A DNA stretch of 64,000 nucleotides from Desulfurococcales archaeon (GTDB taxonomy: Archaea; Thermoproteota; Thermoprotei_A; Sulfolobales; NBVN01): assembly GCA_027002995.1 (NCBI GenBank), contig JALWZB010000155.1, positions 91,682 to 155,681 on the forward strand. The letters are read 5' to 3'. The notes beneath the pieces are model-generated. The model had not been told where the DNA came from, did not search any database, and worked only from the letters and a program-made list of their open reading frames with translations. Position numbers and translations under genes: made by a program. Positions 1 to 64,000 of this stretch are shown here, in pieces. The first letter of the stretch is position 1; each line of letters begins with the position of its first letter.

Positions 1-671
1 TCGGAACCGAGATAGCTCGAGGAAGGGCAAGTCTAAACAAATCAGGGGTCGGCGAATTAATTAGTAACGCTATCAGAGATAACAGGAAGAGAGTCCCGGA
101 ACCCCCTATGCTTGACTACCACCTAATAATGATACCTGTGGTCGTAGCCGCCGCATACTCAATGAAACTCGACGGTAAAGTCACCATCAACACCTTCGCG
201 AAGGGGTTAAAGGGACTATTAATGTATAGTGGGCCCGATGACACCTTACTAGTCTATGAGGCTCTGAGGGGCGTTAGCGGTAGGCTAGGTAGGGCTGTAG
301 CGTTAAGTGACTTAACACCAGGACGCATAAGAATGGAGAACATAAGCCTAATGGATCTGCTTGACGCCATAGGTAAGAACTACGCTACGCTAGCATACTT
401 CGCAAGACGTCACACCAGCTTAGCTGAACTAGCAGAGAAGTTCATAGACATGCACCTGAAGGGCTTCAGCCTAAATAGTGCGGCCGTAACCACGTACTCC
501 ATACTATTAAAGGACATAGCCGGAATTCAGTACTCACCAGTAATAAAGAGCAGAGATGATTTCCTGAAACTCCTGAAGCTTGATAGAGAAGTGTGCAAGA
601 AAGGGAAGTTCGATCATTTAATACCTCTCCTCTCAGTTCCTCTCTTCATAGGAATGCTGAGCATATCATGA
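1..671 (+). CDS. hypothetical protein, probably 5'-truncated by the window edge
   Basis: The frame of the 108..671 ORF stays open back to nt 3 (GTEIARGRASLNKSGVGELISNAIRDNRKRVPEPP precedes the first Met). No motif recognised. Confidence 0.45.
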   Translation, partial: GTEIARGRASLNKSGVGELISNAIRDNRKRVPEPPMLDYHLIMIPVVVAAAYSMKLDGKVTINTFAKGLKGLLMYSGPDDTLLVYEALRGVSGRLGRAVALSDLTPGRIRMENISLMDLLDAIGKNYATLAYFARRHTSLAELAEKFIDMHLKGFSLNSAAVTTYSILLKDIAGIQYSPVIKSRDDFLKLLKLDREVCKKGKFDHLIPLLSVPLFIGMLSIS

Positions 672-711
672 AACACGCCCGACTTTAACTTTCTCCTTAA
701 CACGATCACGA

Positions 712-1473
712 TTACATGTAGACCTCATAGAGTTTTAGAAACTCTCTATACCTCCTTACGAGCCTTAGTAGTTCCTTATTCACGAAGATAGGTAGTGTCG
801 CCATACCCCCTAGGAAACCTCCTACGTGGGCCCAGAACGCCACCCCCGCTGAGCTCCACAGGGTCAACCCCATTATGAGTTGATATAAGAACCATATGAA
901 TATGTAGAATTCTGCAGTCATCAATATGGGAAAGAAATAAAATATTGCGATTATCCTCGCCCTAGGGAATAAGATTAGGTACGCACCCAGTACCCCGCTG
1001 ATGGCTCCCGACGCACCCACCGATGGGATTAACCAAGGCAATATGTACTCCTGAACCTTACTTAGTAGGTATGAAGAAGGTAGAACTGCTACGCTTAACG
1101 TGTTAAAGATGTTCGCTATTATACCGCATATTATATAGAATGCTAGAAACCTCGCCCTGCCCATAACTCTCTCTACGTCTCTTCCGAAAACGTAAAGGAA
1201 GAGCATGTTGCCCAGTAAGTGAAGCATGTTTGCATGCAGGAACATCGATGTGAAAACCCTGTAGAACTTTGTAGGATCGAGTATGTCCGAAGGGTACGTA
1301 CCGAGCGCTTTAAGGACATCATCGTAGCTATTAAAGCCGAACGCTTGGTAGGCTAGTGAGAGTACTAGGTATACCGTAACGTTCACACCTATTAATAAGT
1401 ACGTAATTACGGGAGGTCTACCTATACTCTCCGGTATTTCCTCAAGGCTTACTGGTAGCCCCAACGTTACCAC
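712..1473 (-). CDS. rhomboid family intramembrane serine protease
   Basis: Polytopic membrane protein with a rhomboid GxSG catalytic motif (GASGAISGVLGAY), a downstream catalytic His region (WAHVGGFLGG) and HANMLHLLGNM. Confidence 0.85.
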   Translation of the reverse strand: MVTLGLPVSLEEIPESIGRPPVITYLLIGVNVTVYLVLSLAYQAFGFNSYDDVLKALGTYPSDILDPTKFYRVFTSMFLHANMLHLLGNMLFLYVFGRDVERVMGRARFLAFYIICGIIANIFNTLSVAVLPSSYLLSKVQEYILPWLIPSVGASGAISGVLGAYLILFPRARIIAIFYFFPILMTAEFYIFIWFLYQLIMGLTLWSSAGVAFWAHVGGFLGGMATLPIFVNKELLRLVRRYREFLKLYEVYM

Positions 1474-2200
1474 CGATAAACGTTAACAGAGTTCTTCTAG
1501 GTCTTGCCTCAATAAGCGTTATTCCCTTCCTAGCAGGTAGTGAGACATTATACACGCGTACGGAATCGAGAAGCGCCTCAACTTTCCTGGCGTTATGCGC
1601 GTGCGCGTGGATCACTATTTCTGGTTTGACCTCACGTATGACTCTCTCCATGTCTCTCGAACCCATGTAGGGGTAAACCTTCTCCGGCTCGCCCTTCACG
1701 GTAAGGAATGTTGGGGCGTAGTGTGAGATTAGTATAACTATGTCGGAGTACTTCCTTACCTCCGTTACCAGCTTCTTAATTATCTTAGGTCTTTCTTTAT
1801 ACACGATCTCCAGTTCAGGCTTATGCCTTCGTTGCCAGAACGTGAGCTTCTCTAAAGCCCCACGAGTGCCGACGAAGCCTACGCGGACATTGTTTAGTGT
1901 GAGTATTGCTGGTGTGTCATTAAGCCATATTACCTCAGGGTATCTTTTGAGGAATTTATTTTCTAGTTCATGGTATTCCTCATTACCGAAGACAGCCACT
2001 ATTGGTATTCCGGGGAACTTCTCTCGAACCACCTTGAGTATAGGGTCTAAGTCATCAACCCTGCCCTCATCAACCATGTCTCCCGCGAATATGAAAACAT
2101 CTGGTTTGAAACCAACTATTGCTTTAAGGGAAGCGGTGAAAACGCTGAAGTACCTGCTGCCATGCACATCACCGACAGCACATATTTTTACTACAGTCAT
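1442..2200 (-). CDS. calcineurin-like metallophosphoesterase
   Basis: Motifs GDVHG, GDMVD, GNEE and HAHAH in canonical order. Confidence 0.8.
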   Translation of the reverse strand: MTVVKICAVGDVHGSRYFSVFTASLKAIVGFKPDVFIFAGDMVDEGRVDDLDPILKVVREKFPGIPIVAVFGNEEYHELENKFLKRYPEVIWLNDTPAILTLNNVRVGFVGTRGALEKLTFWQRRHKPELEIVYKERPKIIKKLVTEVRKYSDIVILISHYAPTFLTVKGEPEKVYPYMGSRDMERVIREVKPEIVIHAHAHNARKVEALLDSVRVYNVSLPARKGITLIEARPRRTLLTFIGGNVGATSKP

Positions 2201-2329
2201 CTTCCCAACCTAAAGCATACTGTGTGTAACGGATTAAAGTTCTTAGTATGTTATTTGGCGGACCTCTCTCCAGCTATTTCCAGAGTGAACCTTATTAAGT
2301 GAATATCAGTAGTAGGTGGGGTGTAGGGT

Positions 2330-2548
2330 ATGAGCACGCCGAAAGGCATAACTGCGGGTGGGCATTTAGGATGGGCTACGAAGAGGTGTGCTATATGCAA
2401 TAGGCGAATGATCGTTGGGAAGGACATTATTTACTATTGCCCCAAGTGCAGTAAGGGGGATGAAGGGGTTTACTTCTGTTCTGGCGACCACAGAGCACTC
2501 CACGGAAGATGCCCATACTGCGGAACAGAGTTGAAGCCCTTAATCTAA
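2330..2548 (+). CDS. small multi-zinc-finger protein
   Basis: 72 aa with CAIC, CPKC, C..H...H and CPYC knuckles. Confidence 0.5.
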   Translation: MSTPKGITAGGHLGWATKRCAICNRRMIVGKDIIYYCPKCSKGDEGVYFCSGDHRALHGRCPYCGTELKPLI

Positions 2549-3012
2549 AAATAAGTCAATGTTTAGGGAAGGAAACACATCATATGAATCACCCCCTTAG
2601 GAGAGTCAGCGGTTACCGAAGGCACTACCTCAGTAATCTTTTGAGGGAGGTTAATGGAATGCCTCTAGTAATGGAGCATACGGTCCTCAAGCACATTAAA
2701 GTAGTATGTATATCGGGAGAGGGTCTAACCGATGTTTACGGGGACTTACCGGGCTTACCTTCATGCTTCGACAAGTTAAGCTGTATCTCCATCGGTAGTG
2801 CTAAATCTTGCCTATCCAACTGGATAGAGTTGCAGAATATGAAGCTACGATTCATGATCTCCACAGTATTCGGGGAGGATAGGGTTACGGGATTCCAGGT
2901 AGTGTCAAGCGAGAACCTATGCAGTAAGGACCCGGAAAGCATAGTGTTAGGCGTTCTTGAGGTTCTGGGTAAGTTATGTGAGTATGACGCTAGCTCTTTC
3001 ATTAAAACTTGA
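2509..3012 (+). CDS. hypothetical protein (start uncertain)
   Basis: ORF only. Its end overlaps the start of the next ORF by 4 nt (3009-3012), suggesting co-translation. No motif recognised. Confidence 0.3.
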   Translation: MPILRNRVEALNLKISQCLGKETHHMNHPLRRVSGYRRHYLSNLLREVNGMPLVMEHTVLKHIKVVCISGEGLTDVYGDLPGLPSCFDKLSCISIGSAKSCLSNWIELQNMKLRFMISTVFGEDRVTGFQVVSSENLCSKDPESIVLGVLEVLGKLCEYDASSFIKT

Positions 3013-3590
3013 GAAGAATATTTTACCAAGGCACGCACTTTCATTGTGGTCGACACTCAATGATAAGGAAAGTTTTAGCTGAGGGGTTAACTGAGGAAAG
3101 TAAGCTAAAGGACGTCATTGAATTAGTGGCTAAAAAGGTGGGTGCGAAAGCCTTGTTCAGCAAGACTGGTGACGCCTACTTCGTAAGTGTGGATTCCTCG
3201 GGGAAACATCTGCTTGACTTAAGAATTACGAAGCATGTCTGCGAGTTCTACCTAGAATGTGTTAATGCGGACTTCCTAGAGGTGCTGAATCTTGTAGGTT
3301 TTAACGACCTCTATGACGTACTTACGAAGCATAATGCCTTACCAACGAGGGTGGTCATCTCGAAATCAATAGCTTCAAGGAGCCTTTACATCCTCTTAGA
3401 AGGACGGGAAGGCATTCCTAGCCTACCTAACATTCGTGTAACCATAAGAGAGGGCGAGGAGAATGCTACGTCTAGTTACTGCAGGATATCTAGGGAGGAG
3501 AATACCTGTACCTTACTTAACGACTTGATTAACCTAGGTAAGAAACTTTGGAAGGAATTCTTTGGAGTTCCCAAAGGAATCCCTTGCTGA
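3009..3590 (+). CDS. hypothetical protein
   Basis: ORF only. 4-nt overlap with the upstream ORF. Confidence 0.35.
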   Translation: MRRIFYQGTHFHCGRHSMIRKVLAEGLTEESKLKDVIELVAKKVGAKALFSKTGDAYFVSVDSSGKHLLDLRITKHVCEFYLECVNADFLEVLNLVGFNDLYDVLTKHNALPTRVVISKSIASRSLYILLEGREGIPSLPNIRVTIREGEENATSSYCRISREENTCTLLNDLINLGKKLWKEFFGVPKGIPC

Positions 3591-3594
3591 ATCT

Positions 3595-4023
3595 TCACTT
3601 ACAACCAACTACTTGAATTATGACCTTTCTTCTGTATCGTGGACCGTCAAGTTCGAAGACCATTATCTCCTGCCATGTTCCACGGATTACTTCCCCGTTA
3701 ACTATTGGGAACGTTCGTGATGGTCCTATTATGGCTGATGCTATGTGGGCGTGGGCGTTATCGTCAATCATATTATGTCTCCACCCACCTTCCTGCGGCA
3801 CGTATCTCCGTACCCACTCAATATAGTCCTGAACGATATTGTGTTCATACTCATTAGCTATAACGGCTGCCGTAGCATGAGGTACGAAGACCAGTACTAG
3901 GCCGTTCCTGATGCCGGACTCCCTTACAGCCTTAATCACCTCATCAGTTATGCGTATGAGCTCAAACTTCCTCCTAGAGGATATCGTCAGTACCTTAGTA
4001 TATGTGAGGCACTCATTACTCAA
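3595..4023 (-). CDS. YjbQ/UPF0047 family protein (secondary thiamine-phosphate synthase type)
   Basis: 142 aa with the family-typical FVPHATAAVIANEYE and DDNAHAHI segments. Confidence 0.75.
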   Translation of the reverse strand: MSNECLTYTKVLTISSRRKFELIRITDEVIKAVRESGIRNGLVLVFVPHATAAVIANEYEHNIVQDYIEWVRRYVPQEGGWRHNMIDDNAHAHIASAIIGPSRTFPIVNGEVIRGTWQEIMVFELDGPRYRRKVIIQVVGCK

Positions 4024-4204
4024 CGTGATCTACCCTATTCACCCGTAGTTATGTCCTTAAATAAGGTAAGTCCCTTAATACTGTCGTGTCTCTAATCTCA
4101 GATAATTAATAACCTGCACGTAATTATCCAGTATTCCCTACGTGATTACGTGGCGGTCATGTTATATGGTAGGTATTACCTGAGAGTTACCTTAGGGGCT
4201 TAGG

Positions 4205-4747
4205 ATGGCTTCCTTAACCATTACTCTAGGAAGGGTTAGCGATAATGACTATGCTGACGATGCTGTAGTAAGTGAGCTGGCATACAACCTCGTGATAGCT
4301 GTCTCGTCAGCTAGGATTCTGAGCCAGCTAAACTACAGTAAATATTCACGCGAATTACTAGCTATCAGTAAGGCCTTAGCAGGCGAGATCGCATTATTGC
4401 TGTATACAGGTCATTATTTAGACGGCCTCGCAAGTGAGTTGTCTGAAGCGATAAATTACGCTTGGATTGATACGTATGATGATCTGGAATTCCTAGAGTT
4501 ACTTCGCAGGGCAATAGAGCTAAAACAACTTATCGACAAGAATGTGGTCTCAAGCAAGCATGCGTTAGATCTTCTCAACCTAATGACGAGGGTGTTCAGA
4601 ATAAATCTAAGCCATAGTGGCTCGACGCTACTCAGCAAAATATATCGGAACCCTGAACCACGGTTAGTCCTCCAAATGTTTTGCACAGCACTAGTAGTTG
4701 CTTTAGGTGGTTTAAGTGAGGGCGGGGGTAAGGTTGTCCAGGATTGA
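4205..4747 (+). CDS. hypothetical protein
   Basis: ORF only. Confidence 0.35.
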   Translation: MASLTITLGRVSDNDYADDAVVSELAYNLVIAVSSARILSQLNYSKYSRELLAISKALAGEIALLLYTGHYLDGLASELSEAINYAWIDTYDDLEFLELLRRAIELKQLIDKNVVSSKHALDLLNLMTRVFRINLSHSGSTLLSKIYRNPEPRLVLQMFCTALVVALGGLSEGGGKVVQD

Positions 4748-5051
4748 ATCACTTGCGGAAAGGCTGATAGAGTTTACTGCTAGGCACGCTTCGGGTATAC
4801 AGCTGGATATAGAGAAGCTACAAGCAATAACTGGCCCTTCCATGCTTGATATAGCCTTAGGAACCATTGACGCCGTGGCTAAGGAAGCAACAAAAGTAAG
4901 AAGGGGGTTACTATATTGCGGGCTCTGCAACAAAGGACCTTATACGAAACGAGGAATGTACCTGCACCTAGTCAGGGTTCATAGGTATGAGCTAAAAGTA
5001 ATGCTTTTAGACGAGCTTCAGGCACAGATAAACAAAGCACGTATGCGCTAA
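4716..5051 (+). CDS. hypothetical protein with C2H2-like zinc finger (start uncertain)
   Basis: YCGLCNKGPYTKRGMYLHLVRVH resembles a C-x2-C...H-x4-H finger. Overlaps the upstream ORF. Confidence 0.35.
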   Translation: MRAGVRLSRIESLAERLIEFTARHASGIQLDIEKLQAITGPSMLDIALGTIDAVAKEATKVRRGLLYCGLCNKGPYTKRGMYLHLVRVHRYELKVMLLDELQAQINKARMR

Positions 5052-5228
5052 GGTACATCACATCTTGAAACCGGTCAAAAGGGATGGTTCCGATCATCTC
5101 TCACCATTGGAGTCACATCTCATCCCGGTCACTAATTATGTTGCAGTTAAGAGTCAATAAAGTTACGTCCTGAGCATCACCATTCAGTTCAGGAATAGAA
5201 AGAATGAAGGAGCCGGGGAACATGTGGG

Positions 5229-5322
5229 TGGTAGCCGGGCGGGGATTCGAACCCCGGTCACGGGGGATCTCCCCACGCCTTGGGCCAGAGCCCCGCATCC
5301 TTGGCCGCTAGACGACCCGGCT
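5229..5322 (-). tRNA. tRNA-Gln(CTG) with an approx 18-nt intron at 37/38, CCA encoded
   Basis: The reverse complement folds as acceptor AGCCGGG/CCCGGCT, anticodon stem CGGGG/CCCCG, loop CTCTGG with an intron, T arm CGGGG-TTCGAAT-CCCCG, then ACCA. Confidence 0.85.
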
Positions 5323-5426
5323 CCGTTTTACACTCACTTTAACCTTGAATTTAAGGTTTTCTTCAACGTCTGCCCCTGAGTTCTATTTAGCATAGAAATT
5401 GCCTAGTAGGGAATTTATGGAAGTAG

Positions 5427-5516
5427 TGCCGCCGCGGGGATTCGAACCCCGGACCTCCGGATCTCCCAGGGCGGGCCGTATGAGTCCGGCGCTCCACCAG
5501 GCTGAGCTACGGCGGC
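5427..5516 (-). tRNA. elongator-type tRNA-Met(CAT) with a 16-nt intron at 37/38
   Basis: Acceptor GCCGCCG/CGGCGGC, anticodon stem CCGGA/TCCGG, loop CTCATA[intron]A. Intron nt TGGG pair with loop nt 32-35 to give a canonical BHB. No encoded CCA. Confidence 0.85.
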
Positions 5517-5640
5517 ACCAATAAATGGCTATATTGCTAGTTTTTTAAGCTTTAACGCCTTGAGTCTCTCTAAAGACTATTTAGGGGGTCAGTGTTCTGA
5601 GGCGTATAAAACAACTGGTGTTTAAGGGAAGGAAGAAAAC

Positions 5641-5768
5641 GGCGGGACCCCAACTTGGGAGGGGCTGCGAGGCCTCGCGGACCTCACTGCCCCTCCCAAC
5701 GCGGTGGGCTTAACTTCCGGGATCTGACGAGTCCGGGTGTTTCCCCACCGCTATGGTCGGGGCCGCCG
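5641..5768 (-). rRNA. 5S rRNA (stand-alone)
   Basis: The reverse complement reads ...CCCGACCATAGCGGTGGGGAAACACCCGGACTCGTCAGATCCCGGAAGTTAAGCCCACCGCG..., matching the conserved archaeal 5S core. Terminal helix GGCGG/CCGCC, followed by a T-rich tract. Confidence 0.9.
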
Positions 5769-5829
5769 TACTTCTTATGTCTGAGTGGTTTTTAGGCTTT
5801 TCTATCCTTATCTTAATCTTAAGCTGGAA

Positions 5830-7614
5830 TTACGTGTGATGCTTCCTAACCGAGTATATGTTTCGGAGCACTACATCCAGCGCTTCCTCACGCGTTATTG
5901 AGAACCCGTAGTGGAGGTTTACTAACTTAAACGCTCCTCCTGGGAGAGGGATTTCTGTCGATGCCAAGATAGCCTTTATTCTTGCCCTTCTCTCTATGAT
6001 GCTTTTGAGGCGACGTGATGTTACCTCATACGTGCCTCTTACGGTCTTCTGTGTGTTTCCGTCTAGGTATACCTTGATCTTCACATTGAGTGAGGGATCT
6101 ACCTCTAGGTACTCCCTAAATTCCTTCTGTAGTATGTCAAGGGACTCTATTGATACGTACGTTTTACCTAGGTGCGTATAGATGTAAATCACGTCGCCGT
6201 GTTCCATCATTTTCTTGAGGGAAGCCCTCAATATGTCCTCCGGCAATTCCAGAACTTCCTTTAACCATTCCAGTGGCATAGGCTGTTTCTCAAGGACGCT
6301 AAGTATCTTAGCCCGCGTAGTCCTCTTCCAGAGTTCCTCAATCACTTCCTCACTAATTGGTACATCAACGCCAGCCCTTCGTGCCTGTTCTATTGAGTCC
6401 ACAAAACTATCGGTGTCGATGGTGTGGGGGGTTATGATGTAGGCTACAAATTTCGGAGGTCCTCGCACAGATGTTGCCCTAAGTATCCGACCATGCCGCT
6501 GAATGAATCTTAGCGGGCTAGCAACACTGCTCCAGATTACTAGGAGGTCTGCCTCTGGGAGGTCTAAGCCCTCCTCTCCAGCACTCGTGGATACTATTAC
6601 TTTGACGGCATCGGACTTAACTTTCTTCAGAACTTCCTTTACGTTTATCCCGATACTTCTTTTCCCACATACTAGCGCGGAATTATACGTCCTCAATTTT
6701 GAGGCGACATACTTTGCTACTGCGACCCTCTCTATGAAGATTATTGCTTTGCGAAAGCCCTCATGGTCGTTAAGAACCCTCACTAGCGAATCTAACTTAT
6801 GGGCCGGCCTAACACTAGCCGTTAGGAATAAATTAACGTCTTGTAGTAAGTTAGCCAGTTTCGTGGGTTTCCTCAAGCTTTCAGCTAACGCGAGGGCACC
6901 GTCCCTTACGAACCACCTTATCGCTAGTTGAACTAAGCCCCTCTCCCTACCGGTTAAGTTATTCCTCCTTTTCTCTAGCTCCCGTAGCAATCTTTCTTCA
7001 GCGTCGTTTAGCTCAGCCTCGTAGACTTCACCTATCCACCGTGGGACGTAGGGCCTTATCCGCGGATCGTCCCAACCCCAGATCCTTATCTCTCCTATGT
7101 GCTTTTCTATCTCGATCGCCCTGCTTGGCGGTATGTAGGCGCTGAGCCCTAACCTCTTTTTAAACAGGTTCCTTGCTGCGCGAATGAACTCTGCGTACGC
7201 GTCCTTACCCGTGGTGTGATGACACTCGTCAATTACAATTGCGTCGTACCCGGAATCCGTAACTTCGCTGACGTCGTTCAAGGCTGTTTCAGGAGTTGTG
7301 ACCGCTATTACTGCTTTACGCCATAGTGTTACCCTATGTTTCTTAGGTATCACACCGTATATGGGGATAGCCTCTAAGTTAGCTACATCCCTGAAGTACT
7401 TAGAAACCTGCTCCACTAGCACCCTGGTTGGCTCTAGGATCAACACCTTCCTTACCTTACGCTTAGAGAGTAGCTCCCTAACCCACATTACAGCTATTAG
7501 CGTTTTCCCTGAACCTGTAGGTAACCCTAGTACAGCACCGTCACGGGTAAGCGCCCACTTAAGAGCCTCAACCTGGTACTCCCTGGGCCTAAGCCGCAAA
7601 CGTGTTTCAGTCAT
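5830..7614 (-). CDS. superfamily-2 DEAD/DEAH-box helicase (Hef/RIG-I-like helicase core)
   Basis: Walker A LPTGSGKT, motif II DECHH, motif VI QRHGRILR, plus a C-terminal extra domain. Confidence 0.8.
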   Translation of the reverse strand: MTETRLRLRPREYQVEALKWALTRDGAVLGLPTGSGKTLIAVMWVRELLSKRKVRKVLILEPTRVLVEQVSKYFRDVANLEAIPIYGVIPKKHRVTLWRKAVIAVTTPETALNDVSEVTDSGYDAIVIDECHHTTGKDAYAEFIRAARNLFKKRLGLSAYIPPSRAIEIEKHIGEIRIWGWDDPRIRPYVPRWIGEVYEAELNDAEERLLRELEKRRNNLTGRERGLVQLAIRWFVRDGALALAESLRKPTKLANLLQDVNLFLTASVRPAHKLDSLVRVLNDHEGFRKAIIFIERVAVAKYVASKLRTYNSALVCGKRSIGINVKEVLKKVKSDAVKVIVSTSAGEEGLDLPEADLLVIWSSVASPLRFIQRHGRILRATSVRGPPKFVAYIITPHTIDTDSFVDSIEQARRAGVDVPISEEVIEELWKRTTRAKILSVLEKQPMPLEWLKEVLELPEDILRASLKKMMEHGDVIYIYTHLGKTYVSIESLDILQKEFREYLEVDPSLNVKIKVYLDGNTQKTVRGTYEVTSRRLKSIIERRARIKAILASTEIPLPGGAFKLVNLHYGFSITREEALDVVLRNIYSVRKHHT

Positions 7615-7710
7615 TCCTCAACGACCTACCGGTGAGGGGAGGATGAAGAGGCTAATTACTCTTGAACATTAGTTAGACTGAAGAAAAACTCCAGTATCGC
7701 GACTTTCACC

Positions 7711-8604
7711 TTACAGGTGTTGAACTACTCTCTTCATGATTTCCGCGTATAGCGCTATGGAATCCTCATACTTAGTTTCAGGTGCACCAGTGTAGATTAG
7801 GTGCATCCTTAGCGGCAGCTCCTTCTCGCGTACTTCCTTAATCATGAACCTTGCTAGGGCCTCAGCTAGGGGACCTACGCTGGGGTAACCCTTACCTAGT
7901 GGTACCCTCTTCTTCAGTAGTCGACGCCCGAAATATATACCAGTTACCTGGGCGAACCTTAAACTTAGGAATCCTCGGCTCAGCTGTAACGCTTTCTTAA
8001 GTATGTTCGTCCAGAAAGTCGCGTCTACCTCGGCATCAGCTTTATGGAAGTTCCCATGTTCATCAATACCGGTTTCATACATGAATACGTTCTCAAGCTG
8101 AAGCGATATTATTACCCTATCGTCACCCACCGACTCTATTATTGCCCTTATTTCATCAATACTCCCTAACTGCCTTCTAGTGTACGTTGTTTCTAACGAT
8201 ATGTAGATGTCTCGCGGTGCATCCTTCAGTAGTTCCTTAATGAACTCTGAGGCAAGTTCTAGGTCCTTATCTCCTCCGAAAGCCTTCCAACCCAGGTGAA
8301 TGTTAAACACCTCAGCTCCAGCGAGTGCAGCATTCTTTAGAGCCGCCCTCATAGCCTTCAGCACCTTTTCGCTAACTGACTTACTAAATGACACGACGTT
8401 ATAGTATGGTGCGTGCGCAGTTACCGTGGTAAATGCCTTATTAGCGAATTCCCGGTATGACTCAAAGTATTCGGGTCCTCTACTCCTCCTTGAAAAGTCG
8501 GCCGGGGGTATCTCCGTTAGTTTCATACCGAGGGTAGCGGCCTTACTAAGGGTATGTAGCGAATTGTAAGTGCCCCAATCAAATAACAACATATTCTTCA
8601 CCAA
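7711..8604 (-). CDS. xylose isomerase-like TIM-barrel protein (AP endonuclease family 2-like)
   Basis: AHAPYYNVVS and FNIHLG resemble endonuclease IV / sugar-phosphate isomerase motifs. Weak assignment. Confidence 0.45.
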   Translation of the reverse strand: MVKNMLLFDWGTYNSLHTLSKAATLGMKLTEIPPADFSRRSRGPEYFESYREFANKAFTTVTAHAPYYNVVSFSKSVSEKVLKAMRAALKNAALAGAEVFNIHLGWKAFGGDKDLELASEFIKELLKDAPRDIYISLETTYTRRQLGSIDEIRAIIESVGDDRVIISLQLENVFMYETGIDEHGNFHKADAEVDATFWTNILKKALQLSRGFLSLRFAQVTGIYFGRRLLKKRVPLGKGYPSVGPLAEALARFMIKEVREKELPLRMHLIYTGAPETKYEDSIALYAEIMKRVVQHL

Positions 8605-8701
8605 GTAACTTTTGAATTAAGTAAATAATAAACATCACTCATGCGAGAAATTGCAAAATGCGTTACAACGAGTTTACAGGTGAATGGAATTCCCTAGAAA
8701 T

Positions 8702-9031
8702 TTAGTACTTTCCAGTATTTTTCTGGGGTTGACTTGACTTGGGTATGCTTACTGCAGACCTTAGTTCGGGAATACCCTCAACTTCCTCCAAGTAAATGGC
8801 TTCAACTAGCAACTTACCACTGCACTTAGGACACTTACCTACTTCCTTACCTACGTAGTCTCCTTCCTTGAATTCCCTTTTTTCACTGTAGTCGCAACTG
8901 CTGCATTTGAGTTGAGTTACTATTATTTTCTTCTTGAGGGGTTCCTGCCTAGACCTCATGGCCGTAACCGTCATATACGTTATGATGAATGCAAGGATCG
9001 CCAGGATTACTATTGTCATGGGGTCCAACAT
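8702..9031 (-). CDS. small membrane-anchored zinc-ribbon protein
   Basis: N-terminal TM helix, then CSSC...CPKC. Confidence 0.5.
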   Translation of the reverse strand: MLDPMTIVILAILAFIITYMTVTAMRSRQEPLKKKIIVTQLKCSSCDYSEKREFKEGDYVGKEVGKCPKCSGKLLVEAIYLEEVEGIPELRSAVSIPKSSQPQKNTGKY

Positions 9032-9045
9032 TATGGATCACCCTG

Positions 9046-10140
9046 TTAGGTTATCCCTACGGTATTCCCTATTCCTACGACCACTGCGATCCCGTCCTTT
9101 GGCACTTTCTCCTTAATTATCTTCTTAACTATCTCTATGGCTTTCCTTACACCCTCGAAGACCTGCTTCGTCATGGTATTTATTGCCTCCTCGTTAGACA
9201 TCTTTATAACTACTGCGTCGAGCGGTATCCCGTATTTTGTCGCCGCCCTCTCAATAGCTATTTTTTCCGGACCTGGGTCACCTATGGCCGCACCCACACC
9301 GTAAGCTACCTCACCTGTTTTCTCGCTCTCCAGCTTCAGGGCGGCATCCACCGTTATTATTCTGGAGACGCTTCTTCCTAGATCGTTAATTATTTTCTCA
9401 ACAGCCTCACCTGGCCACCCAACCGTGGAGCCTGGGCCCTTGGCCTTTATCACGTATACCTTTCGTCCCTCTATCTCAGTCACATAGTACACAGTTTCCT
9501 TCAATATTTCTACGGGCTCCGCATTACCTTTGAGATAGTGCGCCACTAGTGGGCCAGCACCATCACCTATGGGTATTCCTTTCATAAACGAATCCATAGC
9601 GTCATCATAGGCTTTCGCAAGCTTAACAATCTGCTGTAATTCTAAGGCAAGCTGCATCATTAGTATCCAGTTATTGTATTTCAGACCTAGCTGGAAGTAA
9701 TGCTTGACGATTTTGTTTATGAGTGTGAGAACCGATGATATCTCTAGAAGTACCTCGGCGTTCTGCCTCTGGACTAAGGTTGCGTTAGGGAGGTTTTCCT
9801 CCACATACTTCCTTATTAAGTCGTCTCTGGTTCTTATTAAGTGCCGCATTCTTCGTATGATGTCCGTTGGTTCAATATCGACGGGTGAGATCATGAAGAA
9901 GTTATCTATGAATCCCTCCAGGACTTTCCTGGGGTTCTCCACATTGAGTCTGCTGAGGTACTTTATGACTTTTCTCTTACTCTCATCCTCTATTTCGGTA
10001 AGTTGAATTATCTTCTTCCTGATGTATGATGAGTAGCGCCATAACTGCATTTTCTGCGGTATATCTGTGAAGTTAAGTAAGAATGACCCGAGAATTAGGA
10101 GCACCAATATTGTGGATGCCCAGTCGTTGCTTCCGTCCAT
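9046..10140 (-). CDS. conserved archaeal membrane-anchored protein (DUF1512-like)
   Basis: N-terminal TM helix. The overall pattern is recalled as DUF1512. Unverified. Confidence 0.45.
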   Translation of the reverse strand: MDGSNDWASTILVLLILGSFLLNFTDIPQKMQLWRYSSYIRKKIIQLTEIEDESKRKVIKYLSRLNVENPRKVLEGFIDNFFMISPVDIEPTDIIRRMRHLIRTRDDLIRKYVEENLPNATLVQRQNAEVLLEISSVLTLINKIVKHYFQLGLKYNNWILMMQLALELQQIVKLAKAYDDAMDSFMKGIPIGDGAGPLVAHYLKGNAEPVEILKETVYYVTEIEGRKVYVIKAKGPGSTVGWPGEAVEKIINDLGRSVSRIITVDAALKLESEKTGEVAYGVGAAIGDPGPEKIAIERAATKYGIPLDAVVIKMSNEEAINTMTKQVFEGVRKAIEIVKKIIKEKVPKDGIAVVVGIGNTVGIT

Positions 10141-10206
10141 CTCCTCACACCAGTTCCGTCCTCGTTCGTTTACCCTCTACGCCTTTTTAAAGGATTCACT
10201 CGGCCG

Positions 10207-11151
10207 TTATAGGCGGATTTCGGGGTTCGTTGTCACTATTACGTCGCCGTCACGCGTTATCAGTATGGTCTCCTCAAATTGAGTCACTAAGCCCCCTCCC
10301 ACCTCGACGAGCACTGGGTACTGGTTTAGGTAACCCTTGCGTGCTAGTGAGGTTAACGACGTACGTAAATTCGATACCGGACTCACATCAACTAACCACC
10401 GCTCACAGAAAGGTAATGTCTTGAATCGGCGTATGATCTCGCTAAGCACCTTATGCTCGGACTCGCTTAATGGCTTACCCTTCACTCTCCTTAATGAGTA
10501 TATCTGGATCTTCCCTTTGGCTTCCTTAACCATGCCTTTACCCGTAGTTACGAATGGCTCTATGGCGTATGCTCTGTCCGTCCTGAATTTTCCCAAGACG
10601 AAAGGATCATTGTAATTGGGTATTACCTCACCGCTATGTATTAGGTAGTGACCAAGGCTGTGGCCTGATAGATTCTTAATTACCTTGAATCCCGCTTTTC
10701 TGGCTGTGTTCTCTATGATTTTACCTATTTCCCTAAATTTTGTTCCTGGCTTCACGGCCTTTAAGGCCTTCATTAAGGCGTTTTGAGCGGCCTCCGCTAG
10801 GGGTATTAGTTTATCGTCCAGAACCACAGTTACTGCCGTATCTGCAATGTAGCCATTAACGTGCACCCCTATATCGACCTTGACTGCTGATGCGTCCGGG
10901 ATGACTTCGACGTCGTCTATGTAGGGAGTTCTGTGAGCCGCTACCTCATTTATTGAGATATTTACAGGGAATGCTGGGAAACCTCCCAATTCTTTAATTT
11001 CTCTCTCTACCGACTCTGCTATCTCAACAATCTTTACGCCTGGCTTCACTAGTCTTCTGGCGTTCTTCTTAACTCTGTAGGCTATTTCACCTGCCTTAAC
11101 GTAGCACCTGATTACGTCGTTGATTTCCTCTGTGTTCATATGTCTTACCAC
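10207..11151 (-). CDS. map: methionine aminopeptidase, type 2 (archaeal)
   Basis: AHRTP, DIGVHVNGYIADTA, GHSLG, YAIEPF and QFEETILIT metal-ligand motifs. Confidence 0.9.
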   Translation of the reverse strand: MVRHMNTEEINDVIRCYVKAGEIAYRVKKNARRLVKPGVKIVEIAESVEREIKELGGFPAFPVNISINEVAAHRTPYIDDVEVIPDASAVKVDIGVHVNGYIADTAVTVVLDDKLIPLAEAAQNALMKALKAVKPGTKFREIGKIIENTARKAGFKVIKNLSGHSLGHYLIHSGEVIPNYNDPFVLGKFRTDRAYAIEPFVTTGKGMVKEAKGKIQIYSLRRVKGKPLSESEHKVLSEIIRRFKTLPFCERWLVDVSPVSNLRTSLTSLARKGYLNQYPVLVEVGGGLVTQFEETILITRDGDVIVTTNPEIRL

Positions 11152-11250
11152 CTAATTAGTGTGGCTGAAGTTTAATACATTGATTCCCCCACCGTACCTG
11201 AGTTAACACTTTATGGCTATGCACTTAATAAATATCTGGGGTGTATATCG

Positions 11251-11940
11251 ATGGTTAAAGTTAGGTGGTTTGGCCATTCAGCCTTCGCAGTTGAGGTAGG
11301 GGGTAAGGTCTTCCTAGTGGATCCTTGGATCACCAACCCTAAGTCACCAGTTAAGGACTTAAGTGAGCTAGGCATTGAGCCTGACTACATCCTAGTGACT
11401 CACGACCATGGTGACCACCTAGGTAATGCTGTGGAATTACTGAAGCTATACAAGAAAGCTAAGGCTGCCGCGATATTCGAGGTAGCCAATCAAATAGCTG
11501 AGGAATTGGGTGATCCTAACAGGGTCATTGACGGGAACATCGGGGGACCTATACAATTAGGTGATGGCTTCTTCGTAGTTCTGACGACCGCAACACACTC
11601 AAGCAGTAGCGGTTCGCCGACAGGCGTGGTATTCGGTAGGGAAGGTGAAACAGTGTATCACGCCGGCGATACGGGGTTGACTTACGACATGAAGCTTGTG
11701 GGCGAACTCTATAAGCCCCTGGTTGCGTTACTACCCATAGGCGGGCACTACACTATGGGGCCTAGGGAGGCGGCTAAAGCTGCGGAACTAATAAAGCCCA
11801 AGTATGCTATCCCAATGCACTACGGCACCTTCCCAGTCCTATGGGGTCGACCAGAGGTCTTCAAGAATGAGGTTGCTAAGCTAGCGCCTGAAGTTAGGGT
11901 AGTCATCCTGAGTCCAGGTGAGGAAGTCGAGTTAACCTAA
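11251..11940 (+). CDS. UPF0173 metal-dependent hydrolase (metallo-beta-lactamase fold)
   Basis: VTHDHGDH motif. Length and N-terminus (VRWFGHSAF) are typical of UPF0173. Confidence 0.8.
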   Translation: MVKVRWFGHSAFAVEVGGKVFLVDPWITNPKSPVKDLSELGIEPDYILVTHDHGDHLGNAVELLKLYKKAKAAAIFEVANQIAEELGDPNRVIDGNIGGPIQLGDGFFVVLTTATHSSSSGSPTGVVFGREGETVYHAGDTGLTYDMKLVGELYKPLVALLPIGGHYTMGPREAAKAAELIKPKYAIPMHYGTFPVLWGRPEVFKNEVAKLAPEVRVVILSPGEEVELT

Positions 11941-12058
11941 GCACGGGCATCAGACCTGCGTGGGTCCATCATCTTTTTAATCATACCTTTCGAGTCTCAT
12001 CACATACCCACTAAATATTATGTCCTTAACGGAAAATTAAGGCTGGTGAGTTAAGCCT

Positions 12059-12685
12059 TTGCGTGCCGCCGTTATAATCACGGGAGCCAGTGGCGTGGTC
12101 TACGGGGTTAGACTGGTTGACGTGCTTGCTTCAATGAAACATGAAGTTTACGTTATCTTAACTAAACCTGCGTTAACAGTGATTAAACATGAGTGCCTAT
12201 GTACGGACAACCTAATTAAGTACCTTAAAGGAAGAAGCAAGGGAATATTCTTCGATGAGGATCTCTCATCCCCCATCTCCTCCTCATCCTTTATCTTTGA
12301 TGTCGTTTTCGTAGCCCCATGCTCCTTACGAACCCTGTCAGACATAGCTAATTCAAGGCAAGATAACCTAGCAACTAGGGTTGCCTGCAACGCATTAAGG
12401 TTGCGACGCAAGTTGATATTGTTGATCAGGGATACCCCACTCTCAACTATAGATATCTACAATATGTTGAAGGCGTCAATAGCGGGGGCCATAATACTGC
12501 CTGCCTGCCCTGCTTTCTACACACGCCATAGCAGGGTTGAGGAACTAATAGATTTCATTGTTGGTAAAGCCCTAGATGCCGCCGGAATAGACAACGACCT
12601 GTATGATCGATGGTCTGGCTTTACTCCAGGAACTCCTCTCTGCGCCCAACTTTTCTGCTCAGAAGACTCCTCACCTTCTCATTAA
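12059..12685 (+). CDS. ubiX: flavin prenyltransferase UbiX-like flavoprotein
   Basis: ITGASGVVYG N-terminus, APCSLRTLSDIA, NLATRVA. Confidence 0.75.
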   Translation: MRAAVIITGASGVVYGVRLVDVLASMKHEVYVILTKPALTVIKHECLCTDNLIKYLKGRSKGIFFDEDLSSPISSSSFIFDVVFVAPCSLRTLSDIANSRQDNLATRVACNALRLRRKLILLIRDTPLSTIDIYNMLKASIAGAIILPACPAFYTRHSRVEELIDFIVGKALDAAGIDNDLYDRWSGFTPGTPLCAQLFCSEDSSPSH

Positions 12686-13088
12686 CCTCGTCCTTCTCAA
12701 GCTCTTTTAGGAAATCATCCCCGCTCTCACGGAACTTCACCGCGAAAGCGCACCTACCGTCCGGAAGCAGCGCTTTCCTCTCACAATAAGCAAACTGGCA
12801 GCTCGCACCTAAACACTGGTCACCTATCCATCTGCACATTGCTGCCTTCTGCACATGGCCCTTAACTACCTTGTTGACTGTGACTAAGGCGTTTTTAGAG
12901 CATTTGAAGAATGGACATAATGGGTTGCACTTGTCCTTGAGGGGCATTGGTCTTAGATCGCGGCGTTTCTCACGCTTATCCAGCATTGGGTGCCCCTCGT
13001 ACATCCGCCTTCCATAGCGCCTCTCATGGTCATAGTAGCGGGGCTTATACCTGCGTTCGTGGCCTGGTTGCTTTCCTTGCGGAACCAA
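12621..13088 (-). CDS. hypothetical basic, Cys-rich protein
   Basis: N-terminal RRY/K-rich region followed by about 10 Cys (CNPLCPFFKC...C...C...C..C). 65-nt convergent overlap with ubiX. Confidence 0.4.
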   Translation of the reverse strand: MVPQGKQPGHERRYKPRYYDHERRYGRRMYEGHPMLDKREKRRDLRPMPLKDKCNPLCPFFKCSKNALVTVNKVVKGHVQKAAMCRWIGDQCLGASCQFAYCERKALLPDGRCAFAVKFRESGDDFLKELEKDEVNEKVRSLLSRKVGRREEFLE

Positions 13089-13129
13089 CGCTAATCACCG
13101 GTTGAATTCATGAAGATGCTCATGATTTA

Positions 13130-13756
13130 CTACGGCTTCAACCATTTAAAAGTTATGTAAGACCTAGCACCTGAAGGATACGTTATGGCAAGTAGTAGCT
13201 CCTTCCTCACACTATGTGATAGTCTACCCCACCCTATCAGGTCGCCAGGATCTATCAGCTGGTCATAATCGAGCACCTTGACTAGGTAGGGGGCATGTTC
13301 AACGCCTGGCATCGCTTTATAAACGGCAAAGTCAGCGCCGTACTTCAGCGCTGAACGCACTATGAAGCCCGTATCCCTCAGCTCCTTATACGCGCTGTAA
13401 AGTACATCAAAGTCCTTGACCACTTCCCTCGCGAAGGACCTCAACTCCTGAACGCTGACCTTCATCCCCTCCCTAAGCACCTCAAGTACCCCGGCCTCAG
13501 CAAGGTACGTGGTCTCAAGCAACGATAACTCTATAGGCCTGCGTATGTCAGTTGTCTTAGGCTTCCTAATCCCAACGGGTTTGCCGAAATAACCCCTGCT
13601 GAAAAGGCAACGAGCCTTATCTACGTCAAACACCACTGACTTTGACCCTATTAGATGCGCCTGTACGGGAGCACAGACCCTAACACTCTCAGCGGTGTAG
13701 GGATATGTACCTGATATAAGTCCCCACCCTCTTGAGAATGTCGGCTGCATCCTCAA
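13130..13756 (-). CDS. endA: tRNA-splicing endonuclease, catalytic subunit
   Basis: YKELRDTGFIVRSALKYGADFAVY, catalytic His in EHAPYLVKV, catalytic Lys in SHSVRKELLLA. Confidence 0.85.
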   Translation of the reverse strand: MRMQPTFSRGWGLISGTYPYTAESVRVCAPVQAHLIGSKSVVFDVDKARCLFSRGYFGKPVGIRKPKTTDIRRPIELSLLETTYLAEAGVLEVLREGMKVSVQELRSFAREVVKDFDVLYSAYKELRDTGFIVRSALKYGADFAVYKAMPGVEHAPYLVKVLDYDQLIDPGDLIGWGRLSHSVRKELLLAITYPSGARSYITFKWLKP

Positions 13757-14441
13757 GCTTATCGAACAGCTCCTTTATCAGTATCAGTGTCCCAACATCG
13801 TTACTGTAATTCTTTATTGTCTTCAACCCGCTCTCCCTGTAGAGCTCGTCAACGGAATTCTCCTCCTTCATCAGCTTAAGGTAGAGTTCCCCAACCTGCT
13901 TGTGGTTCGTGCCTACCTTCATTAACATTTCGGAGTTTGTTTCTACCATCTCTATTAGTTTTCTCAGGATCGCGTCAAGTATCGCGTAGAGAGTGTCGGG
14001 TAACCTCTCAAATTCCTTGTTGCTTAACAGTAGGTTCCTGTAGGCAGCTGCCTCTCCATGCTCAGCTGCCCGAACCAAGTCTTGAATGATGGTAACATAC
14101 ACATCCTTAAAGGTCAGGGCTGGCGACACTCGAATGACGTACTCCATGAGTTTTATCCCGGCCTCCTCAACAGAGTCCTTTACAGACCTGATTTTCTTGT
14201 ACCTCCTTTCTACCGCGACGCTCTTACCTTCATCTAAGTCCTTAAACATGTAGAGTAATTCCCTGTACTCGTCGGCAACGTTACGCATCATTGCCATTAA
14301 TTGCTCCATTATCTGTGACTCGGCTATACTTTCCCGTTCTCCCATCCCTCCTTCATCAAACCGGATTGCCTCTTCCGCCATGATTCTTTCTGCCCACTTG
14401 CATTTCCAAGTAAAGCTATTTAATTGTTTAGTTACTAACAC
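13689..14441 (-). CDS. hypothetical helical protein
   Basis: ORF only. Its 3' end overlaps the endA 5' end by 68 nt. Confidence 0.4.
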   Translation of the reverse strand: MLVTKQLNSFTWKCKWAERIMAEEAIRFDEGGMGERESIAESQIMEQLMAMMRNVADEYRELLYMFKDLDEGKSVAVERRYKKIRSVKDSVEEAGIKLMEYVIRVSPALTFKDVYVTIIQDLVRAAEHGEAAAYRNLLLSNKEFERLPDTLYAILDAILRKLIEMVETNSEMLMKVGTNHKQVGELYLKLMKEENSVDELYRESGLKTIKNYSNDVGTLILIKELFDKLEDAADILKRVGTYIRYISLHR

Positions 14442-14512
14442 AGCAAAAGCTGGGAATTGGAACCTACCTCAAATTATGAAATTATACAAGCTTAAGGCAG
14501 GTTAACGCTGGT

Positions 14513-14923
14513 TCAGCTTTGCTTATCGAGAACCTCTCTAAGTTTTCCCTTTAGGTCTTCGACACTGGTTATCTCCTGCTCAATAAAGTTAAGTTCGTTC
14601 TTGTCTGTGGTTGCTGTGTTTAATTTCTGCTTGATCTCCTGGAGTATCTCAAGCTCTTCCTCCACCGTCACTAGTAGTGAGAACTCCAGTAGGGTGTTAA
14701 TTAATTCTCTGTACTCTTCACTCACATTGTTTCGCCTTACGTTGCTTAAAGTTCTGAGTAGCGCTTTACGTAAGCGGCTTACCTCCTTCAGCGTTGACTT
14801 TAACTTTTCGTAATCTGTAGCGTTACCTTTAAGTGCATCTGCTCTCTTCCTTAGTTTCTTGAGAAGCCTGTCGCGTTTTATTGTTAGGTCTTCGATGTTT
14901 TTGAATAGTAACGAGTCCTCCAC
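14513..14923 (-). CDS. hypothetical coiled-coil protein
   Basis: ORF with heptad-like K/E/L-rich sequence. GTG start directly abuts the upstream stop. Confidence 0.4.
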   Translation of the reverse strand: MEDSLLFKNIEDLTIKRDRLLKKLRKRADALKGNATDYEKLKSTLKEVSRLRKALLRTLSNVRRNNVSEEYRELINTLLEFSLLVTVEEELEILQEIKQKLNTATTDKNELNFIEQEITSVEDLKGKLREVLDKQS

Positions 14924-15364
14924 TCACGCACCCCTCACGGTGGCTAGGCTGTTGTCAGCCACCCCCTTCTCACGCATTACCTCCGTGTTAACCCAAACTT
15001 CGTTTTCGGGTATGGATTCGTTTAGGACTGGCTTAAACGACATTCTTTTCTTGCCTGGCACGGATAGTTCTACCCTTTCCTTAACGCCTATGAATTTGGC
15101 GAGAGTGGGAGATAGGTGGAGTTCGTCGGGTGGGATATTGTCCTTTAGCCTGACGCGTATGCGTTTCTCCCTTACTTTAGGTCCTTCTCTACGCATTAGT
15201 TGTGATGCAGGTGGTATGACCGCCACCAATTGCTTTATATCTCTCTTCTTCTGTGGTTTCTCCTCCCCCTCACTCAGGGTTGACACCTCGGCATGATTGA
15301 ATTCGTTACGGAGGCTTATTATCTTTCCTTCTTCAGGTATGATGCCACGGTTAGGCTTAAGCAT
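14924..15364 (-). CDS. hypothetical protein
   Basis: ORF only. Confidence 0.4.
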   Translation of the reverse strand: MLKPNRGIIPEEGKIISLRNEFNHAEVSTLSEGEEKPQKKRDIKQLVAVIPPASQLMRREGPKVREKRIRVRLKDNIPPDELHLSPTLAKFIGVKERVELSVPGKKRMSFKPVLNESIPENEVWVNTEVMREKGVADNSLATVRGA

Positions 15365-15434
15365 TACTGAGGCGAGTACCCACGAAAAGTGTTACACCCC
15401 TAGTTCAAGGATAGGTTTCAGCTGAGAAGAAGCG

Positions 15435-17183
15435 CTAACGCACTTTTTCGGTGACCCACGATATGACGTCACTGATAGGGGTCCTTACCTGTTCTCGTGT
15501 GTCCCTATACCTTATGGTTACCGTGCGATCTTCCTTTGACCTGTGATCAACGGTAATGGCGTAGGGCACACCTATCTCGTCTGCCCTATAGTACCTTCTG
15601 CCTATAGCTCCGCTAATGTCGTAAAGTGCAGCTATTCCTGCTTCCAAGAATCTCTCATATATCTCCCTAGCAATCCTCACTATTTCCTCGTCATTAGTGA
15701 CTAGTGGGAATACCGCCACTTTTATTGGGGCTATCTTGGGTGGTAGTCTCAGCACTACCCTGTCCCCTTCTTTAGTGTAGGCTTTGTCTAGGGCTACGAA
15801 GACTAGCCTCTCTACGCCGAAGGATGGTTCCACCACATGCGGTATGATCTTCTCTCCGTGGACAACCTCCTCTTGCACCACCACCTTTACCGCGTCCTTC
15901 GGTATCCTGTGACCTTCAACTTCTATGAACTCCTCGGGTGTTTCAAGGAGTTTCTCAACCTTCTCAGGATTCATTGCTCTTAATGCACTGATCACTTTCA
16001 CAGCATCTGAGCCGAGCTCCTTTCCTATGATTGCCTTGTTAATCCTAACTTTCTTGAGTTTCTTCTTGATGGGTTTCTCGTATCTTCTGAATACTGTGAG
16101 GTCTTGACCGGAGTATTTCTGGTGCCTTGATAAGTCGTAGTCGCCTCTGTACGCGTGGCCGGATACTTCTACCCATCCCCATCTGCTTACCTTAACTAGC
16201 TGGTCGAATGTTTGGGTTGCGTAGTGTGCTCGTTCCTCCGGTAGTTTCTCCTCAAAGAAAGTTTCTTCTTCACTTAGTCCAAGCTCTTTAATGAAGTCCC
16301 TGGACACGGCCATCCAGTAAGCCATCCATGGCGATACAACTATTCCTTCCTCGATCGCTTCCTCTATGGTGTACTGTGAAGGCTTCTCCACACCCTCGAG
16401 TCGGTCCTCAGCTCGGAGGATGTTTAGCTTGCTTTTAATGCCGCCTGAAATTCTCTCAAATGGTGGTTGCCCTGGTTTCTCTGGGTCGAAGAAGAATTCC
16501 ATCTCGGCTATTGTGAATTCCCTTAACCTTATCATACCTTGCCTAGGTGAGATCTCGTTCCTTGCCACTCTCCCTATCTGCGCTATGCCTAGAGGTAGTC
16601 TGCTCCTCATTACGGTATGTACCCTCTTAAACGAGATGAACATCCCCTGAGCTGTTTCTGGCCTCAAGTAACCCGTATTACCCTCGTAAGGCCCTATCGT
16701 CGTCTTGAATAGTAAGTTGAATGTGCGTACCTCTCCTAAGGGACCGCCGCAGGATGGGCAACGTAAGTCGTTTTCTTTTATTATTTGGGTTAATTCCTCA
16801 GGCTTCTTACCCTCTGCCCTAATCTTCAATTTCTCTTCTATTAGCTTATCCGCGCGGAATATGCCGCCGCATTTCTCGCACCTGACTATGGGGTCGGTGA
16901 AGCTCTCTAGGTGACCGCTGGCTTCGAACACCTTAGCGGGGTTTATCACGGGTGTTTCTATGATTGTCGCAAGATCCATGTGGCGTAGGACGAAGTACTT
17001 AAGCCATAGGTCTATGATGTTTCTCTTCATTAAGGTACCTAGGGGGCCTAAGTCGTAGAACCCTGAAACGCCTCCGTATATCTCGAAGGACTGCCAGAAG
17101 AAGCCCCGTCTCTTCGCCAATTCCATGAGTTCCTCGTACTTATCCTCCTTTGCCTCCGTTCTCAATATCCTTAACCCCTCCAT
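15435..17183 (-). CDS. glyS: glycine--tRNA ligase (archaeal/eukaryal type)
   Basis: RRGFFWQSFEIYGGVSGFYDLGPLG N-terminus, class II motifs, Zn-ribbon insert CEKCG...CPSCG. Confidence 0.95.
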   Translation of the reverse strand: MEGLRILRTEAKEDKYEELMELAKRRGFFWQSFEIYGGVSGFYDLGPLGTLMKRNIIDLWLKYFVLRHMDLATIIETPVINPAKVFEASGHLESFTDPIVRCEKCGGIFRADKLIEEKLKIRAEGKKPEELTQIIKENDLRCPSCGGPLGEVRTFNLLFKTTIGPYEGNTGYLRPETAQGMFISFKRVHTVMRSRLPLGIAQIGRVARNEISPRQGMIRLREFTIAEMEFFFDPEKPGQPPFERISGGIKSKLNILRAEDRLEGVEKPSQYTIEEAIEEGIVVSPWMAYWMAVSRDFIKELGLSEEETFFEEKLPEERAHYATQTFDQLVKVSRWGWVEVSGHAYRGDYDLSRHQKYSGQDLTVFRRYEKPIKKKLKKVRINKAIIGKELGSDAVKVISALRAMNPEKVEKLLETPEEFIEVEGHRIPKDAVKVVVQEEVVHGEKIIPHVVEPSFGVERLVFVALDKAYTKEGDRVVLRLPPKIAPIKVAVFPLVTNDEEIVRIAREIYERFLEAGIAALYDISGAIGRRYYRADEIGVPYAITVDHRSKEDRTVTIRYRDTREQVRTPISDVISWVTEKVR

Positions 17184-17223
17184 ACCTTAATTAAGGGTTT
17201 TAATTCTTTAGAGTTCGGCGGTA

Positions 17224-18144
17224 ATGATGTTGAGTGAGCTGTACCTGATTAGGAGACCATACGCGTTCTTAGGTATTAGTGGGGACCCGGGCCGAAGTCC
17301 CGTGAGCGTTGTTGGCGTGCCCTTTGATTCCACGAACAGCTTCAGGAGTGGATCTAGATTCGCGCCCAGCAGGATTAGGCTCGTATCGCAGAGTTTAGAG
17401 ACGTATTCCTTTAGGTGTGGCGTGGATCTAGAACTTCAGCCTCCCTACGATGAGGGGGACATAGCCGTCTCTCACGGAGATGCTGTCACTACATTGAAGA
17501 ACGTGGCTGTGGTGACAAGCGACTTGCTAGGGAAGGGAAGGATACCCGTATTCATTGGGGGTGACCACATAATCACGTACGGGGTTATCGATGGGGTAAC
17601 GCAACATTTAGGCCACGCACCCTGCATAATCGTGTTCGATGCCCATCTTGACTTGAGACCTGAGTACTTAGGGTACAGGTGGAGCCACGCATGCACGACA
17701 CGCAGACTGGTTGAGATCGTTGGAGGCAATAACGTGCTGGTGATAGGTGCAAGGGCAGCATCTAAGAACGAAATTGAGGACGCCCGGAAACTAGGCATTA
17801 AGTACCTCACGAGCTTCGACCTCATGCATAAGAGCATAAGAGAGGTCACCAACAAAGTAAAGGACATCACAAGTTACTGCACTGAAGTATACTTCTCCAT
17901 AGACATGGACGTCATAGACCCAGCATACGCACCAGGCGTAGCCACCCCCGAACCAGAAGGCATAACACCAACACAGCTACTTGACATACTGTGGCGTTTG
18001 ACAGACGAAAGAACCATAGGTGCAGATGTAGTTGAAGTGAATCCCTTAGTTGATACCTCGGACATAACGTCGTTCTTAGCAGCAAAGGTACTCATAGAAC
18101 TAATATCATTTATACAAGTAAAGAAAAGCATAACGCAAACTTAA
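17224..18144 (+). CDS. speB: agmatinase (arginase family)
   Basis: GGDH, DAHLD and SIDMDVIDPAYAPGVATPEPEG manganese-ligand motifs. Confidence 0.9.
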   Translation: MMLSELYLIRRPYAFLGISGDPGRSPVSVVGVPFDSTNSFRSGSRFAPSRIRLVSQSLETYSFRCGVDLELQPPYDEGDIAVSHGDAVTTLKNVAVVTSDLLGKGRIPVFIGGDHIITYGVIDGVTQHLGHAPCIIVFDAHLDLRPEYLGYRWSHACTTRRLVEIVGGNNVLVIGARAASKNEIEDARKLGIKYLTSFDLMHKSIREVTNKVKDITSYCTEVYFSIDMDVIDPAYAPGVATPEPEGITPTQLLDILWRLTDERTIGADVVEVNPLVDTSDITSFLAAKVLIELISFIQVKKSITQT

Positions 18145-18178
18145 CGCCTAAAAACCCCATAATTCATAAAAATAATGG

Positions 18179-18257
<79 letters not shown>

Positions 18258-18352
18258 GCACCTCCTAATTTTCTTGGTTACATAATGTACTTCTTGGTAC
18301 ATTCTGAGATTTGTATTATATCCTCTTCAGAATGCTTTTGCACACTCAATCT

Positions 18353-18697
18353 TCACGTTTTCAGTTCTAACTCGAACTCATAGCCTAGTTCGGAGGCTGC
18401 CTTGGCTATCACTCTGAAATCTTTATCTCTTGTTACCAGCCTTTCTCCTCTGTTAAGTGCTATGGAAGCTATTAGTAAGTCGGCAAATGCTTGAGGACTT
18501 CCTTTCTTTAATAGTTGCAGTTGGAGTTTATGAGCAGTGAGATAATCTTGCTCTACGGGGAATATAACGTTGCCTCGGAAGTGCTTGTAGTACACTATAC
18601 GAGGGTATTCCACAAGAGTCACGACGGTTATATCCTCGATTATGAGCTTTCTCTCGCGGACCAGGTCTATCACGACACTGGTATCTAGTATCGTCAA
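18353..18697 (-). CDS. vapC: PIN-domain toxin VapC
   Basis: ILDTSVVID N-terminus, acidic residues in FADLLIASIA and TRDKDF. 4-nt overlap with the upstream antitoxin ORF. Confidence 0.85.
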   Translation of the reverse strand: MTILDTSVVIDLVRERKLIIEDITVVTLVEYPRIVYYKHFRGNVIFPVEQDYLTAHKLQLQLLKKGSPQAFADLLIASIALNRGERLVTRDKDFRVIAKAASELGYEFELELKT

Positions 18698-18933
18698 GGT
18701 AGCCGCTCCCTCTCGCGTCTACGCAACTCTTCTACATCGTATTCTCCCGCCTCAATGTCCTCTAGTAGCTGCTCTTTCTTCACACCAAGCTTCGCCCTAA
18801 TCTCTTCGATACTAATCCGACCCCAGAGCCTCGCTATCACCTCTTCTATAACTTTCTGGGCCTCCTCCTCTGATACCCATGGGGGTAGACTAACCGTGAT
18901 GGTTTTTGGCTTATTACTCACCGTTATCACCAC
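18694..18933 (-). CDS. vapB: putative VapB-type antitoxin
   Basis: 79-aa ORF overlapping the vapC start by 4 nt. Position-based call. Confidence 0.6.
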   Translation of the reverse strand: MVITVSNKPKTITVSLPPWVSEEEAQKVIEEVIARLWGRISIEEIRAKLGVKKEQLLEDIEAGEYDVEELRRRERERLP

Positions 18934-18999
18934 TCCACTAGTAAGTGTCCGCTTAGACCCTAAAAGGAGTTCCCGAGCACCCGCCTAAATTGGGCTGTT

Positions 19000-19229
19000 T
19001 ATTCTATGCGTTTCTTTGCTTCATGATAGAAAGATACATCGGAAGAAACTATGCTGACGTGTACTAGGTGCCCGCGTTTAACCTCCAAGACCTTTACCCG
19101 GCTTGGAATAGTCTCGCCCTACTCTCTTAACTAGAACCTTAGGCATTAGTACGTTAGAGAAGGCTTCCCTTAGCAACCCGAGCCCACAAATATCGGAGAG
19201 AGTGCTGTCAGTACGCTAGTATCGACCAT
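19000..19229 (-). pseudogene. PIN-domain toxin pseudogene (frameshifted and truncated)
   Basis: The minus strand reads MVDTSVLTALSPIFVGSGC*. After a frame change it continues GLGLLREAFSNVLMPKVLVK, then stops. Only about 230 nt remain before vapB. Confidence 0.5.
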
Positions 19230-19245
19230 AATCTTCAACTAGAGT

Positions 19246-19531
19246 CTAGCCTCTCCCGCCTTCTATGAGCGTCATCATAGTCTTCATATCCTTCTCAAGC
19301 TCCTCGAGGTCGTAGTTTAGCGGTACTCTTCTGGAGCGCAGCTCGTGGAGAAACTCTCTGAGACTTAACCCAGCTAGCTCAGCCCCCCAGCGAAACCCTC
19401 CCCTCACGGTAGAGCTCAAGTGCCACTAGTAGCCTTAGCTCCTCCTCGACGCCACGTGGTCTCGCGAGCTCAGCTAGCTCACTAGGAATCCTTATCTTAA
19501 CCTCAACTTGCTCGGTCACAGTCAGCCCCAT
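19246..19531 (-). pseudogene. UPF0175-type antitoxin pseudogene (single-nt frameshift in a G6 run)
   Basis: MGLTVTEQVEVKIRIPSELAELARPRGVEEELRLLVALELYREGRVSLGG*. Removing one G at 19383-19388 restores ...AELAGLSLREFLHELRSRRVPLNYDLEELEKDM... Confidence 0.55.
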
Positions 19532-19608
19532 CTTTGGTATGTATAGTTATGGAGTCTAATTAGCATGCTGGCCTATTATGTTTCTAAGAGCATGAAAGGC
19601 GTCCCTCC

Positions 19609-19818
19609 CTAGACCCAGCCCTTGTTGCCATACTTCTCTGTGAGTTCCTTGTTCTTGTGGAACTGGTAGGCTAGCTCCTCCCTTTCCACGGGCCCGTGGA
19701 CAACCACCTCTATGCCCCCGATAACGTACCTGCCGGGCTCCACTACCTCAGGAAGCTCATTCATGCTCCGGTAGACCCTAGCCTTAGCCTTAACCGCACC
19801 CAAAGCATCACAACCCAC
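19609..19818 (-). CDS. hypothetical small protein inside the element
   Basis: ORF only. Confidence 0.25.
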   Translation of the reverse strand: MGCDALGAVKAKARVYRSMNELPEVVEPGRYVIGGIEVVVHGPVEREELAYQFHKNKELTEKYGNKGWV

Positions 19819-20141
19819 TCTTCACTATAAACTCCTTATAATACTTCCCTTTCAGGCGGAATGAATGTTTTGAAGTCTAATATATCGGCCTCCTTGCCAG
19901 CAAGGAAAGCGTACATGCTGGAGGAGAGTAGCCAAGAGTCATGAAACGCTCTGAGCCTCTGCATATTGCTCTACACCCTATCAAAGGACGAGACAGATGG
20001 GCTATCTATTCACTTCTGGTGTAATAACCGGTTTACCATTAGCGTTTCACTAGGCAGGAATGGCTATGTGTCCGGATAGTCGGCTATGCATAAACATTTC
20101 AGATTCTCATCGATTACTGAAACATCTGTATTTGTATCTCT

Positions 20142-20192
20142 GGCCTTGTAAGCCGGTGGTCGCGGGTTCAAATCCCGCCGGCGGCTCCACAA
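20142..20192 (+). repeat. 51-bp direct repeat, copy 2 (attR-like; orphan tRNA-Thr 3' part)
   Basis: Identical to 18207..18257. No 5' part of a tRNA precedes it. Confidence 0.9.
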
Positions 20193-20258
20193 ATATTTAC
20201 TCCAGCACTTGATCAAAGAAGTTATGCCTGCGTAGCTACGTGGACTTAATTCTTTCCT

Positions 20259-21713
20259 CTAGGTGCTGGTCTTTCTCTCATTTTTAAGGTAATTTTCTCC
20301 TCTAATTCTCCTTGCTTTCTTAGCGATACGCCACTTGACTAGGTAATTGTATGTCTTGAACTCTTTGACTGGTATGAAACCGTCTGCGTTCTTAGGTATT
20401 GGCATGCCGGCTAACGCAATTACGTAGGTTCCGACGTCCCATGGTTCAAACACGTCCTTCCATGATAACTTGCCCACGTCCTTACCCCATGCGATCATTA
20501 TGCCATCTCGATGGTGAGCCGAATTGCGCTGAGCTTTAGGTCTATCCTTACCTACGTTCACGCAGTAATCATTATTTGGTATGACTATGAAGTCTGGTGC
20601 GTCGTGAACGTGGGGCCCCCAATATATGTTACTGCCCCTTAGCACTTCCTTTATATCCGGTATCTTCCTTAGGGCTGTGAGTACCTCGCCCTCATATCCT
20701 GGGGCACAATAAATTATTCCTGCGTCAGGCATTATTGCCTTAGCCTTAGAATATGGGATGAGCCTGTCATGCATGAAGTCTTTCCGTACTGCTCCAACTA
20801 TTTTATGGGCTAGGGCAACTAATCTCCTACGTTTTTTGATGAACTTAATTACCTGGGATGGAACACGTACACCCATTATCTTGAGTTCCATGCACTCATC
20901 AAACGTTATGTCTATAAGTCCTTCCTTTTCCAGGAAGAAAGGAATATTGATCATGTACGGACAAACACTAAATCCGTGGTCAGAAACTATGACTACGTTA
21001 TCCGCAAGGTTGCAGGATTTCCTTATGAACTCATCAACCGCATTGAATACTTTGACCGCGGGTTCGAGCCTCTCACCAGCAACGAATTCTGGGTTATCGT
21101 GCATTACCCAGTCTGTTTCGCTGAATATTAAAAATGCTACGTCCCAGTCGCGATTAGTCAGAAGATTAAGCACACCTTCACTGAATAGTTGCACTCTTTT
21201 TGCTATACTTTTTATAGCGCTTGGTGAAGAACCTTTTAGCTTTAACCCCTCTAGACTTGATGCAAAGTAATGCACATATTTTCTCTCTAATTCCTTAGGA
21301 TATATCCTAATATCAGGTGCGGCCCAATCGTTAACAACTACGCATTCGCCTGGACGACAAACGGAACTCTCGGGAGGGTAGGAGGCAGGAAGGTTCACTG
21401 CTATGGCGTTAAGTCCTAATAAAGCAGCCATTTCGTGGATTCGCGGGTACTTTATGTCGTGCCCCATAACAAGCCTTGTTACAAATTTATCCTTAAGCTT
21501 TCGAACCTTATGGAAACTGAACACACCGTGTTTACCGGGGTTCACGCCACTCGCTATGGAGTTCCAAGCAAGCGGTGTCCAAGGAGGTATAGTTGACCTC
21601 ATAATTGCTTTTCGAGTACCTCCTTCAGAGACCTTAGATCGTAGGAAAGGCATTGCTGAATTCTCGAAAAGATAGTGAAGCACACGCCATGACACACCGT
21701 CCAGCCCTATCAC
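20259..21713 (-). CDS. alkaline phosphatase superfamily protein (type I phosphodiesterase/nucleotide pyrophosphatase-like)
   Basis: MIGLDGVSWRVL N-terminus and VSDHGF metal-site motif. Confidence 0.75.
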   Translation of the reverse strand: MIGLDGVSWRVLHYLFENSAMPFLRSKVSEGGTRKAIMRSTIPPWTPLAWNSIASGVNPGKHGVFSFHKVRKLKDKFVTRLVMGHDIKYPRIHEMAALLGLNAIAVNLPASYPPESSVCRPGECVVVNDWAAPDIRIYPKELERKYVHYFASSLEGLKLKGSSPSAIKSIAKRVQLFSEGVLNLLTNRDWDVAFLIFSETDWVMHDNPEFVAGERLEPAVKVFNAVDEFIRKSCNLADNVVIVSDHGFSVCPYMINIPFFLEKEGLIDITFDECMELKIMGVRVPSQVIKFIKKRRRLVALAHKIVGAVRKDFMHDRLIPYSKAKAIMPDAGIIYCAPGYEGEVLTALRKIPDIKEVLRGSNIYWGPHVHDAPDFIVIPNNDYCVNVGKDRPKAQRNSAHHRDGIMIAWGKDVGKLSWKDVFEPWDVGTYVIALAGMPIPKNADGFIPVKEFKTYNYLVKWRIAKKARRIRGENYLKNERKTST

Positions 21714-21894
21714 GAGGGTTCTTCCCGGAATTATGGGGCACCTCCTCTAAGCTTCTAAGATGCCTACGATTATAAAGTGCTAACCAGAGGAGTAGCCTCA
21801 ACCTATGGAGAATTTTAAGTGAAGGTACTCTTAGAACTCAGGTTGTTGAGATTCGTTTTACCCAGGGCGTAAAAATTGGAATGACCCCAGCGAT

Positions 21895-22722
21895 TTACCT
21901 TGAAACTAGTCCCGCTATTCCCTTTCTCAGGTACTTCTGGATTGACAGGAATATTATTATGACTGGTAGCGAGAAGAGAAGTGAGAACGCTGAGAGTCTC
22001 CCGTAGTCTACTCTACCGTATTCGCCGAAGAAGTAGCTCAGTCCTACGGATGCTGGCATGAGGGCTGGGTTCTTCAGTATCATTAGGGGTATGACAAACT
22101 GGCTCCAGGCGGTTACGAATGATAGAAGCCATATTGTCGTTATTCCTGGAATGGCTAGATGAAGTGTTACTCGCATGAAGGCGCCTAACCTGCTGCACCC
22201 ATCAACCATCGCTGCCTCCTCATACTCCACCGGTAGGGATCTGAAGAAACTCTCCGCTATAAGTAAGGCGAACGGCGTGATTAGGGCTGCTATGACTAGT
22301 ATCGCGCCTAGGTACGTGTTGATGAGGCCCCACCAATTATACAGCATCATTATGGGCAGAGCTATTACTATTGGAGGAACCAGCCTCAATATGACGAACG
22401 TAGTTAGCATTGCTCCTTGCCCTTTGAAGGTGTATCTTGCGAACACGTAGGCCGAAATTACGGATACTAGCGTAGCTATGGTGGCTGCTGATAGTGATAT
22501 TATTAGTGAGTTGAGGATCCACTGCAACGGGATTACGTTCCCCACAGGGACTAGGAGCTTCTTGAAGTTGTCTAACGTGAAGTGACTGGGTATCTCGAAC
22601 ACGGGCGACGCATTAGGGTCAAACGCTGATAGGAAGAGCCATAGGAGAGGCCCTACGAAGAAGGCGAACACCACTGCAAGGAATAGGTACACTAGGACAT
22701 ATGCGAGGACGTTTCTCTCCAC
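21895..22722 (-). CDS. carbohydrate ABC transporter permease (MalG-like)
   Basis: Six TM segments. EAA loop EAAMVDGCSRLGAFMRVTLHLAIPG. Confidence 0.9.
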   Translation of the reverse strand: MERNVLAYVLVYLFLAVVFAFFVGPLLWLFLSAFDPNASPVFEIPSHFTLDNFKKLLVPVGNVIPLQWILNSLIISLSAATIATLVSVISAYVFARYTFKGQGAMLTTFVILRLVPPIVIALPIMMLYNWWGLINTYLGAILVIAALITPFALLIAESFFRSLPVEYEEAAMVDGCSRLGAFMRVTLHLAIPGITTIWLLSFVTAWSQFVIPLMILKNPALMPASVGLSYFFGEYGRVDYGRLSAFSLLFSLPVIIIFLSIQKYLRKGIAGLVSR

Positions 22723-22725
22723 CCA

Positions 22726-23694
22726 TCACCACCTCCTGAAGTACTTCATACTCCATAAGTAGGCGAGTATTAGAGCCAGCACTATGACAAACATCACGTT
22801 CGATGCAGCTGCCGCGAGCGCTATGTCGAAGTTGTTAATCGCTTTGAAATATATGTATAATGTCCATAACTGGCCGGCATTCCCTATACCGCCTCCCGGC
22901 CCAAGTATCATGTACGGAAGCGTGAATACTCCGAAGGTCCATATCGTTATTAATATGAAGTCAACTAGTATCGCTTGACTTATCAATGGAAACACCACGT
23001 ACTTGAACCTCTGCCAAGGAGTAGCGCCATCCACTTCGGCCGCCTCGTATATGTACTTAGGTATGCCCTCTAGGGCCGCCGTAAATAGTATCATTGAGAA
23101 GGCCGTCCCGCGCCATATGTTAGCCACCACAATGACCTCAAACGGATGTGTGAAGTAGAGGCTATACTCAGTCTTCACGCCGAAAAACGAGAGTATGGCG
23201 CTAACCAAGCCCTGCTTATCCGTGACGGCGCTCCACGCATATCCTGCCACAACTTCAGGTATGACCCACGCAATGAATACTACAGTAGCGACCAGTATCT
23301 TACCTTTAATGCCCTCCATCCGCATGACGAGGGCTAACGCAAGTCCCAGTATTGCTTGACCTATGAGGGCAGAAAGTACTGTAAATGCGAAGCTAACCTT
23401 AAGAGAGTTTAGGAAAAGGAAGTCCTGGAACAGTCTGAAATAGTTCTGGGTGCCTATGAATATGTAATGTTTGGCGCTGGGGCCAACTAAGCTAGCGTTA
23501 GTCATGCTTATGTAGACATCCCAGACTACGGGGAATATCACGAATATCCCTATTAGTACTAGGGCCGGTACTAAGAATAGGAATGCGCCACGTCCCTCGA
23601 AAAAGGAAGCCAGTTTATCTATCATTCCACCGGAAGAAAGGTCTTCGTGGGCTTGAAAAATACCTTCGTTTTTACCTTGGGCCACGAAACCCAC
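22726..23694 (-). CDS. carbohydrate ABC transporter permease (MalF-like)
   Basis: EAA loop EAAEVDGATPWQRFKYVVFPL. Confidence 0.9.
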   Translation of the reverse strand: MGFVAQGKNEGIFQAHEDLSSGGMIDKLASFFEGRGAFLFLVPALVLIGIFVIFPVVWDVYISMTNASLVGPSAKHYIFIGTQNYFRLFQDFLFLNSLKVSFAFTVLSALIGQAILGLALALVMRMEGIKGKILVATVVFIAWVIPEVVAGYAWSAVTDKQGLVSAILSFFGVKTEYSLYFTHPFEVIVVANIWRGTAFSMILFTAALEGIPKYIYEAAEVDGATPWQRFKYVVFPLISQAILVDFILITIWTFGVFTLPYMILGPGGGIGNAGQLWTLYIYFKAINNFDIALAAAASNVMFVIVLALILAYLWSMKYFRRW

Positions 23695-23695
23695 C

Positions 23696-25306
23696 TCAAC
23701 CGGTGTAGATGGGTTCAGTATTTACAGGAAGCTCCTCAACATTATCCGCGCCAACAGCGCTCTTAAGCATCTGGTCGTACTTGTTTAAGGCTGTCATGGG
23801 GTCTGTTATTGTGCCGCTCAGTATCTCCTCGGTGATCTGCTGGATTATCTTTGATACCTTAGTGTATCCTGGGAGCGCGTCTCTAAAGTCGGTGAACTTC
23901 AGATACTCTGTTATGCTCTTTAGATAAGCGTTGTTGGCATACTCCGGCACCTGCACAGCATCAATTCTCGGGCAGATTTTACCCTTCTCCGCCGCGAACT
24001 TAGCTAGCACGTCTCTGCTTGCCACGACCTTAATGAACTCCCACGCTATCTCACGCTTGTCGGCAGAAGTCTTAGCGTTTATGGCTATTGCCCAGCCTCC
24101 AGAGATGGTTACATACTGAGGCTCACCCTCAGCGCCACCCTTGAATCCAGGCATCTTAGCGTAGCCCACGTACTTAGCCTCACAGTTGAAGTAGCAGGTG
24201 TCGTAAGCTGAGCCACTCTGTCCGCTGCACTGCGTCTTGCAGGCCTTTAGCGGGGCAACACCTTTCGGTCCCCATCCCTCTGCCCACTCCCATGAGCCGC
24301 CCACATCCATCGCTACCTTACCTTCTGAGAACACCTTCCTGTGGGTACCCCAGACGTCAGAGGCGAAGTTATACTGTATTGGCCCTACCTTTAACTTCTG
24401 ATATACGTCTATGTAGAAGGCGAACGCCCTATAGAGAGCAGTGCTCTTACCAATCCACTTATCGTTCTTGTAGTCGTATAGCCTGTTATATGGCGGTTTG
24501 TCCGCACCTAGCAACACCATGTAGAAGCCTTGCATTGTTGTACCCTCACCCCACTTCGTGCCTGCCGGTATATAGAATGGGTAGAACTCATTGATACCTA
24601 GCGCCTTCTCTATTTCAGATGCTTTATTCTTTAGCTGTACGGCAGCGTCGAATATGTCCTTCCAAGTCTTGGGCTGCCAATTCGTAGGTAGCCCGGCTAG
24701 CTTGAATATGTCTTTCCTGTACCAGATCATTCTAACGTCAGTGTCAACCATGACCCCGTAGACGTGGCCCTTGTACTCGACTATTTTCTGCATTGCTGGC
24801 GGGAACTCCTTCCAGTCGGGCCAGCTCTGCACGTACGTGTCTAGGGGTAGTAGGTAGCCTGCTGAAGCGAAAGCAGCGGTCATGAAGCTGTCGTACACCA
24901 CGACGTCTCCTGCGGTTCCAGCAGCGAAGTCTGAGGCTAGCCTAGATACAAAGTTCGTGCCGTAGGGTAACATTATTTTTTGAATCGTCACGTCATAACC
25001 CTTAGCCTTCATTTTCTGCTTGAATATCGGTATAGCCATATCGATGAGATCCTTCCAAGGCTCGCCGTATTCTATGGTCAAAGTTACTTTCTTTAACGCA
25101 GTAGTAGTAGCGGTAGTTGTTGCAGTGGTAGTAGCAGTTGTCGTAGCTGTTGTTGTCGCATATTTAGTTACTGTAGTTGTTGAAACCGTGGTGGTCGTCA
25201 CTGTCTTTCCGGGGGCTGCAAAGTACCCGCCGAGCGCACCAATTATTATTCCTATTATGAAGGCTATAGCTACGTAAGCACCTGTTTTCTGTGCCATGAA
25301 TGGCAC
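23696..25306 (-). CDS. ABC transporter extracellular solute-binding protein with N-terminal TM anchor and Thr-rich linker
   Basis: TM helix followed by TTTVSTTTVTKYATTTATTTATTTATTTATTTA. Adjacent to the permeases. Confidence 0.85.
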   Translation of the reverse strand: MPFMAQKTGAYVAIAFIIGIIIGALGGYFAAPGKTVTTTTVSTTTVTKYATTTATTTATTTATTTATTTALKKVTLTIEYGEPWKDLIDMAIPIFKQKMKAKGYDVTIQKIMLPYGTNFVSRLASDFAAGTAGDVVVYDSFMTAAFASAGYLLPLDTYVQSWPDWKEFPPAMQKIVEYKGHVYGVMVDTDVRMIWYRKDIFKLAGLPTNWQPKTWKDIFDAAVQLKNKASEIEKALGINEFYPFYIPAGTKWGEGTTMQGFYMVLLGADKPPYNRLYDYKNDKWIGKSTALYRAFAFYIDVYQKLKVGPIQYNFASDVWGTHRKVFSEGKVAMDVGGSWEWAEGWGPKGVAPLKACKTQCSGQSGSAYDTCYFNCEAKYVGYAKMPGFKGGAEGEPQYVTISGGWAIAINAKTSADKREIAWEFIKVVASRDVLAKFAAEKGKICPRIDAVQVPEYANNAYLKSITEYLKFTDFRDALPGYTKVSKIIQQITEEILSGTITDPMTALNKYDQMLKSAVGADNVEELPVNTEPIYTG

Positions 25307-25442
25307 CTCGTAGTACTACTTTAAGGAGTAGTTTTTATCTTTTTAGTAAAAAATATGTTCAGGAAATTCCTTCATTTGCAGATTAATCTTTATTTTTCAG
25401 TGAAGAAATGTCTGTATAAGACGTATGTTTAATGAATTAAAC

Positions 25443-26537
25443 TTAAAATAGGGCTCTTTCTGTAGATGGGTCGAATACGTGTATACTATTTGTGCTTACC
25501 TTCAGGAATACCTTACTCCCTATGCTTAAGGTAGTCTCCTTTAACAAGCGTGCCTTGATTATGTTGTCACCAACCTTAATGTTTAGTATCGTTTCGGAAC
25601 CTAATGGCTCTATGACGTATACCTCACCCCTAATGTTAGAGTCCTCGGCCGTGCTTAACTCCAGATGCTCGGGTCTTACCCCTAGGATTAGGTCATTAAC
25701 GTCACTTGCTTTCTCCTCTATAATCTTCCCAAGCTCCGTAGGGAGAGGTATGCTCACACCTTCTGCTACTAAGGCGTAATTACCTCCTTCATTCTTTAAC
25801 GCAACACGCATGAAATTCATTGGGGGTGACCCTATGAAGCTAGCAACAAATAACGTGTTTGGCTTATTATACACTTCGTTAGGTGCGCCGACCTGAAGTA
25901 CCCTCCCAGCATTAAGTACGGCAACCCGATCTCCCATGGACATAGCTTCGACTTGATCATGGGTTACGTAAATAGCTGTTATTTTAAGTTCTTTTTGTAG
26001 TCGCTTTAACTCAGCTCTCATTTGAACGCGAAGTATGGCGTCTAAGTTACTTAGCGGCTCATCCAGTAACCATACCTTAGGCTTCCGTACTAAGGCCCTA
26101 GCTAATGCAACTCTTTGTTGCTGACCGCCAGAAAGCTGGCGTGGATATCTATCCAGCAGGGTCTCTATTTGTAGCATTTTAGCAACTTCCTTTACTCTAC
26201 GGTCTATTTCATCTTTCGCTACTTTCCTAAGTTTTAGTGGGAATGCTATATTATCATATACCTTCATATGTGGATATAGCGCCCATGTTTGGAATACCAT
26301 CGCTATATCTCGCTTACGGGGCGGTAGATCTGTTACATCCTCGTTATCTATATAAACTCTCCCTTTAGTTGGTTTCTCTAACCCAGCAATTATTCTGAGG
26401 GTCGTCGTTTTACCACATCCTGAGGGACCCAAAAGTATAAAGAACTCACCGTCGTGAACCTTCAAGTTAACATTATTTATCGCTACTGTCTTGGGAGGGA
26501 AGATCTTAGTCACGTTCTTGAGCTCAACAGAGCCCAT
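25443..26537 (-). CDS. ABC transporter ATP-binding protein (MalK-like)
   Basis: GPSGCGKTT, LSGGQQQRVALARAL, LLDEPLSNLD. Start placed at internal MGSVELKNVTKIF; the ORF is open to 26603. Confidence 0.9.
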   Translation of the reverse strand: MGSVELKNVTKIFPPKTVAINNVNLKVHDGEFFILLGPSGCGKTTTLRIIAGLEKPTKGRVYIDNEDVTDLPPRKRDIAMVFQTWALYPHMKVYDNIAFPLKLRKVAKDEIDRRVKEVAKMLQIETLLDRYPRQLSGGQQQRVALARALVRKPKVWLLDEPLSNLDAILRVQMRAELKRLQKELKITAIYVTHDQVEAMSMGDRVAVLNAGRVLQVGAPNEVYNKPNTLFVASFIGSPPMNFMRVALKNEGGNYALVAEGVSIPLPTELGKIIEEKASDVNDLILGVRPEHLELSTAEDSNIRGEVYVIEPLGSETILNIKVGDNIIKARLLKETTLSIGSKVFLKVSTNSIHVFDPSTERALF

Positions 26538-26762
26538 AGTTCGTACCCCCTCACTACTCGAGTGAATACTAAAAATACTTACTTCCGATCGTAGTATTAT
26601 CATTAAATCATTGTTTACAATATACTATTACGTTATGGAGTTCATTGAATATCTTTCCTCAATGACCCATGCTTCCTGTATGAGTATCTCCTCATTTATC
26701 TTAAACTTAAAAATTGAACACCTGTTTCCTATGCAAAAGTTTATAAACTTCCTAAGGAAACC

Positions 26763-26770
26763 TTATAAAG
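26763..26770 (+). promoter_or_regulatory. TATA-like box upstream of tfb
   Basis: TTATAAAG lies about 45 nt upstream of the GTG start. A second box, TTTATAAA, is at 26740-26747. GGGGTG SD-like element at 26801-26806. Confidence 0.35.
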
Positions 26771-26812
26771 ATTTCGCGCAAACGTGACACACAAATTACG
26801 GGGTGTTCACCT

Positions 26813-27742
26813 GTGTCAGAAGAGGAGAAATCACGTGAGGAGGGCGGTATTAAGTGCCCTCCCGACAAGATAATTTATGATGAGTTCCGCGGGGAGTACA
26901 TATGCACAGAAACCGGGGAAGTTGTTGAGGATAAGGTCATAGATCAAGGTCCTGAGTGGAGAGCCTTTACTCCGGAAGAGCGTGAAAAACGCTCACGCAC
27001 TGGTTCCCCCCTATCCCCTACAATCCATGACGGCGGTCTCTCAACAATGATTGACTGGAGAGACCGTGATGCCTCAGGCAAGAAACTTGAGATGAAGCGT
27101 CGCCTTGAAGTAATGCGTTGGCGTAAATGGCAGATAAGAACAAGGATACAGAATAGCATAGATAGAAACATCACGCAAGCCGCAGGCGAGCTGGAACGTA
27201 TAGCCGATCAGCTGGGTTTGCCGCGAGCTGTGAAGGAACGGGCAGCCACGATTTACAGACAGGCCGTAGAGAAGGGAGTCGTTAGGGGACGAGCTGTTGA
27301 GTCAGTCGTTGCTGCAGCACTTTACGCGGCATGCAGGATCTTCAGGATACCACGTACCCTAGATGAAATAGCGCAATACACAAAGACAAGCAAGAAAGAG
27401 GTGGCAAGGTGCTACAGGTTACTTGTTAGGGAGCTTAATGTGAGAATACCCATTGCTGACCCCATCGATTTCGTACCGAGGATAGCGGCCGCGCTTGGCT
27501 TATCTGGTAAGGTGATAAAGAAAGCTATGGAGATTCTTGAGGAAGCTAAGAAAAGAGGCTTAACCGCTGGCAAGGACCCTGCGGGGTTAGCGGCTGCAGC
27601 TGTCTATACCGCTGCTCAGCTGTATGATGAGAGAAGAACACAGAAGGACGTAGCAAGGGTTGCCGGAGTAACGGAAGTAACCGTAAGAAACAGGTATAAA
27701 GAACTAATACAGTACCTCAGGATAAGGGTACCTGAGCAGTAG
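26813..27742 (+). CDS. tfb: transcription initiation factor IIB (TFB)
   Basis: N-terminal ribbon region, B-finger/linker (QGPEWRAF) and two cyclin repeats ([17 protein letters not shown] / [17 protein letters not shown]). Confidence 0.95.
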
Positions 27743-27806
27743 GGAGTGTTGCTAAACATCCCTTTAGTGTTAATTAATTATATTTTAAGGAAAAAACAAT
27801 GACGCA

Positions 27807-28139
27807 TTATTCCGCTTCTATGAAGATTATGTTCTCTGGCGGAATCCCGAATTCCTTAATTAATATTTGCTTAACTCTGCTTCTGTGATCTCCCTGTAGC
27901 TCTATGTGGTTGTTCTTTACCGTGCCCCCTGTCGCTAGCTTTGCTTTGAGAGTTGAGGCTACCTTCTTTAAGTTGAAGACCGCTGGATCTAACCCCTCTA
28001 TTATGGTCACTTCACGCCCAAACTTCCTCTTCTCAATTTTTATCTTAATGAATTGCTGCTCGGCTCCTAGCTGCACGCAGAGCTCCTCAGGCAGTCCTCC
28101 GCATAGGCTTTCAATATCGACTATATCCTTCCCCGACAT
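27807..28139 (-). CDS. translation initiation factor aIF1 (SUI1)
   Basis: [21 protein letters not shown]...[23 protein letters not shown]. Confidence 0.9.
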
Positions 28140-28418
28140 GACTCACCCTGCTACACTTTCAGAACCGTGAAGACCCCTAAAAAGGTTTGCTTACGGAAAA
28201 CGAAGATACTTCTTTAATGAAGTGCATTAATCTCATCAATATTTTGAAATATGTTCATTCAAAGCTATTAAGTCAGAGAGCCTCATTACATTTAACAATT
28301 AACGTGACAAAACAAAGGGAGCTTATTAGTAATGTGGGATTGTTAAGGCTTCACACTGCAAGGAGTGAGTATAATAGAAGGTTATAAGAGATATTAAGGG
28401 AAACACAAAGTATGCTCG

Positions 28419-28616
28419 GTGCAAGCGATGGTCAGTGAGGATGAAATATTTTACAAATGCTGGAAGTGTGGACGTGTGTTCAGCATGAGGGAAATAGAGG
28501 CGTTTGAGGCGCGTGAGGCTACCGAAGGGTATGCTTTTATACGGTGCCCTGCTTGTGGTTCGAAAATAATAACTAAGATCAGGAAGGAAAGATATAAGAG
28601 GGTTAAAGCCCTATGA
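28419..28616 (+). CDS. rpoP: DNA-directed RNA polymerase subunit P (Rpo12)
   Basis: YKCWKCG...RCPACGSKIITKIRK...VKAL matches the RpoP zinc ribbon and C-terminus. Spacer between knuckles is about 7 aa longer than usual. Confidence 0.7.
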   Translation: MQAMVSEDEIFYKCWKCGRVFSMREIEAFEAREATEGYAFIRCPACGSKIITKIRKERYKRVKAL

Positions 28617-28723
28617 GAGGTGTTTTCCTTAACTTTATAATATATTTAACCTTATAAACTTATAACTTAGTGCTAAGCGATAATAATATTTAGCTAAGTG
28701 TCGTTATATTAGCGAGGGATAAC

Positions 28724-28945
28724 ATGGTTATAAAAGTCAGAATAGATCAGGAGAAGTGCATAGCCTGCGGCTTATGTTACGGCATGTGTCCCGATGTTTT
28801 TGAAGCCGATGATAATGGTAAGAGCAGACTTGTGGAAAAGTACAGAGCATCTTCGAAGGTCGAAGGCGAGGTTCCTGATTCCTTAAGAAATTGCGTTGAG
28901 GATGCAAAGAACGGCTGTCCCGCTGGTGCTATTGAAATAGAGTAA
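28724..28945 (+). CDS. single-cluster 4Fe-4S ferredoxin
   Basis: CIACGLCYGMCPDVFEADDNGK...CP, a Pyrococcus-type ferredoxin pattern. Confidence 0.85.
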   Translation: MVIKVRIDQEKCIACGLCYGMCPDVFEADDNGKSRLVEKYRASSKVEGEVPDSLRNCVEDAKNGCPAGAIEIE

Positions 28946-28964
28946 TGCATCAAAGCGCAGTAAA

Positions 28965-28972
28965 GTATAAAA
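28965..28972 (+). promoter_or_regulatory. TATA-like box for the tRNA(CAT) 3' half
   Basis: GTATAAAA is centred about 26-27 nt upstream of 28996, the first nt of the leader helix. Confidence 0.45.
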
Positions 28973-28995
28973 TCTACTTACTCCCTTTTCCTTAT

Positions 28996-29059
28996 GGCGG
29001 AGGACCGTACGGGACTCATAACCGGGTGGTCCGGGGTTCAAATCCCCGCGGGCCCACCA
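28996..29059 (+). tRNA. 3' half of split tRNA(CAT): 20-nt leader (28996-29015) plus exon nt 33-76 (29016-29059), CCA encoded
   Basis: TCATAA-CCGGG-TGGTC-CGGGG-TTCAAAT-CCCCG-CGGGCCC-A-CCA. The leader GGCGGAGGACCGTA is the exact reverse complement of 29414-29427. Confidence 0.8.
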
Positions 29060-29349
29060 CTTCTCTACAATTAAGCCCTAAATTCTACGTATTACCTACT
29101 ACATTCCCAATAATGATTTTCCCTAACTAGGTGCTAAGTGTACGATAAGGATGTTTTGAATTTAACAACACATTCAAATGCTTTAAATTACTTAAGTATG
29201 TGACATAGTATGCTTAATAATCCACACTGCAGCAGGCCACCTATCTTAGATAAAGATCCAACGCTGTCTTTAACCGAACCCGGAGGGGCAGGTAAAGCCC
29301 ATGGATCCACACTAAAGGCTAACTTCTAAAGCACTCTGAGGGAAAACGC

Positions 29350-29357
29350 TTATATAA
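29350..29357 (+). promoter_or_regulatory. TATA-like box for the tRNA(CAT) 5' half
   Basis: TTATATAA is centred about 26-27 nt upstream of G1 at 29380. Confidence 0.45.
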
Positions 29358-29379
29358 CCCCTTTACCCTAGGTTCCTAT

Positions 29380-29427
29380 GGGCCCGTAGCTCAGCCAGGT
29401 AGAGCGCCCGGCATACGGTCCTCCGCC
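29380..29427 (+). tRNA. 5' half of split tRNA(CAT): exon nt 1-32 (29380-29412) plus 15-nt trailer
   Basis: GGGCCCG-TA-GCTC-AGCCAGGTA-GAGC-G-CCCGG-C, then A-TACGGTCCTCCGCC. The acceptor 5' strand pairs with CGGGCCC of the 3' half. A T-rich tract follows. Confidence 0.8.
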
Positions 29428-29622
29428 CTTCCTAACAGGTAGTTCTTTTACCTTCTCAATGTTTCGCTTGCTTATAGCGTGTTTTCCACGAGGACAATGC
29501 TAAAATAGTATGTACGGGATATATAACGGCTGGTCTTAGCGCTACTTGTCCGCTAAGTACCATATTAGCTTAATAACCCAGTAGTGCCACTCTACTTGTT
29601 AAGTCGTAGGAGTTGGAACCCT

Positions 29623-30072
29623 ATGTCCGAACACGTAGGAAAGGAAGCAGGCAAGCTTCAAACTAAAGTAATGGAACTAAAACCCGAGATGCGCAATATC
29701 AATATGACCGTCAGAGTCATAAGTTCTGACGAGCCTAAGACCATAAACACTAGGTCAGGACAGAGAACTATTAGCGAAGCAATAGTTGGTGACGAGACAG
29801 GGCGTGTTAAGTTAACGCTTTGGGGCAAGGCCGCCGGAACCGTGAGGGAGGGGCAAGTAGTAGAGATAAGGGGTGCATGGACAACGACGTACCGCGGTGA
29901 TGTTCAACTAAATATTGGTGGCGCTAATAACGTTAAGATTGTAACAGGACATAACGTACCTGAAGCCGAGAACATACCGGAGAACACGCCTAAAGCGCCA
30001 GAGGGTTATAGGCCTCCCAGGCGTGGCCTCCGGAGAGGATACGGTACCAGAAGACAGTACTGGAGCAGGTGA
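29623..30072 (+). CDS. ssb: single-stranded DNA-binding protein (crenarchaeal OB-fold SSB with RG-rich tail)
   Basis: TISEAIVGDETGRVKLTLWGK...WTTTYRGDVQLN closely matches my recollection of Sulfolobus SSB. Start taken at ATG 29623 (MSEHVGK). Confidence 0.9.
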   Translation: MSEHVGKEAGKLQTKVMELKPEMRNINMTVRVISSDEPKTINTRSGQRTISEAIVGDETGRVKLTLWGKAAGTVREGQVVEIRGAWTTTYRGDVQLNIGGANNVKIVTGHNVPEAENIPENTPKAPEGYRPPRRGLRRGYGTRRQYWSR

Positions 30073-30389
30073 TCACCGTGAGTGAAAATGAGTTAAGTTA
30101 CAATGAAATAAGGAACCTAAAACCAAAGAGACAGGGAATTAGCTTGGGTATGGAGGATGATAACTTCATAGTTGCCCTAGATGAGAACAGAGCATACACA
30201 CTGACAGCAGGAGCATATTATGTATGGATGCAATGCTCCGGAGAGAAGACTGTGGAAGACATAGTTAAGGAATTAAGCAAGGAGCTAAGCGCGGATCCCG
30301 AAACCGCTATGAGCGAGGATGAGCTGAAACCCCCGATAACCATAATACTGAACGAGTTAGCTAAGGTTGGCCTCGTAAAACTTGACTAA
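30069..30389 (+). CDS. PqqD-like (RiPP-recognition-element-like) small protein
   Basis: NRAYTLTAGAYYVWMQCSGEKTVEDIVKELSKEL...LNELAKVGLVKL fits the PqqD family pattern. GTGA overlap with the ssb stop. Confidence 0.55.
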   Translation: MITVSENELSYNEIRNLKPKRQGISLGMEDDNFIVALDENRAYTLTAGAYYVWMQCSGEKTVEDIVKELSKELSADPETAMSEDELKPPITIILNELAKVGLVKLD

Positions 30390-30849
30390 AGCAATATCTG
30401 TCGGAGACACCGATTACTTCAACGCAATCGCAGGTTTTAACCAACGCATTGATTAAAGAAATTATTACTACTAGATCTTCAGTAAGCAACTTAAATAAGT
30501 GTGTTTTATGAATAACCTTATCTGTTGACCCGAAACCTAGGATAGCGGACTTAACCTTGTCAAGCGAGACTAACACATCATAAAGGTAGTCTTCCCCCTG
30601 ACCGAAACAGAGCAAGGCTAGGAGAGGAATGCACTTTTCAGTTAAGTAATCTATATGCCAATGTATTTTCTTGCTCTTACTAAAGTGCCTTAAAACACGG
30701 GTAATGGGGTTTCTTATATTTGCCGATCCTACATATAGATATATACCTCTGCGTAGTCTAACTCTTCCTAGGCTACCAACTTGCGTAGTGATGTTATTAG
30801 GGCAATAAATTAACAGTACGTAGCCCGCACATTTGGTACTCAGAGTCAC
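30361..30849 (-). CDS. DUF123 / GIY-YIG superfamily protein
   Basis: GIYLYVGSA...RVLRH...KIHWHIDYL signature. Confidence 0.7.
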   Translation of the reverse strand: MTLSTKCAGYVLLIYCPNNITTQVGSLGRVRLRRGIYLYVGSANIRNPITRVLRHFSKSKKIHWHIDYLTEKCIPLLALLCFGQGEDYLYDVLVSLDKVKSAILGFGSTDKVIHKTHLFKLLTEDLVVIISLINALVKTCDCVEVIGVSDRYCFSQVLRGQP

Positions 30850-30881
30850 TGCGTATCTGTTCCCTCACCGTTATGCTCTAC

Positions 30882-31370
30882 TCATACCTCTAGTACGTAC
30901 CTTAGCTCGAGACCTAATTTCTTGTACATTCTCATAACATCCTTCACACCCATACGGCGTCTCTCCAAGGATTTCAGGAGGTGACCAACACCATAGGCTG
31001 TGGCACCAATTGCGTAAGTTATGCCTGTCGGGTCTGCAGGGAAGCAAAGGAATGTTAAGCCAATGCCTTGAACGCTTTCACTAATGCTGTCCTCAGCTTC
31101 CCGCCCCCGTATGTTATTGAACTCCCTCCTGACTTCGGCGAAGCACTTAACACATTTCCTTAAGGTCTCACCTTCTTCTCTATATTGCTGAGCTAGGGTC
31201 TCAAGACCCATCCTTATTGAGTCATACCCGGCTCTTCTCCTTAGATTTTCCCGCAACTTTATTTCCCCTGAACATAGTATTTTGATACGTGATGAGACCG
31301 GCTTTAGCTGAGTGGTGAATGAGGAGTTACCTCGCTGATTAAGCCTCAACAGCTTCTTCAGTACTCTCAC
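30882..31370 (-). CDS. hypothetical protein
   Basis: ORF only. Overlaps the upstream wHTH gene by 32 nt. Confidence 0.4.
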   Translation of the reverse strand: MRVLKKLLRLNQRGNSSFTTQLKPVSSRIKILCSGEIKLRENLRRRAGYDSIRMGLETLAQQYREEGETLRKCVKCFAEVRREFNNIRGREAEDSISESVQGIGLTFLCFPADPTGITYAIGATAYGVGHLLKSLERRRMGVKDVMRMYKKLGLELRYVLEV

Positions 31371-31659
31371 GGATTGAAGTCGGCGCCTCAGAGGACTCGT
31401 TGGTAACTACGTCAATTAGCACCGAGTCAGCACTCTCTAATGCCTGCAGTAGCTTTAGCCCAAGCTTTGTCAATTTATACACTCTGTAATTCCCCTTCTC
31501 TAGAATAAGCTCTATGAGTCCTAAAGTCTCAAGAACGTGGAATGTGGCTAGGACTTCGTACCTGGGTAAGCCGGTTGCCGCAACTACGTCACCGGGCGTA
31601 ACAACTCTTCCAACCATGGCCTCGATTATAGCCTTGAGCCTCCTACGGAACTCCCTCAT
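31339..31659 (-). CDS. winged-helix DNA-binding protein, divergent from the pilus operon
   Basis: VTPGDVVAATGLPRYEVLATFHVLETLGLIE...YRVYKLTKLG has an HTH plus wing pattern. Confidence 0.6.
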   Translation of the reverse strand: MREFRRRLKAIIEAMVGRVVTPGDVVAATGLPRYEVLATFHVLETLGLIELILEKGNYRVYKLTKLGLKLLQALESADSVLIDVVTNESSEAPTSIRESTEEAVEA

Positions 31660-31722
31660 TCACAACACCGTTGGTGAACTAGACTTTAGTCAGTATTTAA
31701 GGGCGGAACCCCTTCAGAACTC

Positions 31723-31730
31723 TTTTTAAA
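31723..31730 (+). promoter_or_regulatory. TATA-like box of the pilus/VirB4-like operon
   Basis: TTTTTAAA is centred about 30 nt upstream of ATG 31757, implying a leaderless or near-leaderless mRNA. The ORF-track ATG at 31730 lies inside this box. Confidence 0.4.
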
Positions 31731-31756
31731 TGGGTGAGTTTGATGGGGGTATACCC

Positions 31757-32215
31757 ATGCGAAACAAATCCCGTAAGATCTTGAGGAAAGGTGTAAGTGA
31801 TCTGGTAGTAATATTAGCGTTAGTAGCTATTGCAATACCCGTCGCCCTAGCATTGCAGGGGTGGCTAGGCTCTCAGGCATCTAAGATGAGTTCATACACA
31901 GCAACACCTCAAGTGAGCGGCGTACTAGTATCAAAGTCGGTATCATCCACAGGACAGGTATTCATTATACGTGTTAAGAACACCGGTAGTTACAACTACT
32001 CCTTGGCGTCAATAGTAGCTAAGGCCATACTTGCTAACGGATCAATAATTCAAGCAACAGTCAGTACAGCGTCAAATCTCAATGTGTTGCAACCGGGCAC
32101 CACTACCACGTTAAGCGTCGTAGTATCTACAAAAGCTGATGTAAAAACAATAGTGTTGACCCTAGAGAACCTGAACACGGGTAAAGAAGAAACATTAAAT
32201 GTAAACGTTGCATAA
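31757..32215 (+). CDS. type IV pilin-like protein with class III signal peptide
   Basis: MRNKSRKILRKG|VSDLVVILALVAIAIPVALAL has a basic N-terminus, a KG|VS PibD-type cleavage site and a hydrophobic helix, followed by a Ser/Thr-rich beta domain. Confidence 0.65.
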   Translation: MRNKSRKILRKGVSDLVVILALVAIAIPVALALQGWLGSQASKMSSYTATPQVSGVLVSKSVSSTGQVFIIRVKNTGSYNYSLASIVAKAILANGSIIQATVSTASNLNVLQPGTTTTLSVVVSTKADVKTIVLTLENLNTGKEETLNVNVA

Positions 32216-32278
32216 TATCGTAAAATATAGTAAATTTTTCAACTAAAAAATATTAATGTTTATTTAACGGGGTGGTGC

Positions 32279-33631
32279 GTGATGACGGAAATTATTGTGG
32301 AATATAGGGTTGGGACAGCTAAAGTAACGATAACCAAGGATGCTGAGGGATCCTTCCAATATATTGTTAGAGAACAGGAAGTAGAAGACGTCAGGAAAGA
32401 AATCAGAAAGAACATTGAAGTAATAATCATGGGTAGCGAGGGTAGTGACAACGATATGTATTCCCTTGTAAGGACTGCCATAAGGCTTCTTAAAATACGC
32501 AGGAAGAGAAATTTGCCTGAAGCTAATGTCGCCTATGCGTTCCGGAAGGAGCTTAAGTACAAGAAACTTCAGGTACTAATAGATGACCCATATGTTGAGG
32601 ATATCTCAATAGTTGGCCCAGGTAATGTTTGGGTCAGACATTCATATATAGTTTCGCGCGACCCACATGCTGACTATATCAAGACCAACATAGTTCTAAA
32701 GGATATGTTTGAATTCTTAGAATACATGAATTTGCTTGCCGAGAAAGCAGGTAAGCTTATAAGCAGGGCCACCCCTATAATCGACGCTAACCTCCCTGAA
32801 AGTGACGGTGGGCACCGGATCCACTTAGTACACCCAGATATAGCGGATGGTAAGGGTGAGATTGTAATAAGGAAAAAGAAGTCAAGTACGTTAGTTAGAG
32901 TGAAGGAATTAGTAAGTAATGGCATGTTGACACAGGACATAGCGCTACTTTTGCAGGATATAATAATGAGACGAGGCTCAATATTGATAGTAGGTCCTCC
33001 CGGCTCGGGCAAGACAACGTTATTACGCGCGATACTCTACGATATAATTCCACGTGACTGGAAAGTAGCTATCATAGAGGACACCCCAGAAATAGACCCT
33101 CCCCAGGGAAGTTGTTGGGTTAGATACGTCACACCGACATACCGCATAGCCAATGGTGACTCCATAGAGTTTGACCAGATGGCTTTGACTAAAGCAGCTC
33201 TTCGTTCGTCCGTTAATCGCTTCATCGTCATAGGTGAAACGAGAGGTGCAGAGGCTAGAGTGCTTGTTCAGGCGATGAACATGGGAATGGGGGGATTGAC
33301 AACTTTTCATGGAGGCTCTGCCGAGGAAGCCATAATGAGGCTTACGTCCCCTCCAATAAATCTAACAGCACAACAGGTAGCAATGTTCAACCTAATAGTC
33401 ACGCTAAATTACGTAGTGGAGAACGGGCTTAGAAGAGCTGTAGTCGCTATAGATGAACCCGTCTACGATAAGGATGAGGACTCCGTTATGTTGAATAATA
33501 TATACGAATATGGCGAGAACGTAACCTATAATACCTTGCTATCGAGGCTACAGAAAATTAGCAGGATTAACTCCAGCAAATCCCCTGCAAACCTCTACGC
33601 CAAGGTTAACAGAGTCCTAGAGGTAAGCTAA
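32279..33631 (+). CDS. type II/IV secretion ATPase (FlaI/PilB/VirB11 family)
   Basis: Walker A GPPGSGKTT, Asp box AIIEDTPEI, Walker B FIVIGETRGAEA, His box TFHGGSAEEA. Confidence 0.85.
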   Translation: MMTEIIVEYRVGTAKVTITKDAEGSFQYIVREQEVEDVRKEIRKNIEVIIMGSEGSDNDMYSLVRTAIRLLKIRRKRNLPEANVAYAFRKELKYKKLQVLIDDPYVEDISIVGPGNVWVRHSYIVSRDPHADYIKTNIVLKDMFEFLEYMNLLAEKAGKLISRATPIIDANLPESDGGHRIHLVHPDIADGKGEIVIRKKKSSTLVRVKELVSNGMLTQDIALLLQDIIMRRGSILIVGPPGSGKTTLLRAILYDIIPRDWKVAIIEDTPEIDPPQGSCWVRYVTPTYRIANGDSIEFDQMALTKAALRSSVNRFIVIGETRGAEARVLVQAMNMGMGGLTTFHGGSAEEAIMRLTSPPINLTAQQVAMFNLIVTLNYVVENGLRRAVVAIDEPVYDKDEDSVMLNNIYEYGENVTYNTLLSRLQKISRINSSKSPANLYAKVNRVLEVS

Positions 33632-33633
33632 CA

Positions 33634-35187
33634 ATGTTCATGAAGTCCTTAATGAAGTACCCCATGAGGTTATTGAACAGCTACCTTTCAGTTACGTATA
33701 CCCTTAGGGTTCAGGCCGGCATGAGATTATCAATGACAAATAGCGAGAACAGAAACTCACTATTGAGAATCTTACTTCCTACACTAATGGGAGGCTTCAT
33801 AATTGCTATGGATAAACTCATCTTAAACACATCAATTAGTACGCTCCCACATACGCTTAACACCATCCTTGGGATGCTTGCCTCCCTACTGTTACTCAAC
33901 CCTATACTTTACATCCTTTACCTACTAGCCAAAGCACGTGCGCGAGCTAAGAAGATTGAAGAGGAGATGAAGTATTTCATAATTTCGGAGTCTGTTATAG
34001 CATCAGCGTCACCCAACATAATTGATGATTTAACATCGCTTGGAAACTTACATGAGATTTTTAATCAACTGTCGAAGGAATCCACACTGCTAAGGAGATT
34101 ACGAAGGTTAATGACTACATCCGAGGTCGTCCACTTATACAGTAAGTGGATTAAATCGAAGTTCGTTGGGAATCTATTAAGCGATTTCGTTTTCGCTCAG
34201 AGTTTAGGGATAGTCAAGGCTTGGCTGAGGGAGAAAGGAAAAGAACTGCTTGAGGAGTTAAGAGTAGATAGCCTGAACAGGGTGAAATTTAGGGCTACGA
34301 TATCCGTGCTATTCGCCGTGCTTTTGGGTTATGTTCCCCCGATTATTCTTGCCTTGAGCGCGCTAATGGGTAGTGGGGTAGTTACTAAAGCACTAACTAT
34401 GACGTTAGTGCTTTGTCCTGTGTTCTTCTGGGTTACCCCACGTACACCTAAACATTTCGAGATACATTTTAGGGAATTACCACGCAAGTGCCTAATTATT
34501 GTGACAGCCGTAATAGTTATCCTTATATCCAAGTGCGTTACTGCGGTATTCGAGCAGAACAGTGAAATACACGCGTTGTTTCTATACTTAATCCTACTAG
34601 GGATTACCTTAACTGCCCTAGGGCTATTCCAGGTTTCAAGTATGATTAACGCTGTTCATGAGGCACGCCAGCTCTCTAACGTCCTACTGACTATCATAGA
34701 GGCACCTTTGAGTGTCGGTAATGCCCTAGCAATAGTCAAGGAAGCGCTTAATCGAACTAACTACAAGGTTTTCAAGGAATTAAGTAGTAAGATTAACTTG
34801 TTGTCTGCATATCCTGGTATCCTTAGTAACGCTAGGTTATGGATAACTAAGTTTACTGTGTACACCATAATGAAGGGGCTGATGTACGGGACTCTTAATA
34901 GGGAGAACCTAATGAAGTTAAGGAACCTCGTAACCGAGATGCTTAGGGAATTCAAGCTATCATTATCAACAAACGCCATAGTTGCCATGTTAGCACTTGC
35001 TTTACCCCTAATACTTAATTACGTCGGTACGCTTGGGAGTGCCTCAGTAGTACCTTTAACAACGCTGTACATCGTCATATCGTCGTTGGTCTACTCGAGT
35101 TACGCGTCCTACGTAACCTTTGGTAAGATATCTAATACCTTACTTCCTGGAGTGGTTTGCATTGAACTAGCATTCCTGCTGAGGTGA
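33634..35187 (+). CDS. polytopic membrane protein, FlaJ/PilC/TadC (GspF)-like platform
   Basis: About 9 TM segments interrupted by two roughly 100-130-aa soluble loops, as in FlaJ. Starts 3 nt after the ATPase stop. Confidence 0.6.
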   Translation: MFMKSLMKYPMRLLNSYLSVTYTLRVQAGMRLSMTNSENRNSLLRILLPTLMGGFIIAMDKLILNTSISTLPHTLNTILGMLASLLLLNPILYILYLLAKARARAKKIEEEMKYFIISESVIASASPNIIDDLTSLGNLHEIFNQLSKESTLLRRLRRLMTTSEVVHLYSKWIKSKFVGNLLSDFVFAQSLGIVKAWLREKGKELLEELRVDSLNRVKFRATISVLFAVLLGYVPPIILALSALMGSGVVTKALTMTLVLCPVFFWVTPRTPKHFEIHFRELPRKCLIIVTAVIVILISKCVTAVFEQNSEIHALFLYLILLGITLTALGLFQVSSMINAVHEARQLSNVLLTIIEAPLSVGNALAIVKEALNRTNYKVFKELSSKINLLSAYPGILSNARLWITKFTVYTIMKGLMYGTLNRENLMKLRNLVTEMLREFKLSLSTNAIVAMLALALPLILNYVGTLGSASVVPLTTLYIVISSLVYSSYASYVTFGKISNTLLPGVVCIELAFLLR

Positions 35188-35193
35188 CCTAAG

Positions 35194-37536
35194 ATGATAC
35201 CTCAACCACTTAACTTAATCCCGTGGAGTACCATCCTTCAAGAATCCCTCACTAGGAAGGCAGAATATTCGCTAGTGTCCAGGCATGGACACGTATATTT
35301 AATGAGAAACCCTGCGGGCGACCTCTCACCCGAAGAAGTCTTTTATGAGGTACTCCTTGAGGGAACCGAGTTACGCGTAAGGGAAGTGAACGCACATAGT
35401 GACCCTGAGAGAAATGAGTTTCGAGGCGTAGTGGGTTCTCTAGTGAGGTTTACTAAAGACGGATTCTTCGTCGTTACCCGACATAACGAAAAGTTAAAAT
35501 GTGAAAAGAGTACATCAAGGGTATTTCGAATACGCGATAAGGTATTGCTGGTGTGTACCGATAGAAATCATGCTAAGATAGTTTCTCCTGCAAGCGGGGA
35601 TCTTATAGGGATTAAGAATATCGTGACCGCTAGGGGAACGTGGACTTACCTAATTGCAGGCAACCTACGAGGAGGTACGTTAGTACTGATAATCGACCCC
35701 TTGAGGGGGCTTTTTCGGGAGTATCGAATAACTAATTGTGTGCCGAGTGATGTAGTGTGCGGTGATTCATTATGTATCATCAAATGCGGAAATGAAGAAT
35801 ATTACGCAGTAACATTCAATGATGTTCACGCAATTCCTGCTGGTCTCTCCCCGCTTACTAGTTGTGGAAATAGTGAATACTACTTCGATATAGAGAATAA
35901 CTTGCTGACAAGGTACTTAAACGGTGTTTTAGAACCTCTGGTGAACATCAAACCACAGTGCTTAACCTGCTATGATGATACCGATGCAGTGCTTACTGAC
36001 AGTACAGGAACATACTTGCTTCACGGGAATACCCTATTTAAACTCACGGAGTTTCCAGCTAGGGAAATAGCGTCAAGCAAACCTGTAATTACTGTAAGGG
36101 CAAAAGCCGGTAAATATCTCGTAATCAATGCCTCCAGAAGAGTCACAGGCGAGGTGTACGCAAAGTCATGCGCACCGACTGCTGAAGGGCCCGTAGTGTG
36201 TACTACTGATGAAGGGATCGCTATCTTAAGTCCTTTCGAGTTCTTCAATCCCAAAATTAAAGTTCTAAGAGATTCCGTGAACTTCGACGGGTATGTGATA
36301 ATAGAGATAGAACCATGGTCCTCCGGCAGTAGCTACGACGTAAAAGGACCGGTTACCGTGGTTAACACTATAACAACGGGTTCTAAAGCAATGGTAGCAC
36401 TAAGACCTCGAAGGCTTGGATGGAGCGGTAACGTTGTATTTAGTGTGAAACTACCTATATATCACATATCATCAAACCTTCGTATAGCATCGAAAGAACC
36501 AACCTTAAGCGAGGTATCGGTAATTGACTGCGCGTTCCTTAAGGGAGGATATCTAAGGGGATCGAACTTTAACTTTAAAGCGACACTCGGAGTAACCATA
36601 ACATCACCAGTACCTGAGGAGCCCTCTTTAGAATTAAGCTGTAACTCGTTGAAGGAGTATCATGTAAAGCTCTTAAGGAAGGAGTGTACGTTAAGCAATT
36701 CATGTAAGTTTATCCTAGAAATATTAGGCTATAGTAAAAATGAATGTAAAATACCCTTCGAAATCACTGTTAGGTACGGCAGGGGCGATGCGTACAGGGT
36801 TGGCAGGTCAATAATAGACTTAAGCAATTATGTCTTAGAAAATCCCCTGAGTTCAAGTAAATTACTAGTTAACCACTTAAATAGACAAACAACCGTAGTG
36901 GAGAGTGTTAAAGGAGCTAAGCTCTTGGTGTTATGCAGTAATGGCTATGTTTTCGAGGGTACGGGTAGCGTAACTATCTCAGAGTGTTTAGAGCCGTTAC
37001 TAGTAACTGAGGAGCTTGTGGATGGTGACTACTTATGGCGTAAGGAGTACAGGCTCAGGTGCAATGCTAGGTACATAGTTACCGGTGGCTCCTCTTTCAA
37101 TGTAACTAAAGCTGAGGGCAGGGAGGGAGGCATAATATGTAGGAGCTCCTTAATCATAGTACCGCATAATCTTGAACTACGTGTGCATATCGATAAACTT
37201 CAAGTGCATAGTAATGGCTCTGCAGAGATCCTCCTGGGACTTGAAACGAACGTGCCTTCCCTAGTTAGCGTTAGGTGTGGAGAAACACTTACACAGGGTT
37301 TCGTAGAACGCAAGGCAGACCTACTCACAGAGTGTTCGATACATGACGCCTTAGGAGGCATTGACGTGATAGCAATTCCTGTGGGTTCTAACAAGATTTC
37401 CCAGCATGAGGTAAGGCCTCAGGAAATTGCACAATTAATACTACAAAATGCGGTAAGAGTAGCTAGGGCTCTTTTGGACATGACTTTAAGACCGAAATTA
37501 TTTGAGGTGAGTAATCATGCTCAAGAACATACTTAA
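35194..37536 (+). CDS. large Cys-rich protein of unknown function
   Basis: 780-aa ORF with no TM segment or signal recognised. Embedded in the operon with a 20-nt overlap with the next gene. Confidence 0.5.
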   Translation: MIPQPLNLIPWSTILQESLTRKAEYSLVSRHGHVYLMRNPAGDLSPEEVFYEVLLEGTELRVREVNAHSDPERNEFRGVVGSLVRFTKDGFFVVTRHNEKLKCEKSTSRVFRIRDKVLLVCTDRNHAKIVSPASGDLIGIKNIVTARGTWTYLIAGNLRGGTLVLIIDPLRGLFREYRITNCVPSDVVCGDSLCIIKCGNEEYYAVTFNDVHAIPAGLSPLTSCGNSEYYFDIENNLLTRYLNGVLEPLVNIKPQCLTCYDDTDAVLTDSTGTYLLHGNTLFKLTEFPAREIASSKPVITVRAKAGKYLVINASRRVTGEVYAKSCAPTAEGPVVCTTDEGIAILSPFEFFNPKIKVLRDSVNFDGYVIIEIEPWSSGSSYDVKGPVTVVNTITTGSKAMVALRPRRLGWSGNVVFSVKLPIYHISSNLRIASKEPTLSEVSVIDCAFLKGGYLRGSNFNFKATLGVTITSPVPEEPSLELSCNSLKEYHVKLLRKECTLSNSCKFILEILGYSKNECKIPFEITVRYGRGDAYRVGRSIIDLSNYVLENPLSSSKLLVNHLNRQTTVVESVKGAKLLVLCSNGYVFEGTGSVTISECLEPLLVTEELVDGDYLWRKEYRLRCNARYIVTGGSSFNVTKAEGREGGIICRSSLIIVPHNLELRVHIDKLQVHSNGSAEILLGLETNVPSLVSVRCGETLTQGFVERKADLLTECSIHDALGGIDVIAIPVGSNKISQHEVRPQEIAQLILQNAVRVARALLDMTLRPKLFEVSNHAQEHT

Positions 37537-39316
37537 AGCATTCAGAACTAAAGTACCGGTCCTAGGCAAAAAGATCTCCAAAAGGGCTTACGCTGGTAGC
37601 GAGTCGCAGGCTTTCGAAATCCAAGAAGATTACATTATCTTAAGGCATAAGGATAAAGTATGCTGCCGTAAATTACTGCTAATAGAGAATATTTCCGGAA
37701 CCCTAGCTGACATGGGTGTAGCTGACTTACTCCACTACCTTCGAGGCTACTTCAAAACGCTAAACCTTGGATTTCCTTTAGAAATCAGAACCTACGTTGT
37801 ACCCACAGATAGGGACGAGTACTTAAAGGAACTTGAAAAGCACATTTCCACATTAGAGATCATGCTTGAGAGTAACCCATCGGCTGTCAATGTACGTAAG
37901 AAGTTACAGCACCTCAAGAAAGTGCGGGACACTATAGTTAAGGATGGAATACCACCGATCAGCATGATAGCGTTAATGATCGTGGAAGCGTGTGGTGAGG
38001 ACCTTGAGCAAGCCCTTGAGGAGTTAGAGAGGAGGTGCCGCATAGTCAGGAATACTTTCTCATCTCTCGGCATAAGGGTGGATTCTGTGAGGGGATTGAG
38101 GAAGCGCTTCTTGCTTAGGCTATTTTTTCGACGCGGTCCTTGGCCAAGAGGTGACGGCATTACAAAACTTACCCTGAGAATTGCTGGTTTAAGAACATTC
38201 GCTGGGGCTGCAACGTCACTCCTATACCCCTTCATAATATCTAGCACTGCACTCGCTACCGCTAGCTCCAAGGGCATCTACCTAGGTAAGGACCCGGACT
38301 CAGGAGAAAGGATATTTTGGGATGTGTCTAGGTCACTGTCACCACATGTACTAGTTGTAGGACCTACGGGATCGGGTAAGACCGAATTCCTAGCTATACT
38401 AGTGAGCAGGTTGCTATCGTTTTTCGGTAAAGGGTCAATAATACTTGACATAAAGGGTGAGTACCCCTCTAGGCTTGAGCGTCGCGGAGTACCGTTCAAG
38501 CACTATGTGTTGGGTGAGGATTTAGAGCTCAACTTGCATGACTTAAGTAGGCTTTACCCAAAACGTCTCCGACCAGGCATCCTAACCGACGTTATTGTTA
38601 AGTCATATGAGTTACTTAGTAAGAGGGAACTAGTGTCCGCTGTTTATAGGGGGGTTGAGTACTCACTAAATGTCGAATGTCAAGACATACTGGATTGTTT
38701 AAGACAGTATGTCGAGTCTTATGAGGAACCCTACGTAACTTACGTCATCTCTCGTGTAGCGTCAGAGATTAAGTCTGTCTATCCCGGCACCGGGGTGAGC
38801 CTCACATATCTTCTGCTTGAGGCGTTGAGTGGGAATCTAAGGGAGGTTGCAGTACTTGATGGTAGCAAGCTTGCGTCAAGCAGTCGTAACTTAGTGAACC
38901 TAGCGATATGCTATATGTCGTCAGTGATCAGGGCCGTGATACAGTCTTCGAAACCGACCACCAAACCTTTCCGCTTCAGGACAGCGTTGGTGCTTGATGA
39001 GGGGTGGCTCTACGTTCAAAGATTAACCGAGGAGGTCTCCTCACTTATGCGTCTTGGAAGAAGCTACGGTGTGATGGTATGTATAGCAACACAAAGCGTC
39101 GATGACCTCCGCGTGATAGGCTCCGGCGTAACTAATAACTTAGGTTTACTCGTTGCTATGGCTTCACCAGACCCAGGTTACTGGGAATCACTGACGGGCT
39201 TTATGCACTTCCCCTCACGTGAAATACAGCGATTCACGACCCTACTTGGTAGGGGGGAGGGAATCGTTAGAATATCGCCTGATCCTAGACCGAGGGTGGT
39301 TTCGTTTAAGTCGTAG
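37517..39316 (+). CDS. VirB4/TrbE/CedB-like ATPase (FtsK-HerA superfamily)
   Basis: Walker A VVGPTGSGKTEF, Walker B ALVLDEGWLYV (DEAW-like), ATQSVDDL, plus a VirB4-like N-terminal domain pattern. Confidence 0.65.
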   Translation: MLKNILKAFRTKVPVLGKKISKRAYAGSESQAFEIQEDYIILRHKDKVCCRKLLLIENISGTLADMGVADLLHYLRGYFKTLNLGFPLEIRTYVVPTDRDEYLKELEKHISTLEIMLESNPSAVNVRKKLQHLKKVRDTIVKDGIPPISMIALMIVEACGEDLEQALEELERRCRIVRNTFSSLGIRVDSVRGLRKRFLLRLFFRRGPWPRGDGITKLTLRIAGLRTFAGAATSLLYPFIISSTALATASSKGIYLGKDPDSGERIFWDVSRSLSPHVLVVGPTGSGKTEFLAILVSRLLSFFGKGSIILDIKGEYPSRLERRGVPFKHYVLGEDLELNLHDLSRLYPKRLRPGILTDVIVKSYELLSKRELVSAVYRGVEYSLNVECQDILDCLRQYVESYEEPYVTYVISRVASEIKSVYPGTGVSLTYLLLEALSGNLREVAVLDGSKLASSSRNLVNLAICYMSSVIRAVIQSSKPTTKPFRFRTALVLDEGWLYVQRLTEEVSSLMRLGRSYGVMVCIATQSVDDLRVIGSGVTNNLGLLVAMASPDPGYWESLTGFMHFPSREIQRFTTLLGRGEGIVRISPDPRPRVVSFKS

Positions 39317-39318
39317 TT

Positions 39319-39855
39319 TCACGGGATTGATTCCTCAGCGAGGACATTCATGGTGTGCAGTTGTTTCACCTGCACATTCCTCGATACTGTATCAAGTACA
39401 GCGTAAGTTGCTTCCTCAGCTAGGTATCCGCTTAGCGTGCCTGGGTTCACGAGTAGTGCCGTACCTCTTCGCTCAACCTTGTATCTATGTGTGTGCCCAA
39501 AGAGAACTAGGCGGTAGTAGCCTGACAGCGCGATGGCGGTCGCTATCTTCTCAGTGAACACAGCGTCCTTGAATCCATGCATTAAGAACGCCGTGAGTTC
39601 CCCTAGGTCTGCTTCGGCTGGTTGCGGGGCTATGTTATGCTCTATTTCCCTTAACATGCTGATGTCGCCGTCATTATTACCGAGGACACCAACTATTGGT
39701 AACTTCAGTTCCTTCAGCTTTAGCAATGTGAATGGTGAGGTGAAGTCCCCTAAATGGACGATGACCTTGGGTTTCTCCTTCAGTATGACGTGTTTTGTCA
39801 GGAGATCTACGTTGCTTAAGTTGTCGTGGGTATCAGATATTATCAAAACCCTCAA
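39319..39855 (-). CDS. YfcE/MJ0936-family metallophosphoesterase
   Basis: ISDTHDN, LGDF, GNNDG and GHTH motifs. Confidence 0.85.
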   Translation of the reverse strand: MRVLIISDTHDNLSNVDLLTKHVILKEKPKVIVHLGDFTSPFTLLKLKELKLPIVGVLGNNDGDISMLREIEHNIAPQPAEADLGELTAFLMHGFKDAVFTEKIATAIALSGYYRLVLFGHTHRYKVERRGTALLVNPGTLSGYLAEEATYAVLDTVSRNVQVKQLHTMNVLAEESIP

Positions 39856-40009
39856 GTGTTACACCCCACTGAAAATGGGTACGGGAAACCTTAATTACGC
39901 CACGGCAGAATTCCGGCCTTAGCTCTTAGATTACCTCGAGGAGAATCTCTAGTACACAAATGTTTTAACTCTTAAAGATAATGGTTGATTTGCATGAGGT
40001 GTTAAACTG

Positions 40010-40675
40010 TTGAATATAAATATAAGAGGCGATAGGGAGAGTCGAGCAATACTTGTTTCAGCCCTCCTCCTGCTCTTCATAGTTATTCCTGTATCAGCTA
40101 TGTGGAGCACTCGCTTAGGAATTAACGTGTCCGTAAACACCGGCTCATTTGATCCTGGAATCCACTCCTATAAAGGATACCTCATAGAGACGCACTGCGT
40201 CTGCCATAGTTGTTGCGTAAGTAACATAACGCGACTCTCCCCAGATGAACTCTACCTAAGCCCAGACAGCAGCTCATTAATTCTCGACGTAAGCCTGTGT
40301 GATGACAATCACCACCATAACAGGACCACATGCCACCACTGTCACAGCAGTAAGAGTTACTACGTCTTGATAGGGATACTGGTTAAGAACTACGGCACAA
40401 TCCCAGTAACCCTCCAAGGCGTAAATATTTACGACCAGAACCCTTCAGGCGGTGTATGGTCTGTATATAAGAAGATATACTACGGCCCCATAACTCACCT
40501 ACCTACAACACTCTGGAACGCTATAAGGGGATTAATCTTACCGCCGGGAAGCACCTCACCACCAATAACGCTTGACCCTGGAGACTACGCCATAATAGTA
40601 CTTACACTAAAACTAGAGCCTGGAGAATATGACCTAGTTATAACTCCGGCATTCAGTCAGTTTAACCATGGCTAA
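40010..40675 (+). CDS. secreted or membrane-anchored protein with two His/Cys-rich clusters
   Basis: N-terminal hydrophobic signal (RAILVSALLLLFIVIPVSA), HCVCHSCC and CDDNHHHNRTTCHHCH clusters. TTG start per the ORF track. Confidence 0.5.
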   Translation: MNINIRGDRESRAILVSALLLLFIVIPVSAMWSTRLGINVSVNTGSFDPGIHSYKGYLIETHCVCHSCCVSNITRLSPDELYLSPDSSSLILDVSLCDDNHHHNRTTCHHCHSSKSYYVLIGILVKNYGTIPVTLQGVNIYDQNPSGGVWSVYKKIYYGPITHLPTTLWNAIRGLILPPGSTSPPITLDPGDYAIIVLTLKLEPGEYDLVITPAFSQFNHG

Positions 40676-40820
40676 TTAATGAAACCTTAACATATACCTA
40701 CCCCCCATGAAATAATCAACCTTAATTATAGGAACAACAGAACAAATAGAAAGCCAATCACACCGGAACTCGCTAGTTCAAAGTAGTCAAGTAAACCAAA
40801 GGCTAAAAACAAATGTTCTA

Positions 40821-40898
40821 TGGCGGGCCCGCCGGGATTTGAACCCGGGACCACCGGCTCCGGAGGCCGGTGCCCTATCCTGGCTAGGCCACGGGCCC
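40821..40898 (-). tRNA. tRNA-Arg(CCG), CCA encoded
   Basis: The reverse complement reads GGGCCCG-TG-GCCT-AGCCAGGATA-GGGC-A-CCGGC-CTCCGGA-GCCGG-TGGTC-CCGGG-TTCAAAT-CCCGG-CGGGCCC-G-CCA. Confidence 0.95.
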
Positions 40899-40938
40899 TT
40901 GTTAAGTATTTGTTTAGTGTGATATTTTTGTTGTTTGC

Positions 40939-43900
40939 TCAGGTTCCATGTATTTCTGTTATTGTTATCGTGTAGATTTCCCCGTTTATCTCCCACTTCT
41001 TTGTTAATATTTTCTCTCTAGGTATACTTGCGGGGTGTTGTTTTGTGAGTCTTATTTCCTTGGCCCTTACTTCGTTGGCTATGTAGTCTAGTTTCTTTTC
41101 TATGTATTTTACATGTTGTTCTGGGGGTGTTATCGTTACTTCTATGTAGGCATTCATTGGTAGGTTTAGTTCTTTTCGCATTGTTTGTATTCTGCGTATG
41201 ATGTCCCTGGCTAGCCCGTCCGCTATTTCTTCTTCTGTGAGTTGTGTGTCTATTGCGAGGCTTCCCCAGCTTGCTTCCTGTACTGCGTAGCCTGTGGCTT
41301 GTACTGGTATTATGTTTAGTTCCTCTGGTGTCAGCATTATCGTGGTGTTGCCTATTTTTGTTTCGTGTTTGCCTTTCGTTATTATGTCCTTAGCTACCTC
41401 TGCTTGATTCTTTAGTACGTAATCTACTATCTGCTTTGTAAGTTTCCTGTACTTTGGTCCTAGTATGGAGTATTTTGGCTCTACCTTGTATTGAATGACT
41501 TCCTTAACCTCGCTGGGTTCCTTGATTAGGACTTCACGCGTGTTGAGGAGGTTGCGGAGGAGTTCTTCGTGCTTTCTCACAATGCCCACTATGTTGTCGT
41601 TGCTGGTGTATATTATTACGCGCTTGACTGGTTGTCTGAGCTTTAGTTTTGCCTTCATTCTCGCTGCTGCTGCCACCTCAGCTATCTCTCTTATCGCGTT
41701 CATCTCTTGCTCTAGTTCCTTGTCAGTGAGTTCCTCCCTTGGTGCTGGCCATTCAAGCATATGTATTGAGGGCGGGGCGTCAGGTGTTGCTGGCCTTATG
41801 AATTCCTGGTATATCTTCTCTGTAAAGAACGGTATTATGGGCGCCGCCATTATTAACCATGACTTCAGGGCGTGGTAGAGGGTTGCGTAGGCCGCCATCT
41901 TGTCTGGGGTGTTCTCCTCAACCCAGACTCTAGGCCTAATGAGCCTCACGTACCAGTGACTTACGTCCTCAACTATGAAGCGCTTGAGTGCTCTGACAGC
42001 GTCGTGTACTTTGTATTCCTCCATGGCCTCAGTAACTTCATCTATTAGGGTGTTAAGTCTGGAGAGTAACCAGCGGTCCTCTATCCTTAGGTGATTGAGG
42101 TACTGGTCAATTCCATGCTTAGTTGGATCATAGCCGTCTAGGTTCATGTATGTTGATGCGAAGACGAACACGTTCCATGCTACCGATAAGTCTCTCTTGG
42201 CTTCCTCCAATAATTTCCATGAGAACCTTAGATCCTCCCACACCGTGTTCTGGAGTACAGCAAATCTGAATACGTCGCTACCTACCTTCGCTAGTACCTC
42301 GTCTGTCCCTATGTAGTTGCCTAGGCTCTTATGCATCTCCCTGCCGCTCTCATCTAGGGCGAATCCGTGCACTAGCACTGTTCTGTAGGGTACGCGTCCG
42401 AACCCTAGTACGCCGGCACGTAGTAAGCTGAAGAACCAGCCTCTTGTTTGGTCGTGACCCTCCGTTATGAAGTCAGCCACTACGTCCTCGGGATTCTTAA
42501 TCTTGCCCGGGTGAGCTTCACTGGCATAGAAAGCTATGCCACTATCAAACCAGACGTCTATAACGTCAGGAATGCGCTTCATCTCCTTGCCGCAGACTGG
42601 GCACTTAAGGACGACCTCGTCAATCCAGGGCCTGTGTAGTTCCTTAGGTTTCTTTCCTCCATACTTCAGTAGCTCATCAACGCTCCCGATCACTAGCCTG
42701 TGTCCGTTAGGGCAAACCCATATCGGGAGCGGTGTCCCCCAGTACCTTTGCCTGCTTAGGACCCAGTCCTGTAGGTTCTCCAACATGTTCATTATCCTGT
42801 TAAGAGCCCATTCAGGGACCCACCGCGCTTTGCGAACCTCCTCAATTAACTTCTTCTTCATCCTGGTTATCTTGAGTACCCATTGCTCCCTAGTCCTCAG
42901 CACCACGGGCGACTTACAGCGCCAACATATCGGATACCTGTGCTTGATGATCCCCTCATGAAGTAGGGCACCCGCCTGCCTGAGATCTTCTATTATATCT
43001 GGGTTAGCATCCTTCACGTACTTACCAGCGTACTTACCTGCCTCCTTGGTGAAGCGGCCCTCATCGTCTATTGGCGAGATTATGTCACCTATTTCTATAC
43101 GTTGCGCGACTATGAAGTCCTCGAATCCGTGGCCTGGAGCTGCGTGAACTAAGCCCGTACCTTCAGTCATAGTCACGAATTCAGGCGCGAGCACCACCTC
43201 ATGGTACTTGCTGAGAACCTCCTGAACCGGGACCACCTCCCGGAGAGGGTGCTCATACTTCATTCCCTCCAATTCCTTCCCTTTAAACTCGCTCAGCACT
43301 TCATACTCGCTCATTCCTGCTTCACTCATTACTGCTTCCAGCCTGTCCTTAGCTAGGATCAACACCTCGTTACCCACTTTGACCTTGACATACGTTGCGT
43401 CGGGATGAGCCATGACGAAGGTGTTTGCAGGTAGCGTCCATGGTGTGGTTGTCCATATTAGTAGGTATTCGTTCTCGGAATTAACCACCCGGAACTTTAC
43501 GTATATTGAGGGATCCGAGAGTTCCTTGTATTCCACCTCATACTCGGCAAGCGTTGTTGAGCATCTGGGACACCAATAAACAACCCTCTTCTCATTAACG
43601 AGTAGGCCCTCCTCATCAGCCTTCTTTATTAACCACCAGCCGGCCTCTATGTATTCATCACGCAGCGTAAGGTAAGGGTTATCCCAATCCATGAATACTC
43701 CTAAACTTTTGAACCAGTAAGTCATGGATTTAACGTTCTCAAGAACTGTGGCTTTACATAGCTCTATGAACTTATCGACACCTACCTTCTCCTCAATGTC
43801 TTTCTTGCTCCTAGTACCTATTCTCTTCTCCACAGCAACCTCTATAGGTAACCCGTGACAGTCATAGCCTGGTTGATCCTTTACTCGGTAACCCCTTAAC

Positions 43901-44139
43901 CTACGGTACCTCAGTATAGAGTCCTTCAACACCTTATTCCAGCTAGTACCCACGTGGGGTAAACCGCTTGAGGGATAGGGAGGACCATCAATAAATCTAA
44001 AGTATTTAGTGCGCTTCGATTCAAGTTCCTTAATAATCTCATAGATTCTCCCAGAGTCCCAGAACTTCATTATCTCGGACTCCACTTCGTGTGGGTTATA
44101 CTGTCCTCTCAGCACCCCGACTCTACCCATACCTAACAC
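40939..44139 (-). CDS. ileS: isoleucine--tRNA ligase
   Basis: 1066 aa, GYDCHGLPIE, editing domain, KMSKS-like MHKSLGN, Zn knuckles CPRC/CWRC. Confidence 0.93.
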   Translation of the reverse strand: MLGMGRVGVLRGQYNPHEVESEIMKFWDSGRIYEIIKELESKRTKYFRFIDGPPYPSSGLPHVGTSWNKVLKDSILRYRRLRGYRVKDQPGYDCHGLPIEVAVEKRIGTRSKKDIEEKVGVDKFIELCKATVLENVKSMTYWFKSLGVFMDWDNPYLTLRDEYIEAGWWLIKKADEEGLLVNEKRVVYWCPRCSTTLAEYEVEYKELSDPSIYVKFRVVNSENEYLLIWTTTPWTLPANTFVMAHPDATYVKVKVGNEVLILAKDRLEAVMSEAGMSEYEVLSEFKGKELEGMKYEHPLREVVPVQEVLSKYHEVVLAPEFVTMTEGTGLVHAAPGHGFEDFIVAQRIEIGDIISPIDDEGRFTKEAGKYAGKYVKDANPDIIEDLRQAGALLHEGIIKHRYPICWRCKSPVVLRTREQWVLKITRMKKKLIEEVRKARWVPEWALNRIMNMLENLQDWVLSRQRYWGTPLPIWVCPNGHRLVIGSVDELLKYGGKKPKELHRPWIDEVVLKCPVCGKEMKRIPDVIDVWFDSGIAFYASEAHPGKIKNPEDVVADFITEGHDQTRGWFFSLLRAGVLGFGRVPYRTVLVHGFALDESGREMHKSLGNYIGTDEVLAKVGSDVFRFAVLQNTVWEDLRFSWKLLEEAKRDLSVAWNVFVFASTYMNLDGYDPTKHGIDQYLNHLRIEDRWLLSRLNTLIDEVTEAMEEYKVHDAVRALKRFIVEDVSHWYVRLIRPRVWVEENTPDKMAAYATLYHALKSWLIMAAPIIPFFTEKIYQEFIRPATPDAPPSIHMLEWPAPREELTDKELEQEMNAIREIAEVAAAARMKAKLKLRQPVKRVIIYTSNDNIVGIVRKHEELLRNLLNTREVLIKEPSEVKEVIQYKVEPKYSILGPKYRKLTKQIVDYVLKNQAEVAKDIITKGKHETKIGNTTIMLTPEELNIIPVQATGYAVQEASWGSLAIDTQLTEEEIADGLARDIIRRIQTMRKELNLPMNAYIEVTITPPEQHVKYIEKKLDYIANEVRAKEIRLTKQHPASIPREKILTKKWEINGEIYTITITEIHGT

Positions 44140-44497
44140 CCACTAACATCTGAGCATCCATCACGCGGTGTATAAGGTGCTGGACACTAAAATAGGTTTA
44201 ACTTCTCAATAGCTACCTACCGGCATCCTTTCCACTCCAGCCACACCAAGAAGTCTTACCTCTAGAGAACGGAAGATAGGTTTAGCCATAACACAGGAGT
44301 TAATCACAACAGAGGACCACGCAGAAATTTTTCGGGGAAGCTCTCTTGGTTCTATGTTTTTGTGGTTAAAAGGTGAAGGGAAGATCATACGTCTGCCTGC
44401 ATGGCAGGGATAAAGAAGGCAGGATTGAAACAATCTACATCGGTCCCCTAGAGGAAATAGCGAAGTACTACTTGACGTTCAAGAGGGAGATAAGAGG

Positions 44498-44573
44498 TGG
44501 CGCCGGGGAGGGGACTCGAACCCCCGACCACCGGGTTAACAGCCCGGCGCTCTACCGGCTGAGCTACCCCGGC
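44498..44573 (-). tRNA. tRNA-Asn(GTT), CCA encoded
   Basis: The reverse complement reads GCCGGGG-TA-GCTC-AGCCGGTA-GAGC-G-CCGGG-CTGTTAA-CCCGG-TGGTC-GGGGG-TTCGAGT-CCCCT-CCCCGGC-G-CCA. Confidence 0.95.
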
Positions 44574-44630
44574 CCCAGGTCGTGGATTTGTGTGGTTGAA
44601 TTTAAGCTTTACTTACTTTCATCCTTACTT

Positions 44631-45365
44631 TCATCTTTGAAAACGGATCAAGTATTCAGCGAACTCAATGAAGCCCTTTGAGGAGCCGTTCTTTGTTACT
44701 ATGTCGGCAACAGCCTTTAGTTCGTCATCCGCGTTACCTACGGCTGCGAGCACATTGCATTCGTTTCTCATAGGTAAGTCTGTGGCGGAGTCGCCTACAC
44801 AGTACGTTAGGTCTCGGCTTATTCTGTAGTACTTCAAGTACGCCCTTATGCCTGCATCCTTCCCACATTCCCTAGGATGGATATGTATAGCGTACCCGCT
44901 TGATGATACGTGGAGTTTGCTTAAGTCGAACCCGCCCTTAAGTAAAATCTCCTTTGTAAGCTCCAGAGCCTTACGCCCGTCTATGCCACGCCACTTAACC
45001 GCCTTGTCACATAACCTAAACATGTTCTGCCAAGTGTCTCTGAAGATCCCGCCAGAATTCCTAATTAGGTATTCCTTAGCGTCCTCCGACTCCTTACATT
45101 CGTTACAGATCTGTACTATCCTATCAGTGTACATTACGCAACCATTCTCCGCAATGACTTCCCCGCCAATCCCCAAGTATATGGAGAGTCCCCTAAGTAC
45201 CGGGAGAGAATTCCCTGAAATTAACACTATCTTATAGCCTTTAGACCTTAGGACACGAAGATAAGGAATCACCGCAGGATCCAGATTACTAGTACGCCTA
45301 TCCTCAGTAAGAGTGCCGTCAACGTCTAGGAAGATCACTCCCCTTATCATTAAGGTCAACCCCAC
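44631..45365 (-). CDS. HAD-superfamily phosphatase (Cof/phosphoglycolate phosphatase type)
   Basis: FLDVDGTLT, SGNS and GDSATD motifs. Confidence 0.8.
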   Translation of the reverse strand: MGLTLMIRGVIFLDVDGTLTEDRRTSNLDPAVIPYLRVLRSKGYKIVLISGNSLPVLRGLSIYLGIGGEVIAENGCVMYTDRIVQICNECKESEDAKEYLIRNSGGIFRDTWQNMFRLCDKAVKWRGIDGRKALELTKEILLKGGFDLSKLHVSSSGYAIHIHPRECGKDAGIRAYLKYYRISRDLTYCVGDSATDLPMRNECNVLAAVGNADDELKAVADIVTKNGSSKGFIEFAEYLIRFQR

Positions 45366-45682
45366 CTTGCTTACTCGCAGGGTTTAAAATCTATTGATTT
45401 AAATTTTTAATTGGGAGGACTTAACGTCCAAACTTACTTGCTCACTAGATTTCTAAGAAACCGTTAAGCTATGAAATCTGTATGCACGTAGTAAATTATC
45501 TCTCGAAATCTCTTAGACGTAGTTATTAGAAGCGGTGTTAATTAAAGAGGGACTCCTTAATACTGGGAAGTATTACTTCAGAATAATTGAAGGAATTATT
45601 CATTATTAGCCCGTTAAAAATGTGAAGGTTTCAAGTAATTCTTAACTACCTCAATATACCATAATAGTAATGGTGAGACACC

Positions 45683-45868
45683 ATGGCCAAGAAGAAGGCC
45701 GTCAAGGTTAAGGACCCAACCACTGGGAAGGAAGTCGAGCTTGTGCCCGAGAAGGTGTGGACACTAGCTCCTCGCGGTAGGAAGGGCGTTAAGATAGGGC
45801 TATTTAAGAGCCCTGAGACAGGCAAGTACTTCCGTGCCAAGGTACCCGACGACTACCCAGAGGGTTAA
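45683..45868 (+). CDS. cren7: chromatin protein Cren7
   Basis: [52 protein letters not shown] is near-identical in pattern to Sulfolobus Cren7. Confidence 0.92.
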
Positions 45869-46046
45869 GCAGATGGAGGTTTCCTTCCCTATTAAAAGAG
45901 GAAAAACTTTTTCCCATACTGCTTCTAACTGCTTCTAATTAATCTAACTCTCTACGCTACTCATGGCGTACCCGAGTTAGTAGTATAACACATTAGCATT
46001 GCAGTTAATTTTCTCCTTACTGGAGATTAGCGAGGAGGGTAGAAGT

Positions 46047-46709
46047 ATGTCAGTTAAGTTCACACAAAGTATAATCGAAGCTATTTGGAGTAATGTGCGG
46101 GAGGCCGATGAGGTACTTAGGAGGCGGGATGAAGTACGCGAACACATCATAAGGATTAGCAGGGATATTATTAGGGAGTCAGGCTACGTCATAACATCGT
46201 TACATAATGGGAAAATTAATGAGGCGACACAGCACCTTGAGAAAATGAATGAATTATTCAAGGAGTTTTCATCAATCCTCAAGAACTTCCCGGAACTTAG
46301 GTTTACGGGGCTAGTGTTCAATGCTGAGGCCGAGTACGTTGAGGCACGAATACTTTACGATATTGCAGTGCGTAGTGAGGTGCCGTCAATAGCGGAACTA
46401 GGCACAGATCCGGTATCTTACCTTCAGGGTCTACTTGATGTTGTTGGTGAGCTTAAGAGACTTACCCTAGAATCAGTGGGTAGAAATGACTTTGACACTG
46501 CAGTGAATTACTTCAGGGTAGCTGAAGGTATTTATGAAGCAATCAGGCCTCTGGATTACCCAGAAGCTTTACTGCCTGGAGTACGAAGGAAAACTGATGT
46601 TGCGAGAGCCGTTGTAGAATCCTTGAGATCCCTGTTAACTGACTTAAGATTTCGGAAAGAGTTACTTGACGCTCTTGAATTCTGCCGAGAATCCATTAGA
46701 AGCACTTGA
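46047..46709 (+). CDS. translin-family protein
   Basis: YLQGLLDVVGELKRL motif and helical repeats. Start taken at internal Met (MSVKF); the ORF is open from 45999. Confidence 0.55.
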   Translation: MSVKFTQSIIEAIWSNVREADEVLRRRDEVREHIIRISRDIIRESGYVITSLHNGKINEATQHLEKMNELFKEFSSILKNFPELRFTGLVFNAEAEYVEARILYDIAVRSEVPSIAELGTDPVSYLQGLLDVVGELKRLTLESVGRNDFDTAVNYFRVAEGIYEAIRPLDYPEALLPGVRRKTDVARAVVESLRSLLTDLRFRKELLDALEFCRESIRST

Positions 46710-46716
46710 AGTGATG

Positions 46717-46845
46717 TGGTCCCCCGGGAGGGATTCGAACCCCCGACCGCCCGGTTTCTGCCGGAGGGCCCCCACCCGGGGGTTACCGATATGTACCCTC
46801 CGGGGCTGACTACAGCCGGGCGCTCTACCGCTGAGCTACCGGGGG
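46717..46845 (-). tRNA. tRNA-Tyr(GTA) with an approx 53-nt intron at 37/38, CCA encoded
   Basis: Acceptor CCCCCGG/CCGGGGG (the C1-G72 pair typical of archaeal tRNA-Tyr), anticodon stem CCCGG/CCGGG, loop CTGTAG[intron]A. Intron helix CCGGAGGG/CCCTCCGG. Confidence 0.9.
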
Positions 46846-46979
46846 ACCATGTTTAGGTTAATTGTTAGGGGTTATAAGGATTGCCGCCCTCCATACTCAA
46901 TACGGTAATGGACCATAGGGGTTAGGTGGCATTAGGCATAGGGTTTTTATGTGGTTAGCGCCGAAGTTGTTTCCTAGGG

Positions 46980-47516
46980 ATGAGGGTGTTCTTCCGGAGA
47001 AGAAAGGTTGATAGGTCGACGATGCGTAGGGAGGTTGCTAAGTTAATAATTGATTTGAAGCAATTGCATAGGCGGGCATACTATTACAGGAGTAGGCTCG
47101 AGAATAAGATCTTGAATTACATGGAACGCTTGAAGTATGTGGAAGACCCCGCACTAAGGAGGGAGATCCTTAGGAATATAGAGATGTATAAAAGAGCACT
47201 GGAAGTAATAACTAGGATCGAAGCAATCTTTGAGATAATGATTGTTAAGCTTGATACTCTGGGATTACTTAACGTTACAGTAAAGGAGATAGCCCTTATT
47301 AAGGAGGTGCTTAGTAACGTTAAAAGCATGAGTGAAGGAATACCCGATATCTCACTAATAGTTGAAGACATAATTGAACGAGCAGGAGACCTACTTACAT
47401 ACCTCCCTGAAACTAGAACATATACTATTCATGTCAATGAGGAGGCGAATCAAGTATTAGTGGACGCAGGACGTGTTGCTGAGGAAAGACTTAAAGCACT
47501 AAATACGTCTGCCTAG
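46980..47516 (+). CDS. ESCRT-III (CdvB/Snf7)-like protein
   Basis: Helical 178-aa protein. IEAIFEIMIVKLDTLGLL...IPDISLIVEDI and the C-terminal ANQVLVDAGRVAEERL parallel my recollection of Sulfolobus CdvB paralogs. Confidence 0.45.
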   Translation: MRVFFRRRKVDRSTMRREVAKLIIDLKQLHRRAYYYRSRLENKILNYMERLKYVEDPALRREILRNIEMYKRALEVITRIEAIFEIMIVKLDTLGLLNVTVKEIALIKEVLSNVKSMSEGIPDISLIVEDIIERAGDLLTYLPETRTYTIHVNEEANQVLVDAGRVAEERLKALNTSA

Positions 47517-47565
47517 TTTAGTCTCACAGACGTCGCTAAGGTTAACTCATTACTTGGGTCTTTGC

Positions 47566-48297
47566 TTAGGGTATTAGGTACTTGTCACCAGCCTTCCTGA
47601 GGAAGCCGTGCCTTACCAGAAGCTCTATAGCCTCCTTGAAGTACTCGCTCCCCACGTCTAGCTCATACCACTCCATGAACTTAGCGACAAGTTCCTCGTA
47701 CGTCCACTCCTTCTTATACTTACCTTCCTCCTTTAGAATCCTTTTGAATAACTGGAAAGTATCCTCTAACCTTGTCCATGGGTACTGGAACCAGACCCAC
47801 TCCTTAACCTCCATAAAGTAGTAGTCTGGCTTGAATTTAGCAACTGATGAGATCCACTGCAGGACAGCTATCCTTACTTCCTTCGCATTCCAATTACTGT
47901 AAATATAATTCCTTGCTAAAGCTAGAGACTCTCCTGTATCAACAATATCGTCCACTAGGAGAACCTTACGACCACTCAAATCGATCTTATATGGGAACTT
48001 TATCACTGCTCTGTCCTCCGCTTTAGCGGCTTCCGTCCAGTGCTGGGATTGTATTGAGAGTAAGTTATCTATTAACAGGAAGTCACATATTAATCTTGCA
48101 GGGACAAACCCTCCCCGGGCCACAGCCACTACAATGTCAGGTTTATATCCAGACTCGTGAATCTTCTTGGCGAGGCCGCGTGACCAAGCAACTACATCAT
48201 CCCATGATACGAGCTTGGTCTTAAGCTTAGCCATGTTTTCAGTTCCCCCAATATCACTACTGTGATCCTCATAAGGATTTCGGAGTATAACATTCAT
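47566..48297 (-). CDS. purine phosphoribosyltransferase-family protein with C-terminal extension
   Basis: PRPP-binding motif KVLLVDDIVDTGESL. The likely true start is the internal Met at 48234 (MAKLKTK). Confidence 0.8.
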   Translation of the reverse strand: MNVILRNPYEDHSSDIGGTENMAKLKTKLVSWDDVVAWSRGLAKKIHESGYKPDIVVAVARGGFVPARLICDFLLIDNLLSIQSQHWTEAAKAEDRAVIKFPYKIDLSGRKVLLVDDIVDTGESLALARNYIYSNWNAKEVRIAVLQWISSVAKFKPDYYFMEVKEWVWFQYPWTRLEDTFQLFKRILKEEGKYKKEWTYEELVAKFMEWYELDVGSEYFKEAIELLVRHGFLRKAGDKYLIP

Positions 48298-48371
48298 TAA
48301 TCTAGGCGCGAAATTAAGTCTATGGGTGTTCAGCCTCGCACGGTTGGAGTGGAAGACTACTTTACGTAGAC

Positions 48372-50189
48372 TTGACTAAAAAGGAATCAAATTTGAAGGA
48401 GTTAAGCAGTGACATCCTGCGTAAGTATATTGGTGGGAGAGGGTTAGCCGCTAGGCTTCTCTGGGACCTAAACGAGCCAGGGATAGACCCCTTCTCACCG
48501 CAAAACCACGTAATACTCGCTGTAGGTCCGCTAACTGGGTTCCCACTACCCTCTTCCGGTAAGATGATCATAGCGTCAAAGTCGCCGTTGACACTAGGGT
48601 ATGGTGATGGTAACATAGGGACGCGTGCGGCAGTCGAAATGAGAAAATGCGGATTCGACGCAGTAGTGATTAAGGGTGCTTCGGAGGAACCTGTAACACT
48701 AAAGATCACGTCAAAGGGTGTGGAGTTCTTACCTGCCGATGATTTATGGGGATTAGGGACTCATGAAACAGAGCGCAGGCTTCAGAAGCAATTTGGTAAG
48801 AATCTCGCAGCACTCTTCATAGGTCCAGCAGGTGAGAACAAAGTACTTTACGCGACCGTGATTAGCGAGCATGGACGTTCCGGAGGACGTCCGGGAATGG
48901 GTGCGGTACTTGGGTCAAAGAAGGTTAAGGCAATAATATTTGAGGGTGAATCCCTTCCTGAGCCAGCTGATAAGCAAGCGCTCAGCAGGCTCGGTGCTGA
49001 AGCATACAAGAAACTCAAGGAGGCACCAAACTACGACTTCTGGACTAGGCAAGGCACCATGATGACTATCGTGTGGTCGCAGAAGAACTCCGTCCTACCA
49101 ACATACAACTTCCGCGAAGGAGTATTCGATGGGTTCGAGAGCATCTCAGGCGATGCGATGGAGAAAATAAAGGTCTCTACGGAGGCCTGCCCATTCTGTA
49201 ATATGCCTTGCCGTAATTACGTGAAGTACACTGTGAACGGTGAGGAAAGAGTAGCCGAGCCCGACTATGAGAACGTCGCGATGCTAGGCTCGAACCTAGG
49301 CATAACAGGTATTGACAAGGTTTCTCACCTCAATGACATCGTGGATGACATGGGTATCGACACTATAAGCACGGGCTCGGTAATAGGGTTCGCCATGGAA
49401 GCCTCGGAGAATAGCCTACTCAGCAAGGACGACAGAATAGAGTGGGGCGATTACAAGGCGGCTGCCGACCTCATACGCAAGATAGCATATAGGGAAGGAG
49501 TAGGTAACTTGCTGGCGGACGGAACCATGCGGGCCGCAAGAAAGCTTGGCGGGGGTTCAGAGAGGTACGCAATGCACGTTAAGGGACTCGAGATCTCCGC
49601 ATACGACTGCCATGCAGCTCCTGGCATGGCCTTAGCATACGGCACATGTAGTATTGGTGCACACCACAAGGACGCATGGTTCATATCCCTCGAGCTGAAG
49701 ATGGGGCGCGATAATTACTCGCCAGAGAAGGCAGAGAAGCTTGTGTGGATGCAAAACATCAGGGGCGCGCTATTCGAGTCCTTCGTCATGTGCCGCCTCC
49801 CATGGGTTGAGTTAGGACTAGACCTAGACTACTATCTCAACTTCATCAGGGCATCAACAGGCGTTGACTTCACCTGGGACGAGCTACATGAATTCGCCCA
49901 TAGAGTATACTCACTGATAAGGGCATTCTGGGTCAGAGAACACGCGGTCATGGGTATGAGCTGGAGTAAGTCCATGGACTATCCACCAGAGCGTTGGTTC
50001 AAGGACCCCCTAACTAAGGGACCGTTAGCCGGAGCCAAGCTAAACAAAGAAAGCTATGACGCGCTGCTCATGAAGTACTACGAAGTCAGAGGATGGGACA
50101 ACCGCGGAATACCTAAGAAGGAAACCTTGATTAAGTACGGGTTAAGCGACATAGCAACCCAGCTAGAGCGCTTCATTAATCTATCCTAA
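48372..50189 (+). CDS. aldehyde:ferredoxin oxidoreductase family (tungstopterin) enzyme
   Basis: YIGGRGLAARLLW N-terminus, EPDYENVAMLGSNLG, Cys ligand region CPFCNMPC. 605 aa. Confidence 0.88.
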   Translation: MTKKESNLKELSSDILRKYIGGRGLAARLLWDLNEPGIDPFSPQNHVILAVGPLTGFPLPSSGKMIIASKSPLTLGYGDGNIGTRAAVEMRKCGFDAVVIKGASEEPVTLKITSKGVEFLPADDLWGLGTHETERRLQKQFGKNLAALFIGPAGENKVLYATVISEHGRSGGRPGMGAVLGSKKVKAIIFEGESLPEPADKQALSRLGAEAYKKLKEAPNYDFWTRQGTMMTIVWSQKNSVLPTYNFREGVFDGFESISGDAMEKIKVSTEACPFCNMPCRNYVKYTVNGEERVAEPDYENVAMLGSNLGITGIDKVSHLNDIVDDMGIDTISTGSVIGFAMEASENSLLSKDDRIEWGDYKAAADLIRKIAYREGVGNLLADGTMRAARKLGGGSERYAMHVKGLEISAYDCHAAPGMALAYGTCSIGAHHKDAWFISLELKMGRDNYSPEKAEKLVWMQNIRGALFESFVMCRLPWVELGLDLDYYLNFIRASTGVDFTWDELHEFAHRVYSLIRAFWVREHAVMGMSWSKSMDYPPERWFKDPLTKGPLAGAKLNKESYDALLMKYYEVRGWDNRGIPKKETLIKYGLSDIATQLERFINLS

Positions 50190-50369
50190 GCAGACCTCCT
50201 AAATGACCGAACACAAAATTCTTTTTACTCTCAATAAGTAAGGTAGATTCGAGGCCCGGGACAGAGCCTTTACGGCTCCGAATGATCAGGGCCTCTCCCA
50301 GCGGGCCCTTTCATCATTAATTAAGTTAAGTTTAACAAGAATGAATGCCTATCATTTCACCAGAGAGGA

Positions 50370-51368
50370 GTGCCTATGGCTCCTAAATTAATGGTAGTGG
50401 GCTCACTAAATTACGACGTAACTTTATACGTGGATAGGTTCGCACCACCGAAAACAGTAGTGCGGAGGCTAACTAGGTATCTCGGAGGTTCAGGAGGTAA
50501 CTCGGCTGTCGCGGCAGCAAGGATCTTAGGTAAGGAGGCCGTGGTTTTCTTTGGGGCGGTAGGAAATGATGATATAGGAAGGAAACACATAGACGCGTTA
50601 AGGGGAGAAGGAATCATAACAGACATAATAAGAGTTATAGATGGCGTAGAATCGGGTCAAGCCTTCGTGGCTGTGGACAGGAACGGAAACACAGCAATAT
50701 ACAGTTACTACGGCGCAAACACTAAACTCACTCCGGAAGAAATAGATGAGAAAGTACTCACTTACCTGGAAGCTGTCCAGTACATACTAATAACTAATCC
50801 GCCATTGCCTACAGCATTGGAGCTCGTCAGTAAAGCAAGGGACCTGGGAAAAACCATTATTTGGGACCCGGGGGCGCAGTCAAAGCATGGATTAGAGGTG
50901 CTAAAGCCAGTCTTAGAGAAAGTAGATTACCTGGCTCCAAATGAGGGTGAATTACTAACCATGACGAGAACAAAGGACCTACTTAAGGCAATTAAACACG
51001 TTCAGGAAGTCAACCAGCGTTTGAAAGTCCTAGTAAAGCGAGGAGAAAAAGGCTCCCTACTCGCGAATCCCCTATCGAACACCCTGATACACGTAAACGC
51101 CGTCCCGCCCGAGGCGCTAGGATACAAAACAACATCAACTGTAGGGTGCGGCGACGCCTACGTAGGCGTCTTCGCAGCTTTCCTAATACTAGGATATAGC
51201 GAGGTAGATGCCATGAAATTAGCTACCTGCGCCGCAACATTAAATGCCGCTTACGAAGGCCCCAGAGGTGTCCCGCCTAAGCAAGCGCTACTTAAGTGGT
51301 TTGAGGCATGTAAAGTGCTCATTCAAGTAAAGGAGGAAAAATGCAGTAACCTTGCGAATAGAATATAA
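50370..51368 (+). CDS. PfkB-family carbohydrate kinase (ribokinase-like)
   Basis: GGSGGNSAVAAARLG-like N-terminal motif and GCGDAYVGVFAA C-terminal motif. Confidence 0.85.
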   Translation: MPMAPKLMVVGSLNYDVTLYVDRFAPPKTVVRRLTRYLGGSGGNSAVAAARILGKEAVVFFGAVGNDDIGRKHIDALRGEGIITDIIRVIDGVESGQAFVAVDRNGNTAIYSYYGANTKLTPEEIDEKVLTYLEAVQYILITNPPLPTALELVSKARDLGKTIIWDPGAQSKHGLEVLKPVLEKVDYLAPNEGELLTMTRTKDLLKAIKHVQEVNQRLKVLVKRGEKGSLLANPLSNTLIHVNAVPPEALGYKTTSTVGCGDAYVGVFAAFLILGYSEVDAMKLATCAATLNAAYEGPRGVPPKQALLKWFEACKVLIQVKEEKCSNLANRI

Positions 51369-51531
51369 TTTTCAAGCTGGTTAGAAGAATAACCTAATGC
51401 CGGATAGTTTAATTAACATTTCATGCCCTATTTTGTATAGGTGATGATTTCTGAGAGAAGGCAAGCCCAGGTGCGACGAGTTCCTTAAGAAAGCAGAGAA
51501 AGTTGCAAGGAATTTAAGAGAAGGAAAAATA

Positions 51532-52452
51532 ATGGGCTCTACAGAGGCAGCGTATCATGTACTTAATATACTGAGGGAGGCGGCCGAAAAATGTAGTGAA
51601 GGATTCCCACACTTCATTCAGATAGCGATCCCGTTAATGATTCAGGCACGCCCCACATCCATAGTGATGGTTAACTTAACACGTAACTTCCTCGAGGAAT
51701 TCATACGATTAGCTAAAAAGAGAGGAGTTGACGAGGCGGTAGGCAACGTCCCAAAGATTGTTGACGAGATAGTTGAACGTGTTGAGATGGTGAAGGAATG
51801 TGTCGCAACACTAGGTTCCCGCAGGATAACAGACGGTGACGTTGTTTTAACCCATTCATATAGTAGCACAATATTAGAGCTATTCAAGAAGGCATATGAC
51901 AGAGGAATAAAGTTCTCCGTGTACGTGACTGAGTCACGGCCCATAGGAGAAGGAAAGTTAGCGGCCGCTAAGATCAGTAAACTAGGTATAGACACTACAC
52001 TCATCGTAGATTCCGCCGTACGCTTCGTGATGAAGCGTATAAGTAAGGTCTTCGTAAGCGCAGATGCTGTAGCCGCTAATGGAGCCGTCGTCAATAAGGT
52101 TGGGACATCGGCGATAGCGCTCGCGGCTAAGGAAGCTAGAGTAAGGCTCTACGTTACTGCTGGCACCTATAAGATGGGGTTGGAAACAGTCTTTGGTGAG
52201 TTAATAGAGGGGGTTGTGCTGAGCGATGCTAACCTAATAATTCCCAAAGACAGGATAAATGAGTTAGCTGGTAAGGTATTGGTTCGCGCCCCGCTCTTTG
52301 ACGTTACGCCACCAGAATACATAGACGCAATAATAACGGAGGTTGGGCTCATAGCTCCCCAAGCTGTCCCACTACTAATCAAAGAAGTATACGGTTGGCC
52401 TCCGAAAGTCCCTAGCATAGAGTCACTCATTTCGGAGGTGAGGAACTTATGA
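51532..52452 (+). CDS. eIF-2B alpha/beta/delta family protein, paralog 1 (aIF-2B subunit or ribose-1,5-bisphosphate isomerase type)
   Basis: VSADAVAANGAVVNKVGTSAIALAAKEARVRLYVTAGTYK and FDVTPPEYIDAIITEVG. Confidence 0.85.
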   Translation: MGSTEAAYHVLNILREAAEKCSEGFPHFIQIAIPLMIQARPTSIVMVNLTRNFLEEFIRLAKKRGVDEAVGNVPKIVDEIVERVEMVKECVATLGSRRITDGDVVLTHSYSSTILELFKKAYDRGIKFSVYVTESRPIGEGKLAAAKISKLGIDTTLIVDSAVRFVMKRISKVFVSADAVAANGAVVNKVGTSAIALAAKEARVRLYVTAGTYKMGLETVFGELIEGVVLSDANLIIPKDRINELAGKVLVRAPLFDVTPPEYIDAIITEVGLIAPQAVPLLIKEVYGWPPKVPSIESLISEVRNL

Positions 52453-53456
52453 CGGAATTCAATATTAACACGCTCCCCAAGGAAGTTAGGAAAATAAGAG
52501 AAGACATACGAACAATGATAATCCGAGGAGCAGGAAGGATCGCCAGAGCAGGAGCTAAAGCATTAGCCATTGCCGCCGAGGAATATAGAGGTAATAATGT
52601 TGAGGACTTCATAAGTTACATGAAGAAAGTTGCCGAATATGTTAAATCCTCAAGACCCACTGCAGTATCATTACCGAATGCGATATCATACGTAATGACT
52701 AGACTGCTCAGAGCATCTCCAGGGAGCGTTGAGGAAGCTAAGCAAATTGTAGTATCGGCTGCGGAGGAATTCATAGAGTATTCCAAGAACGCTGTTAAGG
52801 TGATTGCGGAACTCGGTGCGAAGCGCATAGAGAACGGAGACGTTATCATGACTCACTGTCATAGCACAGCAGCTGTGTCAGTCATCGTGGAAGCCCATAA
52901 TCAGGGTAAGGTGAGTAAAGTATATGTTAAGGAGACTAGACCGAAGATGCAGGGCCTAATCACCGCTAAGGCACTAGCTGATGCTGGGCTTGACGTCATA
53001 CTAATACCTGATTCGTCAGTGAGGTACTTTATGAAGCGTGTAAATAAGGTCGTTGTTGGGGCTGACACCATAGCCGCTAACGGCGCGGTGATAAATAAGA
53101 TAGGTACGTCCCTCGTAGCCTTAGCTGCGAAGGAAGCTAGGGTAAGGCTCTACGTGGCGGCCGAGACATACAAGTTTAGCCCGCAGACAGTCATAGGAGA
53201 ATTGGTACCTATCGAAGTGAGAGATCCTCGAGAGATAGTAGAAGATGAATGGCTAAGGGCTAATCCCCGGGTAAAGGTGTATAATCCTGTATTCGACGTC
53301 ACACCACCGGAGTATATAGACGCAATAATAACGGAGAAGGGAATCATACCGCCTCAAGCAGCTATATTAATACTCATGGAGGAGTACGGACTAAGCATAA
53401 GTGATGTCCTATCCAGAGGGCAGGTTGAGTTTAAGTACGAGGAACTAAGGGAGTAA
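52449..53456 (+). CDS. eIF-2B alpha/beta/delta family protein, paralog 2
   Basis: VGADTIAANGAVINKIGTSLVALAAKEARVRLYVAAETYKF and FDVTPPEYIDAIITEKG. 4-nt overlap with paralog 1. Confidence 0.85.
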   Translation: MTEFNINTLPKEVRKIREDIRTMIIRGAGRIARAGAKALAIAAEEYRGNNVEDFISYMKKVAEYVKSSRPTAVSLPNAISYVMTRLLRASPGSVEEAKQIVVSAAEEFIEYSKNAVKVIAELGAKRIENGDVIMTHCHSTAAVSVIVEAHNQGKVSKVYVKETRPKMQGLITAKALADAGLDVILIPDSSVRYFMKRVNKVVVGADTIAANGAVINKIGTSLVALAAKEARVRLYVAAETYKFSPQTVIGELVPIEVRDPREIVEDEWLRANPRVKVYNPVFDVTPPEYIDAIITEKGIIPPQAAILILMEEYGLSISDVLSRGQVEFKYEELRE

Positions 53457-54455
53457 TCTTACCTTAACGCCAAGTTTCTTTGCTACGTAATCCCCAAACT
53501 TCTCGCCAGCAGTGCTTCTTCGAACATTGACTATGACCTGCTTTGGCTTAGCTTCCTCAACATACTTAACTAAGCCCATGAAGTCAGCATGGTCACTGAA
53601 GGCAACTAACCATCTCCTGCCTCCGAGCCTCTTGAAGGGCCTACTGAATTCCCAGCCGCTCAGCAATACGTGATTGCCTAATCCGTTAGGTGCGCGTCTA
53701 GAGGCTGTTAAATGCGTGAAATACACGTACCAACCGTCACGCATTACATCCTCTGCTTCCTTGGAATTGGCGTGCAGGTAATCTCCGAAGTTCATGCCGA
53801 ACCTCTCAGCCACTTTCGCTAGTACGTACTGCTTATGGCTTAGCACGAAGGGAGCGTCTAGGCCATTTCTCCTAAGTATGTCCATTACTTCCTGCACCTT
53901 ACCGTAATAACCGTAAACGTATACAGGACCCTTAGCAAGTAACTCTTTTATGAGGTCCGTTAGCACCTCATCTATATAATCATCGAAGGGTCTCTGAAAT
54001 GTTGGGTCCCCATAAACAGCGTCAATCACTAGCGTGTCAGCGCTTAGGATAGGTGTTCGTTCACCTGGTTTTTTGAAGTCACTCGTGTATACTATACGTT
54101 GGTCCGTAGTCTCTACGACAACCTGAGCTGTTCCTGGTATGTGGCTTGCCTCCCTTAGCGATATCTTTAGCTCCCCTAGCTCTATGCTTTGGTCGTAGTT
54201 TAGCGGCATGATCTTTGAGTCAGGGATTCTGAAACCCAGAACTTTCAGCCATTCCAGAGTTAATGGTGTGCCTATGAGGAGGCTGGATTTTTGAATGGAT
54301 GTTTTAAGCCTTCTTGTGTGATCGGAGTGTATGTGTGTTACGATCCTTGGCACTAGATCCTCATGACCATCTATAACCACTGTCGAATCTATTATTATGC
54401 CTCCATCACTATTTATCAATATCGCTGGTTGCTTCCTAGTCACTAAAACCGCCAT
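53445..54455 (-). CDS. metallo-beta-lactamase fold nuclease (beta-CASP-like)
   Basis: THIHSDH (HxHxDH) and the C-terminal FSDHADF motif. Confidence 0.6.
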   Translation of the reverse strand: MAVLVTRKQPAILINSDGGIIIDSTVVIDGHEDLVPRIVTHIHSDHTRRLKTSIQKSSLLIGTPLTLEWLKVLGFRIPDSKIMPLNYDQSIELGELKISLREASHIPGTAQVVVETTDQRIVYTSDFKKPGERTPILSADTLVIDAVYGDPTFQRPFDDYIDEVLTDLIKELLAKGPVYVYGYYGKVQEVMDILRRNGLDAPFVLSHKQYVLAKVAERFGMNFGDYLHANSKEAEDVMRDGWYVYFTHLTASRRAPNGLGNHVLLSGWEFSRPFKRLGGRRWLVAFSDHADFMGLVKYVEEAKPKQVIVNVRRSTAGEKFGDYVAKKLGVKVRLLP

Positions 54456-54515
54456 TAATTCCCATAGGTCTAGGCTTAAAAGGGTAAGTTAATCCGAAAT
54501 TGCAGAAAACCTATA

Positions 54516-55808
54516 TTAGAGTTGAATGCCGTACCTTTTCCCTAGGACTTCCTTGAATTCGTTGAGGTCCGGATTGATTATTGGTGCGTCTCCGGCAGTT
54601 TCCTTGACTATGTCAGGGTCCTTTAAACCGTGACCGGTGACTAGTACAACAACTTCGTCATCCCTACCCACCCTACCGTCCTCAAGCGCTACCATTAAGC
54701 CAGCTAGTCCTGCTGCCCCAGAAGGTTCTGCAAATATCCCTTCGTATTGCGCCAGCCACTTCATGGCCTTGAGTATTAGATCATCACTTACTTCCTCAGC
54801 ATCTCCGTTCGTTGTCCTTAGAGCCATTATTCCGGCATCACCATCCCACGGGTACGGATCCTCGAGCCCCCAAGCTATCGTGTGGGGCTTGTCCCACGGC
54901 TTGATATTATGTGGATCCTGGCTTTCCTTGAATGCCCTGACGAAGGGAGGGTTACCTTTTGACTGTACAGCGAATAAGTGCGGCATCCTATCTATGAGTC
55001 CTAATTCACGATAGTCCCGGAATCCCTTCCACACACCAGTAAGTAGGGATGCTGCACCTACAGGTACGAAAACCCAGTCAGGGACTTCCCAGTTCATCTG
55101 CTCCACTATTTCATACGATATTGTCTTCGGACCCTCAATTTGGTACGGGTTGAACGGTCCGAAGCTTGGGGACGGGTAGAATCCAAATTTCTCATATGTT
55201 AATTTCATGAGCTTTACTGTCGGGTCCTCACGTCCAAGACCCCTGACCTTAAAGACGCGGGCACCGTAGAACAGTAGTTGCGCTATCTTGCCATATCCGG
55301 CCTGCTCTATGACGAAAGCGTAAACCTCCATTCCTGCCTTAGCGGCGTAGGCTGCGAGGGCCGCGGCTGCGTTGCCCGATGATGCGGTGGTGGCTCTCTT
55401 GAACCCGAACTCCTTAGCCACGCTGACTGATACCGACATGCCCCTATCCTTAAATGATGCCGTGGGGTTTCGGGTCTCGTCTTTCAGCCAAAGTTTCCTT
55501 ATGCCTAACTTCTCGGCTAGCCTATTCGCTCTTATGAGGGGGGTTGCACCCTCACCTAAGGTTACTATGTTCTCTTCCTTAGTTGGGGGGAGAAGGTCAA
55601 AGTATTTCCATTGATTAATTAGGGGCTTCTTAGCTACGTAGTCACGCGTGTAGAACTCCTTCAGGGCCTCATAGTCGTAGACTATGTCTAGCCTCCCGAG
55701 GTCATTGTTAATGCAGGTTATGGGCTTCTCGTCATAATAGTATTTTTTACCGCACCTTGAGCACTGCAAATACATTATGTGCTTTGTCATTACCCTTACC
55801 TCACTCAC
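54516..55808 (-). CDS. thrC: threonine synthase (PLP fold type II, N-terminal zinc ribbon)
   Basis: CSRCGKKY...C N-terminus, PLP-lysine motif NPTASFKDRG, SSGNAAAALAAYAAKAG. Confidence 0.85.
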   Translation of the reverse strand: MSEVRVMTKHIMYLQCSRCGKKYYYDEKPITCINNDLGRLDIVYDYEALKEFYTRDYVAKKPLINQWKYFDLLPPTKEENIVTLGEGATPLIRANRLAEKLGIRKLWLKDETRNPTASFKDRGMSVSVSVAKEFGFKRATTASSGNAAAALAAYAAKAGMEVYAFVIEQAGYGKIAQLLFYGARVFKVRGLGREDPTVKLMKLTYEKFGFYPSPSFGPFNPYQIEGPKTISYEIVEQMNWEVPDWVFVPVGAASLLTGVWKGFRDYRELGLIDRMPHLFAVQSKGNPPFVRAFKESQDPHNIKPWDKPHTIAWGLEDPYPWDGDAGIMALRTTNGDAEEVSDDLILKAMKWLAQYEGIFAEPSGAAGLAGLMVALEDGRVGRDDEVVVLVTGHGLKDPDIVKETAGDAPIINPDLNEFKEVLGKRYGIQL

Positions 55809-55961
55809 TGAGAGGCATGTAAGTTTTTAAAGGAGTTTTAACGTAGGCCGAAGCATCACCTCGGCTAATTTAACCACACAAAAGCAAAGAGGACATAGGG
55901 TAGTTTGCTAGCTTCAGTTAAAAGGTCAGGCTAGTTTATGGGGGTGACCCGAAGAGAAGTG

Positions 55962-57194
55962 TTACTTGGGCCAGTAGTCTTCCGGGAAGTGAATAGCTCT
56001 AGTCGGGCATAGGGTTGTGCAGAGTCCGCAGCCATAGCATTTTGACTTGTCGACCACAGCTACTTTCCTGCCGTTGATTTCCTGCACATGCACAGCGTCG
56101 TAGATACATGACTGTTCGCATAGTGCGCACCCTATACATTTTGACTCATCAACCACGGGGTTCTTGATTTCGTACCAACCAGCTGGATCCGTCAGGTACT
56201 TGAGGGCCTTACCCCTTATGTCCTCTAGTGAGGTATACCCGTGCTCCTTTAGCCACGTAGCAACGCCCTCAGCTAATCTTCTGAATACTTTAGGTCCCTC
56301 AACTATTACTTGGGTGCATACCTGAACAGCTGAAGCACCAGCCATTATGTATTCTATGACGTCTTCTGGTTGAGATATCCCGCCAACACCTATTATGGGG
56401 AGCTTCGTGACCTTGGCTATCTCAGCTACGGTGGCTATGCCCACGGGCTTGAGGGCTGGTCCCGATAACCAACCGTGACCGTGGGGTCCCCCCATTATTG
56501 GTCTGCCAGTCTCTATGTCTATGTGGAGCGCTGGCCCTAACGTGTTTATGGCTACGATACCGTCAACCCCTACCTTCTCAAGTTCCCTCACTAAGTCCTT
56601 GAGACCCCAAATGTGTGGACTTAACTTGGGGAATATGGGTACGTCAACGGCCTCCCTAAGCGCCTTAGCTGACTCGACAACTGGTGTGTAGTCGTGCCCT
56701 AGGTAGTGGGTTGAGAACTCAATGCCTTGCGCACCTGCCTTTACCGCCTTAGGCCCTAACTCGGCTAATTCCTGAGCTTTGTACCCTATGCTTGCTAGGA
56801 GCGGTATGCCGTAGCGTTCAGCCACTTTCTTTGCGTACGGCAGTTCTTTCTCGAACCACTGCTCCGGGGGTAGGTCAGTCCACAGTTCGGCGTTCAGGAA
56901 CCCATAGTACGCGCCACGTATACGCGTTATCTTTGTCTCAAGCTCTCCTCCCTTCTTCACTGGGGTCAGTACTGTGAGCTGGCCCCGATTCACTACACCC
57001 ATATGCGGTCTCGGTACCTTTGCCGGCACAACACCTATGGTCTTCGACACTATACCTCCTGCACCACCAGCAGCCAGCTCCTCCATCGCCTTACCATCTC
57101 TCGAAATGGGACATGCTGCGTTCATTATGGGGTTCTTGAACTTTAAACCGGCTATTTCAACAGTTATGTCTACCATACCTGAATCACCCCACAA
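55962..57194 (-). CDS. dihydroorotate dehydrogenase-like flavoprotein with C-terminal 2x[4Fe-4S] domain (PreA / dihydropyrimidine dehydrogenase subunit B-like)
   Basis: DHOD-fold N-terminus (FKNPIMNAA), then CIGCALCEQSC and CYGCGLCTTLCP ferredoxin motifs. 410 aa. Confidence 0.78.
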   Translation of the reverse strand: MWGDSGMVDITVEIAGLKFKNPIMNAACPISRDGKAMEELAAGGAGGIVSKTIGVVPAKVPRPHMGVVNRGQLTVLTPVKKGGELETKITRIRGAYYGFLNAELWTDLPPEQWFEKELPYAKKVAERYGIPLLASIGYKAQELAELGPKAVKAGAQGIEFSTHYLGHDYTPVVESAKALREAVDVPIFPKLSPHIWGLKDLVRELEKVGVDGIVAINTLGPALHIDIETGRPIMGGPHGHGWLSGPALKPVGIATVAEIAKVTKLPIIGVGGISQPEDVIEYIMAGASAVQVCTQVIVEGPKVFRRLAEGVATWLKEHGYTSLEDIRGKALKYLTDPAGWYEIKNPVVDESKCIGCALCEQSCIYDAVHVQEINGRKVAVVDKSKCYGCGLCTTLCPTRAIHFPEDYWPK

Positions 57195-57198
57195 AAGC

Positions 57199-58587
57199 TC
57201 ATGGTTTAAGATACTCGATCTTGTATTTGGGTTCCATAGACAGCATTCGCTCCCATAACTTGTTAACTACCTTATGCGCGCGTTCCATGACTTTCTCGAC
57301 GTCCACATTAACAAGTTTTCTTTCTTTCGTTACCCACTCACCCTCAACTAGCACGCCCCATACGTCATTTCCTGTGAACGTATTCACTAGGTGTCCATAC
57401 ACGGTCCTCTCATCAAGAGGCGTGTGTACGAAGTCAGGCACTATTATTGTTATGTCCGCATCCTTACCTGGCTCGATGGAACCCGTGCGATCATCCACTC
57501 CAAGCACTTTCGCCGCATCTATCGTCGCCATCTCAACAACCTTATCGACAGGCATTACTCGCGGATCCTTTAACGCCACCTTATGTAGTAGGTAAGTTGT
57601 CCTCATGTTATCGAATACATCCATGATGTACCCGTCATTCCCTATGCCGACGGTTATCCCCATGTCCAACATTTTGGGGACGGGAGGTACGCCCACACCA
57701 TTTATCATATTGCTCATCGGGTTATGAGCTACTTTAACGTCGAATTCCTTGAGTATCTTTAGTTCATCCTCGATAGCTTGCACGACGTGTATTGCAAGTA
57801 GCCTCGGTGAGAGGAAACCTATGTCACGCATTCTTTCGATGGGGCGTTTTCCATACCTTTCTATACTATGGTACACATCTATCAATCCTTCCTCAACATG
57901 GAGAGCGTATATCGTGCCGTACTTGTCCGCTAGCTCTTTCGTCCGTATTAGTATCTCATCTGTTACCGTGAATGACGCGTGTACCGTAAAGACTCCCTTA
58001 ACCTTAGTGTCCTTATCATTCCGGGTTTTCTTCGCGAAGCGCTCGTTCTCCTTTATCCCTTGATAGCCTTCCTCTATACTTCTCCTCTGTGTCACCGAGA
58101 AGCCCGCAAACCCCCTAATGCCTACTTCATTGACAGCCTTCTCTATGTAATCCAGTGAACCCTCAATGGCGTTCGGGGCATCCAGCAAGTCCTTGAAGAA
58201 CGTTGTACCCGTTCTTGCAAGCATTATCGCCCCCAGCAACGCACTAATGTAAATGTCCTCATACGTTAGCGATTCATCTAAAGCCCACCAGATCCTTTGG
58301 AGGTTCTGCTGGAAATCGGATGGAGGCTCTATAACTCCGAACCAAGGCGAACCGGTGAGTAATATGCCGTAGAAATGAGTGTGCGCGCATATAAAGCCCG
58401 GGGTGACGACCTGCCTTTTCACTTCAATTACTTCCTCAGCATCATACTTGGATTTACCGTCACCAACACCTACATCCACGATTTTTCCTTCAGAGATGGC
58501 AACGTAACCGCGAGGTATTACCGCCCTGTCCTTGTTCATCGTAACTATCAATGCATTATTTATGAGTTTGTCTACTTTCTCACGCAT
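57199..58587 (-). CDS. amidohydrolase, ATZ/TRZ/SsnA-like
   Basis: PGFICAHTHFYG metal-binding motif, HVEE, and the C-terminal GSIEPGKDADI pattern. Confidence 0.78.
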   Translation of the reverse strand: MREKVDKLINNALIVTMNKDRAVIPRGYVAISEGKIVDVGVGDGKSKYDAEEVIEVKRQVVTPGFICAHTHFYGILLTGSPWFGVIEPPSDFQQNLQRIWWALDESLTYEDIYISALLGAIMLARTGTTFFKDLLDAPNAIEGSLDYIEKAVNEVGIRGFAGFSVTQRRSIEEGYQGIKENERFAKKTRNDKDTKVKGVFTVHASFTVTDEILIRTKELADKYGTIYALHVEEGLIDVYHSIERYGKRPIERMRDIGFLSPRLLAIHVVQAIEDELKILKEFDVKVAHNPMSNMINGVGVPPVPKMLDMGITVGIGNDGYIMDVFDNMRTTYLLHKVALKDPRVMPVDKVVEMATIDAAKVLGVDDRTGSIEPGKDADITIIVPDFVHTPLDERTVYGHLVNTFTGNDVWGVLVEGEWVTKERKLVNVDVEKVMERAHKVVNKLWERMLSMEPKYKIEYLKP

Positions 58588-58779
58588 AAAACCATGCCCT
58601 CATTCAAAGACACTCTGTTAATTTTATTAAGTATTCGTTTATTGTAAAGTGATAAATGTTAACAGATGCACTTCTTCAGTGACTGAAACCCTCGAGAATT
58701 GTTTAATGCCGTTGCAGAAAAGAGTTTCTGCTCTTTTGTTCCTTCGAAAAAATAGTAGAGGTTGAAGGGATTAGGTACG

Positions 58780-59742
58780 TTAATCGGGTACAACCATTGT
58801 TCCGGATTCGCCTTTGATTACTTCGTACCCTTTCTGTAGGTGCCCGATCATTGCCTTCTTGCCGCCATGCTTGATGAACCTTATGGCTGCTAGCACCTTT
58901 GGGCCCATGGATCCCGGTTTGAAGTGACCTTCCCTGTAATACTTCTCAAGTTCGGAAACCGTCACTACGTCCAGCTTCTTCTGGTCAGGTTTACCGTAGT
59001 TTATGTACGCGCCATCAACGTCTGTGAGTATGACGAATGCGCCTACGCCGAGTGCGGTTGCCAGTACCTCACCTGCTAGGTCTTTGTCGATTACTGCCTC
59101 GACACCTTGTAGTGTACCGTCTTCATTCCTTATTACGGGTATTCCGCCGCCTCCTGAGGCTATTACTATCCACCCTTCCTCTATGAGTTTCTTGACAGCG
59201 CCTACCTCTATGTTCTCTTTAGGATCGGGCGACGGTACTACCCTTCTGTACCCTCCTCGGGGATCGGGCTTTATTATCCACCCTTTTTCCTTAGCTAGTC
59301 TTTCCGCTTCCTCCTTGGTGTAGTAGCTTCCGACATACTTTGTTGGGTTCTGCCATGCTGGGTCGTCCTTACTGACAAGTACTTGGTTAACTATCGCGAC
59401 GGCTCCCTTGACGCTATCCCTAATTCCCTCCTTCACTAGGGTGTTGTCAATTGCCTGCATTAGTAAGTAGCCTAGCCATCCTTGAGTCATGGCGCCCGCG
59501 ATGTCCATTGCGAGCGGTGGTATCCTATCCTTTGAGCGCTCCATCCACTCGAGTATCGTGCCTACCTGTGGTCCGTTTCCATGGGTTATCGCTACCTTGT
59601 AGCCCTCCTTCACTATCCGGACTATGGTGTTGGCGGCTCTATAGGCGTTCTTCCAGTAGTTCTCAGTTGTGCCTGGCTCGCCCTTGGTTTGGAATGCGTT
59701 GCCGCCCAGGGCTATTAGTATGTATTTTTCGTTTCTTTCCAT
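58780..59742 (-). CDS. arcC: carbamate kinase
   Basis: IALGGNAF, THGNGPQVG, SGGGGIPV. Confidence 0.9.
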   Translation of the reverse strand: MERNEKYILIALGGNAFQTKGEPGTTENYWKNAYRAANTIVRIVKEGYKVAITHGNGPQVGTILEWMERSKDRIPPLAMDIAGAMTQGWLGYLLMQAIDNTLVKEGIRDSVKGAVAIVNQVLVSKDDPAWQNPTKYVGSYYTKEEAERLAKEKGWIIKPDPRGGYRRVVPSPDPKENIEVGAVKKLIEEGWIVIASGGGGIPVIRNEDGTLQGVEAVIDKDLAGEVLATALGVGAFVILTDVDGAYINYGKPDQKKLDVVTVSELEKYYREGHFKPGSMGPKVLAAIRFIKHGGKKAMIGHLQKGYEVIKGESGTMVVPD

Positions 59743-59787
59743 CTTTGATTCACCTAAATATCATAGTGGCTTTGGTTTTTAAGTTGC

Positions 59788-60858
59788 TTAGTCGTAGCGG
59801 CTTCCCATTACCATGGCCATTACGGCCTTCTGCACGTGGAGCCTGTTCTCCGCTTCCTCAAAGTATAGTGACTTCTCGTAAGTGTCTAGCACCTCGTCCG
59901 TTACTTCCATACCTCTGTCCGCAGGGCCGCAGTGCATGTAGTAGGGCTTGCCGGCCTCCTCTAGGAGATCCATGGTGACTATCCAGTCTTTGAACTTAGC
60001 CTGATACTCCTTAGCCTCCTCCTTGTGAACCTTCCCGTCAGCACTGTAGGGCGGGAAGAAGCCTTTGGGGCTCCATGCCTTCGGATAAACGAAGGCTGCA
60101 CCCTCGAACGCCTCTTTCATGTTATACGTGACTTCGAAGGATCCACCGTACTGGTCAGCGAGTTCCTTGCCCTTCTGGATTATTTCATCCTGTAACTCGA
60201 ATCCTGGTGGGTGGGCTACGACGACCTCAGCCCCCATTATGGCCGCTATTAGCGCGACACTCTGAGGCACTGCTAAGGGCTTTAGCCCGCCTGAGTATGC
60301 GTAGGATACCACGAACTTCTTGCCACGTAGGTTTGGCATGACGTCAAGGGCTGTCTTTATGTCTGCTAAGGCCTGGAACGGGTGGAATATGTCGTCCTCC
60401 ATGTTCAGTACCGGTATGCTTGCCCACTTAGCGAACTCCTCAATTATCCTGTGGCCACGACCGATAATCCACTTCGCGGCGTCGGCGTAGATCCTGATGG
60501 CAATGGCGTTCCCGTACCTGCTCAGTACCCTAGCCACGTCACTTATTGCCTCGGTCTTGTAAGCAACCATGTCCTCGGGTAGCGTAGGCGTGTAGACATC
60601 ATTGGGGCTCAGGAAGTTGCCGTGACCACCTAACTGGAATATCCCAGCTTCAAAGCTATTCCTAGTTCTTAGGGACCTGTTGTAGAAGAGCATGAAGAGT
60701 GTCTGACCAGCAAGGTAGGGCGTCGGTATCTTAGACTTGAACTTGCGCTCTAGGTCCCTGGCCGCCTCAATTATCATTTTTATTTCTTCTTGAGTCCTGT
60801 TAATGTTCGTTAGGTAGTCTTGGCCTTCCCAAATACCAACATACCAAGGTTTGCCCAT
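59788..60858 (-). CDS. carbamoyltransferase, YgeW-like (divergent ATCase/OTCase family), paralog B
   Basis: SLRTRNSFEAG (SxRTR), HPFQALAD (HPxQ), YMHCGPADRG (HCLP-like), RGKKFVVSYAYSG...PLAVPQS. Confidence 0.78.
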   Translation of the reverse strand: MGKPWYVGIWEGQDYLTNINRTQEEIKMIIEAARDLERKFKSKIPTPYLAGQTLFMLFYNRSLRTRNSFEAGIFQLGGHGNFLSPNDVYTPTLPEDMVAYKTEAISDVARVLSRYGNAIAIRIYADAAKWIIGRGHRIIEEFAKWASIPVLNMEDDIFHPFQALADIKTALDVMPNLRGKKFVVSYAYSGGLKPLAVPQSVALIAAIMGAEVVVAHPPGFELQDEIIQKGKELADQYGGSFEVTYNMKEAFEGAAFVYPKAWSPKGFFPPYSADGKVHKEEAKEYQAKFKDWIVTMDLLEEAGKPYYMHCGPADRGMEVTDEVLDTYEKSLYFEEAENRLHVQKAVMAMVMGSRYD

Positions 60859-61013
60859 AAGGCACTACCTCGTGTCTTAGGGTGCTTATTTAATAAAAAA
60901 TATGTGCTAATTGTGTTTAGTGAATCGCCACATGGTTTTTACCGCAAAAAATTAAAGCAATTTAACTGCTTATCGTAAAACGGTGTTGTTAGACAACTAG
61001 TCCTACTTGTTCA

Positions 61014-62081
61014 TTACCTGATGTTAGCCATCGTGAGCGCTAACACGGCAGCCTTGGTCCATAAGCCGTTCTCGGCCTGCTCGTACAGGATCGACCTCGG
61101 GCTATCCACGACGTCGTCGTCCGCCTCGTAACCCCTCATTATGGGCATTACGTGCATCAGCACACCTGACTTATCCATTAACTCCATGAGTTCAGCGGTT
61201 ACCTTCCAGTCCTTGTACTTCTCGTAAATCTTCAGTTCTTCCTCAGCGAACTTACTGTAGCCTAGTTCTTGAAGTTGCCTTGATGCCCAATTCCTCGGGA
61301 AGACTGCGTGAGCACCGCGTAGTGCTTCCTTGTAGTCGTTCGTGAACTCTAGATGCGCTCCGCTAGCCTCCGCATTCTTCTTCGCCATCTCAATGATGTC
61401 TGGGTATAGATCAAAGCCTGGGGGATAGGCTACTGTGACGTCGACCCCCATACGTGTGAAGAGTAGTAGGTCTGCGTTAATGCTACAGGGCCCCCTAATG
61501 TGCGGTGAGTACGCCCACATTATTACGTATTTCTTGCCTTTATAGTGGGGGAATCTTTCCTTGAAGGTCATGAAGTCCGCTAGGGCTTGAGTTGGGTGGA
61601 ACTGGTCGTCAGCCATATTTATTACTGGTATCTTAACGTGCTTTGCAGCCTCTCTTATTAGTTGGTTACCGACGCCATGCTTGAAGTCTATTGCTTTGTC
61701 AAGTATTCTTATACCTAGTCCGTGACCATACCTGTCGTACATTGCTACAATGTCCTTAACCGCCTCCCCTTCACCCGCCCTGGTCTGCCTTGATTCAATA
61801 TACTGCGCGTGACCACCTAAGTACGTCATTGCCGCCTCGAAGGCTGCTCTAGTCCTGGTGGACGGTGCGAAGAATAGCATGAAGAAGGTCTTTCTGTCCA
61901 GTAACTTAGGTATTTCATCCATCCCAAAGTAATGGTACCTCCACTTTAACTCTTCTGCAAGTCCTATGGCGATCTTTAGTTCCTCTATCTCCCAGTCTTG
62001 GGTTGTGATTAAGTCTTTGCCTGTGAGATCAGCTATAAAGTTCCTCATTTCATTACACCTTCGTCGTAAATCATGCATCAT
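61014..62081 (-). CDS. carbamoyltransferase, YgeW-like, paralog A
   Basis: STRTRAAFEAA, HPTQALAD, KGKKYVIMWAYSP and the variant C-terminal motif LMHVMPIMRG. Confidence 0.78.
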   Translation of the reverse strand: MMHDLRRRCNEMRNFIADLTGKDLITTQDWEIEELKIAIGLAEELKWRYHYFGMDEIPKLLDRKTFFMLFFAPSTRTRAAFEAAMTYLGGHAQYIESRQTRAGEGEAVKDIVAMYDRYGHGLGIRILDKAIDFKHGVGNQLIREAAKHVKIPVINMADDQFHPTQALADFMTFKERFPHYKGKKYVIMWAYSPHIRGPCSINADLLLFTRMGVDVTVAYPPGFDLYPDIIEMAKKNAEASGAHLEFTNDYKEALRGAHAVFPRNWASRQLQELGYSKFAEEELKIYEKYKDWKVTAELMELMDKSGVLMHVMPIMRGYEADDDVVDSPRSILYEQAENGLWTKAAVLALTMANIR

Positions 62082-62174
62082 TAATTATAAACCATTACTT
62101 CACGCGTGGAATGTAAATGATGACGTGACAGGTAATTTAGGATAAGGTTATTGATGATACACAACAATTAAGCT

Positions 62175-62678
62175 TTACTTGCTTCGTGTATCCGAGAGCA
62201 CTTCGCTGAATGCTTTCTTCAGTCTCGTGAACGTAACTAGTAAATCTTCAGGGATTACTTTGGTGTTTGCTGAGACGGGCATGTAGTTCGTGTCTCCAGA
62301 CCATCTGGGGACGACATGTATGTGCATGTGAGATTCGATTCCTGCTCCCGCCACCTTACCTAGGTTTAGGCCTATGTTGTATCCTTGAGGCGCGTATTCA
62401 TAATCTATCGCGCGTAGTGTGATGCTTAATGCCTTATGCATGTCTAGGGCTTCCTCATCCGTTAGCAGGTCCGGGCGGGGTACGTGCCTTTTAGGAGCGA
62501 TCATGACATGCGCTGTATTGTATGGGAACTTATTCAACATAATTATGGTGTGTTCGCTTCTGAAAACCACTAGCGCCTCCTCATCGCTCATCCTTAGGGC
62601 CTCGCAGAATATACATGTCTTGGTTTTGCTGGCGTTCTTTATGTAAGCCATCCTCCAGGGAGCCCATAGTATGCGCAT
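62175..62678 (-). CDS. HIT (histidine triad) family protein
   Basis: HMHIHVVPR triad motif. Confidence 0.85.
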   Translation of the reverse strand: MRILWAPWRMAYIKNASKTKTCIFCEALRMSDEEALVVFRSEHTIIMLNKFPYNTAHVMIAPKRHVPRPDLLTDEEALDMHKALSITLRAIDYEYAPQGYNIGLNLGKVAGAGIESHMHIHVVPRWSGDTNYMPVSANTKVIPEDLLVTFTRLKKAFSEVLSDTRSK

Positions 62679-62736
62679 CGTTTTTCACCATCTGCGTAAT
62701 GATAGTTCGTGGTGCGTTTATTTATTTCCGTTGCCG

Positions 62737-63492
62737 TTAGTGTGTTAATATCGTCAGGATGTAGTGCTGTGGCGTGAGGAGCGCCAGTGTGTACCCTATG
62801 AAGAAGAACACTACGTGCGGTAAGCCGGGCGTGACCCATATTTTCTCGTCGCTTTGAATTTCTCCTCTCGCGATAGCGCCCTTAATGCGTTCCTTAATGC
62901 GTTCCTCTTCCTCATCATCGTCAGAAAAGGAAGGCCGACATATAAACTCTCCTTTACCTACCGGAATTGTGAGTGGGTACGTAAACTTCTTCTCCAGCAT
63001 TTCTTTAGCACTCATAGGTCTCCCGAAGAATATGAGGTACGTCTTCCTGCCCTCCTTACACTTTATCTTATTGAGAAACGACTTGTAGAGGAGAGTGTTG
63101 CATAGAGCGTAGTACATCATTAAGCCCAGAGGTATTAACAGGGAGTATAATAGCGTGAGCAGCGGTATTGGGAACACAAGGAACTGCGGGTGCGCGAGCG
63201 CTATCATTAGTAGGGCAAGGAAATCTGCACCGCCGATCATGCCTAGCAAAGATATCACGAAGACTATGAGGACCGGAAACATGGAAAGAGCTGTGTGTAG
63301 GAGATCATACCTTCCTGAAAGGACGTTGATTGTTATGGATATAGCTATTGCTGGTACCCAAGTTACTTCCGGTATGTCTCTATACTTAATGTCTCTGTAG
63401 GATGCGTACGCAAGTGTGGCTAGGATGGATACTATTATCAGTGTCTTGGCTTCGATCCACAAAACTTCACTCCTCAATATCCCTGATGCCAA
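62737..63492 (-). CDS. pibD: A24-family prepilin/preflagellin peptidase (PibD/FlaK-like)
   Basis: Polytopic membrane protein. First Asp region [12 protein letters not shown], second catalytic motif IGGADFLAL (GxGD-type). Confidence 0.72.
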
Positions 63493-64000
63493 CGTCAGTG
63501 ATCACGAAAACTGCCTCACCCTCAGGTAGGTGTGGTGCGTCGACGACCCTAGCTATTCTTCTGTTGCCCCTACCCTTCCTTAGCTGTACTCTAACTCCCG
63601 GTGCGTGGGCTAGGACATGGCCTCCTACAGCCTGCGTTGGGTCACCATAGAATACGTCTGGTTTGGCCATAACTTGGTTAGTTACGACCACGGCAACGTC
63701 GTATATGTCAGCTATCCTAGCTAGCTGATGTAGGTGCCTGTTAAGTTTCTGTTGTCGGGTAGCTAGGTTCTCTCTGCCTGGATACTCGGCCCTGAAGTGG
63801 CTCATGACGGAGTCCACGACCACTAACTTAATGTTTTCCTTAGGTATGAGCTCCATTGCCTCCTTTACGATTGCCATTTGGTGATCGGTGCTTAATGCTC
63901 TAGCCCAGATTATGTTCTCCATCACCTTATCTGGGTCTAACCCTAAGCCCCTAGCCATCGCCTCTATGCGCTCCCACCTGAACGTTCCCTCAGTATCGAT
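63467..64000 (-). CDS. radA: DNA repair and recombination protein RadA (3' part; 5' end lies beyond the window)
   Basis: [22 protein letters not shown]..., Walker [31 protein letters not shown]. The frame is open to nt 64000. Confidence 0.92.

Follow-up and report, generated by a model that had tools for sequence, protein, structure and literature searches.

A tRNA(CAU) gene in two pieces

The window (the whole 64-kb stretch of archaeal DNA that was analysed) contains a tRNA(CAU) gene in two pieces. Both lie on the plus strand, about 320 nt apart, and the 3' half is the upstream one. Read along the strand, the locus comprises:

28960-28973, plus strand: putative promoter of the 3' half, an A-rich BRE-like GTAAAG followed by the TATA box GTATAAAA (28965-28972)
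28996-29009, plus strand: leader of the 3' half, GGCGGAGGACCGTA, one strand of a 14-bp trans helix (the outer helix, h')
29010-29015, plus strand: CGGG-AC, in which CGGG pairs with exon residues C27-G30 (the central 4-bp helix) and A and C belong to a bulge
29016-29059, plus strand: 3' exon, T33 to A76, which completes a cloverleaf with 29380-29412
29060-29379, plus strand: spacer between the halves, 320 nt, with the 5'-half promoter at its 3' end
29342-29357, plus strand: putative promoter of the 5' half, a BRE-like GAAAACG with the TATA box TTATATAA (29350-29357)
29380-29412, plus strand: 5' exon, G1 to C32, comprising the acceptor 5' strand, the D arm, the anticodon-stem 5' strand, and C32
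29413-29427, plus strand: trailer of the 5' half, A (bulge nucleotide 3) followed by TACGGTCCTCCGCC (29414-29427), the other strand of the 14-bp helix
29443-29457, plus strand: T-rich tract TTCTTTTACCTTCTC downstream of the trailer, where the 5'-half transcript probably terminates

The 5' exon reads GGGCCCG-TA-GCTC-AGCCAGGTA-GAGC-G-CCCGG-C, with a D loop of 9 nt. The 3' exon, TCATAACCGGG-TGGTC-CGGGGTTCAAATCCCCG-CGGGCCC-A-CCA, supplies everything else: the anticodon CAT; A37 and A38; the anticodon-stem 3' strand; the variable loop and T arm; and the acceptor 3' strand, A73, and an encoded CCA. Joined, 29380-29412 and 29016-29059 make 77 nt that ARAGORN folds as a perfect cloverleaf tRNA(cat), and the 32/33 junction reads ...GAGCGCCCGGC|UCAUAACCGGGUGGUCCGGGG... 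The leader at 28996-29009 is the exact reverse complement of 29414-29427. A first-pass annotation of this DNA had described both halves with their leader and trailer, the exact 14-nt complementarity, and a joining at 32/33 that yields a 77-nt tRNA. All of its coordinates and sequences are as described, a sequence check reproduced the complementarity, and the cloverleaf bears out the joining. The single pieces escape recognition: default ARAGORN, and Rfam at its gathering score, are silent at the locus.

Perfect 14-mer inverted repeats are not in themselves rare, with 29 pairs in the window. The complementarity is meaningful because of its position: the leader is unique and abuts pieces that complete one tRNA. 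The 19-nt leader GGCGGAGGACCGTACGGGA has no second match in the window even at three mismatches (0.00 expected in shuffles). Within the 64 kb there is no second 3' half and no second copy of the leader. The spacer, 29060-29379, holds no credible ORF. A hidden RNA gene there, such as a C/D box sRNA, was considered and rejected: Rfam at E<=10 returned only weak T-arm look-alikes, and the spacer is unconserved.

Junction motif, splicing enzyme and promoters

Pairing of the two pieces with RNAduplex gives 4 bp between CCCG and CGGG, then the 3-nt bulge GCA, then the 14-bp helix (-37.1 kcal/mol). This is the geometry of a bulge-helix-bulge (BHB) motif: outer helix, 3-nt bulge, 4-bp helix, 3-nt bulge. 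Residues G31 and C32 of the 5' exon are nucleotides 1 and 2 of the 5' bulge. With an inner helix of about 1 bp, the motif predicted at 32/33 is of the relaxed type, as the first-pass annotation had proposed; the same frame in cis-introns of relatives and the covariation of the outer helix, described below, agree with the RNAduplex geometry. That annotation had also adopted a cleavage rule, a cut between bulge nucleotides 2 and 3, and the rule fits the canonical intron of the window's tRNA-Met(CAU), c[5426-5516], as we read its sequence. Applied here, it predicts a 5' cut between 29412 and 29413 and would place the 3' cut between 29015 and 29016.

The enzyme expected to cut the split-tRNA motif in trans is encoded in the same window, as had been noted:

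13130-13750, minus strand: tRNA-splicing endonuclease EndA, catalytic-type subunit (Pfam PF01974, 2.6e-26; PF02778, 1.3e-14)

Its best solved relatives, found among crenarchaeal enzymes, are the EndA chains 3p1z_B and 3ajv_B, then 2cv8 and 2zyz_B, structures that we take to come from Aeropyrum pernix, Sulfolobus tokodaii, and Pyrobaculum aerophilum. Since the inner helix is about 1 bp, cleavage would depend on a broad-specificity endonuclease. The endonuclease subunits seen in the window are of the catalytic type only. At least 11 relatives carry a cis-intron in the same invariant frame, and this suggests that the endonucleases of the group are able to handle the relaxed motif.

Each half appears to have its own promoter. 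The distance from TATA box GTATAAAA to the first leader nucleotide is 23 nt, and that from TTATATAA to G1 is 22 nt; both boxes share motif and spacing with the window's seven other stable-RNA genes, which include tRNAs and 5S. The 3'-half promoter is identical in the window and in the related loci L034, L121, and L248, and so is the 5'-half promoter, CTTATATA. The two promoters claimed earlier thus have their boxes where they were placed, and these are invariant though the spacers of the clade are unalignable. A similar TATA box precedes the leader by 22-24 nt in L086, L120, and L099, and this distance holds in all four helix types.

Downstream of the trailer, the T-rich tract noted in the first pass includes TTCTTTT at 29443-29449. 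Pyrimidine-rich or T-rich tracts also lie 3' of the trailer in L034, L121, L120, L026, and L086, and 3' of the window's other tRNAs. The sequence following the 3' half, CTTCTCTACAATT, is a weak terminator; given this, transcription may read through from the 3' half towards the 5' half. Matches from a sigma-70 promoter and intrinsic-terminator scan were disregarded, those models being inapplicable to archaea.

The gene in related genomes

A genome scan with the 5'-exon sequence returned at least 120 loci, several of them in incomplete metagenome-assembled genomes (MAGs). The same 33-nt 5' exon occurs in contiguous, intron-containing, and split CAT tRNAs. In at least 11 related genomes (L008, L021, L037, L041, L049, L061, L062, L069, L083, L107, and L115) position 32/33 of the gene holds a cis-intron whose frame, C32|A...CGGG-A-N|T33, is invariant. 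ARAGORN labelled some intron-containing genes Ser cga or Tyr ata through intron misplacement, and these isotypes were corrected by hand. The CGGG-A-N|T33 element is constant in all four split types and all ten cis-intron types, and the A after C32 in every split and cis-intron form compared.

These cis-intron relatives are labelled Desulfurococcales or Sulfolobales, and their junction exons are identical to those of the window. Several of the genes sit in the same neighbourhood, divergent from Fer4-SSB-PqqD. Unlike the window gene, they form one transcript, in which an intron of about 22-38 nt has a 4-8 bp outer helix closed by a loop and no internal promoter.

The outer helix covaries. Across 14 split and cis-intron forms, its first 6 bp are 97% paired, with compensatory changes at all six pairs; no shuffle reached the observed score, and slid controls pair at 18-39%. 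The signal comes from between-lineage comparisons only, the window clade having one helix sequence. In the split forms the helix is 14-16 bp and has four different sequences, and each 5' half finds its best leader partner in its own (or within 0.1 kcal/mol of the best), at -36 to -41 kcal/mol. Comparison with relatives, a check that the first-pass annotation had put forward, thus finds the split halves kept and the helix covarying at 6/6 pairs. Because of the same-site cis-introns, at least 11 in number, and this covariation, the split gene, the joining at 32/33, and the relaxed BHB are all supported.

The split form is found in at least four lineages, at one syntenic locus (TFB-SUI1-Zn ribbon-Fer4-SSB) and in three layouts. 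In L086 and L099 the halves are adjacent in the order 5' to 3', with the TATA box inside a gap of 103 or 190 nt. In L120 they are convergent and 4.6 kb apart; L026 has its 5' half in the same flank layout, on a contig that stops before the expected 3' half. The 3' half is upstream in the window, L034, L121, and L248-L250. This reversed arrangement recurs in independent assemblies from several samples and sources and is therefore no assembly artefact.

Among members of the window clade there is no variation in either exon, in leader or trailer, or in either promoter box; the 3' exon is 100% identical among the window, L034, L121, and L248-L252. The spacers are 118, 312, 320, or 791 nt long and unalignable save for the last 41 nt or so, which hold the 5'-half promoter.

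A metagenome scan with the pattern CNGTACGGGANTCATA (14 specified bases) added one relevant locus among the matches listed, L225, which is identical to L120. The remaining listed matches are chance ones, in gut and soil contigs. Also considered was whether the 3' half is an attachment-site copy with a viral or mobile source; matches in viral contigs lend this no support. The 3' exon had no match in that collection, which may be without the relevant viruses, and the 5' junction pattern had a single unrelated chance match there, L245, without a tRNA.

Identity, assembly and origin

Identity of the joined body reaches 95% with tRNA-Ile(GAU) of relatives, compared with 81% for the elongator Met(CAU) of the window. 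It has A73, C4-G69, U12-A23, and C29-G41, which form the bacterial Ile identity set; for archaea, no Ile determinants are established (PMC9976931). This resemblance and the bacterial identity rules indicate that the split gene probably encodes tRNA-Ile2(CAU), the AUA reader, the assignment that the first-pass annotation had favoured over elongator Met. Its exclusion of an initiator tRNA also holds, because the first pair is G1-C72 rather than A1-U72 and the three G-C pairs at 29-31 are absent.

The gene could be truly split and yet make a second elongator tRNA-Met(CAU), which we consider unlikely. The anticodon is CAT, and ARAGORN labels the joined tRNA Met. What isoleucyl-tRNA synthetase and the agmatidine synthase TiaS recognize in archaeal tRNAs is not tabulated, and the 5' half is also common to tRNA-Lys(CUU) of some relatives, so likeness of the body alone is indecisive. 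Against this reading, the window already has its own elongator Met(CAU), whose body differs (GCCGCCG...), whereas few positions separate the split tRNA from the tRNA-Ile(GAU) of relatives, and the four Ile identity elements are in place. The usual archaeal set of CAU tRNAs, moreover, has three members: iMet, Met, and Ile2 (PMC8450103). AUA makes up 95 of the 145 Ile codons in eight window genes and, as the main Ile codon, needs a reader. With AUA the commonest Ile codon in the window, the split tRNA is probably essential.

Very probably, then, the locus is a functional split tRNA gene whose product is assembled in trans. From the anatomy, conservation, covariation, and synteny observed here, we infer a scheme of transcription starts, cleavage, ligation, and modification. 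Two short RNAs would be transcribed from their own archaeal BRE/TATA promoters: a 5'-half RNA consisting of G1-C32 and a trailer of about 15 nt, ending at the T-rich tract, and a 3'-half RNA consisting of a 20-nt leader and T33 to CCA. Trailer and leader would anneal through the G+C-rich 14-bp helix, while the two halves pair to make the acceptor and anticodon stems. Pairing of leader CGGG with exon C27-G30 would then create the relaxed BHB, in which the bulges are G31-C32|A and A-C|T33 and the inner helix is nearly absent. The crenarchaeal splicing endonuclease would cut both bulges, and an RNA ligase would join C32 to T33. The product would be a 77-nt tRNA with the loop CUCAUAA, and C34 of this probable tRNA-Ile2(CAU) would be modified to agmatidine to read AUA.

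In the presumed order of evolutionary events, the ancestor was an ordinary tRNA gene whose 32/33 site held a non-canonical intron. A promoter arising within the intron, together with lengthening of the helix, would have produced adjacent halves in normal order. Later inversions, with a breakpoint between the halves, would account for the 3'-before-5' order of the window. The reversed order is most simply explained as a by-product of such inversions: relatives have the same halves in a normal or convergent layout, and the order therefore seems incidental to the rearrangement of two independent genes.

The most direct alternative is a permuted tRNA gene, modelled on those of Cyanidioschyzon merolae and Thermofilum pendens. 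One transcript, begun at the 3'-half promoter, would cross the 320-nt spacer and take in the 5' half; its leader and trailer would pair in cis; cleavage and ligation would produce a circle; and RNase P and 3' processing would release the tRNA. The placing of the 3' half upstream, on the same strand and with no gene between the halves, would suit such a precursor, as would the weak terminator after CCA, and a low-level read-through transcript is known for the adjacent halves of A. pernix tRNA-Asp (PMC3218864). Yet the 5' half has its own BRE/TATA box, at the normal distance and invariant in the clade. The spacer is 118-791 nt and unconserved, whereas known permuted genes have 1-85 nt and a single promoter (PMC3218864), and in some relatives, such as L120 with its convergent halves 4.6 kb apart, co-transcription is impossible. 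We regard a permuted gene as very unlikely, although processing of the permuted type could be a minor parallel route. There is a slim chance that the reversed layout is expressed in both ways, as trans-splicing half-transcripts and as a read-through precursor that passes through a large circular intermediate; if true, this would link split and permuted tRNA genes in a natural way.

Alternatively, the pieces might be dead fragments of a rearranged tRNA gene, the work being done by an intact copy elsewhere. The 64 kb seen are part of a genome, the rest of which may hold an intact second copy or a tRNA-Ile(UAU), and the locus is clearly rearranged. However, in at least four diverged genome types the spacers and downstream flanks can no longer be aligned, yet exons, leader, trailer, and promoter boxes are identical; other lineages keep the complementarity with different helix sequences. 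No intact, contiguous gene for the same tRNA occurs in the 64-kb window or among the matches listed from split-form assemblies, which are incomplete MAGs. That the fragments are dead is therefore extremely improbable.

Trans assembly of two independent halves, the preferred reading, has close precedents. In known split tRNAs the trans helix is G/C-rich and 13-14 bp long, each half is separately promoted, and the junction carries a BHB (PMC3218864). Those of A. pernix, T. aggregans, and Staphylothermus, from the same order of Archaea as the window, share these features with it: two self-promoted halves, and a 13-14 bp G/C-rich trans helix beside the BHB. Directly adjacent halves also occur in A. 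pernix (same strand) and T. aggregans (convergent). Staphylothermus tRNA-Lys, like the window gene, has its 3' half before its 5' half on one strand, with 4.8 kb between them (Table 1, PMC3218864) rather than a gene-free 118-791 nt. These same-order genes are inferred to have arisen recently out of an intact or intron-containing gene, and their synteny is broken at the tRNA. The window gene differs from them in its anticodon (CAU, probably Ile2), in its junction (32/33, not 37/38 or 30/31), and in having a relaxed rather than a canonical motif. It differs also in its relatives, which at one syntenic locus show the gene with a cis-intron or with adjacent, convergent, or reversed halves.

Nanoarchaeum equitans and Caldivirga maquilingensis also have leaders and trailers that anneal in trans and a relaxed BHB, which there is cut by an endonuclease of the (alpha-beta)2 type. 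N. equitans tRNA-Gln(UUG) is joined at the same position as the window gene, 32/33 (PMC3218864), and Caldivirga leaders are similar to introns that related species carry at the corresponding position. Unlike the window halves, those of N. equitans and Caldivirga are dispersed in the genome, and there are several split tRNAs per genome.

The permuted tRNA-iMet and tRNA-Tyr of T. pendens, and the permuted genes of C. merolae, resemble the window gene in the 3' part lying upstream on the same strand and in the possible BHB (PMC3218864, PMC3978253); an encoded CCA is shared with the T. pendens genes. They have one promoter, 1-85 nt of intervening sequence, and, in T. pendens and the listed C. merolae genes, a junction at 59/60. 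The window gene joins at 32/33, has a conserved second promoter and a spacer that is long and unconserved, and has relatives whose layouts rule out co-transcription; of the sequence-level features of permuted genes it has the upstream 3' part, and neither the single promoter nor the short intervening sequence. The first-pass annotation had placed the locus between the split and permuted categories. This placement does not stand: relatives keep the halves, the leader type, and the 3'-half promoter in other layouts, and Staphylothermus provides a precedent. The gene, probably for tRNA-Ile2(CAU), fits best as one more member of the known trans-spliced split kind, not as a permuted single-transcript gene.

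Split tRNAs are known from a handful of archaea, and reviews of 2014-2015 list 12 anticodons. These include no tRNA-Ile2 and no elongator-type CAU; the one split tRNA with anticodon CAU in these lists is the initiator of N. equitans, with its junction at 37/38. A search of full-text literature and reviews, with most subscription journals outside its scope, found no published report of a split tRNA-Ile2 or split elongator-type CAU.

Whether two half-genes gave rise to tRNA, or tRNA became fragmented only later, is debated, and split tRNAs bear on this question. Here a single syntenic locus offers a graded series: contiguous genes; genes with a 32/33 intron; adjacent halves with a promoter in the former intron; and inverted or reordered halves. 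The rearrangements that reorder the gene break exactly between its halves. Comparison within the series directly supports the "late" route, in which an intron-bearing gene becomes split, and shows the halves of a split gene behaving as independent genes. It also has a practical side, since standard tRNA finders miss the gene and genome bins of this lineage will therefore seem to be without tRNA-Ile2.

A further, rather improbable possibility concerns the 5' half. Its positions 1-32 are identical to those of tRNA-Ile(GAU) in relatives, and the anticodon is located in the 3' half. A single 5' half could thus also serve a second, GAU-bearing 3' half elsewhere in the genome, by analogy with the shared halves of Nanoarchaeum and Caldivirga.

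Two tRNA halves and their junction

Two pieces of one tRNA lie on the same strand, the 3' half about 320 nt upstream of the 5' half. [quoted passage not shown]

Pieces of the tRNA in the window
29380-29412 (+): 5' exon, tRNA positions 1-32; GGGCCCG-TA-GCTC-AGCCAGGTA-GAGC-G-CCCGG-C
directly after 29380-29412 (+): trailer; A then TACGGTCCTCCGCC
28996-29059 (+): 3' half, leader plus exon; GGCGGAGGACCGTA-CGGG-AC-TCATAA-CCGGG-TGGTC-CGGGG-TTCAAAT-CCCCG-CGGGCCC-A-CCA

The pieces and their 14-mers, exact reverse complements in leader and trailer, stand as the first-pass annotation described them. Joined, 29380-29412 and 29016-29059 make 77 nt, which ARAGORN folds into a flawless cloverleaf with anticodon CAT. 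The fold is lost when the joined sequence is shortened by one base, which fixes the junction at 32/33. At the split locus itself, neither default ARAGORN nor Rfam at its gathering score called a tRNA.

RNAduplex pairs the junction regions at -37.1 kcal/mol: exon CCCG (27-30) with leader CGGG; a 3-nt bulge, G31-C32-A; and then 14 bp. The leader strand continues past CGGG with A-C-T33. Such geometry is that of a bulge-helix-bulge (BHB) motif whose inner helix is very short (G26:C34 only). The cut rule that the annotation drew from the canonical 16-nt intron of the window's elongator tRNA-Met(CAU), between bulge nucleotides 2 and 3, holds on reading c[5426-5516]; applied here, it predicts cuts at C32|A and C|T33.

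Perfect 14-bp inverted-repeat pairs are not rare per se in the window (n=29; G+C 46.7%). The 19-nt leader is unique there even at three mismatches (0.00 expected), and it is positioned exactly where the two tRNA pieces require a pairing partner. Several metagenome assemblies and NCBI MAGs have contigs encoding TFB and SUI1 proteins identical in every residue to those of the window; the contigs among them that were examined also carry the window's tRNA arrangement. Records of related genomes bear the label Desulfurococcales archaeon or Desulfurococcaceae archaeon.

The splicing endonuclease gene endA, also noted earlier, is indeed in the window, 15 kb from the split tRNA:

13130-13750 (-): EndA ORF, 206 aa, both EndA domains, catalytic-type subunit

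Its closest solved chains are 3p1z_B, 3ajv_B, 2cv8 and 2zyz_B, from Aeropyrum pernix, Sulfolobus tokodaii and Pyrobaculum aerophilum; 3p1z, 3ajv and 2zyz are (alpha-beta)2 enzymes. Because similarity to these structures begins at residue 26, the true start may lie downstream of the first ATG.

The 32/33 intron and the split family

A scan for the 5' exon, with one genome per species, found at least 120 loci, sorted by what follows the 33 nt (L-numbers denote loci of related genomes or contigs).

What follows the 33-nt 5' exon
TCATAA, contiguous CAT tRNA: at least 66 loci
TGATAA, tRNA-Ile(GAU): at least 18 loci
TCTTAA, tRNA-Lys(CUU), discriminator G: at least 11 loci
TCATA plus canonical-site intron: at least 9 loci
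intron straight after C32: at least 11 loci (L008, L021, L037, L041, L049, L061, L062, L069, L083, L107, L115)
no 3' exon directly after: at least 6 genome loci (L026, L034, L086, L099, L120, L121)

All listed 32/33 introns share one frame: C32|A - helix - loop - helix - CGGG - A - N|T33. The BHB-like motif first noticed in a single sequence therefore belongs to a conserved intron class of this tRNA, and frame and RNAduplex geometry agree in placing the predicted join at 32/33. These cis-introns (within one contiguous gene) suggest that endonucleases of this group are able to process the motif.

The first-pass annotation had staked its reading in part on covariation or conservation of the 14-bp helix in relatives, and there the outer helix covaries. 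Across 14 distinct forms (4 split, 10 cis), anchored at the junction, 97% of cells in the first 6 bp are paired; two-sided changes occur at 6/6 pairs; and the observed covariation score is reached by 0 of 500 shuffles. With the partner slid by 1-3 columns, pairing falls to 18-39%. The central CCCG:CGGG helix is invariant, hence uninformative.

Some relatives carry additional introns. A canonical 37/38 intron lies within the 3' half of the same tRNA in L086 (5104-5174) and L120 (5101-5171, -), and accompanies the 32/33 intron in the cis gene of L107 (from 3186). Two introns may be ancestral, the canonical one having been lost in the window clade (window, L034, L121, L248-L250). Multi-intron versions of the CAT tRNA gene, with a 32/33 intron and a second past the anticodon loop, occur in L041 (from 2098; labelled Desulfurococcales) and L083 (- strand; Pyrodictiaceae).

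The 3' halves belonging to orphan 5' halves were located through the complement of their trailers.

Layouts of the split family
window, L034, L121, L248/L250, L249: 3' half upstream, same strand; spacers 320, 118, 791, 312 and 791 nt, respectively; trailer and leader same as the window's
L086: 5' half then 3' half, same strand; C32-T33 gap 103 nt; trailer TACGGgTTCCCTGCCC, leader GGGCAGGGAACCGTA
L099: 5' half then 3' half, same strand; C32-T33 gap 190 nt; trailer TACAGCCCcTCCCTGCC, leader GGCAGGGAGGGCTGTA
L120: 5' half (+), 3' half (-), convergent, 4.6 kb apart; trailer TACGGCTCCTCCGCtc, leader ggGCGGAGGAGCCGTA

L026 has an L120-type 5' half, on a contig that stops short of the expected 3' half. 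Each 5' half finds its best partner in its own leader, or one within 0.1 kcal/mol of the best (-36 to -41 kcal/mol); the window trailer scores nearly equally with the closely similar L120 leader, which is also the best partner for the L026 trailer. The split helices (14-16 bp) are far longer than cis-intron outer helices (4-8 bp), and are in line with published helix lengths of known split tRNAs (13-14 bp).

All split-family loci are syntenic, sharing genes for TFB, SUI1, a small zinc ribbon, ferredoxin (Fer4), an SSB-like OB-fold protein and a PqqD-like protein. In contiguous and cis-intron relatives (L008, L019, L061, L105, L107, L115 and others), the tRNA is divergent from Fer4-SSB. L099 and L086 retain this context: Zn ribbon(+), 3' half(-), 5' half(-), Fer4(+). 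A single inversion, which breaks between the halves and turns round the block TFB-SUI1-Zn ribbon-3' half, sets L120 and L026 apart from this arrangement. The window order, Zn ribbon(+), Fer4(+), 3' half(+), 5' half(+), SSB(+), would follow from two inversions, both of which break once between the halves. The locus appears to have tolerated, repeatedly, rearrangements that pull the halves apart or change their order, which would be expected of independent genes only. The four split lineages and L107, a cis-intron genome, have TFB proteins 86-90% identical throughout, too even a range to resolve a tree. A single origin of the split is suggested, though not proved, by the purine-rich leaders and the resemblance of the 3'-half promoters.

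The neighbourhood shows other changes. Among the Fer4 genes of the window (28724-28945, +) and of L008-L121, those beside the halves in the window clade are only 49-56% identical to same-locus Fer4 of all other syntenic genomes. The latter are 66-93% identical to one another, with TFB and SUI1 at 83-90%. Replacement by a paralogue or rapid evolution would account for this, coinciding with the rearrangement that carried Fer4 past the tRNA halves. In L034 the small zinc-ribbon gene (2968-3159) points the opposite way from its counterparts in the window and L121, a further small local inversion in an otherwise collinear locus. A DUF123 (PF01986) gene (window 30361-30849, -) is kept near the locus in all syntenic genomes; linking it to the rearrangements is pure speculation.

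Promoters, selection and alternatives

All seven of the window's other stable-RNA genes have an A-rich element and an 8-nt TATA box, 24-25 nt from the mature 5' end. Each half carries a putative promoter of like motif and spacing:

3' half: GTAAAG-TATAAAAT, 22 nt to the leader (23 nt counted from GTATAAAA)
5' half: GAAAACG-CTTATATA, 23 nt to G1 (22 nt counted from TTATATAA)

Similar boxes precede the first paired leader nucleotide by 22-24 nt in L086 (AAAGTATAAAAT), L120 (AAAGTATATTAA) and L099 (AAAGGATAAAAA). In L086 and L099 the box sits in the gap between the halves, an arrangement experimentally validated for A. pernix tRNA-Asp by Chan et al.

Neighbouring proteins of the window, L034 and L121 are 64-100% identical. 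When these three are aligned, nothing varies in either promoter box, the leader, the two exons, CCA or the trailer, and the spacer and downstream flanks are not alignable; the sole spacer similarity in the window clade is 41 nt containing the 5'-half promoter. L248/L250 represent a fourth variant of this layout. Were the halves dead fragments, decay would be expected; yet conserved pieces amid diverged spacer are, as these alignments read, the mark of purifying selection on two transcription units, consistent with the separate promoters proposed earlier. Transcription running on from the 3' half into the 5' half may add a minor, permuted-type route. Very probably, the locus encodes a trans-spliced split tRNA, likely Ile2(CAU): an ancestral gene with a 32/33 intron would have given rise to the split halves, which local inversions would have reordered. 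The evolutionary series is unusually clear, though in principle no surprise to specialists.

Identity and known split tRNAs

Archaea normally have three CAU tRNAs: iMet, Met and Ile2, the AUA-reading tRNA-Ile (PMC8450103). The split tRNA is no initiator, as the first-pass annotation held: its first pair is G1-C72 instead of A1-U72, and positions 29-31 do not form three G-C pairs. The window already has its own elongator tRNA-Met(CAU) (GCCGCCG..., with a canonical intron), to which the split tRNA is 81% identical, against up to 95% for tRNA-Ile(GAU) of relatives. It carries A73, C4-G69, U12-A23, C29-G41, A37 and A38, all part of the Ile identity set known from bacteria (PMC9976931); C4-G69 and C29-G41 are absent from the window's elongator Met. 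AUA accounts for 95/145 Ile codons in eight confident window genes, so its reader is in heavy demand. The earlier preference for Ile2 over elongator Met is thereby strengthened, and Ile2 is the probable identity, on a set that is bacterial, archaeal identity rules not being established.

Split tRNAs are known from Nanoarchaeum equitans (iMet, His, Lys, Gln, two Glu), Caldivirga maquilingensis (Gly, Glu, Ala sets) and Desulfurococcales (Asp, Lys). Unlike the present case, none is Ile2 or elongator-type CAU, and no later report of either was found in open-access literature to 2026. Precedents exist for the 32/33 junction (N. equitans tRNA-Gln), for adjacent halves (A. pernix, Thermosphaera aggregans), and for an upstream 3' half on the same strand (Staphylothermus, 4.8 kb; PMC3218864). 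Permuted tRNA genes have one promoter and an intervening sequence of 1-85 nt (PMC3218864), a defining feature that the window locus lacks. The initial framing, between split and permuted categories, gives way: judged by its sequence, the locus qualifies, and would work, as a split tRNA. New here are the probable isotype, the newly sampled uncultured clade and the adjacent reversed layout.

Further stable-RNA genes of the window include a cluster at 5229-5764 (-) and a tRNA-Tyr:

5229-5322 (-): tRNA-Gln(CUG), 18-nt intron
5426-5516 (-): elongator tRNA-Met(CAU), 16-nt canonical intron
5645-5764 (-): 5S rRNA
46717-46845 (-): tRNA-Tyr(GUA), C1-G72, 54-nt intron

ARAGORN labelled the Met gene Tyr(ata) or Ser(cga) because it misplaced the intron. 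The Tyr gene, missed by default ARAGORN, was found by Rfam (54.9 bits) and by intron-aware ARAGORN.
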